Notes under the pieces: model-generated | What the model saw: the letters and a program-made list of their open reading frames with translations, nothing else | Databases searched by the model: none | Told to the model about the DNA's origin: nothing | NCBI RefSeq assembly: GCF_013122565.1 | Contig: NZ_CP053258.1 | From: Escherichia coli | Lineage (GTDB): Bacteria; Pseudomonadota; Gammaproteobacteria; Enterobacterales; Enterobacteriaceae | Reading direction: 5' to 3' (one strand) | Length of the DNA stretch: 64,000 nt | Made by a program: the position numbers and the translations under genes | In this document: positions 1 through 64,000 of the stretch, piece by piece | How the letters are laid out: every line of letters begins with the position of its first letter | Position numbering within the stretch: the first letter of the stretch is position 1

Positions 1-224
1 CTGACGGGTTGATTTTCCAGGATCTGAACGATCTGATCGAAGCCGTTCGCGCTGAAAACCCGGATATCCAGCAGTTTGAATGCTCGGTGTTCAACGGCGT
101 CTACGTCACCAAAGATGTTGATCAGAGCTACCTCGATTTCCTCGATACGTTACGTAATGACGACGCCAAAGCAGTGCAACGTCAGAACGAAGTGGAAAAT
201 CTCGAAATGCATAACGAAGGATGA
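1..224 (+). CDS. purF: Amidophosphoribosyltransferase, C-terminal fragment (5' end outside window)
   Basis: Translated tail ...NLEMHNEG recognised as the PurF C-terminus; directly upstream of ubiX as in the E. coli purF-ubiX operon. Confidence 0.8.
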
Positions 225-318
225 TGCCTTCGCTCAGGGTGCCGGTCTGGCACCCTGACTTGCAACTCCCGCCGAAATCCTGCAAAGTCTGCCTGCAAGT
301 CTGACAGGGCAACTATTT

Positions 319-888
319 ATGAAACGACTCATTGTAGGCATCAGCGGTGCCAGCGGCGCGATTTATGGCGTGCGCTTATTACAGGTTCTGCGCGATGTCA
401 CAGATATCGAAACGCATCTGGTGATGAGCCAGGCGGCGCGCCAGACCTTATCCCTCGAAACGGATTTTTCCCTGCGCGAAGTGCAGGCATTAGCCGATGT
501 CACGCACGATGCGCGCGATATTGCCGCCAGCATTTCTTCTGGTTCTTTCCAGACACTGGGGATGGTGATTTTACCCTGTTCAATCAAAACCCTTTCCGGC
601 ATTGTCCATAGCTATACCGATGGTTTACTGACCCGTGCGGCAGATGTGGTGCTGAAAGAGCGTCGCCCGTTGGTGCTCTGCGTGCGTGAAACACCATTGC
701 ACTTAGGCCATCTGCGTTTAATGACGCAGGCAGCAGAAATCGGTGCGGTGATTATGCCTCCCGTTCCGGCGTTTTATCATCGCCCGCAATCCCTTGATGA
801 TGTGATAAATCAGACGGTTAATCGTGTTCTTGACCAGTTTGCGATAACCCTTCCTGAAGATCTCTTTGCCCGCTGGCAGGGCGCATAA
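319..888 (+). CDS. ubiX: Flavin prenyltransferase UbiX (189 aa)
   Basis: ATG start; glycine-rich flavoprotein motif GISGASGAIYG near the N-terminus; conserved position after purF. Confidence 0.95.
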   Translation: MKRLIVGISGASGAIYGVRLLQVLRDVTDIETHLVMSQAARQTLSLETDFSLREVQALADVTHDARDIAASISSGSFQTLGMVILPCSIKTLSGIVHSYTDGLLTRAADVVLKERRPLVLCVRETPLHLGHLRLMTQAAEIGAVIMPPVPAFYHRPQSLDDVINQTVNRVLDQFAITLPEDLFARWQGA

Positions 889-1069
889 CTCCGCTGTTGC
901 CCTGTTTCAGGGCAATTTTGCAACCGCGATCAAATCCTCGACATTTTGTTTCTGCCATTCAATCGAAACGCTGCGATTCAACCGCTATACCTGCTATCTT
1001 CAACTTCAGGACAATAATGCAACGTCTTATTAACATATTTAACGTTGAATGTTACTGTTGTCGTCAAGA

Positions 1070-1085
1070 TGGCATAAGACCTGCA
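1070..1085 (+). promoter_or_regulatory. Candidate sigma-54 promoter upstream of argT (TGGCAT-N5-CTGCA)
   Basis: GG and GC dinucleotides with the -24/-12 spacing about 70 bp upstream of the argT ATG; argT is known to be nitrogen-regulated. Confidence 0.5.
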
Positions 1086-1153
1086 TGAAAGAGCCTGCAA
1101 ACACACAACACAATACACAACATAAAAAAGCCATTTTCACTTGAGGGTTATGT

Positions 1154-1936
1154 ATGAAGAAGTCGATTCTCGCTCTGTCTTTGTTAGTCGGTCTCTCCGC
1201 AGCGGCTTCCAGCTATGCGGCGCTACCGGAGACGGTACGTATCGGAACCGATACCACCTACGCACCGTTCTCATCGAAAGATGCTAAAGGTGATTTTGTT
1301 GGCTTTGATATCGATCTCGGTAACGAGATGTGCAAACGGATGCAGGTGAAATGTACCTGGGTTGCCAGTGACTTTGACGCGCTGATCCCCTCACTGAAAG
1401 CGAAAAAAATCGACGCCATTATTTCGTCGCTCTCCATTACCGATAAACGTCAGCAGGAGATTGCTTTCTCCGACAAGTTGTACGCCGCAGATTCTCGTTT
1501 GATTGCCGCCAAAGGTTCGCCGATTCAGCCAACGCTGGATTCACTGAAAGGTAAACATGTTGGTGTGCTGCAGGGATCAACCCAGGAAGCTTACGCTAAC
1601 GAGACCTGGCGTAGCAAAGGCGTGGATGTGGTGGCCTATGCCAACCAGGATTTGGTTTATTCCGATCTGGCTGCAGGACGTCTGGATGCTGCGTTACAAG
1701 ATGAAGTTGCTGCCAGCGAAGGATTCCTCAAGCAACCTGCTGGTAAAGACTTCGCCTTTGCTGGCTCATCAGTGAAAGACAAAAAATACTTCGGTGATGG
1801 CACCGGTGTAGGGCTACGTAAAGATGATGCTGAACTGACGGCTGCCTTCAATAAGGCGCTTGGCGAGCTGCGTCAGGACGGCACCTACGACAAGATGGCG
1901 AAAAAGTATTTCGACTTTAATGTCTACGGTGACTGA
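1154..1936 (+). CDS. argT: Lysine/arginine/ornithine periplasmic binding protein (260 aa)
   Basis: Signal peptide followed by a periplasmic binding protein fold; clear paralog of the downstream hisJ; upstream of hisJQMP. Confidence 0.95.
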
Positions 1937-2156
1937 TACGTCGCAGGGAAGCTGTACCTGATGGAATGATCATCATGGTACACGCCAGGTTTGTTGCACT
2001 ATCGTGGTGCATTGAAATGCATACTTAAGCATTTTTAATGAAAAATAATACGTCTAACGGGGCGGGATATTTTGCCTTGATGGTCAATTTTATGGCACGA
2101 TAAGTGTAACAAACCTGTAAATATTCCCTATAAAAAGACTGTCAGTTGAGGACATT

Positions 2157-2939
2157 ATGAAAAAACTGGTGCTATCGCTCTCTCTGGTTCTGGCCTTCTC
2201 CAGTGCAACTGTGGCGTTTGCTGCGATTCCGCAAAACATCCGCATCGGTACCGACCCGACCTATGCGCCATTTGAATCAAAAAATTCACAAGGCGAACTG
2301 GTTGGTTTCGATATCGATCTGGCGAAGGAGTTGTGCAAGCGCATCAATACGCAATGTACGTTTGTCGAAAACCCGCTGGATGCGTTAATCCCGTCCTTAA
2401 AAGCGAAGAAGATTGACGCCATCATGTCATCGCTTTCCATTACGGAAAAACGTCAGCAAGAAATTGCCTTCACCGACAAACTGTACGCTGCCGATTCTCG
2501 TCTGGTGGTGGCGAAAAATTCCGACATTCAGCCGACAGTCGAATCGCTGAAAGGCAAGCGGGTAGGCGTATTGCAGGGCACCACCCAGGAGACGTTCGGT
2601 AACGAACACTGGGCACCAAAAGGCATTGAAATCGTCTCGTATCAGGGGCAGGACAACATTTATTCTGACCTGACTGCCGGACGTATTGATGCCGCGTTCC
2701 AGGATGAGGTCGCTGCCAGTGAAGGTTTCCTCAAACAACCCGTCGGTAAAGATTACAAATTCGGTGGCCCGTCTGTAAAAGATGAAAAACTGTTTGGCGT
2801 AGGGACCGGCATGGGCCTGCGTAAAGAAGATAACGAACTGCGCGAGGCACTGAACAAAGCCTTTGCCGAAATGCGCGCTGACGGTACTTACGAGAAATTA
2901 GCGAAAAAGTACTTCGATTTTGATGTTTATGGTGGTTAA
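2157..2939 (+). CDS. hisJ: Histidine periplasmic binding protein (260 aa)
   Basis: Signal peptide; highly similar to ArgT by eye; first gene of hisJQMP. Confidence 0.95.
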
Positions 2940-2964
2940 TCGCCATCGGTGAAAGAAAGCCCGC

Positions 2965-2987
2965 TCCCTTCGGGTAACCGGAGGGAG
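2965..2987 (+). other. Intercistronic stem-loop between hisJ and hisQ
   Basis: Inverted repeat CTCCCT ... AGGGAG read directly between the two genes. Confidence 0.4.
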
Positions 2988-3028
2988 ACAAGAGGCGGTA
3001 ATTCACCACACACGACAGGACAGGCAGC

Positions 3029-3715
3029 ATGTTGTATGGGTTTTCAGGTGTTATTTTACAGGGTGCGCTCGTCACGCTGGAGCTGGCTATCAGCTCTGTA
3101 GTGCTCGCTGTAATCATCGGTTTAATTGGCGCTGGCGGTAAGCTCTCGCAAAATCGGCTTTCGGGGCTGATTTTCGAAGGGTACACCACGCTGATTCGAG
3201 GCGTGCCGGACTTGGTGTTGATGCTGCTGATTTTCTACGGTTTGCAGATTGCACTAAACACGGTGACGGAGGCGATGGGCGTCGGGCAGATTGATATCGA
3301 TCCGATGGTCGCTGGTATTATTACTCTCGGTTTTATCTACGGTGCTTATTTTACCGAAACGTTCCGTGGTGCTTTTATGGCAGTGCCGAAAGGACATATA
3401 GAGGCGGCGACGGCGTTCGGTTTTACTCGTGGGCAAGTGTTTCGGCGGATCATGTTTCCGGCGATGATGCGTTACGCCCTGCCAGGCATTGGCAACAACT
3501 GGCAGGTGATCCTCAAATCTACCGCACTGGTTTCGTTACTCGGCCTGGAAGATGTGGTCAAAGCCACGCAGCTGGCAGGCAAAAGTACCTGGGAACCGTT
3601 CTATTTCGCCATCGTCTGTGGCGTGATTTACCTGGTTTTCACCACCGTTTCCAATGGTGTGCTGCTGTTCCTTGAGCGCCGCTACTCTGTGGGTGTGAAG
3701 AGGGCTGACCTGTGA
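3029..3715 (+). CDS. hisQ: Histidine ABC transporter permease (228 aa)
   Basis: Polytopic membrane protein; stop overlaps the hisM start (ATGA), indicating translational coupling. Confidence 0.95.
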   Translation: MLYGFSGVILQGALVTLELAISSVVLAVIIGLIGAGGKLSQNRLSGLIFEGYTTLIRGVPDLVLMLLIFYGLQIALNTVTEAMGVGQIDIDPMVAGIITLGFIYGAYFTETFRGAFMAVPKGHIEAATAFGFTRGQVFRRIMFPAMMRYALPGIGNNWQVILKSTALVSLLGLEDVVKATQLAGKSTWEPFYFAIVCGVIYLVFTTVSNGVLLFLERRYSVGVKRADL

Positions 3716-4428
3716 TCGAAATCTTACATGAATACTGGAAACCGCTGCTGTGGACCGACGGTTATCGCTTTACTGGTGTGGCGATCACTCTGTGGCTGCT
3801 TATTTTGTCGGTAGTGATAGGCGGAGTCCTGGCGCTGTTTCTGGCGATTGGTCGTGTCTCCAGTAATAAATACATCCAGTTTCCAATCTGGTTATTTACC
3901 TATATTTTTCGCGGTACGCCGCTGTATGTTCAGTTGCTGGTGTTCTATTCCGGCATGTATACGCTGGAGATTGTTAAGGGGACCGAGTTTCTTAACGCCT
4001 TTTTCCGCAGTGGCCTGAACTGTACCGTGCTGGCGCTGACGCTTAACACCTGCGCTTACACTACCGAGATTTTTGCTGGGGCAATCCGTTCGGTTCCGCA
4101 TGGGGAAATTGAAGCCGCCAGAGCCTATGGTTTCTCGACCTTTAAAATGTATCGCTGCATTATTTTGCCTTCTGCGCTGCGTATTGCGTTACCGGCATAC
4201 AGCAACGAAGTGATCCTGATGCTGCACTCTACTGCGCTGGCATTTACTGCCACGGTGCCGGATCTGCTGAAAATAGCCCGCGATATTAACGCCGCCACGT
4301 ATCAACCTTTTACTGCCTTCGGCATTGCCGCGGTGCTCTATTTAATTATCTCTTATGTCCTGATCAGCCTCTTTCGCAGAGCGGAAAAACGCTGGTTGCA
4401 GCATGTGAAACCTTCTTCAACGCACTGA
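3712..4428 (+). CDS. hisM: Histidine ABC transporter permease (238 aa)
   Basis: Hydrophobic permease paralogous to HisQ; operon context. Confidence 0.95.
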
Positions 4429-4435
4429 GAATACG

Positions 4436-5209
4436 ATGTCCGAGAATAAATTAAACGTTATCGATTTGCACAAACGCTACGGCGAACATGAAGTGCTGAA
4501 AGGGGTATCACTGCAAGCGAATGCCGGAGATGTAATAAGCATCATCGGATCGTCGGGATCGGGGAAAAGTACCTTTCTGCGCTGCATTAACTTCCTCGAA
4601 AAACCGAGTGAAGGGTCGATCGTGGTCAATGGCCAGACGATCAATCTGGTGCGCGACAAAGACGGTCAACTCAAAGTCGCCGATAAAAATCAGCTGCGCT
4701 TACTGCGCACACGCCTGACGATGGTATTCCAGCACTTCAATCTCTGGAGCCATATGACGGTGCTGGAAAACGTCATGGAAGCGCCGATTCAGGTGTTGGG
4801 CCTGAGCAAGCAGGAAGCGCGCGAGCGGGCGGTGAAGTATCTGGCAAAAGTCGGGATAGACGAACGTGCACAGGGGAAATATCCGGTGCATCTTTCCGGC
4901 GGTCAGCAACAGCGTGTTTCTATCGCGCGGGCGCTGGCGATGGAACCGGAAGTTTTACTGTTTGATGAACCTACCTCGGCGCTCGATCCTGAACTGGTAG
5001 GCGAAGTGTTGCGCATTATGCAGCAACTGGCAGAAGAGGGGAAAACCATGGTGGTAGTGACCCACGAAATGGGCTTTGCTCGCCATGTTTCTACTCACGT
5101 CATTTTCCTCCATCAGGGGAAAATAGAAGAAGAGGGCGCGCCGGAGCAGTTATTTGGCAACCCGCAAAGTCCTCGTCTGCAACAGTTCCTTAAAGGTTCG
5201 CTGAAATAA
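4436..5209 (+). CDS. hisP: Histidine ABC transporter ATP-binding protein (257 aa)
   Basis: Walker [13 protein letters not shown] signature LSGGQQQR and Walker B LLFDEP are all present. Confidence 0.95.
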
Positions 5210-5405
5210 TTTCCTCTCCGGTGGCTAACGCTGCCGGAGTATTTTCAAGGGGAATTTGCGAGTCCGCTTCCGCTGAAATGTAAAAGTTGCAGTCCGCTAA
5301 AAATAGTTCTGAATTCGCTGTCCAAAGATAAAAACTGACTGCTGCATTGGGTGTAAATCGTGGTTATTGTCGCGTCATCTTAAATTTGAGGGGTGACGGA
5401 ACGCC

Positions 5406-6296
5406 ATGACAATATCGACAACTTCCACGCCGCATGATGCGGTATTTAAATCTTTTTTACGCCATCCAGACACCGCGCGGGATTTTATTGATATTCATCT
5501 TCCCGCGCCGCTGCGCAAACTGTGTGATTTAACAACGCTTAAACTGGAACCAAACAGTTTTATTGATGAAGACCTGCGGCAATATTATTCCGACCTCTTG
5601 TGGTCTGTGAAAACGCAGGAGGGAGCGGGTTATATTTATGTAGTGATAGAGCACCAAAGTAAGCCGGAAGAATTAATGGCTTTTCGCATGATGCGCTATT
5701 CCATTGCGGCGATGCAAAACCATCTTGATGCAGGCTATAAAGAGCTTCCATTGGTGATCCCGATGCTGTTTTATCATGGTTGCAGAAGCCCTTATCCATA
5801 TTCACTCTGCTGGCTTGATGAATTTGCCGAGCCTGCGATTGCCCGCAAAATTTATTCATCGGCTTTTCCGCTGGTGGATATTACCGTGGTGCCGGATGAC
5901 GAGATTATGCAACATCGCAAAATGGCGCTGTTGGAGTTAATTCAGAAACATATTCGTCAGCGCGATCTGTTGGGATTAGTCGACCAAATTGTTTCGCTGC
6001 TAGTTACAGGGAACACTAATGACAGACAGCTAAAAGCCCTGTTTAATTACGTATTACAAACGGGGGATGCCCAGCGTTTCCGTGCATTTATTGGTGAGAT
6101 AGCGGAACGCGCACCACAAGAAAAGGAGAAACTGATGACCATTGCTGACAGATTACGTGAAGAAGGCGCAATGCAGGGCAAACACGAAGAAGCCCTGCGT
6201 ATTGCTCAGGAGATGCTGGAAAAAGGATTTGACTACGAAGTCATCCTGACGCTGACCCGACTTTCGCCAGACGATCTTATCGCGCAAAGCCACTAA
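5406..6296 (+). CDS. rpnB: Recombination-promoting nuclease RpnB, transposase-like PD-(D/E)XK family (296 aa)
   Basis: Recognised as YfcI/RpnB (YhgA-like); single gene with no flanking inverted repeats, so not an active IS. Confidence 0.8.
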
Positions 6297-6343
6297 TCCT
6301 GTAACACCGGGAGTTAACTGGCGGATGTTTGCAGTAAACCACA

Positions 6344-7237
6344 TCAGCGAACGACATCCGCCAGCGCCTCTTCTAAATCGTACCAGCGAAACGCAAAACC
6401 CGCTTCTTCCAGCCGTTTAGGCAGCGCGCGTTGTCCACCTAATACCAGTACTGAAGATTCGCCCATTAACAGCCGAATGGCGGTTGCGGGGACGCGCAAA
6501 ATAGCCGGGCGATGCAGCGCATGACCGAGCGCATGGGCAAATTGTTCATGGCGTATCGGGTAGGGCGAAACCATATTAAATGGCCCGCGCAGCTCGTTAT
6601 CCAGCAGCCAGAGAATGCCGTTGACCATATCATCAATATGAATCCAGGCCAGATACTGCCGACCGGAACCAATCGGCCCGCCCAGGCCAAGACGAAACGG
6701 CGGCAGCATTTTACCGAGAATACCACCGTCTGGTGCCAGCACTACGCCGGTACGCAGCAGGCACACTCGCGTTTTGTCACTTTGTGCCCGACAGGCAATT
6801 TCTTCCCAGCGGGCGCAGAGTTTATGGGTAAATTCGTTATGCGGCGGTTCCTCTTCGGTAACCACCACTTCACCTAAGTCGCCATAAAAGCCCGTTGCCG
6901 AGCCGGAAATGAGTACCGACGGTGGCGTGTCGCTGGCATTAATCAAATCGACCAGTTTTTGCGTGATATTCCAGCGGCTTTGGCAGAGACGCTCTTTTTG
7001 CTCGTGAGTCCAGCGTTTATCAGCAATCGGTTCTCCGGCCAGGTTGATTACCGCATCAACGCCGTTGAGGTTGCTTTGATCGGCAAGCCCTTGCCATAGT
7101 GTCACCTGCGGCCCGAGCACGGAACTGGCTTTCTGCGGGTTACGCGTCACTACCGTGATTTTATGGCCCAGATCCAGCAAACGCGGAATCAAATGGCGAC
7201 CAATTAATCCCGTCCCTCCGGTGATCACTATGTTCAT
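6344..7237 (-). CDS. yfcH: NAD-dependent epimerase/dehydratase family protein YfcH (297 aa)
   Basis: N-terminal Rossmann motif [12 protein letters not shown]; conserved position next to folX. Confidence 0.85.
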
Positions 7238-7257
7238 GCAGCCTCCCGATATGGCGG

Positions 7258-7620
7258 TTAACGCTGCCAGCTTAAGGTCATGGATACCGAATCAGCGTAG
7301 CGCAGCGCGTGCAGTTTATCGATCTCCACTTCAGCATACGTCACCCAGTGATGTTCACGTGCGATATCGAGCACATCCTGAGTTAATTTTTCCAGCAAAG
7401 AGAAACGGTTATTCTCTACATGCTGAATAATGTTTTTCGTTACGGTGCGATAATTCAGCGCATCGTTGATATCTTCGCTGGTGCGCGCTTTATCGGCGGG
7501 GTAGTGGATCGTCACATTGATAACAATATCCTGACGGTTGTTAATTTCTTCTTCCTTAATTCCGATAAACGTACGTAAACGAAGGTTCTTTATACGAATA
7601 ATAGCGGCAGGTTGTGCCAT
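7258..7620 (-). CDS. folX: Dihydroneopterin triphosphate 2'-epimerase (120 aa)
   Basis: Translated sequence recognised as FolX; size and neighbourhood agree. Confidence 0.9.
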
Positions 7621-7676
7621 TGCAGGTTCTCCGTTGTTTTACTTAGGATGAAATAATACACGAGAACCTGTTTCTG

Positions 7677-9153
<1,477 letters not shown>

Positions 9154-9156
9154 TGA

Positions 9157-9711
9157 GTGATGAAACTGATGTTTGCATCGGACATTCATGGGTCGTTACC
9201 GGCGACGGAACGTGTTCTGGAGTTGTTTGCCCAAAGCGGTGCCCACTGGCTGGTGATCCTTGGCGACGTGTTGAATCACGGCCCGCGTAATGCTTTACCG
9301 GAGGGTTACGCGCCAGCCAAAGTCGCTGAACGGCTTAATGAAGTGGCACATAAGGTTATCGCTGTGCGCGGCAACTGCGACAGCGAAGTGGATCAAATGC
9401 TGCTGCATTTCCCAATAACCGCGCCGTGGCAACAGGTATTACTGGAAAAACAACGTCTGTTTTTGACGCATGGTCATCTTTTTGGCCCGGAAAATCTGCC
9501 TGCTTTAAACCAGAACGATGTGCTGGTGTACGGCCATACCCATCTGCCAGTGGCAGAACAGCGGGGGGAGATTTTCCACTTCAACCCCGGCTCGGTGAGT
9601 ATTCCGAAAGGCGGTAATCCGGCGAGTTATGGCATGCTGGATAATGACGTACTTAGTGTAATCGCACTCAATGATCAAAGTATCATTGCGCAGGTCGCGA
9701 TTAATCCGTAA
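9157..9711 (+). CDS. yfcE: Mn-dependent phosphodiesterase YfcE, calcineurin-like (184 aa)
   Basis: Metallophosphoesterase motifs DIHG, GDVLNHG and GHTH; apparent GTG start. Confidence 0.85.
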   Translation: MMKLMFASDIHGSLPATERVLELFAQSGAHWLVILGDVLNHGPRNALPEGYAPAKVAERLNEVAHKVIAVRGNCDSEVDQMLLHFPITAPWQQVLLEKQRLFLTHGHLFGPENLPALNQNDVLVYGHTHLPVAEQRGEIFHFNPGSVSIPKGGNPASYGMLDNDVLSVIALNDQSIIAQVAINP

Positions 9712-9768
9712 TTTACCCACAACTCAAAATGCGCCGTAAGAGCGCCAGAAAAAGAAGGTTTCCTGATA

Positions 9769-10311
9769 ATGGAACAGCGTCGTTTGGCAAGTACTGAATG
9801 GGTGGATATTGTCAATGAAGAGAACGAAGTCATTGCACAAGCCAGCCGGGAACAAATGCGGGCACAGTGTCTGCGTCATCGTGCAACTTACATCGTCGTG
9901 CATGATGGCATGGGCAAAATTCTGGTCCAGCGTCGTACCGAGACAAAAGACTTTTTACCCGGCATGTTAGATGCGACCGCAGGCGGTGTAGTCCAGGCCG
10001 ATGAGCAACTGCTGGAATCCGCGCGTCGCGAAGCGGAAGAAGAGTTGGGCATTGCCGGTGTCCCCTTTGCCGAGCACGGGCAGTTCTATTTCGAAGATAA
10101 AAATTGCCGTGTCTGGGGCGCGTTGTTCAGTTGCGTCTCTCACGGTCCCTTCGCCCTACAGGAAGATGAAGTCAGTGAAGTTTGCTGGCTGACGCCGGAA
10201 GAAATCACCGCACGCTGCGATGAGTTCACTCCAGACTCGCTGAAAGCGCTGGCGTTGTGGATGAAGCGCAATGCCAAAAATGAAGCCGTAGAGACTGAAA
10301 CGGCAGAATGA
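9769..10311 (+). CDS. yfcD: Nudix hydrolase YfcD (180 aa)
   Basis: Nudix-box-like REAEEELG segment; conserved locus. Confidence 0.85.
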
Positions 10312-10316
10312 AAAAA

Positions 10317-10334
10317 GAGCCGCAATTGCGGCTC
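10317..10334. terminator. Palindromic hairpin between convergent yfcD and yfcC (likely bidirectional terminator)
   Basis: Perfect palindrome GAGCCGCAATTGCGGCTC flanked by A/T runs. Confidence 0.6.
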
Positions 10335-10343
10335 TTAACATTT

Positions 10344-11864
10344 TTAGTGGTAGCCCATCAACTGAGCGCCGATCACTACGACGCTGGACATAATAAACAG
10401 CAGTCCAAGCAGGGTCGCGCCCACCTTCAGCCAGTTACGGAAGTCCACCCGGCACACACCGAGCGTTGCCATTAACGAAGCTGAGGTTGGGTAAATGATG
10501 TGGCTGAAGCCATCACCAAACTGGAACGCCAGCACGGTAACCTGACGGTTAACACCGACCAGATCGCCAAGCGGTGCCAGTAACGGCATAGTTAACGCCG
10601 CCTGACCAGAACCGGACGTCACGAAGAAATTAAATACTGCCTGGAAGAGCAACATAAACCAGGCCGCGACCGCATTGTCCAGACCGCTAATGGCATTGGC
10701 AATGCTGTTGAGGATGGTATTTAACACGCTGGCATCACCCGCTTCACCATTACCGACCAGCAGCAAAATCCCTTTGGCGAAACCCACCAGCAGGGCAGGG
10801 GCGATCATCATTCGCGCCCCTTCGGTAAAGGATGAAGCCATGGTATTAACCGTCATGCCGTTAAGGCGGAAAACAACGCCGATGATGCCAATCACCAGAC
10901 CCATGGTGAAGAACTGGCTGGCAATTTCAGGAATAAACCAGGCATTAACGATCACGCCCCAAATCACCCAGACCATTACGGCGGTCAGGACAATTAATAC
11001 CAGCCAGTCACCAAAGGTAAACGGACGTTGTTCAACATCCGCCTGCTTTTCACGAAAGAAGCGGTCGGACTCATGCACGCGTGACAGAAGAGGATTCTTT
11101 TTCACACGTGAGGCGTACACCATGGTAAAGATCAGGCCAATCAGAGTGGCGATAACCCACACCACGATGCGCAACCCGGAGCCAGAAAGCACCGGAACGC
11201 CGGCAATCCCCTGAGCAACGACCACACAAAACGGGTTCATCCACGAACTGGCAAAACCGATTTGCGTGGCGATATAGGTCACCAGGACGGTGGTAATACT
11301 GTCATAGCCCAGCCGGACCATTAGCGGTGCGATGATAATGGCAAAGGCGACGGCCTCTTCTCCCATACCAAATACCGCGCCGCCAAGTGAAAACAGGATA
11401 AAGAGCGCAGGAATAAAGAGAATTTCATTCCCACGGGTATGGCGAATAAGCGCCAGGATACCGTTATCAATGGTTCCTGTACGCATCACAATGCCAAACG
11501 CGCCGCCAATCACCAGCATAAACATGATGATGCCAACGGCTGTCCCGTATTTCGATCCTGAGGTTAACCCTTCAAACGGGAAGTTCATCAGGCCCGGGCG
11601 TTCATCGCCCGTCGTGAACAGCTGTACGCGGTGATACTCAGGTTCGCCTGCTTCGTTAGTCAGAATGCGAAATGAGTGTGGATCTACGACTTTGCGTGTT
11701 TTTGTTTGACCATCAACCTGATACTGCACTTCCTGACTGTCAAACATCCCCACCGGAACTACCCAGGTGGCAAGACTGGTTAAAATGGCAACAAAAAAGA
11801 TAATCACCAACGTATCGGGCATTGCCCATCTTCTGGTTGGTTTGGATTCAGTGATTGCGGACAT
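10344..11864 (-). CDS. yfcC: Putative inner-membrane transporter YfcC (506 aa)
   Basis: Polytopic membrane protein; the track ORF begins at a GTG (11885), but the in-frame ATG at 11864 has an AAGGGAA Shine-Dalgarno 8 nt upstream. Confidence 0.8.
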   Translation of the reverse strand: MSAITESKPTRRWAMPDTLVIIFFVAILTSLATWVVPVGMFDSQEVQYQVDGQTKTRKVVDPHSFRILTNEAGEPEYHRVQLFTTGDERPGLMNFPFEGLTSGSKYGTAVGIIMFMLVIGGAFGIVMRTGTIDNGILALIRHTRGNEILFIPALFILFSLGGAVFGMGEEAVAFAIIIAPLMVRLGYDSITTVLVTYIATQIGFASSWMNPFCVVVAQGIAGVPVLSGSGLRIVVWVIATLIGLIFTMVYASRVKKNPLLSRVHESDRFFREKQADVEQRPFTFGDWLVLIVLTAVMVWVIWGVIVNAWFIPEIASQFFTMGLVIGIIGVVFRLNGMTVNTMASSFTEGARMMIAPALLVGFAKGILLLVGNGEAGDASVLNTILNSIANAISGLDNAVAAWFMLLFQAVFNFFVTSGSGQAALTMPLLAPLGDLVGVNRQVTVLAFQFGDGFSHIIYPTSASLMATLGVCRVDFRNWLKVGATLLGLLFIMSSVVVIGAQLMGYH

Positions 11865-11982
11865 AGCGCAAATATTCCCTTGCACAAAACAAAGTGGTAA
11901 GTATGCAAAGTGAGATGGCGCAATTCATTGATGCAGCGCAGTTAAGCAAGATAATCAGAAAGGATTAATGCAAATTAAGAGA

Positions 11983-12013
11983 ATAAAAAACCGGAAATAG
12001 TCACTATTTCCGG
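11983..12013 (-). terminator. Rho-independent terminator downstream of pta
   Basis: Hairpin CCGGAAATAG/CTATTTCCGG followed on the minus strand by a U-run. Confidence 0.6.
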
Positions 12014-12053
12014 TTCCGATATCCGCAGCGCAAAGCTGCGGATGATGACGAGA

Positions 12054-14198
12054 TTACTGCTGCTGTGCAGACTGAATCGCAGTCAGCGCGATGGTGTAGA
12101 CGATATCGTCAACCAGTGCGCCACGGGACAGGTCGTTAACCGGCTTGCGCATACCCTGCAGCATCGGCCCGATGGAGATCAGGTCGGCAGAACGCTGTAC
12201 CGCTTTGTAGGTGGTGTTACCGGTGTTCAGATCCGGGAAGATGAACACGGTAGCGCGACCTGCAACCGGAGAGTTCGGCGCTTTGGATTTCGCAACGTCA
12301 GCCATTACTGCAGCGTCGTACTGCAGCGGACCGTCGATCATCAGGTCAGGACGTTTTTCCTGCGCCAGACGAGTTGCTTCGCGAACTTTTTCTACATCGC
12401 TACCTGCACCAGAAGTCCCGGTGGAGTAGGAGAGCATAGCAACGCGCGGTTCGATACCGAAGGCCGCAGCGGAATCAGCGGACTGAATCGCGATTTCTGC
12501 CAGCTGTTCTGCGGTCGGATCCGGGTTGATCGCACAGTCACCGTAAACGTAAACCTGTTCCGGCAGCAGCATGAAGAACACGGAAGATACCAGGGAGCTG
12601 CCCGGTGCAGTTTTGATCAGCTGCAGCGGCGGACGGATGGTGTTTGCGGTAGTGTGAACAGCACCGGAAACCAGACCATCAACTTCATCCTGTTCCAGCA
12701 TCAGCGTACCGAGAACCACGTTATCTTCCAGCTGTTCGCGGGCAACGGTTTCGGTCATGCCTTTGTTCTTACGCAGCTCGACCAGACGACCAACATAGCT
12801 TTCGCGAACCACTTCTGGATCAACGATTTCAATGCCTGCACCCAGTTCTACACCCTGAGACGCTGCAACACGATTGATCTCTGCCGGATTACCCAGCAGT
12901 ACGCAAGTTGCGATACCACGTTCAGCACAGATAGCGGCTGCTTTAACGGTACGCGGTTCGTCACCTTCCGGCAGAACGATACGTTTGCCCGCTTTGCGCG
13001 CAAGTTCAGTCAGCTGATAACGGAACGCTGGCGGAGACAGACGACGGCTGCGCTCAGAAGTGGCAGTCAGAGACTCGATCCAGTCAGCGTTGATGTAGTT
13101 AGCAACGTACTCCTGAACTTTCTCGATACGCTCGTGATCGTCAACCGGAACTTCCAGGTTGAAGCTCTGCAGGCTCAGAGAAGTCTGCCAGGTGTTGGTG
13201 TTCACCATAAATACCGGCAGGCCGGTAGCGAAAGCACGTTCGCACAGTTTAGAAATGCGCGCGTCCATTTCGTAGCCGCCAGTCAGCAGCAGGGCACCGA
13301 TTTCTACGCCGTTCATGGCAGCCAGGCAAGCGGCAACCAGCACGTCAGGGCGGTCTGCGGAAGTCACCAGCAGAGAACCGGCACGGAAGTGCTCCAGCAT
13401 GTGCGGAATGCTGCGTGCGCAGAAAGTGACGGATTTAACGCGGCGAGTATTGATGTCGCCTTCGTTGATGATGGTCGCATTCAGGTGGCGAGCCATATCG
13501 ATCGCACGAGTCGCGATCAGGTCAAAGCTCCACGGCACAGCGCCGAGAACCGGCAGCGGGCTGGATTCTTGCAGCTTCGCCGGATCAACATTGTTTACTT
13601 TAGCTTTGGAAGAGTCGTCGAAAATCTCAGACAGATCCGGGCGAGTACGACCCTGTTCATCAACCGGTGCGTTCAGTTTGTTAACGATAACGCCGGTGAT
13701 GTTGGTGTTTTTGGCACCGCCGAAGCTGTTGCGGGTCAGTTCGATACGCTCTTTCAGCTGTTCCGGGGTGTCAGTGCCCTGAGACATAACGAAGACGATT
13801 TCCGCATTCAGCGTTTTAGCGATTTCGTAGTTCAGAGACTGGGCAAACTGGTGCTTACGTGTCGGGACCAGACCTTCAACCAGAACGACTTCAGCGTCTT
13901 TGGTGTTAGCGTGGTAGTTTGCGACGATCTCTTCCATCAGCACATCTTTCTGATTGCTGGAAAGCAGACCTTCAACGTAACTCATTTTCAGCGGTTCAGC
14001 GGCCGTCGTGGTGGAAGAGTTCGCACGCACGATAGTGGTAGTCTGATCGGGCGCATCGCCACCGGTACGCGGCTGAGCGATAGGTTTGAAAACGCTCAGA
14101 CGAACGCCTTTGCGTTCCATTGCACGGATCACGCCAAGGCTGACGCTGGTCAGACCGACGCTGGTTCCGGTAGGGATCAGCATAATAATACGGGACAC
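12054..14198 (-). CDS. pta: Phosphate acetyltransferase (714 aa)
   Basis: Full-length Pta recognised; GTG start; immediately downstream of ackA on the same strand. Confidence 0.95.
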
Positions 14199-14244
14199 GG
14201 TTTATCCTCTTTCGTTACCGCCGATTTGGCGGGTTACAAAACAG

Positions 14245-14267
14245 CACCGCCAGCTGAGCTGGCGGTG
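14245..14267 (-). other. Palindromic hairpin in the ackA-pta intercistronic region
   Basis: CACCGCCAGCT-G-AGCTGGCGGTG with 11-bp arms; no adjacent U-run, so probably not a terminator. Confidence 0.4.
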
Positions 14268-14272
14268 TGAAA

Positions 14273-15475
14273 TCAGGCAGTCAGGCGGCTCGCGTCTTGC
14301 GCGATAACCAGTTCTTCGTTGGTTGGGATAACCACCGCAGGACGGGTACCTTCTTTGTTGATGAAACCAGATTTGCCGAAACGTGCAGCCAGGTTGCGTT
14401 CATGATCAACTTCAAAGCCCAGCACGCCCAGTTTGCCCAGAGACAGTTCACGAACCATCGCGGCATTTTCACCGATACCACCAGTGAATACAACAGCGTC
14501 CAGACGACCATCCATCAGCGCAGTGTAGGCACCGATGTATTTCGCCAAGCGGTGGCAGTAAACGTCCATTGCGCGCTTCGCGTCTTCTTTCGTCGCGTAG
14601 TTGTCTTCAACATAGCGGCAGTCGCTGGTCACTTCGGTCAGACCCAGCAGGCCAGACTCTTTGGTCAGCAGTTTGTTGATTGCGTCAACGCTCATGCCCA
14701 GGGTGTCGTGCAGGTGGAAGATGATCGCCGGATCGATATCACCAGAACGGGTACCCATGACCAGACCTTCCAGCGGGGTCAGGCCCATAGAGGTGTCAAC
14801 GCATTTACCGTTGCGGATAGCAGAAACGGAACCACCATTGCCCAGGTGGCAGGTGATGATGTTCAGTTCTTCTACCGGTTTGTTCAGCATTTTTGCCGCT
14901 TCCTGGGTTACATAGAAGTGGCTGGTGCCGTGCGCGCCGTAACGACGGATGCCGTGCTCTTTGTACAGGTTGTACGGCAGGGCATAGAGGTAAGACTCTT
15001 CCGGCATAGTCTGGTGGAACGCGGTGTCAAATACAGCAACGTTTTTGTCTTTCAGCTGCGGGAAAGATTTCAGAGCTTCTTCGATACCGATCAGGTGAGC
15101 CGGGTTGTGCAGCGGTGCAAAAGAAGCTGCATCTTTGATACCCTGAATAACAGACTCATCGATCACTACGGAGCTGGTATACTTTTCGCCGCCGTGTACG
15201 ATACGGTGACCGATAGCAGTCAGCTGCGCAGACAGTTCTGGTTTTTGTGCCAGAATAGTATTAACGATAAAGTTGAGCGCTTCGCTGTGAGCGGCGCCTG
15301 CACCTAAAGCCGCTTCCTGTTTATTGCCGTCCATTTTCCATTTGATACGTGCTTCGGGCAGGTGGAAACATTCGGCTAAACCAGAAAGGTACTCTTCACC
15401 ATTTACTGCATCGATGATGGCAAATTTCAGTGAAGAACTACCGCAGTTCAGAACCAGTACTAACTTACTCGACAT
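14273..15475 (-). CDS. ackA: Acetate kinase (400 aa)
   Basis: Full-length AckA recognised ([20 protein letters not shown]...); ackA-pta operon. Confidence 0.95.
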
Positions 15476-15812
15476 GGAAGTACCTATAATTGATACGTGG
15501 CTAAAAAAACGTCAGGGAGCCATAGAGCGTAGCGCATGATGACACCGACATTTATGATTAACATCATGCACTGCAAATTTTTTTTGCATGATGGAAGAAA
15601 TATCTTGAGTCTATGCCATTTTGCGTAATTTTCAGCCAATGGCATAATGTATATGAATTTGACGACTCAATGAATATGTACTACTTAGGCCTTCAGGCTG
15701 CTAAAGGATACCTGATAGTGGGTATGGAAGACAAAATGTTTTGAACGTTGTCCCGCTGAGTTGTGAATTTGCACAAATTTTTGAATCTTTATATGTGAAG
15801 TTGAGGTGAAGC

Positions 15813-16268
15813 ATGTCAACGCCGGATAATCGTTCTGTTAATTTTTTTAGCTTGTTTCGCCGGGGACAGCATTACTCAAAGACGTGGCCGCTGGAAAAAC
15901 GCCTTGCCCCGGTCTTTGTCGAAAATCGCGTTATCAAGATGACGCGTTATGCGATCCGTTTTATGCCGCCGATCGCCGTATTTACTCTCTGCTGGCAGAT
16001 TGCCCTGGGCGGTCAGCTTGGGCCGGCAGTTGCCACTGCGCTGTTCGCCTTAAGTTTACCCATGCAGGGATTGTGGTGGCTGGGCAAGCGTTCTGTCACG
16101 CCATTACCCCCTGCAATCCTCAACTGGTTTTATGAAGTTCGCGGTAAATTACAGGAGTCTGGACAGGTGTTGGCACCCGTTGAAGGCAAGCCTGATTACC
16201 AGGCATTAGCTGACACGCTTAAGCGTGCCTTCAAACAACTGGATAAAACTTTCCTTGATGATTTGTAA
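15813..16268 (+). CDS. yfbV: UPF0208 inner membrane protein YfbV (151 aa)
   Basis: Small membrane protein at the conserved position divergent from ackA. Confidence 0.85.
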
Positions 16269-16272
16269 TTGA

Positions 16273-16845
<573 letters not shown>

Positions 16846-16855
16846 GGAGGCCCGC

Positions 16856-17506
16856 GTGCGGTGCAAAGGTTTTCTGTTTGATCTTGATGGAACGCTGGTG
16901 GATTCCCTGCCTGCGGTAGAACGGGCGTGGAGCAACTGGGCCAGACGTCATGGGTTAGCGCCGGAAGAGGTGCTGGCTTTCATTCACGGTAAACAGGCGA
17001 TCACCTCTCTGCGCCATTTTATGGCGGGCAAATCCGAGGCAGACATTGCCGCCGAGTTTACGCGTCTGGAGCACATCGAGGCCACGGAAACCGAAGGTAT
17101 TACCGCGCTTCCCGGGGCAATCGCCTTACTCAATCATTTGAATAAAGCAGGTATTCCGTGGGCCATTGTGACTTCTGGCTCCATGCCGGTAGCGCGAGCG
17201 CGCCATAAAATAGCGGGGCTTCCCGCACCAGAGGTGTTTGTAACCGCTGAGCGAGTGAAGCGCGGAAAACCAGAACCTGATGCGTATCTGTTAGGCGCGC
17301 AGCTGCTGGGGCTTGCGCCGCAGGAGTGTGTGGTGGTGGAAGATGCTCCTGCTGGCGTGCTTTCTGGCCTGGCGGCGGGTTGCCATGTCATTGCGGTTAA
17401 CGCTCCGGCAGATACCCCACGCCTGAATGAGGTCGATTTGGTCCTCCACAGTCTGGAGCAAATTACTGTGACCAAACAGCCAAATGGCGATGTTATTATT
17501 CAGTGA
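16856..17506 (+). CDS. yfbT: HAD-family sugar-phosphate phosphatase YfbT/HxpA (216 aa)
   Basis: HAD motif I FDLDGTLVDS; GTG start 6 nt after a GAGGAGG Shine-Dalgarno. Confidence 0.85.
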   Translation: MRCKGFLFDLDGTLVDSLPAVERAWSNWARRHGLAPEEVLAFIHGKQAITSLRHFMAGKSEADIAAEFTRLEHIEATETEGITALPGAIALLNHLNKAGIPWAIVTSGSMPVARARHKIAGLPAPEVFVTAERVKRGKPEPDAYLLGAQLLGLAPQECVVVEDAPAGVLSGLAAGCHVIAVNAPADTPRLNEVDLVLHSLEQITVTKQPNGDVIIQ

Positions 17507-17525
17507 AACACCTGATCATGATTTA

Positions 17526-17549
17526 GCCCCGTCTCGTCGGGGCTTTTTT
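17526..17549 (+). terminator. Rho-independent terminator after yfbT
   Basis: Hairpin GCCCCG ... CGGGGC followed by TTTTTT. Confidence 0.65.
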
Positions 17550-17592
17550 ATGGCAGAATCAAGTCATCCCCCTCAATTAACAAGGATAAGTT

Positions 17593-19425
17593 GTGAACGG
17601 TGAATTGATTTGGGTTCTTTCATTACTGGCCGTTGCCATCGTCTTGTTTGCGACGGGCAGAGTGCGTATGGATGCGGTCGCTTTGTTTGTTATTGTCGCG
17701 TTTGCATTAAGCGGAACGCTGACGGTCCCCGAAGTATTTTCCGGCTTTTCTGATCCTAACGTTGTCCTGATTGCCGCCTTGTTTATTATTGGCGATGGTT
17801 TGGTCCGTACCGGTGTTGCCACCGTAATGGGAACATGGCTGGTCAAAGTGGCGGGCAACAGTGAAATCAAAATGTTGGTTTTGTTGATGCTGACCGTCGC
17901 GGGGCTTGGCGCGTTTATGAGTTCAACCGGCGTTGTCGCTATCTTTATTCCCGTGGTGTTAAGCGTTGCCATGCGTATGCAAACTTCGCCGTCGCGCCTG
18001 ATGATGCCGTTGAGTTTTGCCGGGCTGATAAGCGGCATGATGACGCTGGTGGCGACGCCGCCAAACCTTGTAGTCAACAGTGAATTGCTGCGTGAAGGCT
18101 ATCATGGTTTTAGTTTCTTTAGCGTAACACCTATTGGCCTGGTCGTGCTGGTGCTGGGTATTTTGTATATGTTAGTGATGCGTTTCATGCTGAAAGGGGA
18201 TACCCAGACCCCGCAGCGCGAAGGCTGGACGCGTCGAACCTTTCGCGATCTTATCCGTGAATATCGACTGACCGGGCGTGCGCGACGTCTGGCTATTCGC
18301 CCCGGATCGCCAATGATTGGTCAACGGCTGGACGATCTCAAATTACGTGAGCGTTATGGCGCTAACGTCATCGGTGTTGAACGCTGGCGGCGTTTTCGTC
18401 GCGTTATCGTGAACGTTAATGGGGTTTCTGAATTTCGCGCGCGTGACGTTTTGCTTATTGATATGTCTGCGGCTGATGTCGATCTCCGGCAATTTTGTAG
18501 TGAGCAATTGCTGGAGCCGATGGTACTGCGCGGCGAGTATTTTTCTGACCAGGCCCTTGATGTGGGTATGGCAGAGATTTCATTAATTCCTGAGTCAGAA
18601 CTGATTGGTAAATCGGTGCGCGAAATTGGTTTTCGTACCCGCTACGGACTGAATGTGGTGGGGCTAAAGCGCAATGGCGTGGCGCTGGAAGGTTCGCTGG
18701 CGGATGAGCCTCTGCTGCTGGGCGATATCATCCTGGTTGTGGGTAACTGGAAACTGATCGGTATGCTGGCCAAACAGGGCCGCGACTTCGTAGCGCTGAA
18801 CTTACCGGAAGAGGTGAGTGAAGCATCGCCCGCGCACAGCCAGGCCCCCCATGCCATTTTCTGTCTGGTGCTAATGGTGGCGTTAATGCTGACCGATGAA
18901 ATTCCTAATCCTGTTGCCGCTATCATCGCCTGCCTGCTGATGGGGAAATTCCGCTGTATAGATGCTGAAAGCGCCTATAAATCCATTCACTGGCCGAGCA
19001 TTATTTTGATCGTTGGGATGATGCCGTTTGCTGTGGCATTACAGAAAACGGGAGGTGTCGCGCTGGCGGTGAAAGGGCTGATGGACATTGGCGGCGGTTA
19101 CGGGCCACATATGATGCTGGGTTGTTTGTTTGTCTTGTCGGCGGTTATTGGGCTGTTTATCTCTAATACCGCGACGGCGGTGTTGATGGCTCCGATTGCG
19201 CTGGCTGCTGCCAAAACGATGGGTGTGTCGCCTTATCCGTTCGCGATGGTCGTGGCGATGGCAGCATCCGCCGCCTTTATGACGCCGGTTTCTTCACCTG
19301 TTAACACACTGGTTTTAGGTCCGGGAAATTACAGCTTCAGTGACTTTGTGAAGTTGGGGGTACCGTTCACCATTATCGTGATGGCGGTTTGTGTGGTGAT
19401 GATCCCGATGCTGTTTCCGTTTTGA
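17593..19425 (+). CDS. yfbS: Putative anion transporter YfbS with central cytoplasmic regulatory domains (610 aa)
   Basis: Hydrophobic N- and C-terminal halves flanking a soluble central region; GTG start. Confidence 0.85.
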
Positions 19426-19430
19426 CAAGA

Positions 19431-19483
19431 GTCTGATGTCGCATCCGGCACTTATTGCCTGATGCGACGCAGACTCCGGATGC
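19431..19483. repeat. REP-like palindromic element between convergent yfbS and yfbR
   Basis: GCATCCGGCA ... GCCTGATGCGACGC ... TCCGGATGC, hallmarks of REP sequences. Confidence 0.5.
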
Positions 19484-20083
19484 TTACAGCGGTGAATCCT
19501 GGCTAATCTCATCGAGCGAAAGATGGAAGCTGGGAACAAATACTTCCATGAAGTAGTCCATCTCCTGGCTGCGACGCGCTTCAAGCGTCGCTTCCAGTCG
19601 CGTTTTTGCCAGCAAGAATTCATTATTTCCGGCCGCGAGTTCTTCCAGACATTTCAGATATGCACACAGTGCATCTGCCTGTTTCACCAGCGATTTTTCT
19701 TCATCGCTATATGCATGCTCGTCAATTAACGGCGCAAAGATATCCTGCAGCTCTTCCGGAACCATATCGACCAGTTTTTGCTGAGCGATTTTTTCAATAG
19801 CCTTGTACTCCTGAGCGATTTGCGAATTGAAGTATTTCACCGGAGTAGGGAGATCGCCGGTGAGCACTTCTGAGGCATCGTGGTACATCGCCAGTAAAGC
19901 GATACGTTCGGCGTTGACATTACCGCCAAATTTACGATTTTTGATAGCGGCCAGCGCATGGGCGACCATCGCTACCTGCAAACTGTGTTCGGACACATTT
20001 TCCGTCCGCACGTTGCGCATTAGCGGCCAGCGGTTAATGAGTTTCAGGCGGGAGAGATGGGCAAAAAAATGGCTCTGTTTCAT
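19484..20083 (-). CDS. yfbR: 5'-deoxynucleotidase YfbR, HD domain (199 aa)
   Basis: HD-domain signature ([12 protein letters not shown] ... [11 protein letters not shown]). Confidence 0.85.
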
Positions 20084-20166
20084 AGTGACCTTACGTATGA
20101 TGACATCATCAGGTCATTGTGGCGGCATAACACTGCCGGATGCAATCTCCGGCAGTGAAATTAAGA

Positions 20167-21384
20167 TTACAGCTGATGATAACCAGAAAGGAAACGCGCG
20201 AACTTGCTCAAAGACAGCTCGATATCATCGACACGCGGTAGCGTGACAATGCGGAAGTGATCCGGCCACGGCCAGTTGAATGCCGTCCCTTGCACCAACA
20301 GAACTTTTTCCTGCAACAGGAAATCCAACACCATTTTCTGATCGTCGTGAATGTTAAAGCGTTTGGCGTCGATTTTCGGGAACATATACAGCGCACCACG
20401 AGGTTTCACGCAGGAAACGCCCGGAATATCGTTGATCAATTCCCATGCGCGGTTACGCTGCTCATAAAGACGACCGCCAGGGGTAATAAATTCACTGATG
20501 CTCTGATAACCACCCAGCGCGGTCTGAATGGCGTGTTGCGCAGGAACGTTAGCACACAGGCGCATTGAAGCCAGCATTTCCAGACCTTCGATGTAGCCTT
20601 TGGCGTGTTTTTTCGGCCCGTTCAACACCATCCACCCCTGACGGAAGCCTGCAACGCGGTACGTTTTCGACAGGCCGTTAAAGGTAATGGTCAGCAGGTC
20701 AGGTGCCAACGGCGCAATTGAGTGATGCTCAGCGTCGTCGTAGAGAATTTTGTCATAAATTTCATCGGCGAAGATAATGAGATTATGCTGACGTGCAATC
20801 TCCACAATCTCCATTAAAAGCTCTTTGGAATATACCGCGCCGGTTGGGTTATTTGGGTTGATAATAACAATCCCACGCGTACGAGGCGTAATTTTAGCGC
20901 GAATATCATCGAGGTCCGGGAACCAGTCAGAGGATTCATCGCAAAGATAATGTACTGCTTTACCGCTGGAGAGCGAAACCGCCGCGGTCCATAGTGGGTA
21001 ATCAGGTGCAGGAACTAACATTTCGTCCCCGCTGTTCAGCAATGCCTGCATTGCCTGAACGATAAGCTCCGATACACCATTGCCGATGTAAATATCTTCC
21101 ACGGTAACATCACGCATGCCACGAGCCTGGTAGTGCTGCATGATGGCTTTACGCGCGGAGTAAAGCCCTTTGGAATCGCAATACCCTTGAGCGGTAGGCA
21201 GGTTGCGTATCACATCAACGAGGATTTCATCTGGCGCGTCAAAACCGAATGGGGCTGGGTTGCCGATGTTCAGTTTCAGTACCTTGTTACCTTCTTCTTC
21301 CAGGCGTTTTGCTTCTTTCAGCACCGGACCACGGATGTCATAACAGACATTCTCTAATTTGCTGGATTTTTCAATGGGGGACAT
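20167..21384 (-). CDS. alaA: Glutamate-pyruvate aminotransferase AlaA (405 aa)
   Basis: Class I PLP aminotransferase with the lysine motif SKTYRVAGFR; conserved locus. Confidence 0.9.
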   Translation of the reverse strand: MSPIEKSSKLENVCYDIRGPVLKEAKRLEEEGNKVLKLNIGNPAPFGFDAPDEILVDVIRNLPTAQGYCDSKGLYSARKAIMQHYQARGMRDVTVEDIYIGNGVSELIVQAMQALLNSGDEMLVPAPDYPLWTAAVSLSSGKAVHYLCDESSDWFPDLDDIRAKITPRTRGIVIINPNNPTGAVYSKELLMEIVEIARQHNLIIFADEIYDKILYDDAEHHSIAPLAPDLLTITFNGLSKTYRVAGFRQGWMVLNGPKKHAKGYIEGLEMLASMRLCANVPAQHAIQTALGGYQSISEFITPGGRLYEQRNRAWELINDIPGVSCVKPRGALYMFPKIDAKRFNIHDDQKMVLDFLLQEKVLLVQGTAFNWPWPDHFRIVTLPRVDDIELSLSKFARFLSGYHQL

Positions 21385-23241
<1,857 letters not shown>

Positions 23242-23285
23242 TCGACGAACCATAGATAATTCCTGGAACAATAGTGTAAAAACGA

Positions 23286-23323
23286 GCCGCTGGGGGTGTT
23301 TTATACCCCAGCGGCTTTTTTTT
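23286..23323 (+). terminator. Rho-independent terminator after lrhA
   Basis: Hairpin GCCGCTGGGG ... CCCCAGCGGC followed by eight T. Confidence 0.7.
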
Positions 23324-23870
23324 AGTAAAAATCCTTCCTCGCATAGTGCAGAACGTACAAAACTGTTCATTTTTCAATCACCAGAGATTCACACCCCGTA
23401 CGCACAAATAATCGCTTGAAAAAAATCACCTGCTACAATGATGTTAAAAAATACGTAAATTTGTTGCTGCGTTTTTGTTATGGAATGACAAAAGCGTGTC
23501 ACAGATCAAGAAAATACTCTCTTTTGGGGGGAGGAATCGACACAAATTCCTGTCAAAATAGACCCGTATTTTTTCCATTGCTTCACAACGGACACGATTC
23601 AACAACATCTAATTATCCTGGAGTCGTCAAGGATCTGGGATGAAAGGGCATTAAATGCTAATGCTGTTGATATTATGTAAACTAATGTGAAGAAACTTTT
23701 GTTAAAGTTGACAAAAGGTTATAGAAAGGAGTAAAAGACCACATCAATTAGCTGTATAAAAGAGTTTCTACAGTAATTGTAAGGTTTTTTTTATTCCTCC
23801 CCATGAATCGATGTGGCGTCCATCTGCCGTGAAGAGCAGTGAATCTGGCGCTACTTTTGATGAGTAAGCA
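23324..23870 (+). promoter_or_regulatory. nuo operon promoter and leader region
   Basis: Long AT-rich non-coding region upstream of nuoA; this operon is known to have a complex multi-factor promoter. Confidence 0.55.
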
Positions 23871-24314
23871 ATGAGTATGTCAACATCCACTGAAGTCATC
23901 GCTCATCACTGGGCATTCGCTATCTTTCTTATCGTTGCCATTGGCCTGTGTTGCCTGATGCTGGTAGGCGGTTGGTTTTTAGGCGGTCGCGCACGCGCGA
24001 GGTCGAAAAACGTGCCGTTTGAATCCGGTATCGACTCGGTCGGCTCCGCCCGCTTACGCCTGTCCGCCAAGTTTTATCTGGTGGCCATGTTCTTCGTTAT
24101 CTTCGACGTTGAAGCGCTGTATCTGTTCGCATGGTCAACCTCTATCCGCGAAAGCGGCTGGGTAGGCTTTGTGGAAGCTGCAATTTTTATTTTTGTGTTA
24201 CTGGCAGGTCTGGTTTATCTGGTGCGTATTGGCGCGCTGGACTGGACGCCCGCGCGTTCACGCCGCGAGCGTATGAACCCGGAAACGAACAGTATCGCTA
24301 ATCGTCAACGCTAA
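23871..24314 (+). CDS. nuoA: NADH:quinone oxidoreductase subunit A (147 aa)
   Basis: First gene of the 13-gene nuo operon; membrane subunit. Confidence 0.95.
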
Positions 24315-24329
24315 CCGCGAGGCATTAAG

Positions 24330-24992
24330 ATGGATTATACGCTCACCCGCATAGATCCCAACGGTGAGAACGACCGTTACCCCCTGCAAAAGCAGGAGAT
24401 CGTAACCGACCCTCTGGAGCAAGAAGTTAACAAAAACGTGTTTATGGGCAAGCTCAATGACATGGTTAACTGGGGTCGTAAAAACTCAATTTGGCCGTAT
24501 AACTTCGGTCTTTCCTGCTGTTACGTTGAGATGGTGACTTCGTTTACCGCGGTGCATGACGTGGCGCGTTTTGGCGCAGAAGTATTGCGTGCTTCGCCGC
24601 GTCAGGCTGACCTGATGGTCGTTGCAGGAACCTGCTTTACCAAAATGGCACCGGTTATTCAGCGTCTGTATGACCAGATGCTGGAACCAAAATGGGTTAT
24701 CTCAATGGGTGCCTGTGCCAACTCTGGTGGTATGTACGATATTTATTCCGTTGTGCAGGGCGTCGATAAATTCATCCCGGTTGATGTGTATATCCCGGGC
24801 TGCCCGCCGCGTCCTGAAGCGTACATGCAGGCACTGATGCTGTTGCAGGAATCCATCGGCAAAGAACGTCGTCCGCTCTCCTGGGTGGTTGGCGATCAGG
24901 GCGTTTATCGCGCCAATATGCAATCAGAGCGCGAACGCAAGCGCGGTGAACGCATTGCCGTAACCAACCTGCGTACACCTGACGAGATTTAA
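24330..24992 (+). CDS. nuoB: NADH:quinone oxidoreductase subunit B (220 aa)
   Basis: Cysteine motifs for the N2 Fe-S cluster (CCYVEM, GCPP). Confidence 0.95.
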
Positions 24993-25085
24993 TTTGCGCC
25001 TGTCGGCAAAGGGATTTTTCTTCGCTTATTCCTAAATCTATTTCGCGAAGCTTACTGCGCCGACAGTCACCACGGACCATTTGCA

Positions 25086-26888
25086 ATGGTGAACAATATG
25101 ACCGACTTAACCGCGCAAGAACCCGCCTGGCAGACCCGCGATCATCTTGATGATCCGGTGATTGGCGAACTGCGCAACCGTTTTGGGCCGGATGCCTTTA
25201 CTGTTCAGGCGACTCGCACCGGGGTTCCCGTTGTGTGGATCAAGCGTGAACAATTACTGGAAGTTGGCGATTTCTTAAAGAAACTGCCGAAACCTTACGT
25301 CATGCTGTTTGACTTACACGGCATGGACGAACGTCTGCGCACACACCGCGAAGGGTTACCTGCCGCGGATTTTTCCGTTTTCTACCATCTGATTTCTATC
25401 GATCGTAACCGCGACATCATGCTGAAGGTGGCGCTGGCAGAAAACGACCTGCACGTACCGACCTTCACCAAACTGTTCCCGAACGCTAACTGGTATGAGC
25501 GTGAGACCTGGGATCTGTTTGGCATTACTTTCGACGGTCACCCGAACCTGCGCCGCATCATGATGCCGCAAACCTGGAAAGGTCACCCGCTGCGTAAAGA
25601 TTACCCGGCGCGCGCTACCGAATTCTCGCCGTTTGAGCTGACTAAAGCCAAACAGGATCTGGAGATGGAAGCCCTGACCTTCAAACCGGAAGAGTGGGGG
25701 ATGAAGCGCGGCACCGAAAACGAGGACTTCATGTTCCTCAACCTCGGCCCGAACCACCCGTCGGCGCACGGGGCTTTCCGTATCGTTTTACAACTCGACG
25801 GCGAAGAGATTGTCGACTGCGTACCAGACATCGGCTACCACCACCGTGGTGCGGAGAAAATGGGCGAGCGCCAGTCCTGGCACAGCTACATTCCGTATAC
25901 CGACCGTATCGAATACCTCGGCGGCTGCGTTAACGAAATGCCTTACGTGCTGGCGGTAGAGAAACTGGCCGGGATCACCGTGCCGGATCGCGTTAACGTC
26001 ATTCGCGTTATGCTCTCCGAACTGTTCCGTATCAACAGCCACCTGCTGTACATCTCGACCTTTATTCAGGACGTCGGCGCAATGACGCCAGTGTTCTTCG
26101 CCTTTACCGATCGTCAGAAAATTTACGATCTGGTGGAAGCGATCACGGGTTTCCGTATGCACCCGGCGTGGTTCCGTATTGGCGGCGTAGCGCACGACCT
26201 GCCGCGCGGCTGGGATCGTCTGCTGCGTGAGTTCCTCGACTGGATGCCGAAACGTCTGGCGTCTTACGAGAAAGCGGCGCTGCAAAACACCATTCTGAAA
26301 GGTCGTTCCCAGGGCGTTGCCGCCTATGGCGCGAAAGAGGCGCTGGAGTGGGGCACCACTGGCGCGGGCCTGCGTGCTACCGGGATCGACTTCGACGTGC
26401 GTAAGGCGCGTCCTTATTCTGGCTATGAAAACTTCGACTTTGAAATCCCGGTGGGTGGTGGCGTTTCTGACTGCTACACCCGCGTAATGCTGAAAGTGGA
26501 AGAGCTGCGCCAGAGTCTGCGCATTCTTGAGCAGTGCCTCAACAACATGCCGGAAGGCCCGTTCAAAGCGGATCACCCGCTGACCACGCCGCCGCCGAAA
26601 GAGCGCACGCTGCAACATATCGAAACCCTGATCACCCACTTCCTGCAAGTGTCGTGGGGTCCGGTGATGCCTGCCAATGAATCCTTCCAGATGATTGAGG
26701 CGACCAAAGGGATCAACAGTTACTACCTGACCAGCGACGGCAGCACCATGAGTTACCGCACCCGTGTTCGTACCCCGAGCTTTGCGCATTTGCAGCAAAT
26801 TCCGGCGGCGATCCGCGGCAGCCTGGTGTCTGACCTGATTGTTTATCTGGGCAGTATCGATTTTGTTATGTCAGATGTGGACCGCTAA
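25086..26888 (+). CDS. nuoC: NADH:quinone oxidoreductase fused subunit C/D (600 aa from this ATG)
   Basis: Fused NuoCD as in E. coli; a second in-frame ATG at 25098 (MTDLTAQ...) would give 596 aa. Confidence 0.9.
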
Positions 26889-26890
26889 TT

Positions 26891-27391
26891 ATGCACGAGA
26901 ATCAACAACCACAAACCGAGGCTTTTGAGCTGAGTGCGGCAGAGCGTGAAGCGATCGAGCACGAGATGCACCACTACGAAGACCCGCGTGCGGCGTCCAT
27001 TGAAGCGCTGAAAATCGTTCAGAAGCAGCGTGGCTGGGTGCCGGATGGCGCGATCCACGCGATCGCCGATGTGCTGGGTATTCCGGCAAGCGACGTCGAA
27101 GGCGTGGCAACGTTCTACAGCCAGATCTTCCGCCAGCCGGTTGGCCGCCATGTGATCCGTTATTGCGACAGCGTGGTCTGTCATATCAATGGTTACCAGG
27201 GCATCCAGGCGGCGCTCGAGAAAAAGCTGAACATCAAACCAGGGCAAACGACATTTGATGGCCGCTTTACGCTGCTGCCAACTTGCTGCCTGGGGAACTG
27301 TGATAAAGGGCCAAACATGATGATCGATGAGGACACTCACGCGCATCTGACCCCAGAAGCGATCCCTGAACTGCTGGAGCGGTATAAATGA
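26891..27391 (+). CDS. nuoE: NADH:quinone oxidoreductase subunit E (166 aa)
   Basis: 2Fe-2S ferredoxin-like cysteines; stop overlaps the nuoF start. Confidence 0.95.
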
Positions 27392-28725
27392 AAAACATTA
27401 TCCGTACTCCCGAAACGCATCCGCTGACCTGGCGTCTGCGCGATGACAAACAGCCAGTGTGGCTGGACGAATACCGCAGCAAAAATGGTTACGAAGGGGC
27501 GCGTAAGGCGCTGACTGGGCTGTCTCCGGACGAAATCGTTAATCAGGTAAAAGACGCTGGTCTGAAAGGGCGCGGCGGCGCGGGCTTTTCGACTGGCCTG
27601 AAGTGGAGCCTGATGCCGAAAGACGAATCCATGAACATCCGTTACCTGCTGTGTAACGCCGATGAAATGGAGCCGGGCACCTATAAAGACCGCCTGTTGA
27701 TGGAGCAACTGCCGCACCTGCTGGTAGAAGGTATGCTCATCTCCGCGTTTGCGCTGAAAGCTTACCGTGGCTACATCTTCCTGCGTGGCGAATATATCGA
27801 AGCGGCAGTTAATCTGCGCCGTGCCATTGCCGAAGCCACCGAAGCGGGTCTGCTTGGCAAAAACATTATGGGAACAGGTTTTGACTTCGAACTGTTCGTC
27901 CATACCGGGGCAGGGCGCTACATCTGCGGGGAAGAAACAGCGTTAATCAACTCCCTGGAAGGGCGTCGCGCTAACCCGCGCTCGAAACCCCCCTTCCCGG
28001 CAACCTCCGGCGTATGGGGCAAACCGACCTGTGTCAACAACGTCGAAACCCTGTGTAACGTTCCGGCGATCCTCGCTAACGGCGTGGAGTGGTATCAGAA
28101 CATCTCGAAAAGTAAAGATGCTGGCACCAAGCTGATGGGCTTCTCCGGTCGGGTGAAAAATCCGGGCCTGTGGGAACTGCCGTTCGGCACCACCGCACGC
28201 GAGATCCTCGAAGATTACGCCGGTGGTATGCGTGACGGTCTGAAATTCAAAGCCTGGCAGCCAGGCGGCGCGGGCACCGACTTCCTGACCGAAGCGCACC
28301 TTGATCTGCCGATGGAATTCGAAAGTATCGGTAAAGCGGGAAGCCGTCTGGGTACGGCGCTGGCGATGGCGGTTGACCATGAGATCAACATGGTGTCGCT
28401 GGTGCGTAACCTGGAAGAGTTTTTCGCCCGTGAGTCCTGCGGCTGGTGTACGCCGTGCCGCGACGGTCTGCCGTGGAGCGTGAAAATTCTGCGTGCGCTG
28501 GAGCGTGGTGAAGGTCAGCCGGGCGATATCGAAACACTTGAGCAACTGTGTCGATTCTTAGGCCCGGGTAAAACTTTCTGTGCCCACGCACCTGGTGCAG
28601 TGGAGCCGTTACAGAGCGCCATCAAATATTTCCGCGAAGAATTTGAGGCGGGAATCAAACAGCCGTTCAGCAATACCCATTTGATTAATGGGATTCAGCC
28701 GAACCTGCTGAAAGAGCGCTGGTAA
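27388..28725 (+). CDS. nuoF: NADH:quinone oxidoreductase subunit F, NADH/FMN-binding (445 aa)
   Basis: Glycine-rich [10 protein letters not shown] and C-terminal 4Fe-4S cysteines. Confidence 0.95.
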
Positions 28726-28777
28726 CCGAATTTCGATTAACGCTCAGTCTCTGACTGAGAAAACTGGAAGCATGCTA

Positions 28778-31504
28778 ATGGCTACAATTCATGTAGACGG
28801 CAAAGAATACGAGGTCAACGGAGCGGACAACCTGCTGGAAGCTTGTCTGTCTCTGGGCCTTGATATTCCTTACTTTTGCTGGCATCCGGCGCTGGGAAGC
28901 GTCGGTGCTTGCCGCCAGTGTGCGGTGAAGCAATACCAAAACGCGGAAGACACGCGTGGTCGCCTGGTGATGTCCTGTATGACACCGGCTTCCGATGGCA
29001 CCTTTATTTCCATTGACGACGAAGAAGCGAAACAGTTCCGTGAAAGTGTGGTCGAGTGGTTAATGACCAACCACCCGCACGACTGTCCGGTATGTGAAGA
29101 AGGCGGTAACTGCCATCTTCAGGATATGACCGTGATGACCGGACACAGTTTCCGTCGCTACCGTTTCACCAAACGTACCCACCGTAATCAGGATTTGGGG
29201 CCATTCATCTCTCACGAAATGAACCGCTGCATCGCCTGCTACCGCTGTGTGCGTTACTACAAAGATTACGCTGACGGTACAGATCTGGGCGTTTACGGTG
29301 CGCACGACAACGTCTACTTCGGTCGCCCGGAAGACGGCACGCTGGAAAGCGAATTTTCCGGTAACCTGGTCGAAATTTGCCCGACCGGCGTATTTACCGA
29401 CAAAACGCACTCCGAGCGTTACAACCGTAAATGGGATATGCAGTTTGCGCCGAGCATCTGCCAGCAATGTTCCATCGGCTGTAACATCAGCCCCGGTGAA
29501 CGTTACGGCGAACTGCGTCGTATCGAAAACCGTTACAACGGTACGGTAAACCACTACTTCCTCTGCGACCGTGGTCGTTTCGGTTACGGTTACGTCAACC
29601 TGAAGGATCGTCCGCGTCAGCCAGTACAGCGTCGTGGCGATGATTTCATTACCCTCAACGCCGAACAGGCAATGCAGGGCGCGGCAGATATTCTGCGTCA
29701 GTCGAAGAAAGTGATCGGTATTGGTTCTCCGCGTGCCAGCGTGGAAAGCAACTTTGCGCTGCGTGAACTGGTGGGCGAAGAAAACTTCTACACCGGTATC
29801 GCTCACGGTGAGCAGGAACGTCTGCAACTGGCGCTGAAAGTGCTGCGTGAAGGCGGCATTTATACTCCGGCTCTGCGCGAAATCGAATCTTACGATGCGG
29901 TACTGGTGCTGGGCGAAGACGTTACCCAGACCGGCGCGCGCGTCGCGCTGGCAGTGCGTCAGGCGGTGAAAGGTAAAGCGCGCGAAATGGCGGCAGCACA
30001 GAAAGTGGCTGACTGGCAGATTGCGGCAATCCTCAACATCGGTCAACGTGCGAAGCATCCGCTGTTTGTTACCAACGTTGATGACACCCGTCTGGATGAT
30101 ATTGCGGCGTGGACTTACCGTGCACCGGTTGAAGATCAGGCGCGTTTAGGTTTTGCCATCGCCCATGCGCTGGATAACTCTGCGCCAGCGGTTGACGGTA
30201 TCGAACCTGAGCTGCAAAGCAAAATCGATGTCATCGTGCAGGCACTGGCTGGTGCGAAGAAACCGTTGATTATCTCCGGGACGAACGCCGGTAGCTTAGA
30301 GGTGATTCAGGCGGCGGCTAACGTCGCGAAAGCCCTGAAAGGTCGCGGCGCTGACGTTGGTATCACTATGATTGCTCGCTCTGTAAACAGCATGGGGCTG
30401 GGCATTATGGGGGGCGGTTCGCTTGAAGAAGCGTTGACCGAACTGGAAACCGGACGCGCCGACGCGGTGGTGGTGCTGGAAAACGATCTGCATCGTCACG
30501 CTTCCGCTACCCGCGTGAATGCTGCGCTGGCTAAAGCGCCGCTGGTGATGGTGGTTGATCATCAACGTACAGCGATCATGGAAAACGCCCATCTGGTACT
30601 TTCTGCTGCCAGCTTTGCTGAAAGCGACGGTACGGTGATCAACAACGAAGGCCGCGCCCAACGTTTCTTCCAGGTTTACGATCCGGCTTATTACGACAGC
30701 AAAACTGTCATGCTGGAAAGCTGGCGCTGGTTACACTCGCTGCACAGCACTCTGCTGAGCCGTGAAGTGGACTGGACGCAGCTCGACCATGTAATTGACG
30801 CTGTTGTGGCGAAAATCCCGGAACTGGCGGGTATCAAAGATGCTGCGCCGGATGCGACATTCCGTATTCGTGGGCAGAAACTGGCCCGTGAACCGCACCG
30901 TTACAGCGGTCGTACCGCCATGCGCGCCAATATCAGCGTTCATGAGCCGCGTCAGCCGCAGGATATTGACACCATGTTCACCTTCTCGATGGAAGGTAAC
31001 AACCAGCCGACCGCACACCGTTCGCAAGTGCCGTTTGCCTGGGCACCGGGCTGGAACTCCCCGCAGGCGTGGAACAAATTCCAGGACGAAGTGGGCGGCA
31101 AACTGCGCTTTGGCGATCCGGGCGTGCGTCTGTTTGAAACCAGCGAGAATGGTCTGGATTACTTCACCAGCGTACCGGCACGCTTCCAGCCGCAGGACGG
31201 GAAATGGCGTATTGCGCCGTATTACCACCTGTTTGGCAGCGATGAATTGTCACAGCGTGCTCCGGTCTTCCAGAGCCGTATGCCGCAGCCGTACATCAAA
31301 CTCAACCCAGCGGATGCCGCGAAGTTGGGTGTAAACGCAGGTACACGCGTCTCCTTTAGTTACGATGGCAACACGGTCACGCTGCCGGTTGAAATCGCCG
31401 AAGGGCTGACGGCAGGGCAGGTGGGCTTGCCGATGGGTATGTCCGGCATTGCTCCGGTGCTGGCTGGCGCGCATCTTGAGGATCTCAAGGAGGCACAACA
31501 ATGA
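28778..31504 (+). CDS. nuoG: NADH:quinone oxidoreductase subunit G (908 aa)
   Basis: Start taken at the ATG 7 nt after a GGAAG Shine-Dalgarno (MATIHVDGK...); the track ORF begins 6 nt earlier. Confidence 0.95.
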
Positions 31505-32478
31505 GTTGGATATCACCGGAACTGATTGAGATCCTGCTGACCATCCTCAAAGCGGTGGTGATCCTGCTGGTGGTTGTCACCTGCGGGGCATTCATGAGCT
31601 TTGGCGAACGTCGCCTGCTGGGTCTGTTCCAGAACCGTTACGGACCTAACCGTGTTGGCTGGGGCGGTTCGCTCCAGTTGGTTGCGGATATGATCAAAAT
31701 GTTCTTTAAAGAAGACTGGATCCCGAAATTCTCGGATCGCGTCATCTTTACCTTGGCACCGATGATTGCCTTTACCTCGCTGCTGCTGGCCTTTGCGATT
31801 GTGCCAGTCAGTCCGGGTTGGGTGGTTGCCGACCTGAACATCGGGATTTTGTTCTTCCTGATGATGGCCGGTCTGGCGGTTTACGCGGTGCTGTTTGCGG
31901 GCTGGTCAAGTAACAACAAATACTCGCTGCTGGGTGCGATGCGTGCTTCTGCGCAGACTCTGAGCTACGAAGTGTTCCTCGGGCTTTCCCTGATGGGCGT
32001 GGTGGCGCAGGCCGGTTCATTCAACATGACCGACATCGTCAACAGCCAGGCGCATGTGTGGAACGTCATCCCGCAATTCTTTGGTTTTATTACCTTTGCC
32101 ATCGCGGGCGTGGCGGTGTGTCACCGTCACCCGTTTGACCAGCCGGAAGCCGAGCAGGAACTGGCGGATGGTTACCACATTGAATATTCCGGCATGAAGT
32201 TCGGTCTGTTCTTCGTGGGCGAATACATCGGGATTGTGACCATCTCTGCACTGATGGTGACGCTGTTCTTCGGTGGCTGGCAAGGCCCGTTGTTACCGCC
32301 ATTCATCTGGTTCGCGCTGAAAACCGCGTTCTTTATGATGATGTTCATTTTGATTCGTGCGTCGTTACCGCGTCCGCGTTATGACCAGGTAATGTCCTTC
32401 GGCTGGAAAATCTGCCTGCCGCTGACGCTGATCAACTTGCTGGTAACGGCGGCTGTCATTCTCTGGCAGGCGCAATAA
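31501..32478 (+). CDS. nuoH: NADH:quinone oxidoreductase subunit H (325 aa)
   Basis: Polytopic membrane subunit; start overlaps the nuoG stop. Confidence 0.95.
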
Positions 32479-32492
32479 GGGGCAATAAGACC

Positions 32493-33035
32493 ATGACCTT
32501 AAAAGAATTGTTAGTAGGTTTCGGCACCCAGGTTCGTAGTATCTGGATGATCGGCCTGCACGCGTTCGCCAAACGCGAAACGCGAATGTACCCGGAAGAG
32601 CCGGTCTATCTGCCGCCCCGTTATCGTGGTCGTATCGTTCTGACCCGCGACCCGGACGGCGAAGAGCGTTGCGTAGCCTGTAACCTCTGTGCGGTAGCCT
32701 GCCCGGTCGGCTGTATCTCGCTGCAAAAAGCAGAAACCAAAGACGGTCGCTGGTATCCGGAATTTTTCCGCATCAACTTCTCACGCTGCATTTTCTGTGG
32801 TTTGTGCGAAGAAGCCTGTCCGACCACGGCGATTCAGTTAACCCCGGATTTCGAAATGGGGGAATACAAGCGCCAGGATCTGGTTTACGAGAAAGAGGAT
32901 CTGCTGATCTCCGGTCCGGGCAAATACCCGGAGTATAACTTCTACCGGATGGCAGGTATGGCAATCGACGGCAAAGATAAGGGCGAAGCAGAGAACGAAG
33001 CCAAGCCTATCGACGTCAAGAGCCTGTTACCGTAA
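32493..33035 (+). CDS. nuoI: NADH:quinone oxidoreductase subunit I (180 aa)
   Basis: Two 4Fe-4S ferredoxin motifs CxxCxxCxxxCP. Confidence 0.95.
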
Positions 33036-33046
33036 GGAGAGGGGCA

Positions 33047-33601
33047 ATGGAGTTCGCTTTTTATATCTGTGGCCTGATAGCCATACTTGCGACCTTGCGA
33101 GTGATCACCCATACCAATCCGGTACACGCACTGCTGTACCTGATTATTTCGCTGCTGGCGATTTCCGGGGTGTTCTTCTCACTAGGCGCTTACTTCGCCG
33201 GTGCGCTGGAAATTATCGTCTACGCGGGTGCCATTATGGTGCTGTTCGTGTTCGTGGTGATGATGCTCAACCTGGGCGGTTCAGAAATCGAACAGGAACG
33301 CCAGTGGCTGAAACCGCAGGTGTGGATTGGTCCGGCAATTTTGTCGGCCATCATGCTGGTGGTGATTGTTTACGCCATCCTCGGTGTTAACGATCAGGGT
33401 ATCGACGGTACGCCAATCAGTGCTAAAGCAGTGGGTATTACGCTGTTCGGGCCTTACGTACTGGCGGTGGAACTGGCTTCTATGCTGCTGCTCGCGGGTC
33501 TGGTTGTGGCCTTCCACGTCGGTCGTGAAGAGCGTGCGGGTGAAGTGCTGAGCAATCGTAAAGACGACAGCGCGAAAAGAAAAACGGAGGAGCACGCATG
33601 A
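33047..33601 (+). CDS. nuoJ: NADH:quinone oxidoreductase subunit J (184 aa)
   Basis: Membrane subunit; operon position. Confidence 0.95.
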
Positions 33602-33900
33602 TCCCCTTACAACATGGACTGATCCTCGCGGCAATCTTATTCGTTCTTGGCTTAACCGGTCTGGTTATCCGTCGCAATCTGCTGTTTATGCTGATTGGTC
33701 TGGAAATCATGATTAACGCCTCCGCACTGGCCTTTGTGGTCGCCGGAAGCTACTGGGGTCAGACCGACGGTCAGGTGATGTACATTCTCGCCATCAGCCT
33801 CGCGGCGGCAGAAGCGAGTATCGGCCTTGCGCTGCTGCTGCAACTTCACCGTCGTCGCCAGAACCTGAACATCGATTCAGTAAGTGAGATGCGCGGATGA
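33598..33900 (+). CDS. nuoK: NADH:quinone oxidoreductase subunit K (100 aa)
   Basis: Small membrane subunit; overlaps both neighbours (ATGA junctions). Confidence 0.95.
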
Positions 33901-35738
33901 ACATGCTTGCCTTAACCATTATTTTGCCATTGATTGGCTTCGTCCTGCTGGCATTCTCCCGTGGGCGCTGGTCTGAAAACGTCTCGGCGATCGTCGGCGT
34001 AGGCTCTGTGGGCCTGGCGGCGCTGGTAACCGCCTTTATTGGCGTCGACTTCTTCGCTAACGGCGAGCAGGCTTACAGCCAGCCGCTGTGGACGTGGATG
34101 TCAGTAGGCGACTTTAACATCGGTTTTAACCTGGTGCTGGACGGCCTGTCGCTGACCATGCTCTCGGTGGTCACTGGTGTGGGTTTCCTGATCCACATGT
34201 ACGCCTCCTGGTACATGCGCGGTGAAGAGGGCTACTCTCGCTTCTTCGCCTACACCAACCTGTTCATCGCCAGCATGGTAGTTCTGGTGCTTGCCGACAA
34301 CCTGCTGCTGATGTACCTCGGCTGGGAAGGCGTGGGCCTGTGCTCCTATCTGCTGATCGGTTTCTATTACACCGATCCGAAGAATGGCGCAGCGGCAATG
34401 AAAGCGTTCGTCGTGACCCGTGTGGGTGACGTTTTCCTCGCTTTCGCACTGTTCATTCTTTACAACGAACTGGGCACCCTGAACTTCCGCGAAATGGTGG
34501 AACTGGCACCAGCGCACTTTGCTGACGGCAATAACATGCTGATGTGGGCGACGCTGATGCTGCTGGGCGGTGCGGTCGGTAAATCTGCGCAGTTGCCGTT
34601 GCAGACATGGCTTGCCGACGCGATGGCGGGCCCGACGCCTGTCTCCGCGCTGATCCACGCCGCAACGATGGTAACCGCGGGTGTCTACCTGATCGCCCGT
34701 ACCCACGGCCTGTTCCTGATGACGCCGGAAGTTCTGCATCTGGTGGGTATTGTCGGGGCGGTTACGCTGCTGCTGGCCGGTTTTGCCGCGCTGGTACAGA
34801 CCGACATCAAACGTGTTCTCGCTTACTCTACCATGAGCCAGATTGGCTACATGTTCCTCGCGCTTGGCGTGCAGGCATGGGATGCGGCGATTTTCCACTT
34901 GATGACTCACGCGTTCTTTAAAGCGCTGCTGTTCCTGGCATCCGGTTCCGTCATTCTGGCCTGCCATCACGAACAGAACATCTTCAAGATGGGCGGTCTG
35001 CGTAAATCTATTCCGCTGGTTTATCTCTGCTTCCTGGTGGGCGGCGCAGCCCTGTCGGCACTGCCGCTGGTCACTGCGGGCTTCTTCAGTAAGGATGAGA
35101 TCCTCGCGGGTGCGATGGCGAATGGTCATATCAATCTGATGGTGGCAGGTCTGGTCGGTGCGTTTATGACCTCGCTCTACACCTTCCGTATGATTTTCAT
35201 CGTCTTCCACGGAAAAGAACAAATTCACGCTCACGCCGTGAAAGGGATCACCCACAGCCTGCCGCTGATTGTGCTGCTGATCCTTTCCACCTTCGTTGGC
35301 GCACTGATTGTACCGCCGCTGCAGGGCGTGCTTCCGCAAACGACAGAGCTGGCGCACGGCAGCATGTTGACCCTGGAAATTACCTCTGGCGTGGTCGCGG
35401 TGGTCGGCATTCTGCTGGCTGCCTGGCTGTGGCTGGGTAAACGTACTCTGGTGACCTCCATCGCCAACAGTGCGCCGGGCCGTCTGCTGGGCACCTGGTG
35501 GTACAACGCCTGGGGCTTTGACTGGCTGTACGACAAAGTGTTCGTCAAGCCGTTCCTGGGTATTGCCTGGTTGCTGAAACGCGATCCGCTGAACTCAATG
35601 ATGAACATCCCGGCTGTCCTTTCCCGCTTTGCAGGTAAAGGTCTGCTGTTAAGCGAGAACGGCTATCTGCGCTGGTATGTGGCATCCATGAGCATCGGTG
35701 CGGTCGTGGTGCTGGCACTGTTGATGGTACTGCGTTGA
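33897..35738 (+). CDS. nuoL: NADH:quinone oxidoreductase subunit L (613 aa)
   Basis: Antiporter-like membrane subunit. Confidence 0.95.
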
Positions 35739-35968
35739 GTTGTTGGCTGAGTGAATATACCCGGCGTTGCGCCGGGTCTGTGAACTAAGAATAAATTTTA
35801 GGTAACTGTTCCTGAAGTACAGGTGTCATCGGCGAAGTCAGACCGGATACCGCCAGCGCACAGCAACCGGAGCGTACTTAAGTACGTGAGGATTGCGAGC
35901 ACTGCCGGGATTCGGGCTGGCGAGTGAGATAGCCTGAGCAGGAGTAAATATAAGGGACATACTTAGCT

Positions 35969-37498
35969 ATGTTATTACCCTGGTTAATACTAATCCCCTT
36001 TATCGGCGGCTTCCTGTGCTGGCAGACCGAACGCTTTGGCGTCAAGGTGCCGCGCTGGATCGCGCTGATCACCATGGGATTGACGCTGGCGCTGTCGCTG
36101 CAACTGTGGTTGCAGGGCGGTTATTCACTGACGCAATCCGCCGGAATTCCGCAGTGGCAGTCTGAATTCGACATGCCGTGGATCCCGCGTTTTGGTATCT
36201 CTATCCATCTCGCCATTGACGGGCTGTCGCTGCTGATGGTCGTGCTGACCGGTCTGCTCGGTGTGCTGGCGGTACTCTGTTCGTGGAAAGAGATCGAAAA
36301 ATATCAGGGCTTCTTCCACCTCAACCTGATGTGGATCCTGGGCGGCGTTATCGGCGTGTTCCTTGCCATCGACATGTTCCTGTTCTTCTTCTTCTGGGAA
36401 ATGATGCTGGTGCCGATGTACTTCCTGATCGCACTGTGGGGGCATAAAGCCTCTGACGGTAAAACGCGTATCACGGCGGCAACCAAGTTCTTCATTTACA
36501 CCCAGGCGAGTGGTCTGGTGATGTTGATCGCCATCCTGGCGCTGGTTTTTGTTCACTACAATGCGACCGGCGTCTGGACCTTCAACTATGAAGAGCTGCT
36601 GAATACGCCAATGTCCAGTGGTGTGGAATATCTGTTGATGCTGGGCTTCTTCATCGCATTTGCGGTGAAAATGCCGGTGGTTCCGCTGCATGGCTGGCTG
36701 CCGGATGCGCACTCACAGGCTCCGACTGCCGGTTCCGTTGACCTCGCGGGGATCTTGCTGAAAACCGCCGCTTACGGTCTGCTGCGTTTCTCCCTACCGC
36801 TGTTCCCGAACGCGTCGGCAGAGTTCGCGCCAATCGCTATGTGGCTGGGTGTTATCGGCATCTTCTACGGTGCGTGGATGGCCTTCGCCCAGACCGATAT
36901 CAAACGTCTGATCGCCTACACCTCGGTTTCCCACATGGGCTTCGTGCTGATAGCTATCTACACCGGCAGCCAGTTGGCCTACCAGGGCGCGGTAATTCAG
37001 ATGATTGCGCACGGCTTGTCGGCGGCGGGTCTGTTTATTCTTTGTGGTCAGCTTTATGAACGTATCCATACCCGCGACATGCGCATGATGGGCGGTCTGT
37101 GGAGCAAGATGAAATGGCTGCCAGCACTGTCGCTGTTCTTTGCGGTGGCAACGCTTGGGATGCCTGGCACCGGTAACTTCGTCGGCGAATTTATGATTCT
37201 GTTCGGCAGCTTCCAGGTTGTCCCGGTGATTACCGTTATCTCTACCTTTGGGCTGGTCTTTGCCTCTGTTTATTCGCTGGCGATGTTGCATCGTGCTTAC
37301 TTCGGTAAAGCGAAAAGCCAGATTGCCAGCCAGGAACTGCCTGGGATGTCGCTGCGTGAGCTGTTTATGATCCTGTTGCTGGTGGTGCTGCTGGTACTGC
37401 TGGGCTTCTATCCGCAGCCGATTCTGGATACCTCGCACTCCGCGATTGGCAATATCCAGCAGTGGTTTGTTAATTCCGTTACTACTACAAGGCCGTAA
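35969..37498 (+). CDS. nuoM: NADH:quinone oxidoreductase subunit M (509 aa)
   Basis: Antiporter-like membrane subunit; preceded by a 230-bp intergenic gap. Confidence 0.95.
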   Translation: MLLPWLILIPFIGGFLCWQTERFGVKVPRWIALITMGLTLALSLQLWLQGGYSLTQSAGIPQWQSEFDMPWIPRFGISIHLAIDGLSLLMVVLTGLLGVLAVLCSWKEIEKYQGFFHLNLMWILGGVIGVFLAIDMFLFFFFWEMMLVPMYFLIALWGHKASDGKTRITAATKFFIYTQASGLVMLIAILALVFVHYNATGVWTFNYEELLNTPMSSGVEYLLMLGFFIAFAVKMPVVPLHGWLPDAHSQAPTAGSVDLAGILLKTAAYGLLRFSLPLFPNASAEFAPIAMWLGVIGIFYGAWMAFAQTDIKRLIAYTSVSHMGFVLIAIYTGSQLAYQGAVIQMIAHGLSAAGLFILCGQLYERIHTRDMRMMGGLWSKMKWLPALSLFFAVATLGMPGTGNFVGEFMILFGSFQVVPVITVISTFGLVFASVYSLAMLHRAYFGKAKSQIASQELPGMSLRELFMILLLVVLLVLLGFYPQPILDTSHSAIGNIQQWFVNSVTTTRP

Positions 37499-37504
37499 AT
37501 CGCC

Positions 37505-38962
37505 ATGACAATAACTCCACAAAACCTGATCGCACTGCTACCGTTGCTGATCGTCGGCTTGACGGTGGTGGTTGTGATGCTCTCCATTGCGTGGCGACGC
37601 AATCATTTCCTCAACGCTACGCTCTCGGTTATTGGGCTTAACGCGGCGCTGGTTTCGCTCTGGTTTGTTGGCCAGGCGGGCGCTATGGACGTTACGCCGC
37701 TGATGCGCGTTGATGGTTTCGCCATGCTTTACACCGGGCTGGTATTGTTGGCGAGCCTCGCCACCTGTACTTTCGCCTACCCGTGGCTTGAAGGCTATAA
37801 CGACAACAAGGATGAGTTCTACCTGTTGGTGTTAATTGCCGCGCTGGGCGGGATCCTGCTGGCGAATGCCAACCATCTGGCGTCTCTGTTCCTCGGTATC
37901 GAACTGATCTCTTTGCCGCTGTTTGGCCTGGTCGGTTACGCTTTCCGCCAGAAACGTTCGCTGGAAGCCAGTATCAAATACACTATCCTTTCTGCCGCAG
38001 CGTCTTCTTTCCTGCTGTTCGGTATGGCGCTGGTGTATGCGCAGTCTGGCGACCTGTCGTTTGTCGCGCTGGGTAAAAACCTCGGCGACGGTATGCTCAA
38101 CGAGCCGCTGTTGCTGGCAGGTTTCGGCCTGATGATTGTTGGCCTTGGCTTCAAACTCTCTCTGGTGCCGTTCCACCTGTGGACGCCAGACGTATACCAG
38201 GGCGCGCCTGCGCCGGTTTCCACTTTCCTGGCGACGGCGAGCAAAATCGCTATCTTCGGCGTGGTGATGCGTCTGTTCCTTTACGCTCCGGTGGGTGACA
38301 GTGAAGCGATTCGCGTGGTGCTGGCGATTATCGCCTTTGCCTCTATCATCTTCGGTAACCTGATGGCACTGAGCCAGACCAACATCAAACGTCTGCTCGG
38401 TTACTCATCTATCTCTCACCTCGGCTATCTGCTGGTGGCGCTGATTGCGCTGCAAACGGGCGAGATGTCGATGGAAGCGGTAGGAGTTTACCTGGCCGGT
38501 TATCTGTTCAGCAGCCTCGGCGCGTTCGGCGTGGTCAGCCTGATGTCCAGCCCGTATCGTGGCCCGGATGCTGATTCCCTGTTCTCTTACCGCGGTCTGT
38601 TCTGGCATCGCCCGATCCTCGCGGCGGTGATGACGGTGATGATGCTGTCTCTGGCCGGTATCCCGATGACGCTGGGCTTTATCGGTAAGTTCTACGTGCT
38701 GGCGGTCGGTGTCCAGGCACACTTGTGGTGGCTGGTGGGTGCCGTGGTTGTCGGTTCGGCAATCGGCCTCTACTACTACCTGCGCGTGGCGGTGAGCCTG
38801 TATCTTCACGCCCCGGAACAACCGGGTCGCGATGCACCGTCAAACTGGCAGTACAGCGCGGGCGGTATCGTGGTGCTGATTTCTGCACTGTTGGTACTGG
38901 TGCTGGGTGTATGGCCACAACCGCTGATTAGTATTGTGCGTTTGGCAATGCCGCTGATGTAA
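37505..38962 (+). CDS. nuoN: NADH:quinone oxidoreductase subunit N (485 aa)
   Basis: Antiporter-like membrane subunit; last gene of the operon, followed by an intrinsic terminator. Confidence 0.95.
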
Positions 38963-38985
38963 TCTGTTAGTTTGTAAGTCAGAAA

Positions 38986-39012
38986 GCCGCCGACATGTTC
39001 GGCGGTTTTTTT
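38986..39012 (+). terminator. Rho-independent terminator of the nuo operon
   Basis: Hairpin CCGCCGA-CATGT-TCGGCGG followed by seven T, directly after the nuoN stop. Confidence 0.75.
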
Positions 39013-39027
39013 GGTGCCCTGACACCA

Positions 39028-39531
39028 TCACCCAACAATAACCGTCAGCGCATGATTCCCTTGTTGCAGCATACGTCTGTACGCACTAATCAGCTTTTCC
39101 ATATCGAGCATAATCGAGGCAAAGAGTTGCCCCTCTAACTCTTCTGAAAAGGTCACTCCCGGATAAATCTCCATTTCATTGAGTCGCTTAATGGAAAACT
39201 GTTTACGCAGCACATTCCGGTCAAGTGCCTCCAGACGGTCGATGGTGGCGGCTAACTCCTGATTCCATGTCAATCCCAGGAAACCATCTATGCCATCTTC
39301 GAGGCTGTGTTCACCAAGCACGGCACGACTCAGCGGATCATTCTTCGCGGGATCAAAAGCAGAGGTGCCTGTCAGCCCAAAGTGTAAAAAATCCCAGCGT
39401 TTATCAATATCCAGTCGGCGTAATCCTGAAAGCGTGTCATGTATATTATCCATCAAAGGTTTTTCAGTAGACTCAAGCAGTTGATTAATCTTTTCTGAGT
39501 CAATTTCTGCAAAATAGCCAATCATTCCCAT
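39028..39531 (-). CDS. yfbM: Uncharacterized protein YfbM (167 aa)
   Basis: Recognised as YfbM; convergent with nuoN. Confidence 0.8.
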   Translation of the reverse strand: MGMIGYFAEIDSEKINQLLESTEKPLMDNIHDTLSGLRRLDIDKRWDFLHFGLTGTSAFDPAKNDPLSRAVLGEHSLEDGIDGFLGLTWNQELAATIDRLEALDRNVLRKQFSIKRLNEMEIYPGVTFSEELEGQLFASIMLDMEKLISAYRRMLQQGNHALTVIVG

Positions 39532-39633
39532 TTATTTTTCCTCCGTTGAATTTCATGTTTCACATCTTAAAACAGACGAGGGAAAATAAAATGTGCATGT
39601 TGCTTTTTCTGGACCCGCCTCGAGAAATTTTTA

Positions 39634-50514: not shown

Positions 50515-51476
50515 TGCGTAGCGCGCAGGTATACCGCTGGCAGATCCCCATGGACGCGGGGGTGGTTCTGCGCGACAGGCGGTTAAAAACCCGCGACGGG
50601 CTGTACGTTTGCCTGCGTGAGGGCGAGCGCGAAGGGTGGGGGGAGATCTCCCCACTGCCGGGCTTCAGCCAGGAAACCTGGGAAGAGGCGCAAAGCGTGC
50701 TGCTTGCCTGGGTAAATAACTGGCTGGCAGGCGATTGCGAGCTACCGCAGATGCCTTCCGTGGCCTTTGGCGTAAGCTGTGCATTGGCAGAACTGACAGA
50801 TACTTTGCCGCAAGCAGCCAACTACCGTGCGGCACCGCTGTGTAATGGCGATCCGGACGATCTGATCCTCAAACTTGCCGATATGCCGGGCGAGAAAGTG
50901 GCGAAGGTCAAAGTGGGATTGTACGAAGCGGTGCGCGACGGCATGGTGGTGAATCTGTTGCTGGAGGCAATTCCGGATCTGCATTTGCGTCTTGACGCAA
51001 ATCGCGCCTGGACACCGCTGAAAGGTCAGCAGTTTGCCAAATACGTTAACCCGGATTATCGCGACCGCATCGCGTTTCTCGAAGAGCCGTGCAAAACCCG
51101 CGATGATTCGCGAGCGTTTGCCCGTGAAACCGGCATTGCCATTGCCTGGGATGAAAGCCTGCGCGAGCCGGATTTTGCCTTTGTGGCTGAAGAGGGCGTG
51201 CGCGCGGTAGTTATCAAACCCACGCTCACGGGCAGTCTGGAAAAAGTACGCGAGCAGGTACAGGCGGCGCACGCGCTGGGGCTGACGGCGGTGATCAGTT
51301 CTTCCATTGAATCGAGCTTAGGCTTAACGCAACTGGCGCGGATTGCCGCCTGGTTAACGCCGGACACCATTCCAGGGCTGGACACGCTGGATCTAATGCA
51401 GGCGCAGCAGGTACGTCGCTGGCCGGGTAGCACGCTGCCTGTCGTGGAAGTTGATGCACTGGAGCGGTTGTTATGA
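50514..51476 (+). CDS. menC: o-Succinylbenzoate synthase (320 aa)
   Basis: Enolase-superfamily protein; TAATG overlap with menB. Confidence 0.9.
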
Positions 51477-52828
51477 TCTTCTCTGACTGGCCGTGGCGTC
51501 ACTGGCGGCAAGTGCGGGGAGAAGCCATCGCCTTACGTCTTAATGACGAGCAACTCAACTGGCGCGAGCTTTGTGCTCGCGTCGATGAATTAGCCTCCGG
51601 ATTTGCGGTGCAGGGTGTGGTTGAGGGCAGCGGCGTGATGTTGCGGGCGTGGAATACGCCGCAAACGCTGCTCGCCTGGCTGGCGTTACTGCAATGCGGG
51701 GCGCGGGTGTTGCCCGTGAACCCTCAGCTGCCGCAACCGTTGCTTGAAGAATTGCTGCCCAATCTGACGCTGCAATTTGCGCTGGTGCCGGATGGGGAAA
51801 ACACGTTTCCGGCATTAACGTCGCTGCACATTCAGCGGGTTGAAGGCGCACATGCCGCTACGTGGCAGCCGACGCGTCTGTGCTCAATGACGTTGACCTC
51901 GGGTTCTACCGGGTTGCCGAAAGCCGCTGTCCATACTTATCAGGCCCATCTTGCCAGTGCCGAAGGGGTGTTATCGTTGATTCCGTTTGGCGATCACGAT
52001 GACTGGTTGCTCTCTTTACCGCTGTTTCACGTCTCCGGTCAGGGAATTATGTGGCGCTGGTTATACGCTGGTGCGCGGATGACGGTACGTGATAAACAAC
52101 CATTGGAGCAAATGCTGGCAGGCTGTACGCACGCTTCACTGGTGCCAACACAACTCTGGCGTTTGCTGGTTAACCGCAGTTCCGTTTCCCTGAAAGCGGT
52201 TTTACTTGGCGGCGCGGCGATCCCGGTCGAGTTGACGGAACAGGCGCGCGAGCAGGGGATTCGTTGCTTTTGCGGCTATGGTCTGACCGAGTTTGCCTCC
52301 ACGGTGTGTGCGAAAGAAGCCGACGGCCTGGCAGACGTTGGTTCGCCGCTGCCGGGTCGGGAAGTGAAAATCGTTAATAATGAAGTGTGGCTGCGGGCTG
52401 CCAGTATGGCAGAAGGTTACTGGCGTAACGGGCAACTGGTTTCACTGGTTAATGACGAAGGCTGGTACGCTACGCGCGATCGCGGTGAGATGCATAATGG
52501 CAAGCTGACCATTGTCGGACGTTTAGACAATCTATTCTTCAGTGGCGGAGAGGGTATTCAGCCGGAAGAAGTCGAGCGCGTAATTGCTGCACATCCTGCG
52601 GTTTTGCAGGTGTTTATCGTCCCCGTTGCCGACAAGGAGTTTGGTCATCGACCGGTGGCGGTGATGGAGTATGACCACGAGAGCGTTGATCTTAGTGAAT
52701 GGGTGAAAGATAAGCTGGCCCGTTTTCAGCAACCGGTGCGTTGGTTAACGTTGCCGCCTGAACTGAAAAACGGCGGTATTAAAATTTCACGTCAGGCGCT
52801 AAAAGAGTGGGTGCAACGTCAGCAATAA
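51473..52828 (+). CDS. menE: o-Succinylbenzoate-CoA ligase (451 aa)
   Basis: Adenylate-forming enzyme motif [10 protein letters not shown]; overlaps the menC stop. Confidence 0.9.
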
Positions 52829-52937
52829 TTAACCCTCCGTTTCACTTCTCATTTCAGCCATTCCATTGCCGTTGATAAAGAGTTTATCTGTTAATCTGTA
52901 AATTGATGTGAAAACTCTTAGCAAACAGGATAATGCA

Positions 52938-53204
52938 ATGGAATGGCTGGTCAAAAAATCGTGCTGCAATAAACAAGATAACAGACATGTACTTATGCTC
53001 TGCGATGCTGGCGGCGCGATAAAAATGATCGCCGAAGTGAAGAGTGACTTCGCCGTGAAAGTGGGGGATTTACTCTCACCTTTGCAGAATGCGCTTTACT
53101 GTATTAATCGTGAAAAGCTGCATACGGTGAAAGTCCTCTCTGCAAGCTGTTATAGCCCCGATGAGTGGGAACGGCAGTGTAAAGTGGCAGGGAAAACTCA
53201 GTAA
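52938..53204 (+). CDS. pmrD: Signal-transduction connector protein PmrD (88 aa)
   Basis: MEWLVKKS... recognised as PmrD; located between menE and the arn operon. Confidence 0.85.
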
Positions 53205-53584
53205 CGTTGTTTTGTCGTGGGCAGGAAAATCAACATCAACCCGCTCATAATACAGGCTACTCCCAGTAGTGCTTTCAGCGAAAAAGTCCCTTCCCAGCCG
53301 GGAAGTACCATTGAAGCAATCCATACCAGCACATAACTCATACTGAGCAAGGCATAGGCTTTGCTTAGCGCAAGTTTATGTAGCGTTTTATACCAACAAA
53401 AAACGGAAAGCAGATAACCCAGCAGCCCGAGTAACAGTATCCGGGCATCCAGCCCAAAAGCTAACAGCGCCGCGATAAAATCCCATAAGTGCGTCATCGG
53501 CGGCAGATGACTCGCCGCAAAACCCAGGCTTAACTGCGCAGCTGAGGCGATAATGACGCTGAATAATCCCCACATCAGGCCCAT
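53198..53584 (-). CDS. arnF: Undecaprenyl-phosphate-L-Ara4N flippase subunit ArnF (128 aa)
   Basis: Small four-helix membrane protein; start overlaps the arnE stop. Confidence 0.85.
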
Positions 53585-53919
53585 TACACCGTACTCCCGA
53601 GGATCACAATGCCGCCAATAATGAACGCTACCCCACACCAGTGACGCAGCGATACCGGCTCGTGCCACAGTTTTACTGCAGCCAGCGTCACCCAGACAAA
53701 ATTCAGACTTAACATCGGGTAGGCAATGCCTACCGGTACGTTCTGCAAGACCAGCAGCCAGAGCACCATGGCAAGGCCAAGACAAGCCAGCGCCAGTCCC
53801 AGCCACAGCACGATATGTTTGCGCCGTTTGTTTATCGCCACAAAGCAGGTTGCCTGTTTCTGACACAACTGCCCGGCAACGCTAAGCAAGCTGGCAAAGA
53901 CTAATGTTAGCCAGATCAT
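53584..53919 (-). CDS. arnE: Undecaprenyl-phosphate-L-Ara4N flippase subunit ArnE (111 aa)
   Basis: Small membrane protein; overlaps the arnT stop. Confidence 0.85.
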
Positions 53920-55568
53920 TTGGGACGATACTGAATCAGCACCAGACGCTCCTGACGATCGATGGCATCTGCGGGCGGAATGGCGAGACTGTTGATATCT
54001 TCATCGCGTTCAACCGAAAGCACGAGTGTAATAATCCCCTCCTGACGGTGTTGATTAAGCCAGTTTGCGAACTCATCACCGCTGACAAATCTCCCTTTCG
54101 CATCCGGATAATTAAGGCCGTATTTCAACTCACCTGTCTGGCGATACATGATGATGTCATCGCGTTGCAGGCTCCATGCCAGACCTGCGGCAACACCGAC
54201 GCTATCAGTAAGAATATAGCGGCTTGGCTGAAGTGATTCTTGTGTCATCTCGACAAAAAATTGCGGATGTTTTCCTTCCATGACTCTGTCAGGAATTGAA
54301 AATCCTACCAGCAACGCCAGCCCCAGCGGGCAAAGCGCGGCAAAAGACCAGGTCTTTTCGACGTTTGTTAAGGTGTACCAGCCGAAAAATGCCCATAGCG
54401 AAAAAATCGACCAGGCACAAAAGACTTTATAGCTCTCGAAGGTTTGCCACACCGGCGTGTTCATTGGTCCCCAGGGGGAGACCACAAATGTGGCAATAAT
54501 GCCAGTGACGCCAAAAGCGATGTTAATCCAGCCATTAATCCGCAGCGCCAGAGGATTATTTTTTGCTGCCAGCAAAGCGTAATGCGCCAACAGCATTGCC
54601 AGAGGTGCAAAGCAAGAAAGAATATAGGTGGGCAATTTGCCTTTAGCGACGGAGAAAAACAGCAGCGGCATTATCGTCCAGCTCAACAAATAGACGGTTG
54701 CGGAATGCTTGCGGTTTTTCCAGCCTGTGTACAGTGCACCGGGGAGTAATCCCAGCCACGGCAGGCTACCGGCAATGATGACCGGCACGTAGTACCAGAA
54801 CGGAGCTCTATGTTGGGCATCATCCAGTGCAAAGCGTTGAATATGCTCAACCCAGAAAAAATAGTGCCAGAAGTCAGGCTCCCGCTGCGCTATAGCCAGT
54901 CCCCAGGGGAGAACCGTCAGTACGCAACTGATAACCGCCAGCCAGCCGTAAATAAAGAGATCTTTCCAGCGTTTTTGCGTCGCTACCCATGGCAGCACGC
55001 TTAATACCGGCACGGCAAGGGCGAGAAAACCTTTGGTCATCACCCCCATGCCGCAGGTGATTCCCAGCAGTAAAAATCCTGCGCTTTTGCCTTTCCACGT
55101 CTGTGCCTGCATTGCCAGCCAGAAGCTGCACATTCCCGCCACCAGCCAGAATGCAATAAACGGATCGAGCACGGCATAAGTGCCGATGGCATAGACAATA
55201 AACAATGAGAGATAAATTACTGTGGCGAGTAGAGCCAGACGTTTATCGCGCCATAAGCGCAGAGTAAACCAGGTCACCAGCGCGGCAGTTAACAGGGTCG
55301 CAAAGATAACGCCTGCCCGCACACCAAAGTTATTCGCGCCAAATAGCCATTGCCCAATGCTGTTAATCCAGTATCCGGCAATGGGTTTTTCGAAATAACG
55401 TAGCCCTAACAGATGGGGCACAATCCAGTCGCCGGATGCCAGCATTTCCCGACTGATTTCCGCATAACGCGTTTCATCGGGTTGCCAGAGCAGTCGCGTG
55501 CTGATCGGTAACAGGTAATAGCAGGCAATAAACGCGAAGAGGCCGATAAGGTAACGTACCGATTTCAT
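53916..55568 (-). CDS. arnT: Lipid A 4-amino-4-deoxy-L-arabinose transferase ArnT (550 aa)
   Basis: Polytopic glycosyltransferase recognised as ArnT. Confidence 0.9.
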
Positions 55569-56458
55569 CAGCGACTACCCGCAATTTGTTGGCAACCCAG
55601 CCAGCCTTCACGTCCGGCAATATTTCCGCGAACAACTTGTCCGAGCGGCAACGTCCCTGATAACAGTTCGCTTAAAGGGCAAAATGTCACGCCTTCCTGA
55701 GCTGCGCGTTTGAGGAGATCCACAAAATTATGCTGATAAGCGCAGCCTTCAACTTCGGCATGAATGGTATAAACCGGCGTGCCTTTATCTCGCAGGATGC
55801 GGTTGAGTAACCAACCGTTAAAATCTTCTGCTTTCACATCCCGACCAATCACTTCATCCCAGGTGGGTAAGGTCACCGGAATTTGCGCAGTGCCAGGGTT
55901 TCCTGATTCGAGCAGTGGACGGAACGGCATGGCCCCACGACAATCGCTGTTGTAGCGCAAATGGAACGCTTCTTTTGCTTCGATCACCTGCTGGTCGGCA
56001 CGCCAGCCCGCAGCGGCAGAACAGGTTACCGGTTGACCGATAATCTCTTCCAGAGTGCGAAGGCCGCGTGCAATATCGTCGATCATTGTTTGCCGATCCC
56101 AGTTACCGCTACGGGCTTGCCAGGCATGGTGATCCCAGGCGTGCAGGCCGACTTCGTGATGTTTAGCCGCTTCACGAATGATATCGGCATTGGCATGACC
56201 AATCTCTTTACCTGGCCAGGCCGTACCTGCCAGTAAAATATCCCAGCCATAAAGCGATGCCGCGTTTGAGCGCAGCATCTTCCACAAAAACTGTGGCTTC
56301 ACCAGTCGCCAGAGATGGCGGCCCATATTGTCCGGGCCGACGCTGAAAAAAATGCTGGCCTGAATATTATGCTTACTCAAGATTTCCAGCAGACGCGGCA
56401 CGCCTTCACGGGTGCCACGAAAGGTATCGACATCAATGCGTAAGCCTACTTTGGTCAT
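55568..56458 (-). CDS. arnD: Undecaprenyl-phosphate-L-Ara4FN deformylase ArnD (296 aa)
   Basis: Polysaccharide-deacetylase-like sequence; ATGA overlaps at both ends. Confidence 0.9.
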
Positions 56459-58436
56459 GATGGTTTATCCGTAAGATCAACGGTGCGCAGGAAGAAATCC
56501 AGCGTTTCGTCGATGGTTTCCTGCATATCAATTTTCGGCTCCCAGTCCAGGCAGCGGTGGGCATTGCGGATGCTCGGTTTACGATGCTCTACGTCCTGAT
56601 ATCCTTTTCCGTAGTAGCTGCTACTTTCGACAACGCGAAAGCCCGCAAACGGTGGGAAATGATGGCGCAGCGGATGTTTTTCGAAGCTCGCCAGCAGCAT
56701 CTCGCCCAGTTCCTCAATGCTCGCTTCGTTCTCAGGATTGCCAATGTTGATAATTTCGCCGTCGCAGCGATTTCCCGCATTTTCGATAATGCGGTATAAC
56801 GCCTCGATACCATCGCGAATATCAGTAAAGCAGCGTTTTTGTTTTCCGCCATCAATCAGCTTAATCGGTGAACCTTCTACCAGATTGAGAATGAGTTGCG
56901 TAATCGCGCGGGAGCTGCCAATTCGCGCTGCATTAAGGTTATCCAGTCGTGGTCCCATCCAGTTAAACGGGCGGAAGAGGGTGAACTGTAAACCCTCTTT
57001 TTCGCCATAGGCCCAGATAACCCGATCAAGTAATTGTTTTGACACCGAATAAATCCAGCGTGGTTTATTCACCGGGCCGACGATTAAATTAGAATGGTCC
57101 TCATCGAAGTATTTATCGCTACACATCCCATAAACTTCTGAAGTTGATGGGAAGATGATTCGCTTACGGTACTTCACGCAGTAGCGGATAATGCGCAGAT
57201 TCTCTTCAAAATCGAGTTCAAATACGCGCAGCGGGTTGCGGGTATATTCAATCGGCGTGGCTATCGCCACCAGCGGCAAGACGACATCACATTTTTTGAC
57301 GTGATACTCAATCCATTCGGAATGAATACTGATATCGCCTTCGACAAAGTGAAAATGCGGATGATTCAGAAAACGGCTTATCGCATCGCTGCCAATATCC
57401 AGACCGTAAACTTCATAATGATCTTCGCGCAGCAGGCGTTCTGTCAGATGGTTGCCAATAAAGCCATTTACCCCGAGGATGAGTACCCGGGTACGGCGTC
57501 GGGCGGCACAGGCAGGCTGGCTATTCAAGCGTGAACCTTGCACCAGGCCCAGCGTCTGCGCTAATTGCGAGCCCTGCATAGTAATGCCGTCGCCCGCCTG
57601 TCCGGTGACGATTTCCAGCGCGCCATCGCCACAGGCAATCAGCAGTGGCGCAACAGAAATCACGCTCCCCGGCTGCGCTGCGGATGTATGAGGATGTACG
57701 CGTGACGACCAGACGGTGAATTTCTGATTGCCAGCATAGCTGAAGGCACCCGGCCACGGATCGGCAACGGCGCGGACCATGTTATGCAATACGGCTGCCG
57801 GTTTGTGCCACTCGAGGAAGCTATCTTCTGGTGCTCTGCGACCAAAACAGGTGGCTTCGTTCTCGCGTTGGGCGATTTCCAGAATATTAACGTGTTTAAT
57901 GGCGGGTAATGTCTGTTCCAGTAGCTGGCGCGCGGCATGGCACAATTTATGATGCAGCGTAATAGCGATATCGTCTGGCGCAATGGCAATGCGCAGTTGC
58001 GCCACAATGGCCCCGGCATCGGCACGTGTCACCATTCGGTGCAATGTAACGCCCGTTTCCGTTTCACCGTTCACCAGCACCCAGTTCAGCGGCGCGCGAC
58101 CACGATATTTTGGTAACAGCGAACCATGCAGATTAAATGCACCTGCGGGAGCGAGCTGCAAAATTTCGTCGCAAATAAGATGGCGATAATAAAAAGAGAA
58201 AATCACATCTGGCGACAGTTGGGCAATGCGTTCCACCCACAGCGGATGATTAACGTCATCCGGCGCATAAACCGGAATGCCTCTTTCCGCCGCCAGACGA
58301 GCCACCGAACCATAAAAGGCTTTTTCACCGGGATTATCGGTATGGGTAAAAATGGCGCTAATTTCGTAACCGGCAGCCAGCAGGGCTTCAATACCGAGGC
58401 ATCCCATATCGTGGTAGGCAAAAACGACGGTTTTCA

Positions 58437-58437
<1 letters not shown>
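56455..58437 (-). CDS. arnA: Bifunctional UDP-glucuronate decarboxylase / UDP-Ara4N formyltransferase ArnA (660 aa)
   Basis: N-terminal formyltransferase half and C-terminal SDR half with [10 protein letters not shown]. Confidence 0.95.
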
Positions 58438-59408
<971 letters not shown>

Positions 59409-60566
59409 TTATTGTCCTGCGAGTTGCTGAAGGGCTGTGATGACACGGTCGGCATCGGCGGTGGTCATATCCGGGAACAGCGGCAAAGAACAGATGCGTT
59501 CGCTATTCCATTCGGTATTCGGTAACGACAGCGTGGGAAAACGCTCGCGATAATATTTTTGTGTGTGAGCGGCGCGGAAATGTAACCCGGTACCAATGCC
59601 TCTTTCTTTTAACGCTTCCATCAACGCATTTCGACTGATACCACAACGTTGTTCATCGACACGAATAATAAACAGATGCCAGGCGTGAACGTGCGGCCAG
59701 GCGGGAAGGCTTAATGGCTGAAAGGGGAGAGCTGCCAGTGCTTGCTGATATTGCAGGGCAATTTCGCGCCGACGGGTGTTGAGGTACTCTAATTTGGCTA
59801 ACTGTGTCATGGCAATCGCGGCGTTAATATCGGTCAGATTGTACTTATAGCCCGGCGTTAAGACTTCAGCCTGCGGTGCACGGCCCCAGGTTTGTCTGTC
59901 ATAGGCATCGACACCCAGACCGTGAAATTTCAACATCCGTAGCTGGCGGGCAAGATTTTCATTATCAGTAACAATCAGGCCACCTTCCGCACAGGTAATA
60001 TTTTTGATGGCGTGAAACGAAAAAATAGCGGTACCTTTTGCTCCAATATGTCGCCCTTTGTAATACGTACCGACGGCATGGGCTGCATCTTCGATAACTG
60101 CGATGCCGTAACGTTCGCCAAGGGCGCGAATGGCGTCAATATCTGCTGGCGCACCGGCATAATGCACCGGAATGATGGCTTTAGTGCGTGGCGTAATGGC
60201 TGACTCGATAGCTTCAGGCGTGACCATCAGCGTATCGCGGTCGACATCCACCATTACCGGCGTTGCACCCAACAAGGAGATCATATTGAGAGTTGAAACC
60301 CAGGTCAGGGAAGGCGTAATCACTTCATCACCCTTGCCAATTTCCAACGCCATTAGCGTGATATGCATTCCGGCGGTGGCTGAACTGACCGCGATGGCAT
60401 GCTGATTTCCCGTCAACTGGCAAAAGGCTTGCTCAAGCGCCTGATTCTTCGGACCGGTTGTGATCCAACCGGATTCGAGAACCTCTTTAACTGCAGCGAG
60501 TTCCTCCACGCCCATTGCTGGTCGCGAAAAAGGCAAAAATTCTGACATTGCTTTTCCTTCCGCCAT
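59409..60566 (-). CDS. arnB: UDP-L-Ara4O aminotransferase ArnB (385 aa from this ATG)
   Basis: PLP aminotransferase; first ATG is 60566 (MAEGK...); the track ORF begins at GTG 60581, and ATG 60548 with a GGAAGG Shine-Dalgarno is an alternative. Confidence 0.85.
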
Positions 60567-60646
60567 TGAATACCTGTCCACTTATATTTGCTATAAAGAG
60601 TGTTGTGTATATTTTGCCATTTGGAGCGAAATTTTAAGGATAGAAT

Positions 60647-60663
60647 ATTAACTTAACCTTAAG
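60647..60663 (-). promoter_or_regulatory. Candidate PmrA box upstream of arnB
   Basis: Minus-strand CTTAAG-GTTAA-GTTAAT resembles the YTTAAK-N5-YTTAAK PmrA/BasR direct repeat, about 80-100 bp upstream of arnB. Confidence 0.5.
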
Positions 60664-60855
60664 AAACTAATATTAGACGTAAATATTGAAATTTTTATAT
60701 TTTTTCTTATTTAGGCTTTGCATTTGGCAAAATTTTGAGGCATTTTGCCGACATCGTAGGATTTTTAATATTACACCAACTGCTAATTATCGCCAGAAAT
60801 GTCGCTCAATTTCACGGTAATTGTCTGGTTGCGCTTGTCTATAGGTGGAGTTTAC

Positions 60856-61458
60856 GTGTTAGCTTTTTGCCGCTCATCATTGAAGTCAAAAAAATATTTC
60901 ATCATTTTACTGGCGCTCGCTGCAATTGCCGGACTGGGTACTCATGCCGCCTGGAGTAGCAATGGTTTGCCACGTATCGACAATAAAACATTGGCCAGAC
61001 TGGCACAGCAGCACCCGGTTGTCGTTTTGTTTCGCCATGCTGAACGTTGCGATCGTTCAACTAATCAATGCTTGTCAGATAAAACAGGTATTACGGTCAA
61101 AGGTACCCAGGATGCCCGTGAACTGGGCAACGCTTTTAGTGCTGATATCCCTGATTTCGATCTTTATTCCAGTAATACCGTCCGGACCATTCAGTCGGCG
61201 ACATGGTTTTCAGCGGGTAAAAAGCTGACGGTAGATAAACGACTTCTTCAGTGCGGTAATGAGATTTATAGTGCAATTAAGGACTTACAAAGCAAAGCGC
61301 CTGATAAAAATATCGTTATTTTCACCCATAATCATTGCCTGACATATATTGCTAAAGATAAGCGTGATGCGACATTTAAACCCGATTATCTGGATGGTTT
61401 AGTCATGCATGTGGAAAAAGGCAAAGTTTATCTGGATGGGGAATTCGTTAATCAATAA
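60856..61458 (+). CDS. ais: LPS core heptose(II)-phosphate phosphatase Ais/PmrG (200 aa)
   Basis: Histidine-phosphatase RHAER motif; likely GTG start within the longer track ORF; divergent from arnB. Confidence 0.8.
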
Positions 61459-61469
61459 ATTTTCAATCT

Positions 61470-61489
61470 GACAGCCAGTAATGGCTGTC
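61470..61489. terminator. Hairpin between convergent ais and nudI (likely bidirectional terminator)
   Basis: GACAGCCA-gtaa-TGGCTGTC in the 38-bp gap between the two stop codons. Confidence 0.5.
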
Positions 61490-61496
61490 ATCATTG

Positions 61497-61922
61497 TTAC
61501 AGAAGACCTTTCAAACGTAACGTTTTTCGGGTGGCGACATTCAAATCATAGTGCGCCAGATCTTCAGGTTTTACCCACGCGTAGTCCTGAAACTCTTCGT
61601 TTATTTTCACTTCTCGGTTGGCAGAAACGCAGTCAAAAATCAGGTAAATCATATAAATCTCTTCCTTGCGACCATCTGCATACGTCTTGGTGCGAATATC
61701 ATCGCTGAAGGTCCACGGCGTGATTTCTGTCAAAAGCAGCTGTTCTCCCAGTTCTTCGCGAATTTCGCGGCGTAGTGCCTCTTCAATTCGTTCGCCAGGC
61801 TCCACGCCGCCACCCGAAAGCGCCCATTGACCGGGGAAAACGCCGCGATCGTCGGCCATTTTACACAGCAAATAAGCACCATCATTTTGAATCAAAGGGC
61901 ATACAATAGTCCGTTGTCGCAC
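61497..61922 (-). CDS. nudI: Nudix nucleoside-triphosphatase NudI (141 aa)
   Basis: Nudix box [26 protein letters not shown] start ([10 protein letters not shown]... in the track). Confidence 0.85.
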
Positions 61923-62200
61923 AGGGGTATTCCTTATAAATAAAAAGAAACCATGAGAATACGGTAACTCAGAAATATGTGAAAGTGACAGTAATCTCTT
62001 TTGCGATGATAACTGCACTTATTATTATTTTTGTGTGTATCGGTAAAGTGTGTTTATTTTTTCGGCGTTTAATTATTTAAGAAGTATTTAGTTACAATAA
62101 GTGACTAGATCCCTTTTTTCGCTCATTGAATCCTCTGTGCCAGGCAGTACAATCCCGCAGCTTTGGGAATTTTGATTAATTGCTTGTGGGAAAGGGGATA

Positions 62201-62743
62201 ATGAAAAAAATTGCGCTAGCAGGTCTGGTCGGAATGCTGTTGGTTTCTGCATCGGTCAATGCAATGAGCATCAGCGGTCAGGCGGGTAAAGAATACACCA
62301 ATATTGGTGTCGGTTTTGGGACTGAATCGACGGGTCTGGCGTTAAGCGGTAACTGGACACATAACGACGACGACGGTGACGTCGCGGGCGTGGGGCTGGG
62401 GTTGAATCTGCCTCTCGGGCCGTTAATGGCGACCGTTGGCGGAAAAGGCGTTTACACCAACCCGAATTACGGCGATGAAGGTTATGCCGCAGCGGTAGGA
62501 GGTGGTTTGCAGTGGAAAATTGGCAACAGCTTCCGTTTGTTTGGCGAGTATTACTACTCTCCGGATTCGCTCTCCAGCGGTATTCAAAGTTATGAGGAAG
62601 CGAATGCTGGCGCGCGTTACACCATTATGCGTCCAGTCAGTATTGAGGCGGGTTATCGCTACCTGAATCTGTCGGGTAAAGACGGTAACCGCGACAACGC
62701 AGTGGCTGACGGCCCGTATGTTGGGGTTAACGCCAGTTTCTGA
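62201..62743 (+). CDS. yfaZ: Putative outer-membrane beta-barrel protein YfaZ (180 aa)
   Basis: Signal peptide, alternating beta-strand pattern and a C-terminal aromatic residue. Confidence 0.85.
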   Translation: MKKIALAGLVGMLLVSASVNAMSISGQAGKEYTNIGVGFGTESTGLALSGNWTHNDDDGDVAGVGLGLNLPLGPLMATVGGKGVYTNPNYGDEGYAAAVGGGLQWKIGNSFRLFGEYYYSPDSLSSGIQSYEEANAGARYTIMRPVSIEAGYRYLNLSGKDGNRDNAVADGPYVGVNASF

Positions 62744-62842
62744 TCCCTTCCGGCGCGGCATTCTGTCGCGCCATTCAGTTTCTTACTACGCCTTATCTCC
62801 CTTTGCGTTATAGTGATTCGATAACAAAAGCAGGAGATAACC

Positions 62843-64000: not shown

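Follow-up and report, generated by a model that had tools for sequence, protein, structure and literature searches.

The window analysed here, 64,000 nucleotides of Escherichia coli DNA (contig NZ_CP053258.1 of assembly GCF_013122565.1), contains what is almost certainly the textbook E. coli-type argT-hisJQMP amino-acid uptake locus, which is the best explanation of the region overall. Both the locus and the sigma-54 promoter of argT are already known and published, and in this sense the region is ordinary. Gene identities, the paralogy of the two binding proteins, the sequence motifs and their conservation were established from the window itself. The genes are the following.

1154-1936, plus strand: argT, periplasmic binding protein for lysine, arginine and ornithine; 260 aa, of which the first 22 form the signal peptide
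2157-2939, plus strand: hisJ, periplasmic binding protein for histidine; 260 aa, including a signal peptide of 22 aa
3029-3715, plus strand: hisQ, permease subunit, 479 bits on the NCBIfam HisQ model, above cut-off
3712-4428, plus strand: hisM, permease subunit, 465 bits on the NCBIfam HisM model, above cut-off
4436-5209, plus strand: hisP, ATPase, 578 bits on the NCBIfam HisP model, above cut-off
2959-2996, plus strand: stable stem-loop in the hisJ-hisQ intercistronic spacer

The RefSeq names of the homologous genes (argT, hisJ, hisQ, hisM and hisP) agree with these assignments. The stretch was present in 5425 of 5426 complete E. coli genomes, annotated as ubiX, argT, hisJ and hisQ, and the order ubiX, argT, hisJ, hisQ was kept in all 80 Enterobacteriaceae loci that were fetched. 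These 80 loci, each from another species, were aligned with the window to give the set of 81 sequences used for conservation below. The segment 2936-3030 around the stem-loop folded at -33.2 kcal/mol (z = -3.9), which none of 200 shuffles equalled. In Salmonella a REP element is located between hisJ and hisQ, where the window has a different stem-loop.

The genes of E. coli K-12 (b2310-b2306) share their identity, order and spacing with those of the window, and the sigma-54 motif, the NtrC palindrome, the ARG boxes and the hisJ promoter blocks described below are all identical. Over 4.5 kb the two loci are 98.6% identical, with 64 substitutions that are nearly all in coding sequence. The ubiX-argT spacer is the same in both; in the argT-hisJ spacer there are two differences (1945 and 1980), neither of them in a motif. 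With a query of 2.25 kb, no complete E. coli genome of the collection showed more than 98.9% identity. Since the window is not K-12, the transfer of experimental data rests on these identical or near-identical regulatory spacers; sigma-54 and NtrC occupancy, rpoN dependence and ArgR repression are in this way taken from published experiments on identical sequence. The tandem order argT-hisJ-hisQ was also found in the two Salmonella subspecies that were fetched, at an overall DNA identity to the window of only about 79-83%.

The original prediction described argT and hisJ as tandem genes for very similar binding proteins, and the alignment of ArgT with HisJ bears this out with 68% identity over 246 aa (E = 1e-132). 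The argT product (ORF1) scored 583 bits on the ArgT equivalog model NF011586 (cut-off 440) and 425 on the HisJ model, under the cut-off of 459, while the hisJ product (ORF2) scored 597.5 bits on the HisJ equivalog model NF011965 (cut-off 459) and 433.3 on the ArgT model, under 440. Among solved structures ORF1 was closest to the LAO-binding protein and ORF2 to the histidine-binding protein. In both ORFs residue 23 is the first one of the solved mature chains (1LAF, 2LAO and 1LST for ArgT; 1HSL, 1HPB and 2M8C for HisJ), as expected for proteins with a cleavable N-terminal signal peptide. The predicted specificities are lysine, arginine and ornithine for ArgT and histidine for HisJ. The pocket residues known from the crystal structures are common to both proteins except for Phe52/Leu52, Ser120/Thr120 and a few others. 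The sharing of a single HisQMP permease/ATPase by both proteins had also been proposed; one set of hisQ, hisM and hisP lies directly downstream, so that the binding-protein genes are genetically linked to permease and ATPase genes, and both ArgT and HisJ dock on HisQMP2 (PMC6640053, where the dissociation constants of the binding proteins are also quoted).

At synonymous third positions argT and hisJ are only 49% identical, which indicates that the duplication is old and without recent gene conversion. Recent conversion was looked for directly and rejected, as third-position identity is flat along the genes at about 0.36-0.61. Similarity between the regions upstream of the two genes is weak, with 17 of 500 shuffles scoring equally; only a stretch adjacent to the Shine-Dalgarno sequence is common, and the two TGGCA motifs fail to align. 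On the ArtI and ArtJ models both proteins scored about 178-190 bits. The art system likewise has two paralogous binding proteins for one permease-ATPase (artJ/artPIQM), under ArgR control through paired ARG boxes (PMC6640053).

Upstream of argT the element TGGCAT-N5-CTGCA, which had been proposed as a -24/-12 promoter, was found at 1070-1085.

1069-1085, plus strand: sigma-54 (-24/-12) promoter of argT, ATGGCATAAGACCTGCA, identified by identity to a ChIP-seq site, by matrix score and by conservation

The element reads in full TGGCAT-AAGAC-CTGCA, with GG at 1071-1072 and GC at 1083-1084, and the GG-to-GC distance of 12 bases is that of the sigma-54 consensus TGGCAC-N5-TTGCA. The first base of the motif lies 85 bp ahead of the argT ATG on the same strand. 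Letter for letter, ATGGCATAAGACCTGCA is the K-12 sigma-54 ChIP-seq site OS22 (FAT 12, PSSM 9.457); in K-12 the centre of that motif precedes the argT ATG by 77 bp, corresponding to window position 1077. Scored with a leave-one-out matrix made from the 41 other ChIP-bound sites, the element reached 15.1 bits and ranked first among about 128,000 positions of the window; it is the 17th lowest of 42 bound sites, which range from 8.2 to 22.1 bits. The cores TGGCA and TGC are 100% conserved in the 81 sequences against a spacer mean of 0.70, and each of the 80 other species has a motif scoring 12.8 bits or more, 67-106 bp from argT. In Salmonella Typhimurium the sigma-54-bound 18-mer of argTr, TGGCATAAGACCTGCATG, is identical to the sequence of the window.

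The match could be a chance resemblance, with argT transcribed by sigma-70 polymerase only. In first-order Markov simulations about 1.25 sites with the score of the argT element are expected per 64 kb, so the motif match alone proves nothing and the matrix score was discarded as stand-alone proof of the promoter. The plain consensus, allowing two mismatches, is not enriched in the window either (33 matches against 26.8 expected), and when the ChIP-seq study appeared EcoCyc still graded the E. coli argT promoter as 'predicted' and not 'confirmed'. A chance match is nevertheless highly improbable. The case for the promoter is carried by position, conservation and published binding: only about 0.003 sites of this score are expected on the correct strand of the 265-bp spacer, the cores are invariant while the spacer is not, and in vivo sigma-54 occupies this very sequence in K-12 as well as in Salmonella LT2, where ChIP-chip binding and rpoN dependence were reported and argT expression was 3.5-fold higher in the wild type than in an rpoN deletion when a promiscuous activator was supplied (PMC3844500). 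RpoN holoenzyme bound the ubiX-argT spacer in vitro by gSELEX (PMC8743547), and in the published account argT has a sigma-54/NtrC promoter and hisJQMP one of the sigma-70/ArgR type (PMC6640053). A simple sigma-70 promoter and terminator scan of positions 850-3100, which missed the hairpins after ubiX and argT, called no promoter. Start-site mapping of argT in E. coli was not found in the literature searched, and a ChIP-exo study of RpoN mentions neither argT nor hisJ. Poor scoring and dependence of argT on sigma-70 alone had been named as observations that would count against the promoter; what was found is a good score, and rpoN dependence in Salmonella.

By the rule that transcription starts 19 bp after the centre of the sigma-54 motif, taken from the ChIP-seq study (PMC4591121), argT transcription would begin near 1096.

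1096-1153, plus strand: predicted 5' UTR of argT
1948-1992, plus strand: imperfect hairpin after argT without a clean T-run, -22.9 kcal/mol, z = -1.96

The leader has a Shine-Dalgarno sequence near 1143-1148 and a C/A-rich tract (1096-1123) whose sequence is complementary to region R1 of GcvB, a small RNA. The predicted duplex with nucleotides 63-92 of K-12 GcvB has an energy of -59.3 kcal/mol, against -33.6 +/- 4.6 kcal/mol for shuffles, of which 0 of 200 were as good. As argT is a listed GcvB R1 target, verified in Salmonella (PMC9299463), the published target lists and the duplex prediction agree that the argT leader is a GcvB target. The hisJ-hisQ junction is the published GcvB target for hisQ (PMC9299463); in the crude duplex test used here, pairing of GcvB with the hisJ leader and with the hisJ-hisQ spacer was indistinguishable from shuffles. 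The hairpin at 1948-1992 is poorly conserved in sequence and was not called by the terminator scan, and probably acts as a weak or leaky terminator. Accounts of the locus describe a single argT-hisJQMP operon that contains an internal promoter for hisJ (PMC6640053, PMC8743547).

Upstream of argT, where looking for NtrC sites had been suggested, the canonical site TGCACCWWWWTGGTGCA was not detected with up to 3 mismatches, and the best candidate there had 8 of 12 consensus positions.

896-916, plus strand: terminator-like hairpin with T-run after ubiX, -15.5 kcal/mol, z = -3.0
919-946, unstranded: conserved block GCAACCGCGATCAAATCCTCGACATT upstream of the argT promoter

The core of the hairpin, TGCCCTGTTTCAGGGCA (898-914), is a perfect palindrome and is the sequence with 8 of 12 matches to the NtrC consensus TGCACC-N5-GGTGCA. 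Lying some 190 bp ahead of the predicted start of argT transcription, it may be a weak binding site of NtrC. Klebsiella and Raoultella have TGCGCTGCGGTGGTGCA or a similar sequence in its place, with 10 of 12 consensus positions; the hairpin symmetry is gone there and the TGC...GCA ends are retained. Across species NtrC-like sites are enriched upstream of argT (69 against 5 in shuffles). Most columns of the adjacent block at 919-946 are at least 95% conserved in the 81 sequences, compared with the spacer mean of 0.70.

NtrC was located by ChIP-seq under nitrogen starvation at hisJ (23.7-fold) and at argT (5.4-fold), the argT peak being weak and added by eye by the authors of that study, and neither the ubiX-argT nor the argT-hisJ spacer is listed by in-vitro NtrC gSELEX at a 40% cut-off. 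Activation of argT by NtrC has been described in E. coli (PMC6640053), and a fusion of the argT promoter, placed at the lac locus, was 2.4-fold up in a glnK mutant. The arrangement resembles glnHPQ and similar amino-acid ABC operons controlled by NtrC and sigma-54, in which the binding-protein gene also comes first behind a sigma-54 promoter. Unlike those operons, argT in the window is without a canonical upstream NtrC site, and NtrC occupancy is 74.8-fold at glnH as against 5.4-fold at argT.

The spacer between argT and hisJ extends from 1937 to 2156, exactly the 220 bp given in the original prediction for the upstream region of hisJ. It holds the strongest NtrC site of the locus, a putative ArgR operator and a second sigma-54-like element.

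1995-2011, unstranded: NtrC-type palindrome TGCACTATCGTGGTGCA, 11 of 12 consensus positions
2016-2033, unstranded: candidate ARG box 1, AATGCATACTTAAGCATT, read by eye
2037-2054, unstranded: candidate ARG box 2, AATGAAAAATAATACGTC, read by eye, 3 bp past box 1
2072-2101, plus strand: probable sigma-70 promoter of hisJQMP, -35 TTGCCT, 18-bp spacer, extended -10
2092-2108, plus strand: sigma-54-like element ATGGCACGATAAGTGTA, overlapping the sigma-70 -10 of hisJ

The palindrome TGCACTATCGTGGTGCA is the sole NtrC consensus match in the 64-kb window with up to 3 mismatches, although a match of 11 of 12 is by itself at chance level for 64 kb (2.1 expected). It lies under the published NtrC peak 'hisJQMP' (23.7-fold), whose equivalent in the window is about 1946-2026, and its GGTGC half is 96-100% conserved. 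In the 81 sequences the argT-hisJ spacer contained 166 NtrC-like sites against 6 in shuffles. NtrC-type palindromes are also present upstream of hisJ in Salmonella (the dhuA region), and subsp. diarizonae has a perfect TGCACCATTTTGGTGCA.

The sequences at 2016-2033 and 2037-2054 match the ARG box consensus by eye, and are probably the two boxes of the ArgR operator. The core of box 1, TGCATA.TTAAGC, is 94-99% conserved, and box 2 is less so. Their geometry, with 18-bp boxes that are 3 bp apart and end 17 bp before the -35, matches the published hisJ operator (PMC6640053). The art genes differ in having sigma-70 promoters only, with ArgR boxes that overlap the -35, whereas the hisJ boxes lie 17 bp upstream of the -35 and argT uses sigma-54 (PMC6640053).

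Transcription starts, the exact sigma-70 hexamers and the assignment of NtrC sites to promoters are all given here as predictions. For hisJQMP we infer a sigma-70 promoter with the -35 TTGCCT at 2072-2077, starting exactly at the published distance of 17 bp past box 2 (PMC6640053), and an extended -10, TGgCACGAT, at 2093-2101. Both blocks are conserved, and 60 of the 81 sequences have a TTGCCN hexamer at the same distance from TGGCAC. A laboratory-evolved up-mutation deletes base -78 (window 2079), which is inside the promoter spacer, so that 18 bp would become 17. Sigma-70 holoenzyme binds the argT-hisJ spacer in vitro. The sigma-70 hexamers proposed by Shimada (TTGAAA-16-TTTAAT, 2012-2039) were rejected, as they overlap the ARG boxes and their -35 is not conserved.

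On the same bases as the probable sigma-70 -10 lies the second sigma-54-like element, ATGGCACGATAAGTGTA, with a perfect -24 and a -12 that has GT in place of GC. It scored 12.6 bits (12.5 with a uniform background), which places it ninth in the window and at the lower end of the range of bound sites. Its positional homologue in Citrobacter and others, ATGGCACGATAACTGCA, scored 18.6 bits, and 30 of the 81 sequences reached at least 13 bits. TGGCAC is invariant (81/81), and the -12 pentamer has 29 variants. The Salmonella counterpart, ATGGCACGATAGCCGCA, keeps GC and has C instead of T as the preceding base.

From these features it could be argued that hisJQMP also has a working sigma-54/NtrC promoter in the window, at 2092-2108, fed by the palindrome about 100 bp upstream. 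The geometry would be typical, with some 115 bp between the NtrC site, which lies under the strong NtrC peak, and the predicted start, and the perfect -24 is followed by a GT -12 that also occurs in the sigma-54-bound sites of pspA, pspG and ygeW; the score is near those of the bound potF and hydN sites. According to the authors of the ChIP study, nitrogen starvation raises both the RNA polymerase occupancy and the expression of all 21 NtrC-bound transcription units, hisJQMP included. Citrobacter, among others, has the element in consensus-grade form, and overlapping sigma-70 and sigma-54 promoters are known from glmY and glmZ, which the hisJ arrangement resembles. However, sigma-54 binding at glmY is very strong (FAT 200), whereas the main tables and supplements of the K-12 ChIP-seq work contain no sigma-54 site at hisJ. 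None was reported for Salmonella LT2 (PMC3844500), RpoN gSELEX names the argT spacer only (PMC8743547), and the hisJ promoter has been described as sigma-70 (PMC6640053). A free -12 next to an invariant TGGCAC also fits selection on an extended sigma-70 -10 better. A functional sigma-54 promoter of hisJ in the window is rather unlikely, and sigma-70 is the preferred reading.

The palindrome at 1995-2011 might alternatively be the main driver of the argT promoter, with NtrC looping from about 0.9 kb downstream of the start. No other good NtrC site exists in the locus, the ChIP signal over the palindrome exceeds that at argT by a factor of 4.4, and the centre of the weak argT peak falls on the promoter and not on an upstream site. 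NtrC-like sites in the spacer are moreover kept regardless of the quality of the hisJ-proximal sigma-54 element (on average 1.30 per sequence with a good and 1.14 with a poor element). Enhancer-binding proteins act at a distance and from either side, as known from experiments on glnAp2, which would allow such an arrangement. On the other hand, the argT promoter fragment relocated to the lac locus, the limits of which are unstated in the source, still responds 2.4-fold compared with 3.2-fold for the native mRNA, and NtrC-like sites are enriched upstream of argT across species. A 1988 study by Schmitz in Salmonella is reported to have located sites essential for nitrogen regulation at the argT promoter. 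The NtrC peak is on the promoter also at glnA, glnK, glnH, nac and yeaG, so the resolution of ChIP is too coarse to decide. Control of argT mainly from downstream is quite improbable.

The locus most probably works as follows. The two old tandem paralogues, ArgT and HisJ, pass substrate to a single membrane complex, HisQMP2. Sigma-54 RNA polymerase sits constantly on the argT promoter, but transcription begins only after phosphorylated NtrC, when nitrogen is limiting, has remodelled the complex, and GcvB additionally targets the argT leader. Part of the argT transcription would pass the weak hairpin into hisJQMP. The latter would have its own sigma-70 promoter within the 220-bp spacer, modestly repressed by ArgR at the two ARG boxes, with NtrC on the palindrome just upstream of them.

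Re-finding argT-hisJQMP brings nothing new beyond validating a prediction made from sequence alone, for a locus that is a founding model for periplasmic binding-protein transport and for nitrogen (Ntr) control. What is of residual value is the hisJ spacer, where NtrC occupancy exceeds that at argT and where the sigma-54 element, degenerate in Escherichia, is of consensus grade in other genera; this contrast poses the testable question of which promoter the NtrC enhancer serves. The spacer could be a composite: many Enterobacteriaceae would have a consensus-grade sigma-54 promoter atop the extended -10, such as the Citrobacter ATGGCACGATAACTGCA, preceded by two or three NtrC sites, while in Escherichia the -12 decayed and the NtrC site was kept. 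We consider this unlikely. The enhancer, now orphaned, might then act on the argT promoter over 0.9 kb from the downstream side; alternatively it might tune the sigma-70 promoter of hisJ or the read-through from argT. If true, the spacer would be a natural example of enhancer retention after promoter decay, and the wiring of hisJQMP would not be alike between genera.

The stretch opens with the 3′ end of purF, and the following genes were placed at its start.

within 1-5300, + strand: purF (3′ end), first gene of the stretch
319-888, + strand: ubiX
1154-1936, + strand: argT, 260 aa
2157-2939, + strand: hisJ, 260 aa
3029-3715, + strand: hisQ
3712-4428, + strand: hisM
4436-5209, + strand: hisP

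The gene order ubiX, argT, hisJ, hisQ was found in 80/80 Enterobacteriaceae loci fetched. Of the 5426 complete E. coli genomes covered by a megablast search, 5425 carried positions 850-3100 with the same gene annotation, the top identity for this 2.25-kb query being 98.9%. The locus was 98.6% identical to that of K-12 MG1655; the ubiX-argT spacer showed no difference, and the argT-hisJ spacer differed only at 1945 and 1980, two bases that belong to none of the motifs treated here. By these identities the window derives from a lineage without an exact representative among the complete genomes compared, possibly Shigella or an E. coli lineage that has not been sampled. Since the regulatory spacers are identical or nearly so, experiments on K-12 regulatory DNA apply to the window sequence.

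The original prediction described argT and hisJ as tandem genes for very similar binding proteins that share one HisQMP. The alignment of the two proteins was gap-free, with 68% identity over 246 aa (E = 1e-132) and 69% identity between the mature chains, and each protein was specific for its own NCBIfam equivalog. ArgT scored 583 on the ArgT model (cut-off 440) and failed the HisJ model with 425 (cut-off 459), whereas HisJ scored 597.5 on its own model and failed the ArgT model with 433.3. The nearest solved structures were the Salmonella LAO-binding protein for ArgT and the histidine-binding protein for HisJ, and the crystallised chains begin at residue 23 in both, which indicates a 22-aa signal peptide in each. 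The ligand-pocket residues of these structures are common to both proteins save for Phe52/Leu52, Ser120/Thr120 and a small number of further positions. At conserved residues, the third codon positions were only 49% identical without a local peak, which points to an old duplication without recent gene conversion. The sharing of the transporter also holds: hisQ, hisM and hisP lie downstream, and HisQMP2 is stated to serve both ArgT and HisJ, with ligand affinities given (PMC6640053).

Four elements were located between ubiX and the argT start codon.

898-914: perfect palindrome TGCCCTGTTTCAGGGCA, best upstream NtrC candidate (8/12 consensus positions), in a hairpin within 896-916
919-946: conserved block GCAACCGCGATCAAATCCTCGACATT, downstream of the ubiX terminator and ahead of the argT promoter
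1069-1085, + strand: sigma-54 -24/-12 element ATGGCATAAGACCTGCA, GG and GC at consensus spacing
1096-1123: C/A-rich tract TGCAAACACACAACACAATACACAACAT opening the predicted argT leader (predicted start 1096)

As a pure pattern match the -24/-12 element is unremarkable. With two mismatches allowed, the sigma-54 consensus gave 33 matches in the window against 26.8 expected. On a matrix built from the 41 other intergenic sites of the K-12 sigma-54 ChIP-seq study, the argT site left out, it scored 15.1 bits, the top of about 128,000 window positions and mid-range among genuine sites, a score reached on average 1.25 times per random 64-kb sequence. It is position, conservation and published binding that settle the question of a sigma-54 promoter at argT. 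About 0.003 sites of that score are expected on the correct strand of the 265-bp spacer, and each of the 80 other species has a motif scoring 12.8 bits or more 67-106 bp ahead of its argT start codon, with TGGCA and TGC invariant and a mean spacer identity of 0.70. The same 17-mer is the ChIP-seq site OS22 (FAT 12), whose centre lies 77 bp ahead of the argT start codon, at window position 1077 (PMC4591121), and RpoN holoenzyme selects the ubiX-argT spacer in vitro (PMC8743547). In Salmonella LT2 the same 18-mer is bound by sigma-54 and argT is 3.5-fold rpoN-dependent (PMC3844500). ArgT has been summarised as sigma-54/NtrC-dependent and hisJQMP as sigma-70/ArgR-regulated (PMC6640053). The element predicted upstream of argT is thus borne out, and neither a poor score nor transcription by sigma-70 only was found.

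Elsewhere in the window, CTGGCATGGAGCCTGCA at 54166-54182 (- strand), inside arnT, and ATGGCACTGAATATGCT at 63947-63963 (+ strand), inside yfaY, matched letter for letter the published intragenic ChIP-seq sites IS28 and IS27, respectively. The location of the arnT site suggests that the interval from argT to arnT carries about 2.5 kb more DNA than its K-12 counterpart. Sigma-54-like motifs at 54854-54870 (- strand), 49619-49635 (+ strand) and 60417-60433 (+ strand) equalled the argT site with 14.3-15.1 bits and were absent from the main text of the ChIP-seq paper; chance alone would give a few sites of such score in a 64-kb sequence. The sole Rfam match above the gathering score was the nuoG RNA motif at 28728-28770 (+ strand, 50.3 bits), directly 5′ of a 910-aa ORF (28772-31504) of the nuo operon.

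The original prediction had also suggested looking for NtrC sites upstream of 1070. No canonical site was found there at up to 3 mismatches, and the weak candidate at 898-914 also makes the hairpin of the ubiX terminator (896-916). At the same position in Klebsiella and Raoultella the hairpin symmetry is lost and the NtrC match is better (10/12), and NtrC-like sites at this position were enriched across species (69 vs 5 in shuffles). The terminator palindrome may double as an NtrC site. At argT, published NtrC ChIP-seq data show a weak peak (5.4-fold), which the authors of that study included by eye. In the adjoining block at 919-946, conservation across the 81 Enterobacteriaceae sequences was 95% or higher in most columns, exceeding that of the argT promoter and of the greater part of the spacer; the block was matched to no binding factor, and its resemblance to an IHF site was poor.

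The tract at 1096-1123 gave near-continuous predicted pairing with R1, the G/U-rich region of the K-12 small RNA GcvB (-59.3 kcal/mol vs -33.6 ± 4.6 for shuffles, 0/200 as good). This predicted duplex agrees with published lists, in which argT is a GcvB target, as is hisQ via the hisJ-hisQ junction (PMC9299463). The hisQ and hisJ leaders were not singled out as GcvB partners by the crude duplex test. One structure was located at the junction.

2959-2996: very stable stem-loop in the hisJ-hisQ intercistronic spacer (2936-3030 folds with z = -3.9)

In Salmonella, this position is occupied by a REP element.

HisJ had been credited with an upstream region of its own, the content of which was passed over. 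It contains an NtrC palindrome, candidate ARG boxes and a putative sigma-70 promoter.

1948-1992: imperfect hairpin without a T-run (z = -2.0)
1995-2011: NtrC palindrome TGCACTATCGTGGTGCA, 11/12 consensus positions, the only good one in the window
2016-2033: candidate ARG box 1, 94-99% conserved
2037-2054: candidate ARG box 2, 3 bp from box 1
2072-2077: conserved TTGCCT, putative hisJ -35, beginning exactly 17 bp past ARG box 2
2092-2108: sigma-54-like element ATGGCACGATAAGTGTA, on the same bases as the putative sigma-70 extended -10
2093-2101: TGgCACGAT, reading as an extended -10, 18 bp after TTGCCT

The hairpin would be consistent with leaky termination after argT. The published distance from the ArgR site to the hisJ -35 is likewise 17 bp (PMC6640053). 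A laboratory-evolved up-mutation deletes base -78, which is window position 2079 between the putative -35 and -10, and would cut their spacing from 18 to 17 bp. The spacer is bound by sigma-70 holoenzyme in vitro; a simple promoter scan made no call here. From the 17-bp distance, the conserved blocks, the up-mutation and the in-vitro binding we infer that 2072-2101 is the sigma-70 promoter of hisJ.

The same bases can also be read as a sigma-54-like element. The element at 2092-2108 scored 12.6 bits (12.5 with uniform background), ninth in the window, with a perfect -24 and, in Escherichia, GT rather than GC at -12. Its homologue in genera such as Citrobacter, Franconibacter and Pseudocitrobacter, ATGGCACGATAACTGCA or similar, is consensus-grade at up to 18.8 bits and beats the argT promoter. 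At least 13 bits were reached in only 30 of the 81 sequences, and the -12 pentamer occurred in 29 variants while TGGCAC was invariant in 81/81, a pattern that selection for a sigma-70 -10 would explain no less well than selection for a sigma-54 promoter. Sigma-54 binding at hisJ is reported neither in the main tables and supplements of the K-12 ChIP-seq study nor for Salmonella (PMC3844500).

The palindrome at 1995-2011 falls within a 23.7-fold NtrC ChIP-seq peak labelled hisJQMP by its authors (coordinates converted), and NtrC-like sites in the argT-hisJ spacer were massively enriched (166 vs 6). They were equally frequent where the hisJ sigma-54 element is weak (1.14 per sequence) and where it is strong (1.30). 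The heavily occupied E. coli site may support weak activation of sigma-54 transcription locally, act on the argT promoter over a distance of 0.9 kb, or influence transcription by sigma-70. The argT promoter fragment kept its response to the nitrogen signal when relocated to the lac locus, which argues against an obligatory downstream enhancer. Compared with sigma-54 data, NtrC peaks lie on the promoter and not on the known enhancer also at glnA, glnK, glnH, nac and yeaG; ChIP resolution is too coarse to tell these options apart.

The original observation is correct and its interpretation right, all of it established biology of a model locus. The sole loose end worth noting is how the conserved NtrC enhancer relates to the composite sigma-70/sigma-54 element 5′ of hisJ.

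Follow-up and report, generated by a model that had tools for sequence, protein, structure and literature searches.

The rpnB locus of Escherichia coli: a gene-within-gene toxin-antitoxin pair and candidate anti-phage system without insertion sequence structure

The gene at positions 5406..6296 of the 64-kb stretch of Escherichia coli DNA analysed here (the window) is the chromosomal rpnB (yfcI, b2305), a gene-within-gene toxin-antitoxin system and a candidate anti-phage system. The original prediction had described a solitary nuclease gene without insertion sequence (IS) structure, and this observation is confirmed. Absent from it was the main published feature of the locus, namely, the antitoxin gene rpnS_B, which lies within rpnB. 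We are confident, at roughly 90%, that rpnB is a toxin-antitoxin module with two products from one reading frame, a toxic nuclease, RpnB_L, and RpnS_B, which blocks it. The toxin-antitoxin picture is already known from the literature, and the lack of IS ends at rpn genes is likewise in print (Zhong et al. 2023). The present analysis makes two small additions, an apparent single scarred deletion allele present in ~12% of the genomes, and the packing of variation into a short stretch of the antitoxin domain. These additions are in line with the published view that rpn genes are conflict systems which evolve fast and come and go through illegitimate recombination, not transposition.

The rpnB locus and its nuclease domain

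The locus is identified as rpnB because of its RefSeq annotation (hisP, rpnB, yfcH) and because the window is collinear with K-12 MG1655, from 2,428,944 to 2,362,476 (reverse strand), at 98.0-98.6% identity. The listing of open reading frames (ORFs) includes an intact ORF at 5406..6296 (+) that starts with ATG and encodes 296 amino acids without an internal stop; 285 of the 296 residues are identical to those of K-12 RpnB. Megablast of the 5100-6500 stretch yielded matches in 5,425 of the 5,426 complete E. coli genomes. The whole stretch is held by 4,748 of these, the matches listed being annotated hisP, rpnB, yfcH in RefSeq, and the whole 1.4-kb region is 95-99% identical in 5,419 genomes. 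The gene and its surroundings are as follows.

4436..5209, + strand: hisP, upstream, same strand (NCBIfam HisP equivalog, 577 bits vs cutoff 466)
5216..5239, + strand: hisP intrinsic terminator, a hairpin of 10 pairs (7 GC) followed by a T-run, tail TATTTTC (terminator scan)
5406..6296, + strand: full-length rpnB coding sequence (RpnB_L, recombination-promoting nuclease, toxin; ORF, PF04754, TIGR01784, RefSeq rpnB)
6344..7237, - strand: yfcH, downstream, convergent (TIGR01777, 361 bits)

The terminator stands between rpnB and the hisJQMP operon. The ORF layout bears out the predicted solitary position between hisP and yfcH, and no second Rpn-like gene was detected in the 64-kb window by tblastn. 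The stop codons of the convergent rpnB and yfcH are only 47 nt apart (6297-6343), and the yfcH-rpnB pair figures in an RNA-seq survey among the overlapping convergent transcripts that are 'excludon' candidates (PMC12288877).

Elsewhere in the window, the K-12 genes yfbN, yfbO and yfbP (K-12 2,387,438-2,389,997) are missing, with ~13 nt in their place (~39013-39027). The nuoL/nuoM boundary (35741-35969, including ~65 nt of the nuoL 3' end) is not aligned to K-12 by megablast, and its length is ~227 nt compared to ~160 nt in K-12. The sole Rfam family match in the 64 kb is the nuoG RNA motif RF01748 at 28728-28770 (+ strand; 50.3 bits, over the gathering score), and no tRNA genes were found in the 64-kb window.

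The Rpn/YhgA family assignment made originally was right. Residues 8-209 of RpnB match the Pfam family PF04754 (Transposase_31, 'YhgA-like') with E=2.1e-91 and 305 bits (cutoff 21), the match extending over positions 1-202 of the 203 in the profile, and the NCBIfam subfamily model TIGR01784 ('Rpn family') scores 190 bits against a cutoff of 52. Two further NCBIfam models, the RpnA equivalog (469 bits) and PRK09956 'ISNCY family transposase' (461 bits), both score under their cutoff of 583. An exhaustive phmmer search returned 8,348 cluster representatives at E<=1e-3, and conservation was assessed in an alignment of 73 full-length homologues with 30-69% identity.

5430..5777, + strand: PD-(D/E)XK nuclease core, residues 9-124
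5436-5438, + strand: codon of catalytic residue D11 (conserved in 72/73 homologues)
5592-5594, + strand: codon of catalytic residue D63 (71/73)
5649-5651, + strand: codon of catalytic residue E82 (70/73)
5655-5657, + strand: codon of catalytic residue Q84 (61/73)
5685-5687, + strand: codon of catalytic residue R94 (63/73)
5892..5903, + strand: PDDE motif, residues 163-166, in the Transposase_31 domain outside its core

The PD-(D/E)XK catalytic residues are thus intact in RpnB and conserved in 61-72 of the 73 homologues. Alignment with the K-12 paralogues (RpnA, RpnC and RpnE) and K-12 RpnB places D11, D63, E82, Q84, R94 and the PDDE motif at the same positions as in RpnA, where mutations at these sites eliminate or change recombination, toxicity and SOS induction (Kingston et al. 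2017, PMC5350276). The D165A mutant of RpnA is hyperactive, and Mg-dependent DNA endonuclease activity has been shown in vitro for RpnA only (PMC5350276). An AlphaFold2 model of RpnB built on the 73-member alignment is confident (pLDDT 92.2, pTM 0.79) and contains, in order, strands 40-47, 63-70 and 73-83, a helix at 91-108 and a strand at 116-124. D63 starts the second strand, E82 lies inside the third, and Q84 just past its end. As modelled, the RpnB core adopts the alpha-beta-beta-beta-alpha-beta arrangement of PD-(D/E)XK nucleases.

The internal antitoxin gene and the variable C-terminal region

The 3' part of rpnB encodes a second product in the same frame. The elements involved, together with the most variable segment of the gene, are listed below.

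6019..6047, + strand: candidate internal promoter of a short rpnS_B transcript, picked by eye (-35 ATGACA at 6019-6024, 17-nt spacer, -10 TTTAAT at 6042-6047)
6123..6128, + strand: Shine-Dalgarno (SD) sequence AAGGAG of the internal start
6135..6296, + strand: rpnS_B, in-frame internal gene starting at M244, 53 amino acids, antitoxin of RpnB_L
6221..6266, + strand: hypervariable patch in rpnS_B, residues 272-287, where 16 of the 31 mismatches with K-12 rpnB fall within 46 nt

Positions 6123-6137 read AAGGAG-AAACTG-ATG, where ATG is codon 244 in the rpnB frame, and the pattern AAGGAG-N5-9-ATG has just 5 occurrences in the 64-kb window, both strands counted. The 20 nt upstream of the internal ATG are identical in all 10 Escherichia rpnB genes compared, with dS elsewhere in the gene reaching ~0.4. 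An SD sequence and an ATG are present at the aligned position in each of the four paralogues, rpnA, rpnC, rpnD and rpnE, and M244 is kept in 64 of the 73 distant homologues.

The product, RpnS_B, is the C-terminal three-helix domain homologous to RpnS. It matches the RpnA-S crystal structure (7TH0) over its full length (phmmer E=4e-5; Foldseek probability 1.00), and the RpnS domain of RpnB superposes on RpnA-S at 1.1 A over 46 residues. The 53-amino-acid RpnS_B has been reported as the antitoxin of full-length K-12 RpnB (Zhong et al. 2023, PMC10327210 / PMC10400941). According to the same work, RpnB_S is detected in vivo, both K-12 proteins, RpnB_L and RpnB_S, are detected and active, RpnB_L is more toxic when RpnB_S is absent, and RpnB-dependent SOS induction is suppressed by RpnB_S, not by RpnA_S. 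The stop-codon control 'RpnBS D29' of Zhong et al. is consistent with the M244 start in the K-12 sequence.

The position of the internal promoter is proposed from motifs. The candidate motif TAATGACAG...CTGTTTAATTA is found again in rpnA and rpnE, differs by one base in rpnD (CTGTTAAATTA) and is absent in rpnC; a promoter scan reported no consensus sigma-70 promoter upstream of 6135. Zhong et al. 2023 state that transcription start sites lie within all rpn genes, as determined by dRNA-seq.

Database comparisons of the C-terminal domain include one misleading signal. PDB matches to designer pentatricopeptide-repeat (PPR) proteins (E to 1e-30) are the sum of ten identical repeats, each domain match amounting to 4-7 bits (i-E 30-260), and the assignment of the RpnB C-terminus as PPR was rejected; the PPR-hairpin-like segment (6171-6257, RpnS_B residues 13-41) is a scoring artefact. 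A newer Pfam family, PF27070 'HTH_Rpn_C', describes the Rpn C-terminal domain and is listed for the genomic contexts (L020-L024) of P0001, the nearest cluster outside Escherichia; the hmmscan Pfam search of the window RpnB did not report it.

The two parts of the gene evolve under different regimes, as estimated by the pairwise Nei-Gojobori method for ten Escherichia orthologues.

Codons 1-243 (nuclease domain): dN/dS 0.00-0.08, dN taken as the baseline
Codons 244-296 (RpnS): dN/dS 0.00-0.96, ~0.4 on average, dN ~10-fold higher on average

The N-terminal 243 codons are strongly constrained, and the RpnS region is hypervariable. The orthologues also differ by a 4-residue indel (GA----MQ vs GRNDGLIL) 11-12 residues past M244 (after codon 255, ~6170), which falls inside the range of 8-20 residues reported for the four-residue repeats of this region (Zhong et al. 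2023). Compared to K-12 RpnB, 2 of the 243 N-terminal and 9 of the 53 C-terminal residues differ. The nine substitutions, E272D, K273R, F275L, Y277R, V279L, I280V, L281M, T282M and L283V, all map to RpnS residues 29-40, and the preceding segment, 6081-6220, shows zero differences from K-12 rpnB.

Among the 5,426 genomes, the last 181 nt are distributed by identity to the window sequence as follows.

At least 99% identical: 4 genomes
95-99% identical: 886 genomes
90-95% identical: 2,553 genomes
80-90% identical: 1,311 genomes

Only 4 complete E. coli genomes, AST215 among them, carry the exact 3' 181-nt allele. Gene conversion from a K-12 paralogue was considered as the origin of the 6221-6266 patch and rejected, as no rpnA, rpnC, rpnD, rpnE or ypaA segment matches it. 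It is conceivable, if still doubtful, that the 46-nt patch is a specificity allele under diversifying selection from phage triggers or inhibitors, which would make chromosomal RpnB an active anti-phage module in this lineage rather than a silent housekeeping relic. Were this the case, natural RpnS_B alleles would constitute non-cross-reacting toxin-antitoxin 'types' within one species.

In RpnB of E. albertii NBRC 107761, four residues, PYPY, are duplicated within the conserved SPYPYS segment (codons ~128-132), and the contig stops 24 nt past the rpnB stop. In strain SCU-172 (NZ_CP054353.1), a ~3-kb insert with two genes, encoding a trans-sulfuration family enzyme and an NhaC Na+/H+ antiporter, separates rpnB from yfcH; ~18 nt short of the rpnB stop, homology to the window is lost, which results in a different RpnB C-terminus (…SPEELLNQKQ).

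Mechanism and physiological role

In the proposed mechanism, RpnB_L (5406-6296) would be a Mg-dependent PD-(D/E)XK DNA endonuclease with little sequence specificity, an excess of which would cause DNA damage, SOS induction and toxicity. RpnS_B, corresponding to the last 53 residues of RpnB_L, would be translated from the ATG at 6135 behind its own AAGGAG, probably off a short internal transcript. The three-helix domain of RpnS_B is predicted to bind the same domain in RpnB_L and thereby block the nuclease. Because one DNA stretch encodes both proteins, RpnB_L and RpnS_B would diversify in lock-step: changes in the hypervariable region would alter toxin and antitoxin together, so that the pair stays matched and insulated from the paralogous Rpn pairs. 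The likely physiological role is phage defence of the abortive-infection type.

To this scheme, our analysis contributes the ORF, its family, the catalytic residues, the internal SD and ATG with their conservation, the structural resemblance to RpnA-S, the two selection regimes within the gene, the lack of IS ends and the synteny. Toxicity, SOS induction and specific inhibition by RpnB_S come from the literature on K-12 RpnB (Zhong et al. 2023), and the present allele, with 9 of its 53 RpnS_B residues different, would presumably behave in the same way. A role in phage defence may be proposed for chromosomal RpnB; the plasmid paralogue RpnP2 is the only one for which phage protection has been demonstrated (Zhong et al. 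2023). PADLOC v2, the library version of which holds no recognising model, gave no match for either RpnB_L or RpnS_B.

A different role has been considered for RpnB, namely, RecA-independent acquisition of foreign DNA, where double-strand cuts made at random would supply the ends that prime template switching and the internal product would merely tune RpnB activity. In conjugal crosses, overexpressed RpnB increased RecA-independent recombination 19-fold (PMC5350276), and the 3-kb two-gene insert of SCU-172 abuts the last ~18 nt of rpnB, which would fit such a role. The recombination effect, however, was obtained on overexpression only, and deletion of rpnA-D left the basal recombination frequency unchanged (PMC5350276), a result that also counts against the toxin-antitoxin module, for which there is no known loss-of-function phenotype. 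A hypervariable, self-matched C-terminal domain and a specific antitoxin fit a conflict system better, and we consider DNA acquisition unlikely to be the role of RpnB. The two roles, DNA acquisition and toxin-antitoxin or defence, are not mutually exclusive.

The toxin-antitoxin module bears on annotation. We suggest that rpnB be annotated not as a transposase or IS remnant but as two products, RpnB_L and the 53-amino-acid RpnS_B starting at 6135, because a single-product annotation hides the antitoxin.

Fixed position, the rpnB-less allele and known systems

In 670 of the 5,426 complete E. coli genomes (~12%), rpnB is missing, in one identical allele. These genomes do without rpnB, which is therefore dispensable. 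The coordinates relevant to this allele are given below.

5316..6317, no strand: segment absent from the rpnB-less allele
6318..6364, no strand: perfect 11-nt inverted repeat I9 (6318-6328 / 6354-6364), which spans the yfcH stop codon

The hisP terminator hairpin (5216..5239) is still present in the rpnB-less allele, the junction of which contains 29 nt foreign to the flanks of the occupied site. Within these 29 nt, ATTTATTCATCAGCGTTTCCGCT runs on into GGCGGATGTT, and the resulting 33-nt scar, located at 1716-1748 of locus L001 (NZ_CP072980.1), agrees with mid-rpnB sequence (5850-5882) in 29 of 33 positions, a score that was reached by none of 2,000 shuffles. The right junction falls inside an imperfect 12-nt microhomology, CTGGYGGATRTT, present at both 5871-5882 and 6318-6329, and the left junction contains 6 nt of unexplained sequence. 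Because of the mid-rpnB scar and these 6 nt, the junction sequence indicates that the rpnB-less allele arose by deletion of a gene already resident, with a scar left behind, and is not an unoccupied target site. It looks like one deletion event that was clonally inherited by the 670 genomes.

Loss of rpnB in 670 of 5,426 genomes, along with the state of the K-12 paralogues rpnD (a pseudogene) and rpnE (an inactive protein), could suggest that rpnB is a non-functional relic drifting to loss. This is very improbable: the ORF is unbroken both here and in each of the 10 orthologues examined, the N-terminal dN/dS is 0.00-0.08 across the genus, all catalytic residues are kept, and K-12 RpnB_L and RpnB_S are detected and active.

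The ends of the locus were assessed by repeat finding and by local alignment, calibrated with shuffles, of both the flanks and the indel borders. Between the left (5210-5420) and right (6280-6346) flanks, the best inverted repeat is 6 nt long, equalled in 96% of the shuffles, and the best direct repeat is 7 nt long, equalled in 53%; with ~315 nt per side, the best inverted repeat is 9 nt long, equalled in 36%. The raw list of repeats offers no better candidate. The terminal inverted repeats (TIRs) and target-site duplications (TSDs) that the original prediction said were lacking are accordingly not found in the flanks above chance level. Two pairs were rejected as element ends, namely, the longest flank pair, I4 (5196-5215 / 6333-6352, 75%), which lies inside the coding ends of hisP and yfcH and persists in the rpnB-less allele, and the I9 repeat, which is host sequence kept in that allele.

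The matches in the 5,426 complete E. coli genomes correspond to a median of 1 place per genome, all chromosomal and none on plasmids. The hisP-rpnB adjacency is also found in E. albertii, E. whittamii, Escherichia sp. E1V33 and sp. MOD1-EC7003, with yfcH and folX downstream in three of these four taxa; the E. albertii contig ends just after rpnB. The scan of genome contigs for orthologues yielded Escherichia only, plus one 55%-identical Erwinia paralogue, and P0001, with 68% identity, occupies an unrelated locus beside EamA and MgtC genes. Members of the Rpn family are present on 4,845 of 72,556 plasmid records, mostly at <60% identity; true RpnB (>90% identity) filed as plasmid is limited to four records of chromosome or very large size (0.37-4.9 Mb) and one of 365 kb. 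Only 11 of 50,697 phage records contain a family member, several of these records being bacterial contigs, and RpnB itself was found in none of the 50,697; a phage origin of rpnB was rejected.

Because the repeats are at chance level, the gene is in a single copy, synteny is maintained, and the 'empty site' is scarred, rpnB is not a mobile element and does not move on its own. The view of rpnB as a domesticated nuclease and not a mobile element thus holds for non-mobility, whereas the word 'domesticated' implies descent from a transposase, of which there is no evidence. According to Zhong et al. 2023 (PMC10327210, section 4), rpn genes have variable ends, with neither TIRs nor TSDs, and probably do not encode transposases; the authors regard the 'transposase' label as an annotation legacy, no autonomous transposase with the PD-(D/E)XK fold being known.

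That rpnB is a decayed or non-autonomous IS, an ISNCY-type transposase gene with eroded ends, is highly improbable: this reading draws on the legacy names (Pfam 'Transposase_31' and PRK09956 'ISNCY family transposase', 461 bits), the family members on 4,845 of 72,556 plasmid records and the presence/absence polymorphism of rpnB in E. coli, but fails every defining test, with PRK09956 below its cutoff of 583, TIRs and TSDs not above chance, a single, non-plasmid copy per genome, hisP next to rpnB in four more Escherichia taxa, strong N-terminal purifying selection (dN/dS 0.00-0.08), an 'empty' allele in which a scar from inside rpnB and 6 unexplained nt at the left junction point to deletion, and a PD-(D/E)XK fold for which no autonomous transposase is known (PMC10327210).

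With IS elements (ISNCY and other families), rpnB shares only the historical 'transposase' annotation and the patchy distribution of its family, many members of which are on plasmids. Unlike IS, it has no TIRs or TSDs, is present in a single copy at a genus-wide fixed position, and has the PD-(D/E)XK fold, not DDE, HUH or serine/tyrosine chemistry. The plasmid-encoded RpnP2 (Zhong et al. 2023) belongs to the same family and has the same gene-within-gene architecture as RpnB, but is plasmid-borne and is the sole member shown to protect against T-even phages. The paralogous pair RpnA / RpnA-S (PDB 7TH0) has the same domain order, the same D11, D63, E82, Q84, R94 and PDDE residues, and an internal translation initiation site (iTIS) at M244; it differs in its locus (feoC-rpnA-bioH) and in the length of the antitoxin (49 amino acids in RpnA_S compared to 53 in RpnS_B), and the RpnA and RpnB antitoxins do not cross-protect (Zhong et al. 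2023). The closest known system is K-12 RpnB (YfcI, b2305) with RpnS_B, as described by Kingston et al. 2017 (PMC5350276) and Zhong et al. 2023 (PMC10327210 / PMC10400941). It has the same locus, hisP-rpnB-yfcH, the same length of 296 amino acids, and 241 of 243 identical N-terminal residues; the catalytic residues, the internal SD, the ATG at M244 and the 53-amino-acid RpnS are all as here, and the nine RpnS substitutions (residues 29-40) that set the present allele apart correspond to 16 nucleotide changes within 46 nt.

Follow-up and report, generated by a model that had tools for sequence, protein, structure and literature searches.

What does the AT-rich DNA between lrhA and nuoA of Escherichia coli contribute to expression of the nuo operon, and how much of it is transcribed as leader? 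The stretch in question is positions 23324-23870 of the window, the 64,000-nucleotide piece of E. coli DNA (contig NZ_CP053258.1) that was analysed here. The nuo promoter and regulatory region of K-12 was reportedly the subject of work by Bongaerts in 1995 and Wackwitz in 1999. Control of nuo by Fis, ArcA, NarL, FNR and IHF is cited in published papers, and the lrhA-nuoA region is essentially this well-studied complex I (nuo) control region, already known and ordinary in kind. We consider it very probable that the region is the cis-regulatory region together with the 5' UTR of the nuoA-N (NADH dehydrogenase I) operon, arranged in three parts.

The ORF calls on the window place lrhA at 22303-23241 and nuoA at 23871-24314 on the plus strand, with an intergenic region of 629 bp between them (23242-23870, 38.3% GC). 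The preliminary description, which gave about 550 bp of AT-rich sequence from the lrhA terminator to nuoA, had the extent and the coordinates right: the stretch is 547 bp long at 37.5% GC, compared with 51.5% for the whole window. The gene that it precedes is the following.

23871-24314, plus strand: nuoA coding sequence, first gene of the nuoA-N operon, called as an ORF and annotated as nuoA in E. coli genomes.

The encoded NuoA is 100% identical to that of K-12, and the gene order, read from the ORFs and from the way RefSeq annotates the matching E. coli loci, is lrhA, the region, nuoA and then nuoB and nuoC. The region is no product of chance: of 5,426 complete E. coli genomes, 5,423 contain it, with identities of 90-98%, with at least 80% of the intergenic region covered in 5,422 E. 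coli genomes, and the closest complete E. coli genome reaches at most 98.1% identity over the intergenic region. Compared with a K-12-like strain, the window is 97.3% identical across the 629 bp. Of the 17 differences, 11 fall before position 23440, where the terminator hairpin and the unconserved spacer lie, and from 23776 onward it aligns with K-12 letter for letter. The K-12 region thus resembles that of the window in its flanking genes and length, and the RyhB site, both ArcA sites and the promoter defined by TSS-seq are all kept, whereas the window differs in carrying C at 23664 in the proximal ArcA site and TAAAAG in place of the K-12 TAAAAA as the -10 element, changes whose functional effect, if any, is putative. 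Among the 81 Enterobacteriaceae loci compared, 78 have an intergenic length between 606 and 664 bp, with a median of 629. As an observation in its own right, this length is held even where LrhA identity drops to 64%.

Conservation was measured over these 81 loci, with the four-fold sites of nuoA (0.65) as the yardstick. Two features occupy the end of the region that faces lrhA.

23284-23323, plus strand: hairpin and T8 run downstream of lrhA, with the look of an intrinsic terminator when folded.
23324-23439, no strand assigned: unconserved AT-rich spacer, mean identity to the window 0.33 over the 81 loci.

In the hairpin a 12-bp stem (23284-23295 with 23306-23317) closes a loop of 10 nt, with a T8 run at 23316-23323, and the structure folds with a dG of -29.3 kcal/mol (z = -5.75), which none of 200 shuffles equals. 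A strict promoter/terminator consensus scan missed it because the loop is longer than the 8-nt limit of the tool. Its stem and T-run are moderately conserved among the 81 loci, and since an A-run precedes the hairpin, it could serve as a bidirectional intrinsic terminator; the lrhA RNA 3' end in K-12 Term-seq data, however, maps some 12 nt before the hairpin begins and not at the T-run. The roughly 115 bp that follow are effectively unalignable, at 0.33 compared with 0.65 at the nuoA four-fold sites, and this first part of the region, 23324-23439, would be an unconstrained spacer behind the hairpin. The suggestion that the length of the region leaves room for additional cis elements holds, with conserved blocks in 23440-23870, subject to the correction that 23324-23439 adds nothing detectable.

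The promoter and the start sites divide the remaining sequence into transcribed and untranscribed DNA.

23692-23737, plus strand: core sigma-70 promoter block, with -35 TTGACA at 23708-23713, an 18-bp spacer and -10 TAAAAG at 23732-23737.
23743 (A) and 23746 (A), plus strand: transcription start sites from TSS-seq (Kim 2012), mapped via the K-12 alignment.

The -35 hexamer is perfect, and the sigma-70 hexamers, 18 bp apart, lie 6-9 nt upstream of the TSS-seq starts within a 45-bp block (23692-23736) that is 98% conserved over the 81 loci and whose conservation extends to Yersinia, Serratia and Erwinia. The -10 element is TAAAAA in K-12 and most species, with a G at 23737 in the window, in E. 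albertii and in some E. coli strains; the resulting TAAAAG is weak and is without the consensus final T, which is why a strict promoter scan of the region found nothing. The TSS-seq starts, U00096.2 positions 2403222 (4,218 reads) and 2403219 (1,744 reads) in Kim 2012, give a 5' UTR of 128 or 125 nt, and the same data list no further start from lrhA to 23746. The "long leader" of the preliminary description has to be given up on this point, as a transcript that begins at the TSS-seq start takes in no more than the final 125-128 nt, and the rest is promoter-upstream DNA; the comparison with mapped nuo starts that it proposed does yield a start, at 23743/23746, but no long transcribed leader. 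Older starts near 23783 and about 23610, implied by positions in Park 2013 and Chareyre 2019, would give leaders of about 88 and about 261 nt and disagree with the TSS-seq data.

The second part of the region, 23440-23742, would be about 300 bp of factor-binding DNA that feeds one strong sigma-70 promoter. Long blocks that are at least 90% identical across the 81 loci lie within 23440-23870, and the features upstream of the -35 hexamer are these.

23442-23484, plus strand: distal ArcA region (nuoA2, Park 2013) with three direct-repeat elements, identical to the K-12 ChIP-seq site TGTTAAAAAATACGTAAATTTGTTGCTGCGTTTTTGTTATGGA.
23486-23520, no strand assigned: 32-bp block TGACAAAAGCGTGTCACAGATCAAGAAAATAC and then a NarL-type heptamer, conservation 0.94.
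23527-23560, no strand assigned: blocks GGGGGAGGAAT and AATTCCTGTCAAAATA, candidate regulatory elements, conservation 0.97 and 0.93.
23588-23604, minus strand: invariant block ACGGACACGATTCAACA (minus strand TGAATCGTGTCC), a Cra-like operator, conservation 0.98-1.00 over the 81 loci.
23646-23694, plus strand: proximal ArcA region nuoA1 (23664-23694), a ChIP-seq site with repeats, and an upstream conserved block GGGCATTAAATGCTAATG.

Both nuoA1 and nuoA2 are ArcA binding regions defined by ChIP-seq in K-12 (Park 2013). The TGTTAAAAAA and TTTGTTGCTGC parts of nuoA2 are at least 90% conserved, and the K-12 nuoA1 site GTGTTGATATTATGTAAACTAATGTGAAGAA differs from the window at 1 of 31 bases, the first (C at 23664). 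Repeats resembling TGTTAA are phased at about 10-11 bp here, with hexamers starting at 23656, 23665, 23676, 23686 and 23700, and phosphorylated ArcA (ArcA-P) bound along this proximal direct-repeat run, which reaches the -35 hexamer, would act as a repressor when growth is micro-aerobic or anaerobic, by occluding the promoter or wrapping it. The Cra-like box at 23588-23604 fits TGAAWCGWTTCA at 10 of 12 positions and recurs as CTGACaCGATTTAG ahead of nuoA in Yersinia, Serratia, Dickeya, Erwinia and Leminorella. Published ChIP-exo data show Cra bound upstream of nuoA, and expression on acetate has been reported to fall in a cra-dependent manner; we infer from the sequence that this box is the Cra site. 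Direct CpxR repression of nuo has likewise been published for the lrhA-nuoA region, and a CpxR-like GTAAAnnnnnGTGAA with one mismatch lies at 23677-23691 (conservation 0.88).

The remaining blocks carry motif matches of several kinds. Inside 23486-23520 the motif scan finds an ATCAA half-site that is FNR/IHF-like, and the NarL-type heptamer is TACTCTC in the window, whereas most other genera have a perfect one, TACTCCT or TACCCCT; any assignment of this block to a factor is putative. A variable 7-bp spacer, CGACACA at 23538-23544, parts GGGGGAGGAAT from AATTCCTGTCAAAATA, and a Fis-like match falls at 23551-23565. The motif matches that are conserved comprise the Cra-like, CpxR-like and NarL-like sites and the ArcA repeats. 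The scans for regulator sites called for by the preliminary description gave a divided result, in that the ArcA repeats and the NarL-like site are conserved candidates, whereas consensus counts set against shuffles show no enrichment for FNR (14 vs 8.7), Fis (16 vs 14.2) or IHF (1 vs 1.2), and the CRP pattern is not enriched over shuffles either. The NarL, FNR, IHF, Fis and CpxR sites are putative, placed by motif and conservation. Taken with the Cra-like box at -147, the CpxR- and NarL-like motifs and the Fis- and IHF-like AT-rich blocks may account for the control by carbon source, envelope stress, nitrate and growth phase that has been published. The broader expectation of multi-factor nuo control is well founded, with published ArcA, Cra, CpxR and RyhB data mapping to the region. 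The condition that the preliminary description named as refuting does not hold, since the region has recognisable sites and its strong conservation extends far outside the core promoter. Hidden coding genes were considered at 23416-23643 (plus strand), 23444-23608 (minus strand) and 23768-23899 (minus strand) and rejected, each being intact in only 2-4 of 82 aligned sequences; 3-base periodicity in conservation was looked for across the region and none was found.

The third part, 23743-23870, would be the 128-nt leader, in which four features succeed one another, the last of them running into nuoA.

23745-23779, plus strand: 5'-proximal leader stem-loop, from the MFE fold.
23784-23812, plus strand: unpaired conserved stretch, consisting of a U-tract, UUCCUCCCC and then AUGAAUCGAUG, unpaired in the MFE and centroid folds.
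23813-23861, plus strand: two-tier hairpin and then the U-tract UUUUGAU, with the look of an intrinsic terminator or attenuator, from covariation and Term-seq.
23862-23882, plus strand: nuoA translation initiation region and RyhB pairing site, from validation in K-12 and a duplex calculation.

The 5' stem-loop is present in nearly all orthologues in differing sequences (dG -3.7 to -10.9), with 9 of its 14 pairs changed on both sides, and it may stabilise the mRNA. In the unpaired stretch behind it, positions 23787-23807 have a conservation of 0.91, and at the DNA level the motif scan finds a Cra-like TGAATCGATGTG. At the other end of the leader, the pairing of RyhB over the nuoA ribosome-binding site and start codon has been validated by compensatory mutations in K-12 (Chareyre 2019), and our seed-region duplex calculation places RyhB nucleotides ~37-57 on window positions ~23862-23882. 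The AAGCAAUG core around the nuoA start complements the RyhB seed, the pairing site is the same as in K-12, and TAAGCAATG at the nuoA start is 96-100% conserved; RyhB bound at this ribosome-binding region would shut off translation under iron starvation. A globally structured leader was considered and discarded, as shuffled sequences fold just as well as the whole leader (158 nt; z = +0.13) and only local hairpins are supported.

The less expected detail of this otherwise known region is the two-tier hairpin, which seems to be uncharacterised and whose function is putative. Its outer stem pairs 23813-23820 with 23847-23854, and its inner stem pairs 23824-23827 with 23836-23839 and C23828 with G23834. 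RNAalifold returns 13 pairs, three of them with compensatory changes; 98.4% of the alignment cells are paired, compared with 14-59% in slid controls, and 22 cells carry double changes, a count that 0 of 500 shuffles reach. The hairpin folds in all 81 loci, with a dG of -10.1 to -17.5 (-15.3 kcal/mol in the window), and a U-tract follows it in all 81, weak in a few (CACUUUGG, UAAUUUGG), with a U-rich tail kept even where the tail sequence varies and with the inner stem and its flanking bases invariant. A covariance model finds the element in Yersinia, Serratia, Erwinia and Dickeya, and it is unique in the window. Two RNA 3' ends that Term-seq places at 2405086 and 2405082 in K-12 correspond to 23857 and 23861 (-14 and -10 from the nuoA ATG), 3 and 7 nt past the stem in locally identical sequence. 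They are abundant in three data sets, and this abundance was seen in iron-replete LB, where RyhB is low. These ends have a Rho score of 0.82 ("No") and an intrinsic terminator score of 11.56, against a study threshold of 3. The element thus has the hairpin, the U-tract and the Rho-independent 3' ends of an intrinsic terminator, at which a fraction of transcripts would end.

In its form the element agrees with the 5'-UTR 3' ends of Adams 2021, which share a hairpin and U-tract in a 5' UTR and Rho-independent ends 3-7 nt past the stem; there it is only a row in a supplementary table, and what is added here is its conservation with covariation across Enterobacterales. With respect to the RyhB-nuoA interaction (Chareyre 2019), what is new is the terminator-like hairpin directly upstream of the pairing site. 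An Rfam covariance search of 23324-23870 gave no credible match at E <= 1, and the only gathering-level Rfam match in the window is the nuoG RNA (RF01748) at 28728-28770, which is also a small conserved enterobacterial hairpin in the nuo transcript but which differs in place (upstream of nuoG) and in sequence. We found no paper that discusses the nuoA leader hairpin, and the RIL-seq-related papers searched make no mention of it.

As an addition to the main explanation, the hairpin may be a working attenuator and/or the source of a stable RNA of ~115-119 nt (23743 to 23857/23861, its 5' and 3' ends coming from separate data sets) that acts in trans via the single-stranded UUCCUCCCC...GAAUCGAUG, a reading to which we give somewhat less than even credence. 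It draws on the covariation and near-universal folding, on the position of the 3' ends with their high intrinsic score and lack of Rho dependence, on an sRNA-like layout, in which a 5' hairpin is followed by a conserved single-stranded segment with a U-tract and then by a terminator, and on the extension to Yersiniaceae and Erwiniaceae of an element that is absent from Rfam. However, no conserved alternative (antiterminator) pairing was found in the leader alignment, internal loops interrupt the hairpin, whose tail is weak in some of the genera, no regulatory element is noted there by the authors of the Term-seq study, and the 3' ends could equally be due to decay that halts at a stable hairpin. 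The nuo operon is, moreover, well expressed, and therefore any termination in the leader must be partial. The aligned sequences offer no likely means of making termination conditional, through either an antiterminator or a leader peptide. Still more tentatively, the leader terminator might tune complex I synthesis and release the ~115-119 nt RNA, whose invariant single-stranded UUCCUCCCC-AUGAAUCGAUG would then act in trans (as an sRNA or sponge) or dock a termination-switching factor.

That the hairpin is instead a platform for translation control seems rather unlikely to us. Such a platform would dock Hfq in aid of RyhB or would keep a weak ribosome-binding site accessible, with the 3' ends being decay intermediates after cleavage triggered by RyhB or RNase E. 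The hairpin and its U-tract do lie directly 5' of the validated RyhB site, the nuoA Shine-Dalgarno sequence is weak, and the invariant inner stem and flanks suggest recognition by a factor, but the 3' ends are abundant under iron-replete conditions and have a high intrinsic-terminator score. A platform and attenuation are not separable on present data, because an RNA trimmed by a 3'-to-5' exonuclease ends where a terminated one does.

An upstream ORF that controls the terminator or couples to nuoA is very improbable. The two candidates, at ATG 23803 (MNRCGVHLP and a stop) and ATG 23811 (MWRPSAVKSSESGATFDE and a stop), both overlap the 5' arm of the hairpin, and the first ends, in Citrobacter and several genera, at a TGA overlapping the nuoA ATG, while the second stops in E. 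coli 3 nt before that ATG. The first start codon is, however, lost in 6 of 82 aligned sequences and missing in Yersinia, Serratia, Dickeya and Erwinia; the second is CTG, GTG or absent in others, 1-nt indels break the frame, the second ORF shrinks to a methionine and a stop in >20 species, and the upstream CCUCCCC is the opposite of a Shine-Dalgarno sequence. Neither is listed in the supplement of a ribosome-profiling study of small ORFs, and leader peptides at ATG 23803/23811 are largely refuted as a conserved feature, with starts lost and frames broken. Least credible of all is a transcript spanning all 547 bp, by lrhA read-through or from a far-upstream promoter, in which GGGGAGGAAT (23528-23537) and ATTCCTCCCC (23794-23803) would form a long-range RNA switch: the two make an exact 10-mer inverted repeat in two conserved blocks and Park 2013 (Table S6) implies an older upstream start near 23610, but TSS-seq has no start between 23746 and lrhA, even the ~23610 start lies 3' of 23537 and so leaves the upstream partner outside every mapped transcript, changes in the upstream block (GGCAT, GATGAAT) never have a compensating change in the leader, with no co-variation between the two, and a strong hairpin and T8 run stand between lrhA and the region.

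As first stated, the finding re-identifies the textbook multi-regulator complex I promoter region and changes nothing. The base-level map sets the unconstrained spacer apart from the constrained DNA, and within the latter it marks 23486-23517, 23527-23560 and 23784-23812 as deeply conserved stretches for which we found no published binding factor. The leader hairpin is backed by both covariation and published RNA 3' ends, and it offers a modest, testable lead, namely that it attenuates transcription in the leader or gives rise to an RNA derived from the 5' UTR. If the hairpin does regulate, the largest iron-sulfur respiratory enzyme would be set at initiation (by ArcA, NarL, FNR, Fis, IHF, Cra and CpxR), at termination in the leader and at translation (by RyhB). 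A functional leader terminator that releases such an RNA would add a riboregulatory level, so far uncharacterised, to the control of the respiratory chain, with conservation reaching from Escherichia to Yersinia, Serratia and Erwinia.

The preliminary description of 23324-23870 had placed an AT-rich stretch between an lrhA terminator and nuoA, and as an observation this is correct: the stretch is 547 bp long with a GC content of 37.5%, against 51.5% for the whole window, it follows a hairpin with a T8 run, and the complete lrhA-nuoA gap is 629 bp (23242-23870). The gene identities are backed by the RefSeq annotation of matching E. coli loci and by protein identity.

20167-21384, minus strand: alaA (ORF call)
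22303-23241: lrhA (ORF; LrhA 99.4% identical to that of a K-12-like strain)
23284-23323: hairpin with a 12-bp GC-rich stem, and T8 run (dG -29.3 kcal/mol, z -5.75)
23442-23484: ArcA region, identical to the sequence of Park et al. 2013
23664-23694: ArcA region, differing from the sequence of Park et al. 2013 at the first base
23677-91: CpxR-site-like GTAAAnnnnnGTGAA (motif resemblance)
23708-13 and 23732-37: promoter, perfect TTGACA, 18-bp spacer and TAAAAG, directly upstream of the TSS-seq starts
23745-23779: 5' stem-loop, which nearly all orthologues have, with differing sequences
23784-23812: conserved segment between the two leader hairpins, predicted unpaired, with a U-tract, UUCCUCCCC and then AUGAAUCGAUG
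23813-20/23847-54: outer stem of the two-tier hairpin (RNAalifold)
23824-27/23836-39 plus C23828-G23834: its inner stem (RNAalifold)
23871-24314: nuoA (ORF; NuoA 100% identical to that of a K-12-like strain)
nuoB and nuoC are also carried in the window (ORF call)

The hairpin at 23284-23323 was missed by the consensus terminator scan because its loop is 10 nt; with an A-run on one flank and a T-run on the other, it may terminate in both directions. The scan's only terminator-like match, at 23950-23972 (+) within the nuoA CDS, is a weak stem of 8 pairs, 3 of them GC, and is most likely due to chance. The K-12 Term-seq listing puts the 'primary' lrhA 3' end at U00096.3 2405672/3 (~23272), ~30 nt past the stop codon and short of the strong hairpin and T8 by roughly 12 nt, and contains no 3' end at the T-run of that hairpin.

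K-12 positions were transferred to the window through an alignment without gaps downstream of 23290. The nuoA starts found by TSS-seq (Kim et al. 2012), U00096.2 2403222 (4,218 reads) and 2403219 (1,744 reads), correspond to 23743 and 23746, giving a 5' UTR of 128 or 125 nt, and the same data list no further start between these and lrhA. The promoter sits within a 45-bp block that is 98% conserved, and its -10 hexamer is TAAAAA in K-12 and most genera; the variant G at 23737 is common to the window, E. albertii and some E. coli strains. Older starts, at about 23783 and 23610, can be deduced from the Park table and from the way Chareyre et al. 2019 number G86/C87. Because 23783 is the 3' foot of a leader hairpin, with sequence that is not conserved as a promoter, we suspect a processing site or a reverse-transcriptase stop there. 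Given the mapped starts and the strong lrhA-distal hairpin with T8, a genuinely long transcribed leader is unsupported. What lies here is the already known nuo regulatory region; the preliminary reading stands, but the word "leader" fits only the 125-128 nt that are transcribed.

The gap is present in 5,423 of 5,426 complete E. coli genomes, chromosomal in every case, at 90-98.1% identity, and is the lrhA-nuoA intergenic region. Its best complete E. coli match is 98.1% identical (12 differences), and 1,043 genomes form a separate class of 90-95% identity. Of the 17 positions at which the window departs from the K-12-like strain, 11 precede 23440. It differs from all three compared E. coli sequences at, for example, 23248, 23251, 23266-7, 23416, 23640, 23664 and 23775; the source is a somewhat divergent E. 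coli-like lineage. We compared the window with 80 further Enterobacteriaceae loci, one per species. Gap length is 606-664 bp (median 629) in 78 of the 81 loci, although LrhA identity falls to 64%, and three species carry insertions (747, 748 and 937 bp). This near-invariance holds although the first ~115 bp are free to vary in sequence, and the distance from lrhA to the nuo promoter may itself be constrained. Conservation across the 81 loci is sharply bipartite: 23324-23439 is essentially unalignable (mean identity 0.33), while 23440-23742 and 23743-23870 average 0.73 and 0.75, with blocks at 0.9-1.0, against a reference level of 0.65 at four-fold degenerate sites of nuoA. Orthologues do not retain the mechanical ORFs of the gap, nor does conservation rise and fall with codon position, so that it is DNA sites or RNA, and not protein, that are under constraint.

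The two ArcA regions come from ChIP-seq, with ArcA-dependent repression of 2.7-fold (Park et al. 2013); CpxR represses nuo directly, ChIP-exo shows Cra bound upstream of nuoA, and on acetate a cra knock-out lowers nuo expression. As related in citing papers, control by ArcA, NarL, FNR, IHF and Fis is published. The block at 23588-23604 is invariant, and its TGAATCGTGTCC box is also found upstream of nuoA in Yersinia, Serratia, Dickeya, Erwinia and Leminorella, the last with a different upstream gene. On the minus strand it fits a Cra half-palindrome consensus at 10 of 12 positions, making it a candidate Cra site. TGTTAA-like hexamers beginning at 23656, 23665, 23676, 23686 and 23700 form a phased run that abuts the -35 hexamer, consistent with repression by ArcA-P through promoter occlusion. 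At 23514-20 E. coli has an imperfect NarL-type heptamer, where most other genera have a perfect one (TACTCCT or TACCCCT); the promoter spacer holds a further perfect heptamer, AGGAGTA. Matches to FNR, Fis, IHF and CRP patterns did not exceed their frequency in shuffled sequence, so any such sites are tentative, and reading motifs against conservation assigned no factor to the blocks at 23486-23517 and 23527-23560. GAATCG(A/T) occurs in three copies (23534-23540, 23594-23600 and 23805-23811), and an exact 10-mer inverted repeat, GGGGAGGAAT / ATTCCTCCCC, lies at 23528-23537 and 23794-23803; all are in conserved blocks, at ~-210, -147 and +60 from the start site, and one protein, perhaps Cra-like, might bind both sides of the promoter at these repeats. 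Pairing of the two 10-nt halves in RNA was rejected, as there is no co-variation and the upstream half is outside every mapped transcript.

Taken whole, the 158 nt that begin at the start site are no more stably folded than shuffled sequence (z = +0.13); cross-species comparison supports two local leader structures. In the two-tier hairpin, RNAalifold finds three pairs with compensatory changes (in 7, 6 and 12 sequences), along with many switches from G-U to G-C or A-U, and the frequent G-U pairs locate the structure in sense RNA and not in DNA. Across an alignment of 37 species, 98.4% of cells are paired, a share that falls to 14-59% with slid partners, and the 22 double-change cells were reached in 0 of 500 shuffles. 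The hairpin folds in all 81 orthologues (dG -10.1 to -17.5 kcal/mol) with a U-rich tail after it. A covariance model of it gives a single match in the window (111 bits). Ahead of nuoA in other genera the model scores 73.8 bits in Yersinia, 70.1 in Serratia and 51.0 in Erwinia, with a weaker match in Dickeya (42.9) and none in Leminorella. Rfam has no family at this position, and our literature search turned up no publication on a structure in the nuoA leader. Across all 64 kb of the window, Rfam yields just one gathering-level match, to the nuoG RNA motif (RF01748, 50.3 bits) at 28728-28770 (+), a conserved hairpin without known function inside the same operon. Leader ORFs from ATG 23803 and ATG 23811 were discarded, since start codon or frame is lost in many genera; neither has an entry in the supplement of a ribosome-profiling study.

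RNA 3' ends are abundant at this hairpin in K-12. The Term-seq supplementary tables of Adams et al. 2021 give U00096.3 2405086 (LB OD 0.4; 282,730 reads) and 2405082 (475,924 and 124,622 reads in the other two data sets), so that nuoA-leader 3' ends occur in all three. They map to 23857 and 23861, which puts them 3 and 7 nt past the stem and leaves 14 and 10 nt to the nuoA ATG. Their Rho score is 0.82 (not a Rho region) and their intrinsic-terminator score 11.56 (threshold 3); the study noted no regulatory element for them, and its main text does not mention nuoA. Pairing of RyhB over the nuoA ribosome-binding site and start codon has been shown with compensatory mutants; the window is identical to K-12 at that site, and a seed-only duplex calculation places the pairing at ~23862-23882. 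Serratia, Dickeya and Erwinia have no ATG at the annotated nuoA start (23871); they read ATAG, AAG and AGAG there. The second ATG (23877, ATGTCAACA) is the start that these families share, so translation in E. coli may truly begin two codons after the annotated position.

The neighbouring alaA-lrhA gap (21385-22302; 918 bp, GC 30-40%) is more AT-rich still. In K-12, lrhA has a 371-nt 5' UTR (TSS 2405034, U00096.2), with RNA 3' ends 50 nt before its ATG and further upstream (2406691 and 2406933, U00096.3), from which lrhA itself may have a regulated long leader.

What is established for the nuo control region is a single promoter whose starts are mapped, a pair of ArcA regions, pairing of RyhB at the start codon and, in K-12, RNA 3' ends located at the leader hairpin. 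In the mechanism that we propose, upstream factors would set initiation, with Cra at ~-147 and with the blocks from -260 to -180 serving NarL, Fis and IHF, and ArcA-P and probably CpxR would work on the -90 to -35 repeats. A fraction of transcripts would then stop at the leader hairpin, and read-through mRNA would be translated from a weak ribosome-binding site that RyhB could block. Real premature termination at the hairpin, with a regulatory consequence, is a tentative proposal on our part. The hairpin may be a regulated attenuator, the source of a trans-acting RNA or a platform for Hfq/RyhB, or it may simply be a decay barrier. The 3' ends had been detected by others, who did not characterise the hairpin; it would belong with the known 5' UTR intrinsic terminators or 5'-UTR-derived RNAs, and it is possible, if rather unlikely, that it is a functional terminator that tunes complex I and yields an RNA with a trans-acting or factor-docking segment.

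Follow-up and report, generated by a model that had tools for sequence, protein, structure and literature searches.

MITEs such as Correia/NEMIS and RUP are small, often lie at the 3' ends of genes, are co-transcribed and form a long RNA hairpin (PMC3184786). Effects on mRNA processing and stability have been reported for repeats of this kind (PMC3184786). For example, an ERIC element creates an RNase E entry site, according to the summary of De Gregorio et al. (2005) given in PMC3184786. RSA/BEE95 repeats are cited in at least one passage of PMC3751351. sX9 is a small RNA of Xanthomonas that ranks in the top 20 of Rfam small RNAs by prevalence if all copies are included (PMC9029176). Such multi-copy prevalence would fit a repeat.

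The DNA analyzed here (the window, 64,000 nucleotides) is from Escherichia coli, with nearest strains such as O157:H7 and strain C, and contains nuo genes with an odd gap between nuoL and nuoM. Comparison of sequences shows that this gap is, for the most part, one copy of an ancient dispersed hairpin repeat, which most likely persists as a co-transcribed fossil. The explanation that best accounts for the whole gap, held with good confidence, divides it into three parts: a short lineage-specific hairpin, an old repeat copy of ~150 bp, and the ribosome-binding site of nuoM.

The nuoL-nuoM Intergenic Region

The nuoL coding sequence (33897-35738, plus strand) was taken from the list of open reading frames and is named nuoL in matching E. 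coli genomes. It ends with a TGA stop codon at 35736-35738, and the nuoM frame (35969-37498, plus strand), assigned from the same list and matching E. coli genomes, starts at 35969. Thus, the spacing of 230 bp reported by an earlier, sequence-only reading of this DNA is exact. That reading also described the operon as tightly packed. The remaining nuo junctions in the window are indeed overlaps or gaps of 2-46 bp, except for nuoB-nuoC, which at 93 bp (24993-25085) is the sole other sizeable gap of the operon. Compared with 723 complete genomes, the nuoL-nuoM gap is 99.6% identical, with one mismatch in 230. The only gap difference from strain C is at position 35824, where the window has T and strain C has C; the consensus of the repeat family reads GGCGT there.

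As a whole, the 230-bp gap folds with a z-score of -4.0. Open reading frames inside it are at most 40 aa long and are of the kind expected by chance, and a 65-aa minus-strand frame (35878-36075) extends into it from the nuoM side. The probable ribosome-binding site of nuoM, AAGGGA (35952-35957, plus strand), was assigned by sequence inspection and lies just beyond the base of a long hairpin; the K-12 allele has AAGGAA at the matching spot. On the nuo strand of the gap, a promoter scan found no sigma-70 promoter with -35 and -10 hexamers spaced by 16-18 nt, and no terminator-like site was found in the scan for these signals. A weak promoter-like match (ATAACA, 17 nt, TATATT; 9 of 12 positions) is present on the minus strand at 35975-35947. 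One such match was found and 0.5 was expected, which places it within chance, and the Enterobacter orthologue (L024) does not share its -10 hexamer. Transcription from this site would run antisense into the repeat, in the sX9 sense.

The GC-rich hairpin that had been placed at 35762-35780 exists, and its true position is 35759-35777 (plus strand). This element, hairpin 1, begins 21 nt past the nuoL stop and consists of an 8-bp G+C-rich stem closed by a 3-nt loop, ACCCGGCG-TTG-CGCCGGGT. It folds at -16 kcal/mol (z -3.6), and none of 200 shuffles is as stable. A role as an intrinsic terminator was rejected: the stem is followed by CUGUGAAC, with no U-run, and the terminator scan did not score it. 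The sequence of hairpin 1 is unique within the window and lineage-specific, and other lineages have unrelated hairpins at its position. Conservation of the position, but not of the sequence, hints at a post-nuoL hairpin under selection, independent of the big repeat.

Stem-loops past nuoL were also recorded locus by locus. Five lineages have a stable stem-loop, of unrelated sequences, in the 10-45 nt that follow the nuoL stop (z -2.4 to -4.7), namely the window (35739-35797), K-12 (L003), and loci L024, L055, and L041. REP-like units form the stem-loops of K-12 and L055, and the rest are unique hairpins.

The Long Hairpin and its Repeat Element

The perfect 14-bp palindrome CGTACTTAAGTACG highlighted by the sequence-only reading is real and occupies 35873-35886, a 1-nt offset from the position first given to it. 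It was rejected as a stand-alone signal, since the window holds seven perfect 14-bp palindromes compared with 3.9 +/- 2.3 in shuffles; the other six are at 8754, 10319, 16214, 43477, 50640, and 62296. The palindrome is instead the apex of an imperfect hairpin of ~140 nt (35807-35946), which folds at -59.7 kcal/mol (z -4.0). In this apex, CGTAC-TTAA-GTACG, family members almost always keep the GTAC stems and vary in the loop. The nuo-sense strand of the window copy folds 10 kcal/mol more stably than the opposite strand, and the family mean of this MFE difference is ~2 kcal/mol.

Family copies, a family profile, folding, and orthologues together delimit a miniature-transposon-like repeat element, an imperfect palindrome of ~150 bp at 35801-35950. 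Its conserved core of ~107 nt (35825-35931) is defined by alignment, covariation, and inter-genus identity, and is collinear with the 107-110-nt cores of Burkholderiales. Alignment with full-length enterobacterial copies places TTA (35798-35800) at the left and TAA (35951-35953) at the right position of a TWA duplication. These two flanks differ, and the duplication is not preserved in the window copy. With "+" orientation defined by the motif GTACGTGAG..TT..GAGCAC, the window copy is in "+" orientation and co-directional with nuo. The family profile detects exactly one copy in the 64-kb window (35822-35935, E 9e-24). Between the nuoL stop and this copy lie ~60 nt, which hold hairpin 1.

Distribution of the Repeat Family

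In many E. coli genomes, a second locus is matched by gap positions 82-172. Raising the search sensitivity gives 1-7 places per E. coli genome, and the K-12 pheM-pheS copy used as a query finds 1-8 (median 5). The K-12 derivative ER1709 has six detectable copies. One family copy lies between the pheM leader and pheS and another between qseE and qseG; both are fixed, being present in 5,425 of 5,426 E. coli genomes. Plasmids account for 11 or 12 places in all. On the E. coli plasmid pKTa005_1 (26230-28283, L008), the copy is found between RND efflux permease and acyltransferase genes. The RefSeq annotation of K-12 has no repeat feature at nuoL-nuoM or pheM-pheS.

The full-length consensus of the family is 144 bp plus flanks. 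This size and the six places in ER1709 fit the RSA (= BEE95) repeat of the 1990s E. coli literature, an imperfect palindrome of ~152 bp with six intergenic copies in K-12. The identity of the window element with RSA/BEE95 is offered as a lead, based on length and copy number.

Beyond E. coli, the core motif GTACGTGAGNNTTNNGAGCAC was scanned in one genome per species and occurs at no fewer than 120 places, compared with ~35 chance matches expected in the whole collection. Among the matches listed are many Enterobacterales, Aeromonas, Microbulbifer, many Burkholderiales (Polaromonas, Rhodoferax, Acidovorax, Paucibacter, Curvibacter, and others), unclassified proteobacterial assemblies, and two Chlorobi assemblies; several of the genomes among these matches have multiple copies. 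The homology spans the whole hairpin and not the motif alone. In every group the 107-110-nt core is collinear, and the outer arms vary by lineage.

Some occurrences have features of their own. Two assemblies labelled Chlorobiales/Chlorobium contain several copies of the core each (L064-L070, L127, L128), which may reflect true cross-phylum spread or binning contamination. Copies from Photorhabdus (L088, L132) and SZAS-93 (L043, L046, L051) have short extra insertions in one or both arms, which suggests nested events. Terminal peptides of the adjacent genes point to apparently recurrent sites, among them groES-groEL, downstream of groEL, and dnaN-recF in four genera.

Covariation and Homology to sX9

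Covariance analysis of the gap had been proposed in the sequence-only reading as a check on its structure. The structure of the window copy was projected onto 93 non-redundant cores in a core-only alignment; a mixed alignment with long flanks was too gappy. Covariation is strong. Standard pairs occupy 78% of cells compared with 23-38% when partners are slid, and 509 cells show double changes compared with 211 in shuffles, with none of 500 shuffles reaching 509. For example, pair 50-84 is found as CG (37), AU (27), and GC (27) and is unpaired in none of the cores. Similarly, pair 40-92 is GC (50) or AU (34), and pair 28-105 is GC (35) or UA (35). Among the internal loops, several are asymmetric yet conserved, such as GGA opposite GA beside the apex stem. 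G-U and A-C counts are 322 and 267, mostly from a few fixed positions, and this balance favors neither strand as the working strand.

An Rfam scan of the gap returned no family at threshold. Its top matches are chance microRNA hits and a weak match to sX9 (RF02228; 16 bits, E 3.4) at 35831-35887 on the minus strand, opposite to nuo. Burkholderiales copies of the repeat match the 76-nt sX9 model over the apex plus one arm, with E-values down to 2.6e-4. Because these relatives reach 31-41 bits, the weak match of the window copy is a true distant homology, established through the core alignment and lying below the curated threshold (16 bits for the window and 31-41 for its relatives, with a gathering score of 44). 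The literature yielded no account that places sX9 within a palindromic repeat. Given this link, many sX9 annotations may be repeat copies and not regulatory RNA genes.

Origin, Age, and Loss of the nuoL-nuoM Copy

Inverted ends, GAGCCTATCCCAGTAGGC... and ...GCCTAATGGGATAGGCTC, are common to the full-length enterobacterial copies, and ~14 of the 18 copies inspected have matching TAA/TAA or TTA/TTA flanks. Because TAA reads as TTA on the opposite strand, matching flanks represent a direct duplication and not an extension of the inverted repeat. One such flank is the TAA stop codon of qseE. The definition of a MITE used here is that of PMC3184786. Compared with its limit of ~200-400 bp, the element measures ~150 bp. 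It lacks a transposase gene, and it has terminal inverted repeats, a long stem-loop, and multiple dispersed copies. Its anatomy resembles that of a MITE, with terminal inverted repeats, 3-bp TAA/TTA duplications in well-preserved members, and no coding capacity. Evidence of mobility was sought in insertion polymorphism, and none was found in E. coli; the only polymorphism is the loss at nuoL-nuoM. A search for an empty site at qseE-qseG, as proof of transposition, found none, the copy there being fixed, and no partner transposase sharing the family ends was identified.

The same element is present in the same orientation between nuoL and nuoM in at least three other genera, as seen in Enterobacter sp. 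Bisph1, the MAG CTSoil_132, and Pantoea stewartii. These orthologous copies differ in both arms, and the changes are compensatory. Sequence conservation in the gap, which the sequence-only reading had made a test of its proposal, goes beyond neutral expectation: the core is 82-86% identical to that of the window, and four-fold sites of nuoM are 53-64% identical. Specifically, core and four-fold identities are 86% and 64% in Bisph1 (84% over nuo), 85% and 63% in CTSoil_132 (~84% over nuo), and 82% and 53% in P. stewartii (~78% over nuo). Since orthologues are shared and the core changes less than these sites, the copy is old and has evolved more slowly than neutral sequence. Selection on the nuoL-nuoM copy or gene conversion among copies could account for the slow change.

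Within E. coli, the 230-bp allele is found in 724 of 5,423 genomes, and the rest (~4,700, 87%) have a gap of ~163 bp. The K-12 gap does not align with the window gap and does align with the Enterobacter gap, relative to which ~125 bp are missing, including the whole core. What remains in K-12 are remnants of the outer arms, ...AATTCGTTGAAAATCCGGTCC TGACG GGACTTTTACAAGGAA... Because remnants of both arms are kept, the common E. coli allele is a deletion derivative and not an empty site. The two E. coli alleles represent gap lineages whose split is older than the species. The element would have been inserted between nuoL and nuoM before the enterobacterial genera diverged and inherited vertically from then on, and most E. 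coli lineages would later have lost it by internal deletion. The structure of the gap proposed by the sequence-only reading is thus conserved across genera, but the idea of a device specific to nuo is not supported: the core is a dispersed repeat, and 87% of E. coli do without it at this site. For the same reasons, the element is not a nuo-specific control element.

Orientation and Possible Functions

Genes are not arranged evenly around the family. Among the matches listed (L013-L132), a long open reading frame ends at the right end only of 52 copies, at the left end only of 11, and at both ends of 17 (p = 1.7e-7). Most copies among these matches are read in the sX9 sense directly past a stop codon. 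The nuoL-nuoM and pheM-pheS copies have the minority orientation relative to the upstream gene. Behavior inferred from other copies may therefore not transfer to the window copy.

An outer stem extends some copies. At Burkholderiales and SZAS-93 loci (such as L042, L047, L053, L084, and L110), the flanks add up to 18 bp of stem. This outer stem is partly copy-specific, with a mean self-complementarity of 13.3 of 18 compared with 9.8 for flanks paired across copies, and it often takes in the end of the adjacent gene, with its stop codon and final codons. Its cause could be the insertion target, palindrome extension by template switching, or selection.

As a retained repeat copy, the element would be transcribed within the nuo polycistronic mRNA and would separate the nuoL and nuoM cistrons by a hairpin of about -60 kcal/mol. 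By analogy with other intergenic repeats, this hairpin might make the stability of the nuoA-L segment independent of that of nuoM-N. We judge any such influence to be small, and the element to be essentially a retained fossil, because most E. coli do without it. We infer that it is immobile in E. coli and that any change it causes in the processing or stability of nuo mRNA at this junction would be modest at most, as for ERIC and REP.

The alternative that survives best, though we hold it only tentatively, is that the ~108-nt core is a selected cis-acting module, in the form of RNA or single-stranded DNA, that acts beside genes and would be working at nuoL-nuoM. Possible roles of such a module are in the control of translation termination, in the protection of mRNA 3' ends, or in the binding of a protein via its conserved purine-rich internal loops. 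It would account for a core that is nearly invariant across bacterial classes between lineage-specific outer arms, and for the conservation of asymmetric internal loops; however, the balance of G-U and A-C favors neither strand. The orientation bias (52 vs 11, p = 1.7e-7, among the matches listed) also suits a module of this kind, but at nuoL-nuoM the copy points the less common way and is set apart from the nuoL stop. Moreover, adjacency to stop codons is explicable by a TAA/TTA insertion target together with stop codons in the element ends. The partly copy-specific outer stems, paired with the last codons of the upstream gene, are consistent with selection, although template-switch correction can keep a palindrome complementary without it. 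Deep orthology at nuoL-nuoM, and apparently at dnaN-recF and groES-groEL, and change slower than at neutral sites argue for function, whereas the nuo operon still works in the 87% of E. coli that lack the nuoL-nuoM copy.

A more sweeping form of this proposal, which we consider unlikely, would make the core a widespread, unrecognized cis module at upstream stop codons that acts on termination or the fate of mRNA 3' ends. The ERIC apex would then be the same module tip, sX9 would arise from the module by processing, and the nuoL-nuoM copy would possibly be a degenerate instance. If a cis-acting module does exist, it is conserved from Enterobacterales to Burkholderiales, and possibly in Chlorobi, with an outer stem that pairs with the last codons. 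The cross-class conservation of the core and its oriented placement next to stop codons merit dedicated study.

Action of the element as DNA is improbable. A nucleoid protein, gyrase, or recombinase could bind it, or it could form a cruciform, as proposed for some REP/BIME clusters. The element is palindromic in DNA and is found in both orientations relative to genes, and its covariation, with balanced G-U and A-C, fits DNA hairpins equally well. Against this, no known protein-binding consensus was recognized in the element, and the orientation bias favors a strand-specific, transcription-linked effect or an insertion bias. Finally, a nuo-specific internal promoter or an independent small-RNA gene, as the sequence-only reading had suggested, is very improbable: relatives of the element overlap the Xanthomonas small RNA sX9 (PMC9029176) and the weak minus-strand match would read into it, but the nuo strand has no promoter-like site, the minus-strand match is within chance and loses its -10 hexamer in Enterobacter, no Rfam family reaches threshold in the gap, and the element is a dispersed repeat that most E. 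coli lack here.

On the preferred reading, the odd gap represents a retained repeat that varies among strains, and not a conserved point of control over complex I. Annotation of a promoter or small RNA in the gap is unwarranted without transcript data. The two alleles also provide a natural experiment, since 13% of E. coli strains have the -60 kcal/mol hairpin at nuoL-nuoM and 87% lack it.

Comparison with Known Elements

REP/PU/BIME sequences resemble this locus as intercistronic hairpins within operons, and in the K-12 allele of the nuoL-nuoM gap a REP-like unit takes the place of hairpin 1. However, REP units are ~35-40 bp long with their own consensus, which neither the 150-bp element nor hairpin 1 fits. 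BRE, the Betaproteobacterial/Bordetella repeat (PMC3110155), occurs in some of the same taxa and was rejected as a relative: the core motifs are absent from the BRE list and the sequences are unrelated.

ERIC/IRU elements (~127 bp) are a closer parallel. Like the family described here, they are low-copy imperfect palindromes of similar size, found in enterobacteria within intergenic regions that are transcribed, and their conservation is strongest at the center. The ERIC apex (GAGC-TAC, a 4-nt loop, GTA-GTGA) has 17 of 20 bases in common with the window copy, and GAGC occurs again ~7 nt on. The window element differs in its length of ~150 bp, and the family flank duplication is TAA/TTA, whereas ERIC-type elements have a TA motif (PMC3184786). 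Membership in ERIC, which calls for a match to its consensus (44-bp core plus flanks), was rejected on two counts. Blastn against two true ERIC copies gave E-values of 3.7 or higher, with no significant similarity outside the apex, and the family profile (nhmmer) found nothing in three true ERIC loci. The family may be a distant relative of ERIC or a case of convergence.

The sX9 model of Rfam differs from the repeat in that it spans half of the palindrome, and its match in the window is on the strand opposite to nuo. MITEs in general share with the family small size, terminal inverted repeats, the lack of an open reading frame, a long hairpin, and a frequent place at gene 3' ends, and the matching flanks of most inspected enterobacterial copies resemble their target duplications. 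Unlike a typical MITE, the family conserves its core over its ends, and does so across bacterial classes. The greater conservation of the core hints at a function beyond transposition. The family thus joins three seemingly separate things: a low-copy intergenic repeat of E. coli, the apex of ERIC, and sX9.

Follow-up and report, generated by a model that had tools for sequence, protein, structure and literature searches.

The 7-bp convergent overlap of pmrD and arnF in Escherichia coli: probably incidental compaction rather than a regulatory device

The pathway leading from PhoP/PhoQ through PmrD and PmrA/PmrB to the arn operon is among the best-studied two-component connector circuits. In E. 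coli the gene for the connector, pmrD, and the terminal gene of the arn operon, arnF, lie tail to tail on opposite strands, and their stop regions overlap. The question raised by this arrangement is whether the shared end couples expression of the connector to that of the operon, through transcriptional interference or antisense pairing, as a preliminary description of the locus had proposed, or whether it is an incidental product of tight gene packing. It is considered here using a 64,000-nucleotide stretch of an E. coli genome (the window), the equivalent junctions of related genera, and published work.

Geometry, occurrence and variation of the junction

The coding sequence of pmrD (52938-53204, plus strand) begins with the ATG at 52938, ends with the TAA at 53202-53204, and encodes the 88-residue PhoP/PhoQ-PmrA/PmrB connector protein. 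That of arnF (53198-53584, minus strand) begins with the ATG at 53584-53582 and ends with a TGA that reads as TCA on the plus strand at 53198-53200; it encodes a 128-residue subunit of the undecaprenyl-phosphate-L-Ara4N flippase and is the last gene of arnBCADTEF. Direct reading of the sequence and the open reading frame listing agree on a tail-to-tail overlap of 7 bp, TCAGTAA, which occupies 53198-53204 of both strands. The plus strand reads GGG AAA ACT CAG TAA at 53190-53204 and the 3' end of arnF reads CAA CGT TAC TGA; in pmrD the overlap begins at the final base of codon T87 and runs through codon Q88 to the stop TAA, and in arnF it begins at the third base of codon R127 and runs through codon Y128 to the stop TGA.

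An artefact of annotation, in which either reading frame has been wrongly called and the genes do not truly overlap, is scarcely credible and is refuted by the sequence. The 3' ends are set by unambiguous stop codons, so the choice of start codon cannot create the overlap, and both proteins match curated NCBIfam equivalog models, PmrD at 176.9 bits (NF011994, cut-off 96) and ArnF at 139.6 bits (NF002816, cut-off 99). PmrD is, moreover, identical at 87 of its 88 residues to the K-12 protein of solved structure (2JSO/4HN7), which has exactly the same length. The gene identities, end coordinates and 7-bp figure of the preliminary description are all borne out by these data. The Pfam PmrD domain covers only residues 1-82 of 88, and the ArnF profile match stops at residue 122 of 128, the last six residues (TTKQRY) lying outside it; as judged from these profile boundaries, the overlapping codons are non-conserved C-terminal tails in both proteins.

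The pmrD/arnF region was found in 5419 of 5426 complete E. coli genomes. Five E. coli genomes were inspected, namely K-12 J53, two further strains, the strain whose junction sequence diverges most (89.5%) and one in the middle of the range (96.1%), and in each of them RefSeq annotates the identical overlap of 7 bp. Over 24 kb, no complete E. coli genome is more than 98.4% identical to the window, which therefore represents an E. coli-group lineage outside that collection. Six convergent pairs are present in the surrounding 41 kb, of which only pmrD/arnF overlaps, the other five being separated by 38-272 bp. In E. coli as a whole, 663 adjacent gene pairs overlap, 75 of them convergently, and such overlaps have been ascribed to the movement of stop codons (Huvet and Stumpf 2014, PMC4161906; see also PairWise Neighbours, PMC2716372). 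The pmrD/arnF pair resembles this class in consisting of bona fide genes on opposite strands that share a few 3' bases, in having dispensable tails, and in varying among relatives; we see no substantive difference from the class, of which it is a typical member, one of the 75 in E. coli. The overlap is thus a minority arrangement, but an ordinary and well described one, and is statistically unremarkable.

Data on relatives came from a PmrD alignment, a one-genome-per-species scan and contig look-ups for further PmrD proteins; a peptide-pattern scan and two protein searches reached Escherichia, Salmonella, Citrobacter and Intestinirhabdus, and returned no Klebsiella or Enterobacter junctions. 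Two genuine genes on opposite strands that share at least one base, stops included, constitute a convergent overlapping pair, and by this definition the overlap is kept in E. coli, in E. albertii (7 bp, TCAGTAG) and in Salmonella enterica, including subsp. diarizonae (6 bp, the palindrome TCATGA). The Citrobacter junctions instead have short gaps, of 3 and 9 bp in the C. amalonaticus group and of 2 bp in C. freundii-like sequence. The C-terminal tails of PmrD and ArnF vary in both length and sequence among genera. Within E. coli the junction has 4-6 polymorphic sites per 50 nt, and it differs from that of E. albertii at 13 positions per 50 nt. In the eight Escherichia sequences compared, its divergence is at or above the regional average, and against E. 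albertii it ranks with the more diverged segments; the comparison gave no excess conservation of the kind that would signal a second function. These observations point to a spacer-free junction that probably predates the split of Escherichia, Salmonella and Citrobacter, with stop codons that drift within dispensable tails.

Some lineages depart from this arrangement. Most of the arn operon is gone from Escherichia sp. MOD1-EC7003 and from strain SCPM-O-B-8794, in which pmrD is kept together with a 3' remnant of arnF; the remnant encodes residues 39-128 in the former (L005, 3264-3533) and residues 107-128 in the latter (L006, 3254-3319). The latter lineage also carries a 10-nt deletion at the junction, which has rewritten the tail of PmrD (90 residues, ending NNVVLQ) and produced a 23-bp overlap with the arnF remnant. 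In the type-strain assembly of Salmonella enterica subsp. arizonae (L012, 3256-3626), arnF matches occur in three frames and arnE is partial, suggesting either a decaying arn operon or errors of assembly. In Intestinirhabdus alba (L016, 2501-2758), pmrD lies directly 3' of menE with no adjoining arn operon; because this species keeps pmrD after menE without arn, the linkage of pmrD to the men cluster is, on the gene orders compared, more stable than that to arn.

Transcript ends and termination across the junction

That the transcripts must overlap at their 3' ends, as had been claimed, follows for every mRNA that includes its own stop; because the stop regions overlap by 7 bp, complete pmrD and arn mRNAs are complementary over at least 7 nt. 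Transcript ends lying upstream of the overlap on both strands, which had been put forward as an observation that would refute this claim, would imply mRNAs lacking stop codons and are therefore a weak yardstick. The claim is strengthened by the terminator-free sequence on both strands of the junction and by the listing of arnF-pmrD among the excludons of E. coli MG1655 (PMC12288877). Literature searches returned no report of 3'-end mapping (Term-seq) for the pmrD locus, and nothing locus-specific on RNA antisense to arnF or on a pmrD/pmrM terminator.

Terminator scans covered 52500-54000 and 49000-58000. No hairpin followed by a U-tract was found 3' of either stop in the right orientation, i.e. 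on the plus strand as far as 58000 and on the minus strand from 53198 to 49000, and the eight terminator-like matches in 49000-58000 compare with 9.6 expected, a chance level. A textbook intrinsic terminator is present elsewhere in the window, at 23277-23324. An Rfam search of 52300-54000 at E ≤ 1 returned nothing beyond one meaningless lncRNA match. It may be asked whether a bidirectional intrinsic terminator shared by the two genes is hidden within their coding ends, such that the transcript overlap is short and defined. The ExcludonFinder paper (Sanmartin et al., NAR 2025, PMC12288877) gives some encouragement to this idea, since 146 of the 165 E. coli convergent excludons have a terminator predicted inside the transcription unit of the neighbour, and a terminator-like hairpin does exist on the minus strand at 53305-53290. 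The latter, however, lies inside arnF, about 90 nt before its stop, where termination would truncate the gene; it was rejected as a terminator and is read as a chance occurrence, the ArnF sequence across it being different in Salmonella. A G+C-rich hairpin with an A-tract and a U-tract near both 3' ends was not found, and on neither strand does the RNA around the junction fold more stably than shuffled sequence (z 0.77, and -0.68 for the minus strand). With no hairpin-plus-U-tract site beyond either stop and matches at chance frequency, we regard a hidden shared terminator as very improbable.

Composition instead suggests that Rho may end both transcripts. The first part of the pmrD read-through RNA (53205-53335, plus strand), antisense to the 3' end of arnF, is a candidate Rho loading region, with a C/G ratio of 1.8-1.9 in 78-nt windows from +27 to +130 (at or above the 95th percentile for the window) and a GC skew of -0.17 to -0.25. 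The corresponding start of the arn read-through RNA (52990-53197, minus strand), antisense to pmrD, is a second candidate, with C/G ratios of 1.56 over its initial 78 nt and 1.80 between +131 and +208. Within 130 nt of both stops, C/G is 1.5-1.9, at or above the 90th-95th percentile for the window (median 1.0), in a context where RNA antisense to coding sequence is generally C-rich, and the case for Rho is weak for that reason. Rho-dependent termination inside the opposite gene would be the likely fate of both transcripts.

A further source of convergent transcription may lie upstream. The last gene of the men cluster, menE (51473-52828, plus strand; NF006539), is co-directional with pmrD and separated from it by 109 bp (52829-52937), and the terminator scans gave no terminator-like site in this spacer. 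Because none is present there, transcription of the men cluster may run into pmrD and then antisense to arnF, so adding to that from the PhoP-dependent promoter. On the other side, arnF follows arnE (53584-53919, minus strand; NF011625, 210.9 bits), the stop of which shares one base with the arnF start (TAATG), and arnT (53916-55568, minus strand; NF009784, 811.7 bits), which lies upstream in the operon and overlaps arnE by four bases; both are typical translational-coupling junctions inside an operon.

The overlap of transcripts is also reported elsewhere. In the ExcludonFinder paper arnF-pmrD is one of the 165 convergent excludons listed for MG1655, and is named as a pair whose members serve a single pathway. 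An excludon is called there when transcript ends, as defined by coverage, overlap in 50% or more of the 58 RNA-seq samples; for convergent pairs, validation of double-stranded RNA with p19 is stated not to be feasible. That entry concerns the same pair and makes the same claim as the preliminary description (convergence, a shared pathway, overlapping transcription and proposed interference). It differs in resting on RNA-seq coverage thresholds and not on overlap of the coding sequences, in its strain, which belongs to a different E. coli lineage from the window, and in that the text offers no analysis of the locus, no 3' ends and no functional test. Such a call is almost guaranteed, indeed near-automatic, for any two overlapping coding sequences. 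The overlap is thus real, ordinary and already known, both from public annotation and from the published catalogue, and the idea of coupling is not new in that the transcript overlap has been published.

An inverted repeat around the pmrD promoter

A repeat search showed the pmrD promoter to be enclosed by an inverted repeat (52855-52949), perfect over 15 nt, with arms at 52855-52869 (CAGCCATTCCATTGC) and 52935-52949 (GCAATGGAATGGCTG) that are 65 nt apart. The right arm spans the pmrD ATG and codons 2-4, while the left arm lies 27 nt past the menE stop and abuts a putative PhoP box (52869-52887, plus strand; CCGTTGATAAAGAGTTTAT), which was aligned to the footprinted Salmonella box CTATTGCCGTTTTGTTTAT. 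No other perfect inverted repeat of at least 13 nt in the 64-kb window has a long spacer. RNA folds of the stem are more stable than those of shuffled sequences (z -4.7 on the plus strand, -3.7 on the minus strand, and -3.3 for the Salmonella equivalent). In an alignment of 14 sequences drawn from five genera, pairing holds in 85% of cells, compared with 26-43% when the partner columns are slid. Escherichia and Salmonella both conserve the stem, and the latter has one compensatory pair, in which G-C is replaced by A-U via a synonymous Leu change; pairing is weaker in Citrobacter and Intestinirhabdus. The hairpin was rejected as a terminator, there being no U-tract 3' of the stem on either strand. 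No report of a pmrD promoter hairpin was found in the literature or Rfam.

In Salmonella, pmrD is known to have a PhoP box, a -10 hexamer and a 27-nt leader (PMC3335776). By homology, the -10 element in the window would be TAAATT at 52899-52904 and transcription would start near 52910, placing the PhoP-dependent start inside the hairpin loop. Because the start would lie in the loop, the stem is expected to form only in RNA that begins upstream, by menE read-through, or in RNA from the opposite strand, by arn read-through. It is plausible that in read-through RNA from menE the stem could hide the pmrD start codon, so silencing translation.

The regulation of this promoter is reported to differ between the two genera. 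In Salmonella, phosphorylated PmrA binds the pmrD promoter and represses pmrD, a loop that is described as absent in E. coli (PMC3140997; PMC3335776). Just upstream of the left hairpin arm, the Salmonella sequence (L014, about 2400-2416) has ATTAAT-GTTAG-GTTAAT, which resembles the reported pmrD-repressing PmrA box; the E. coli sequence aligned to it is without these repeats.

Other structured elements were seen elsewhere in the window. Two further perfect palindromes, which may be operator-like or terminator-like, are present at 42491-42524 (15 nt, 4-nt loop) and 11989-12015 (13 nt, 1-nt gap). The only Rfam match at gathering level in the window is the nuoG cis-regulatory RNA motif at 28728-28770 (50.3 bits), which fits the nuo operon upstream of the pmrD/arnF locus.

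Compaction, feedback and what the overlap implies

The reading we favour, and consider probable, is that the overlap reflects incidental compaction of the genome, accompanied by an obligatory, Rho-limited overlap of transcripts and at most weak interference. On this account pmrD is packed, with no spacer, into the interval from menE to the end of the arn operon, and nothing, in particular no intrinsic terminator, would need space between the two stops. Because the interval would need to hold nothing, the stops could have drifted in dispensable tails, to give the 7 bp of Escherichia, the 6 bp of Salmonella and the few-base gap of Citrobacter. A polymerase that passes the end of either gene would make untranslated, C-rich and G-poor antisense RNA and would probably be stopped by Rho inside the opposite gene. 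The complementary stretch of the pmrD and arn mRNAs would probably amount to tens to hundreds of nucleotides, a long stretch being probable because a hairpin-plus-U-tract terminator is absent nearby. Some mutual dampening could follow, with arn transcription lowering pmrD, and read-through from pmrD or men lowering arnF; this would be a side effect of the layout, likely weak, and not the reason for the overlap.

That the overlap couples expression of pmrD to that of arn, whether through interference or through antisense pairing, as had been proposed, is plausible but unproven. In its strongest form the convergent layout would be a selected regulatory device giving negative feedback on the connector: arn read-through driven by phosphorylated PmrA would be antisense to pmrD and would act through collision of polymerases, or through duplex formation and cleavage by RNase III, and conversely pmrD transcription driven by PhoP would trim the operon-distal arnF. 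The best argument for function is that the spacer-free layout persists in three genera (Escherichia, Salmonella and Citrobacter), which could mean that it is selected, and which counts against an incidental origin. So too do the shared pathway of the two genes and the classification of the pair as an excludon by RNA-seq (PMC12288877), together with the lack of a terminator separating them. Negative feedback by PmrA on pmrD is, moreover, useful in Salmonella, where it acts by promoter binding (PMC3140997; PMC3335776), and antisense feedback would have the same outcome as that loop (Kato, Latifi and Groisman 2003, as recounted in those sources), i.e. an active PmrA regulon lowering pmrD, although the mechanism in Salmonella is binding of phosphorylated PmrA at the pmrD promoter and not convergent transcription. 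Salmonella, however, has this direct repression and yet retains the same layout, and it would be wasteful to reduce arnF relative to arnE, its partner. The excludon call is of the near-automatic kind and, in PMC12288877, convergent pairs are without p19 validation. Our literature searches found no expression data showing reciprocal behaviour of pmrD and arnF, and no report of a regulatory effect of the overlap. The best arguments against selection of the overlap itself are that its length varies among genera, that the tails are non-conserved and dispensable, and that conservation at the junction is ordinary; these argue against a selected geometry, and we consider a selected feedback device possible but distinctly less likely than compaction.

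The inverted repeat allows a more elaborate proposal, in which the pmrD locus would act as a convergent module that is insulated. In this scheme arn read-through would provide RNA antisense to the full length of pmrD, and so the feedback that Salmonella obtains via its PmrA box, which could help to explain why a spacer-free layout has been kept in three genera. The start-codon hairpin would keep men read-through translationally silent and hence open to termination by Rho. The PhoP promoter would then be the sole source of PmrD, and arnF would be spared constitutive antisense transcription. Taken as a whole, we regard this scheme as unlikely.

In the classical excludons of Listeria, and in lexA/sbrB of Staphylococcus aureus, read-through generates a long RNA antisense to an oppositely oriented neighbour, and both reciprocal expression and dependence on RNase III have been demonstrated experimentally. 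The pmrD/arnF locus is like these systems in its layout for antisense read-through, and differs from them in that its own coupling is as yet only proposed.

On present evidence, the overlap of pmrD and arnF is a routine consequence of tight gene packing. It carries two practical cautions, since deletions or insertions at the 3' end of either gene also alter the other, and strand-blind measurements of expression at the junction mix both transcripts. If coupling were nonetheless true, it would add feedback at the RNA level to the PhoP/PhoQ-PmrD-PmrA/PmrB-arn circuit, which governs resistance to polymyxin and colistin.

Follow-up and report, generated by a model that had tools for sequence, protein, structure and literature searches.

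The 17-bp direct repeat CTTAAG-GTTAA-GTTAAT between arnB and ais is, with a probability that we put at about 0.9, the site from which PmrA (BasR) activates the arnBCADTEF promoter of Escherichia coli. Its arrangement is a promoter geometry of the PmrA/PhoB type, where the binding site of the activator stands in for a -35 element. We analysed it in a stretch of 64,000 nucleotides of E. coli chromosomal DNA (contig NZ_CP053258.1; hereafter, the window is this whole stretch). The site is the switch for the L-Ara4N modification of lipid A, a main route to polymyxin/colistin resistance in Enterobacteriaceae, which makes it clinically relevant, though textbook material. The box, its role and the PmrA-dependent expression of arnB are already published, and nothing in them is new; the check shows that a real, functional regulatory element was recognised from sequence alone.

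Gene neighbourhood and the start of arnB

The gene annotation was transferred from NZ_CP033401.1, which is identical to the window over 60400-61000, and its coordinates agree with the list of open reading frames. For the first 50 kb of the window, where indels shift the coordinates, this record was used for gene content and order only. A 601-bp probe across the site is 100% identical to the same record and matches 5418 of the 5426 complete E. coli genomes. The genes of the neighbourhood are as follows.

Up to 52828, plus strand: menE (transferred annotation)
52938-53204, plus strand: pmrD, connector protein gene (NCBIfam equivalog NF011994, 176.9 bits against a cut-off of 96)
53198-53584, minus strand: arnF (annotation, open reading frame match)
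53584-53919, minus strand: arnE (annotation, open reading frame match)
53916-55568, minus strand: arnT (annotation, open reading frame match)
55568-56458, minus strand: arnD (annotation, open reading frame match)
56455-58437, minus strand: arnA (annotation, open reading frame match)
58437-59405, minus strand: arnC (annotation, open reading frame match)
59409-60548, minus strand: arnB (pbgP/pmrH), UDP-4-amino-4-deoxy-L-arabinose aminotransferase (NCBIfam equivalog NF008658, 736.5 bits against a cut-off of 631)
60856-61458, plus strand: ais (pmrG homologue), LPS core heptose(II)-phosphate phosphatase, GTG start (NCBIfam subfamily model NF011945, 391.7 bits against a cut-off of 142)
Downstream of ais: nudI, yfaZ and yfaY (annotation)

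The first gene, arnB, is followed on the same strand by arnC, arnA, arnD, arnT, arnE and arnF, and together they are the arnBCADTEF (pbgPE) L-Ara4N operon. An earlier note on this DNA had named arnB and ais as the genes flanking the repeat, and both assignments are borne out by the identical annotated record and by NCBIfam scores above the cut-off. On the NCBIfam PmrG equivalog model, Ais scores 145.8 bits, under the cut-off of 170, as against 391.7 bits on the broader subfamily model; by this criterion, E. coli Ais and Salmonella PmrG are related but not equivalent.

The intergenic region between arnB and ais spans 60549-60855 (307 bp). The earlier note had located it correctly but had given it an extent of about 290 bp, with a left edge at 60567 that corresponds to an in-frame ATG at 60566, upstream of the annotated start codon. 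This upstream ATG is disfavoured as the start of arnB: at the equivalent position a stop codon comes directly after it in Salmonella arizonae (ATGGCTTAA) and the Citrobacter freundii group (ATGGCTTGA), and it has no Shine-Dalgarno sequence, whereas AAGGAA precedes the ATG at 60548. The NCBIfam ArnB equivalog model also aligns from residue 1 of the 379-aa product starting at 60548, and these three lines of evidence favour that ATG as the true start codon. In E. coli, E. whittamii, S. diarizonae and Citrobacter R56, the upstream ATG is in frame with arnB and no stop codon intervenes.

Sequence of the repeat and its fit to the PmrA consensus

The minus strand at 60647-60663, read directly, is CTTAAGGTTAAGTTAAT. 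It is made of the half-sites CTTAAG (60663..60658) and GTTAAT (60652..60647) on either side of a 5-bp spacer, GTTAA (60657..60653), and the two hexamers form a direct repeat in an 11-bp register, counted from start to start. The elements of the intergenic region are listed below.

60663..60647, minus strand: probable PmrA/BasR box CTTAAG-GTTAA-GTTAAT (direct sequence reading and conservation)
60636..60631, minus strand: putative -10 element of arnB, TAAAAT (downstream of the box, at a distance of exactly 10 bp)
60622..60626 (near 60624), minus strand: predicted arnB transcription start (from the position of the -10 hexamer)
60549..60621, minus strand: arnB 5' leader (alignment, invariant columns)
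60664..60716, no strand: AT-rich tract upstream of the box (sequence; poorly conserved between genera)
60734..60762, plus strand: candidate ais promoter of low confidence, with TTGAGG at 60735-60740, 16 bp, and TAGGAT at 60757-60762 (conserved block)

The PmrA box is described as two hexamers of consensus YTTAAK, also written XTTAAY, that are 5 nt apart (PMC10729948, PMC10570014). Of the 12 consensus positions in YTTAAK-N5-YTTAAK, 11 fit the repeat, the deviation being a G at position 1 of half-site 2, and both half-sites contain TTAA and hence the TAA core of a pmra-box. The footprinted box of Klebsiella pneumoniae has itself an imperfect second half-site, CCTAAG, so the G of GTTAAT is inside the known range (PMC3973317). 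Because the upstream half-site CTTAAG is palindromic, the orientation of the box is set by GTTAAT.

The chance expectation was estimated with consensus patterns, which approximate a scan with a validated position weight matrix. With these, the relaxed pattern YTTAAK-N5-KTTAAK, which is tailored to the site, has a single match in the 64 kb against 0.06 expected, and at least one match in 6 of 100 shuffles. The strict published consensus with at most one mismatch has 8 matches in the window against 3.0 expected; it is not rare there, which gives it poor specificity as a test. Taken on its own, the sequence match is only moderately unlikely by chance and is weak evidence, and the case for the box is therefore made by its position and its conservation.

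One of the strict-consensus matches with one mismatch, TTTAAG-AAGTA-TTTAGT (62076-62092, plus strand), falls between nudI and yfaZ, 109 bp upstream of the latter. Since its mismatch disrupts the TAA core of the second half-site, this match is probably there by chance.

Conservation of the box

We aligned the region upstream of arnB in five taxa (E. coli, E. whittamii, two Salmonella enterica subspecies and Citrobacter sp. R56). At the orthologous arnB promoter, the E. coli box lines up with those of Salmonella and Citrobacter, and 15 of its 17 columns are invariant, against 81 of 307 in the whole intergenic region. It is the top-ranked 17-mer for conservation in this region (hypergeometric P = 6e-8).

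The box is also almost invariant within the species. The 31-mer centred on it is kept in 5375 of the 5426 complete E. coli genomes, whereas a control 31-mer 85 bp off (60725-60755) is kept in just 3051 of them (56%). We also compared the intergenic region with that of three E. coli strains, leaving out FDAARGOS_1255, which is misregistered by an indel. ER1821R, of K-12 identity, differs from the window at 2 of the 307 positions, an O157:H7 strain at 3 and EC65 at 9, with zero variants within 60631-60663 in any of the three; both differences of ER1821R are far from the box.

Beyond these genera, the arnB boxes of Erwinia and Pantoea (CTTAAT-N5-CCTAAG) have the same half-sites as the footprinted box of K. 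pneumoniae. No box scoring at least 10/12 was found upstream of arnB in the Mangrovitalea, Photorhabdus, Pectobacterium and Izhakiella loci examined.

Four loci of Buttiauxella spp. carry two separate PmrA-box-like repeats upstream of arnB. The far-upstream one is CTTAATTTAACCTTAAT; the second, CTTAATATTG..CTAAG, is about 158 bp from the reference codon and mostly has TAnnnT at +10. The pair recalls the two-site arrangement of K. pneumoniae.

In a human faecal isolate, E. coli 2017-19-1CC (NZ_AP027854.1), the corresponding interval (2176-3126 of the locus) has an IS1 element between menE and ais. This isolate lacks pmrD, all of the arn operon and the box itself, and its intergenic remnant corresponds only to 60730-60855 of the window.

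Geometry of the arnB promoter and its leader

A hexamer of the form TAnnnT follows the box at exactly 10 bp, and in E. coli it is the putative -10 element TAAAAT. The same succession of box, 10 bp and TAnnnT stands upstream of arnB in each of the Escherichia, Salmonella and Citrobacter species retrieved, in all Erwinia and Pantoea loci retrieved and in some Buttiauxella species. This hexamer was absent from the search pattern used to find the boxes. The box spans about -39 to -23 relative to the predicted start; it takes the place of the -35 element and faces arnB. A scan of 60450-60950 for sigma-70 consensus promoters gave 2 weak sites against 1.3 expected, none of them at the box. The lack of a canonical sigma-70 promoter at the box is expected of an activator-dependent promoter and is uninformative by itself.

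Given a start near 60624, which we infer from the position of the -10 hexamer, the arnB leader would be about 75 nt long. It contains the Shine-Dalgarno sequence AAGGAA (60559..60554) and a conserved pentamer, ATGGC (60566..60562). An Rfam scan of 60400-61000 at E <= 1 returned zero matches, and hence no known leader RNA or sRNA in that interval. The pentamer (60562-60566, minus strand) is invariant in the five taxa and contains the start codon of the older, longer version of arnB; it might function as a mini-ORF or as an element of the leader.

On the other side of the box, the AT-rich tract at 60664..60716 may serve as an upstream region of the UP-like or curved kind. It includes a perfect palindrome of 10 bp, CTAATATTAG (60667-60676), which lies 4 bp upstream of the box and is not conserved outside E. 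coli. At the position of this palindrome, Salmonella and Citrobacter have a third hexamer (CTTAAT/CTTAAG), 9 bp upstream of half-site 1.

Comparison with known promoters

The comparison with the Salmonella pbgP promoter, which the earlier note had proposed as a check, agrees with the box on several counts. Salmonella enterica pbgP (pmrH/arnB) belongs to the same gene pair, arnB with a divergent pmrG/ais, and the box lies at the same distance from the reference codon (-123/-124 against -124). The Salmonella box, CTTAAT-GTTAA-TTTAAT, has the identical spacer and the TAnnnT hexamer 10 bp downstream. It differs from the E. coli box in two half-site bases and is a perfect match to the consensus. 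The two also differ in that PmrD robustly connects PhoPQ to PmrAB in Salmonella.

Box 1 of K. pneumoniae pbgP, CTTAAT-ATTAT-CCTAAG, was footprinted and its structure solved with PmrA and RNA polymerase (PMC3973317, PMC10570014). As in E. coli, its hexamers are head-to-tail and 5 bp apart, the first half-site being strong and the second imperfect; it too takes the place of the -35 element and has an AT-rich tract upstream of it. In K. pneumoniae, this AT-rich segment was part of the scaffold used for cryo-EM of PmrA (PMC10570014). Unlike the E. coli promoter, K. pneumoniae pbgP carries a PhoP box as well, and a second promoter that depends on PhoP, in a feedforward connector loop. No PhoP box is reported in the pbgP promoter of E. 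coli, Shigella or Salmonella (bioRxiv 10.1101/2020.05.05.080051).

The geometry is also that of the pho box promoters of PhoB, which have an activator of the OmpR/PhoB family and a direct repeat with 11-bp periodicity, with another recognition sequence and another regulator. The distance between the pho box and the -10 hexamer is 10 bp. In these promoters too, the -35 hexamer is replaced and region 4 of sigma-70 is contacted (PMC10570014).

Proposed mechanism

Structural work has shown that the pmra-box overlaps the -35 element in pbgP, ugd and pmrCAB, and that head-to-tail DNA-binding domains read the TAA cores; the contacts of PmrA to sigma-70 region 4, the beta flap and beta' offset a weak contact between sigma-4 and DNA (PMC10570014). 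By homology with these complexes, binding and activation at the E. coli site would proceed as follows. PmrB would sense Fe3+, Al3+ or mild acid, with a possible further input from PhoPQ through PmrD, which would shield PmrA-P from dephosphorylation. A phosphorylated PmrA dimer would then sit head-to-tail on CTTAAG and GTTAAT, reading their TAA cores, at the -35 position (about -39 to -23) and 10 bp upstream of the -10 hexamer TAAAAT; we infer that BasR itself occupies this copy of the box. Bound PmrA would touch region 4 of sigma-70 and the beta flap, recruiting RNA polymerase to a promoter without a -35 element of its own, in a class II activation of the PhoB type. Transcription would run from near 60624 through arnB to arnF, leading to the addition of 4-amino-4-deoxy-L-arabinose to lipid A.

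Published evidence in E. coli

The identification of these 17 letters as a PmrA/BasR box, made in the earlier note, holds with its one deviation from the consensus and has a precedent: the same 17-mer is present in an EMSA probe from the arn promoter of an EPEC strain, where it was labelled in 2023 as the PmrA consensus 'with a slight modification', and a FIMO match is reported for arnB (PMC10729948). As for function, the response of the reporter P_arnB-gfp to iron and low pH in MG1655 depends on pmrA, phoP and pmrD (bioRxiv 10.1101/2020.05.05.080051). The earlier note had taken the lack of PmrA-dependent arnB expression as what would speak against the box. The dependence of this reporter on pmrA, together with the near-identity of ER1821R to the window, favours the box instead.

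The inclusion of both flanking genes in the PmrA regulon also agrees with the literature, in which pbgP serves as a PmrA-activated gene in E. coli and ais/pmrG is PmrA-activated as well. In serum, the arn operon, ais, ugd, yjdB and basSR drop together (PMC4145685). Regarding binding assays on this exact DNA, the literature yielded only an EMSA with QseB-P on a 60-bp fragment (PMC10729948).

The divergent gene ais

The earlier note had described the region as a control region for both divergent genes. This stands for arnB, for which the box is suitably placed and oriented, and is uncertain for ais, whose start codon is 193 bp from the box. The side of ais has its own conserved block, AGGCATTTT (60738-60746), which is invariant in the five taxa and overlaps the candidate ais promoter. 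Salmonella, E. whittamii and Citrobacter carry a PmrA-like half-site, YTTAAG, at the place where E. coli reads TTTGAG (60734-60739). The 31-mer around the block (60725-60755) is the one kept in just 56% of the complete E. coli genomes. Polymorphisms within E. coli fall at 60750, 60751 and 60756, in the spacer of the putative promoter.

The box could nevertheless be one bidirectional operator that also mediates the activation of ais by PmrA from a distance, which we regard as possible but unlikely. The upstream half-site is palindromic and the box holds three TTAA cores; PmrA activates ais/pmrG in E. coli, and in serum the gene drops along with the arn operon and basSR (PMC4145685). Scans of 60549-60855 with the tailored and the strict consensus gave no second full PmrA box that could serve ais, only a region with a degenerate half-site, the ais-side YTTAAG of other genera being TTTGAG in E. 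coli. Against this, the box is 193 bp from the ais start codon and some 95-105 bp upstream of the candidate ais -10 hexamer, which does not fit the geometry described for PmrA, with a box in the place of the -35 element (PMC10570014). Read on the plus strand, moreover, the second half-site is ATTAAC, with 2 mismatches, and the separate block at 60738-60746 marks an independent promoter region for ais.

An extension of this idea would make the box an integration point for two regulators and two directions, with PmrA and QseB competing for or sharing its three TTAA cores. As E. coli has lost the ais-side YTTAAG half-site, ais would then rely on the distant box. We find this improbable; if true, it would be a rewiring of a divergent gene within the genus.

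QseB and chance

The reading of the box as an activator site of PmrA has also to be weighed against a published proposal that gives PmrA the opposite role. Its authors see PmrA as a repressor rather than an activator at this site (PMC10729948): the box would be mainly a target of QseB, a paralogue of PmrA, or a site from which PmrA blocks RNA polymerase, and QseB phosphorylated by PmrB would activate arn. Phosphorylated QseB indeed shifts the 60-bp fragment that contains the box, and a double mutant of pmrA and qseC shows constitutively raised expression of arnB and eptA (PMC10729948). Yet the induction of P_arnB-gfp in MG1655 needs pmrA (bioRxiv 10.1101/2020.05.05.080051), work on E. coli treats pbgP as a gene activated by PmrA, and the structures show PmrA activating from such a geometry (PMC10570014). 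The QseB consensus is, in addition, not enriched in the window (36 matches against 32.6 expected at no more than 2 mismatches), and its best intergenic match, at 60778-60793, falls outside the EMSA probe. We hold this explanation to be very improbable, and retain the box as the site of activation by PmrA. The match at 60778-60793 (minus strand) is GCGATAATTAGCAGTT, one mismatch from the published QseB consensus.

That the repeat is a chance product of AT-rich intergenic DNA with TTAA repeats and has no regulatory role would agree with the base composition of the region and with the 8 strict-consensus matches at one mismatch where 3 are expected, but it is effectively refuted by the conservation data, since conservation between genera peaks at the box and hardly any E. 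coli genome departs from it, and is contradicted further by the fixed 10-bp spacing to the -10 hexamer across families and by the published reporter and expression data.

The connector gene pmrD

The earlier note had placed pmrD at the far end of the arn operon, where it is annotated (52938-53204), and its product, with a score above the cut-off of NF011994, is a PmrD orthologue. The note's further description of the locus as a unit with its own connector is right as to the presence of the gene. It needs one qualification as to the operon: pmrD is convergent with arnF, the 3' ends of the two overlap by 7 bp, and the gene is separate from the operon, with a promoter of its own. The connector activity of PmrD in E. 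coli is conditional, and the literature is mixed. In some E. coli studies, the connection of PhoPQ to PmrAB through PmrD is absent because PmrB is a strong phosphatase; E. coli PmrD does connect the two once iron or low pH stimulates PmrB as well (bioRxiv 10.1101/2020.05.05.080051).

Upstream of pmrD, a repeat is followed by 12 bp and then by TAAATT (within 52870-52904, plus strand). The repeat, CGTTGA-TAAAG-AGTTTA (52870-52886, plus strand), is a candidate PhoP box with 3 deviations from the consensus. The arrangement at 52870-52904 would fit a PhoP-activated promoter of pmrD, and the pmrD gene of E. coli is PhoP-activated according to the literature.
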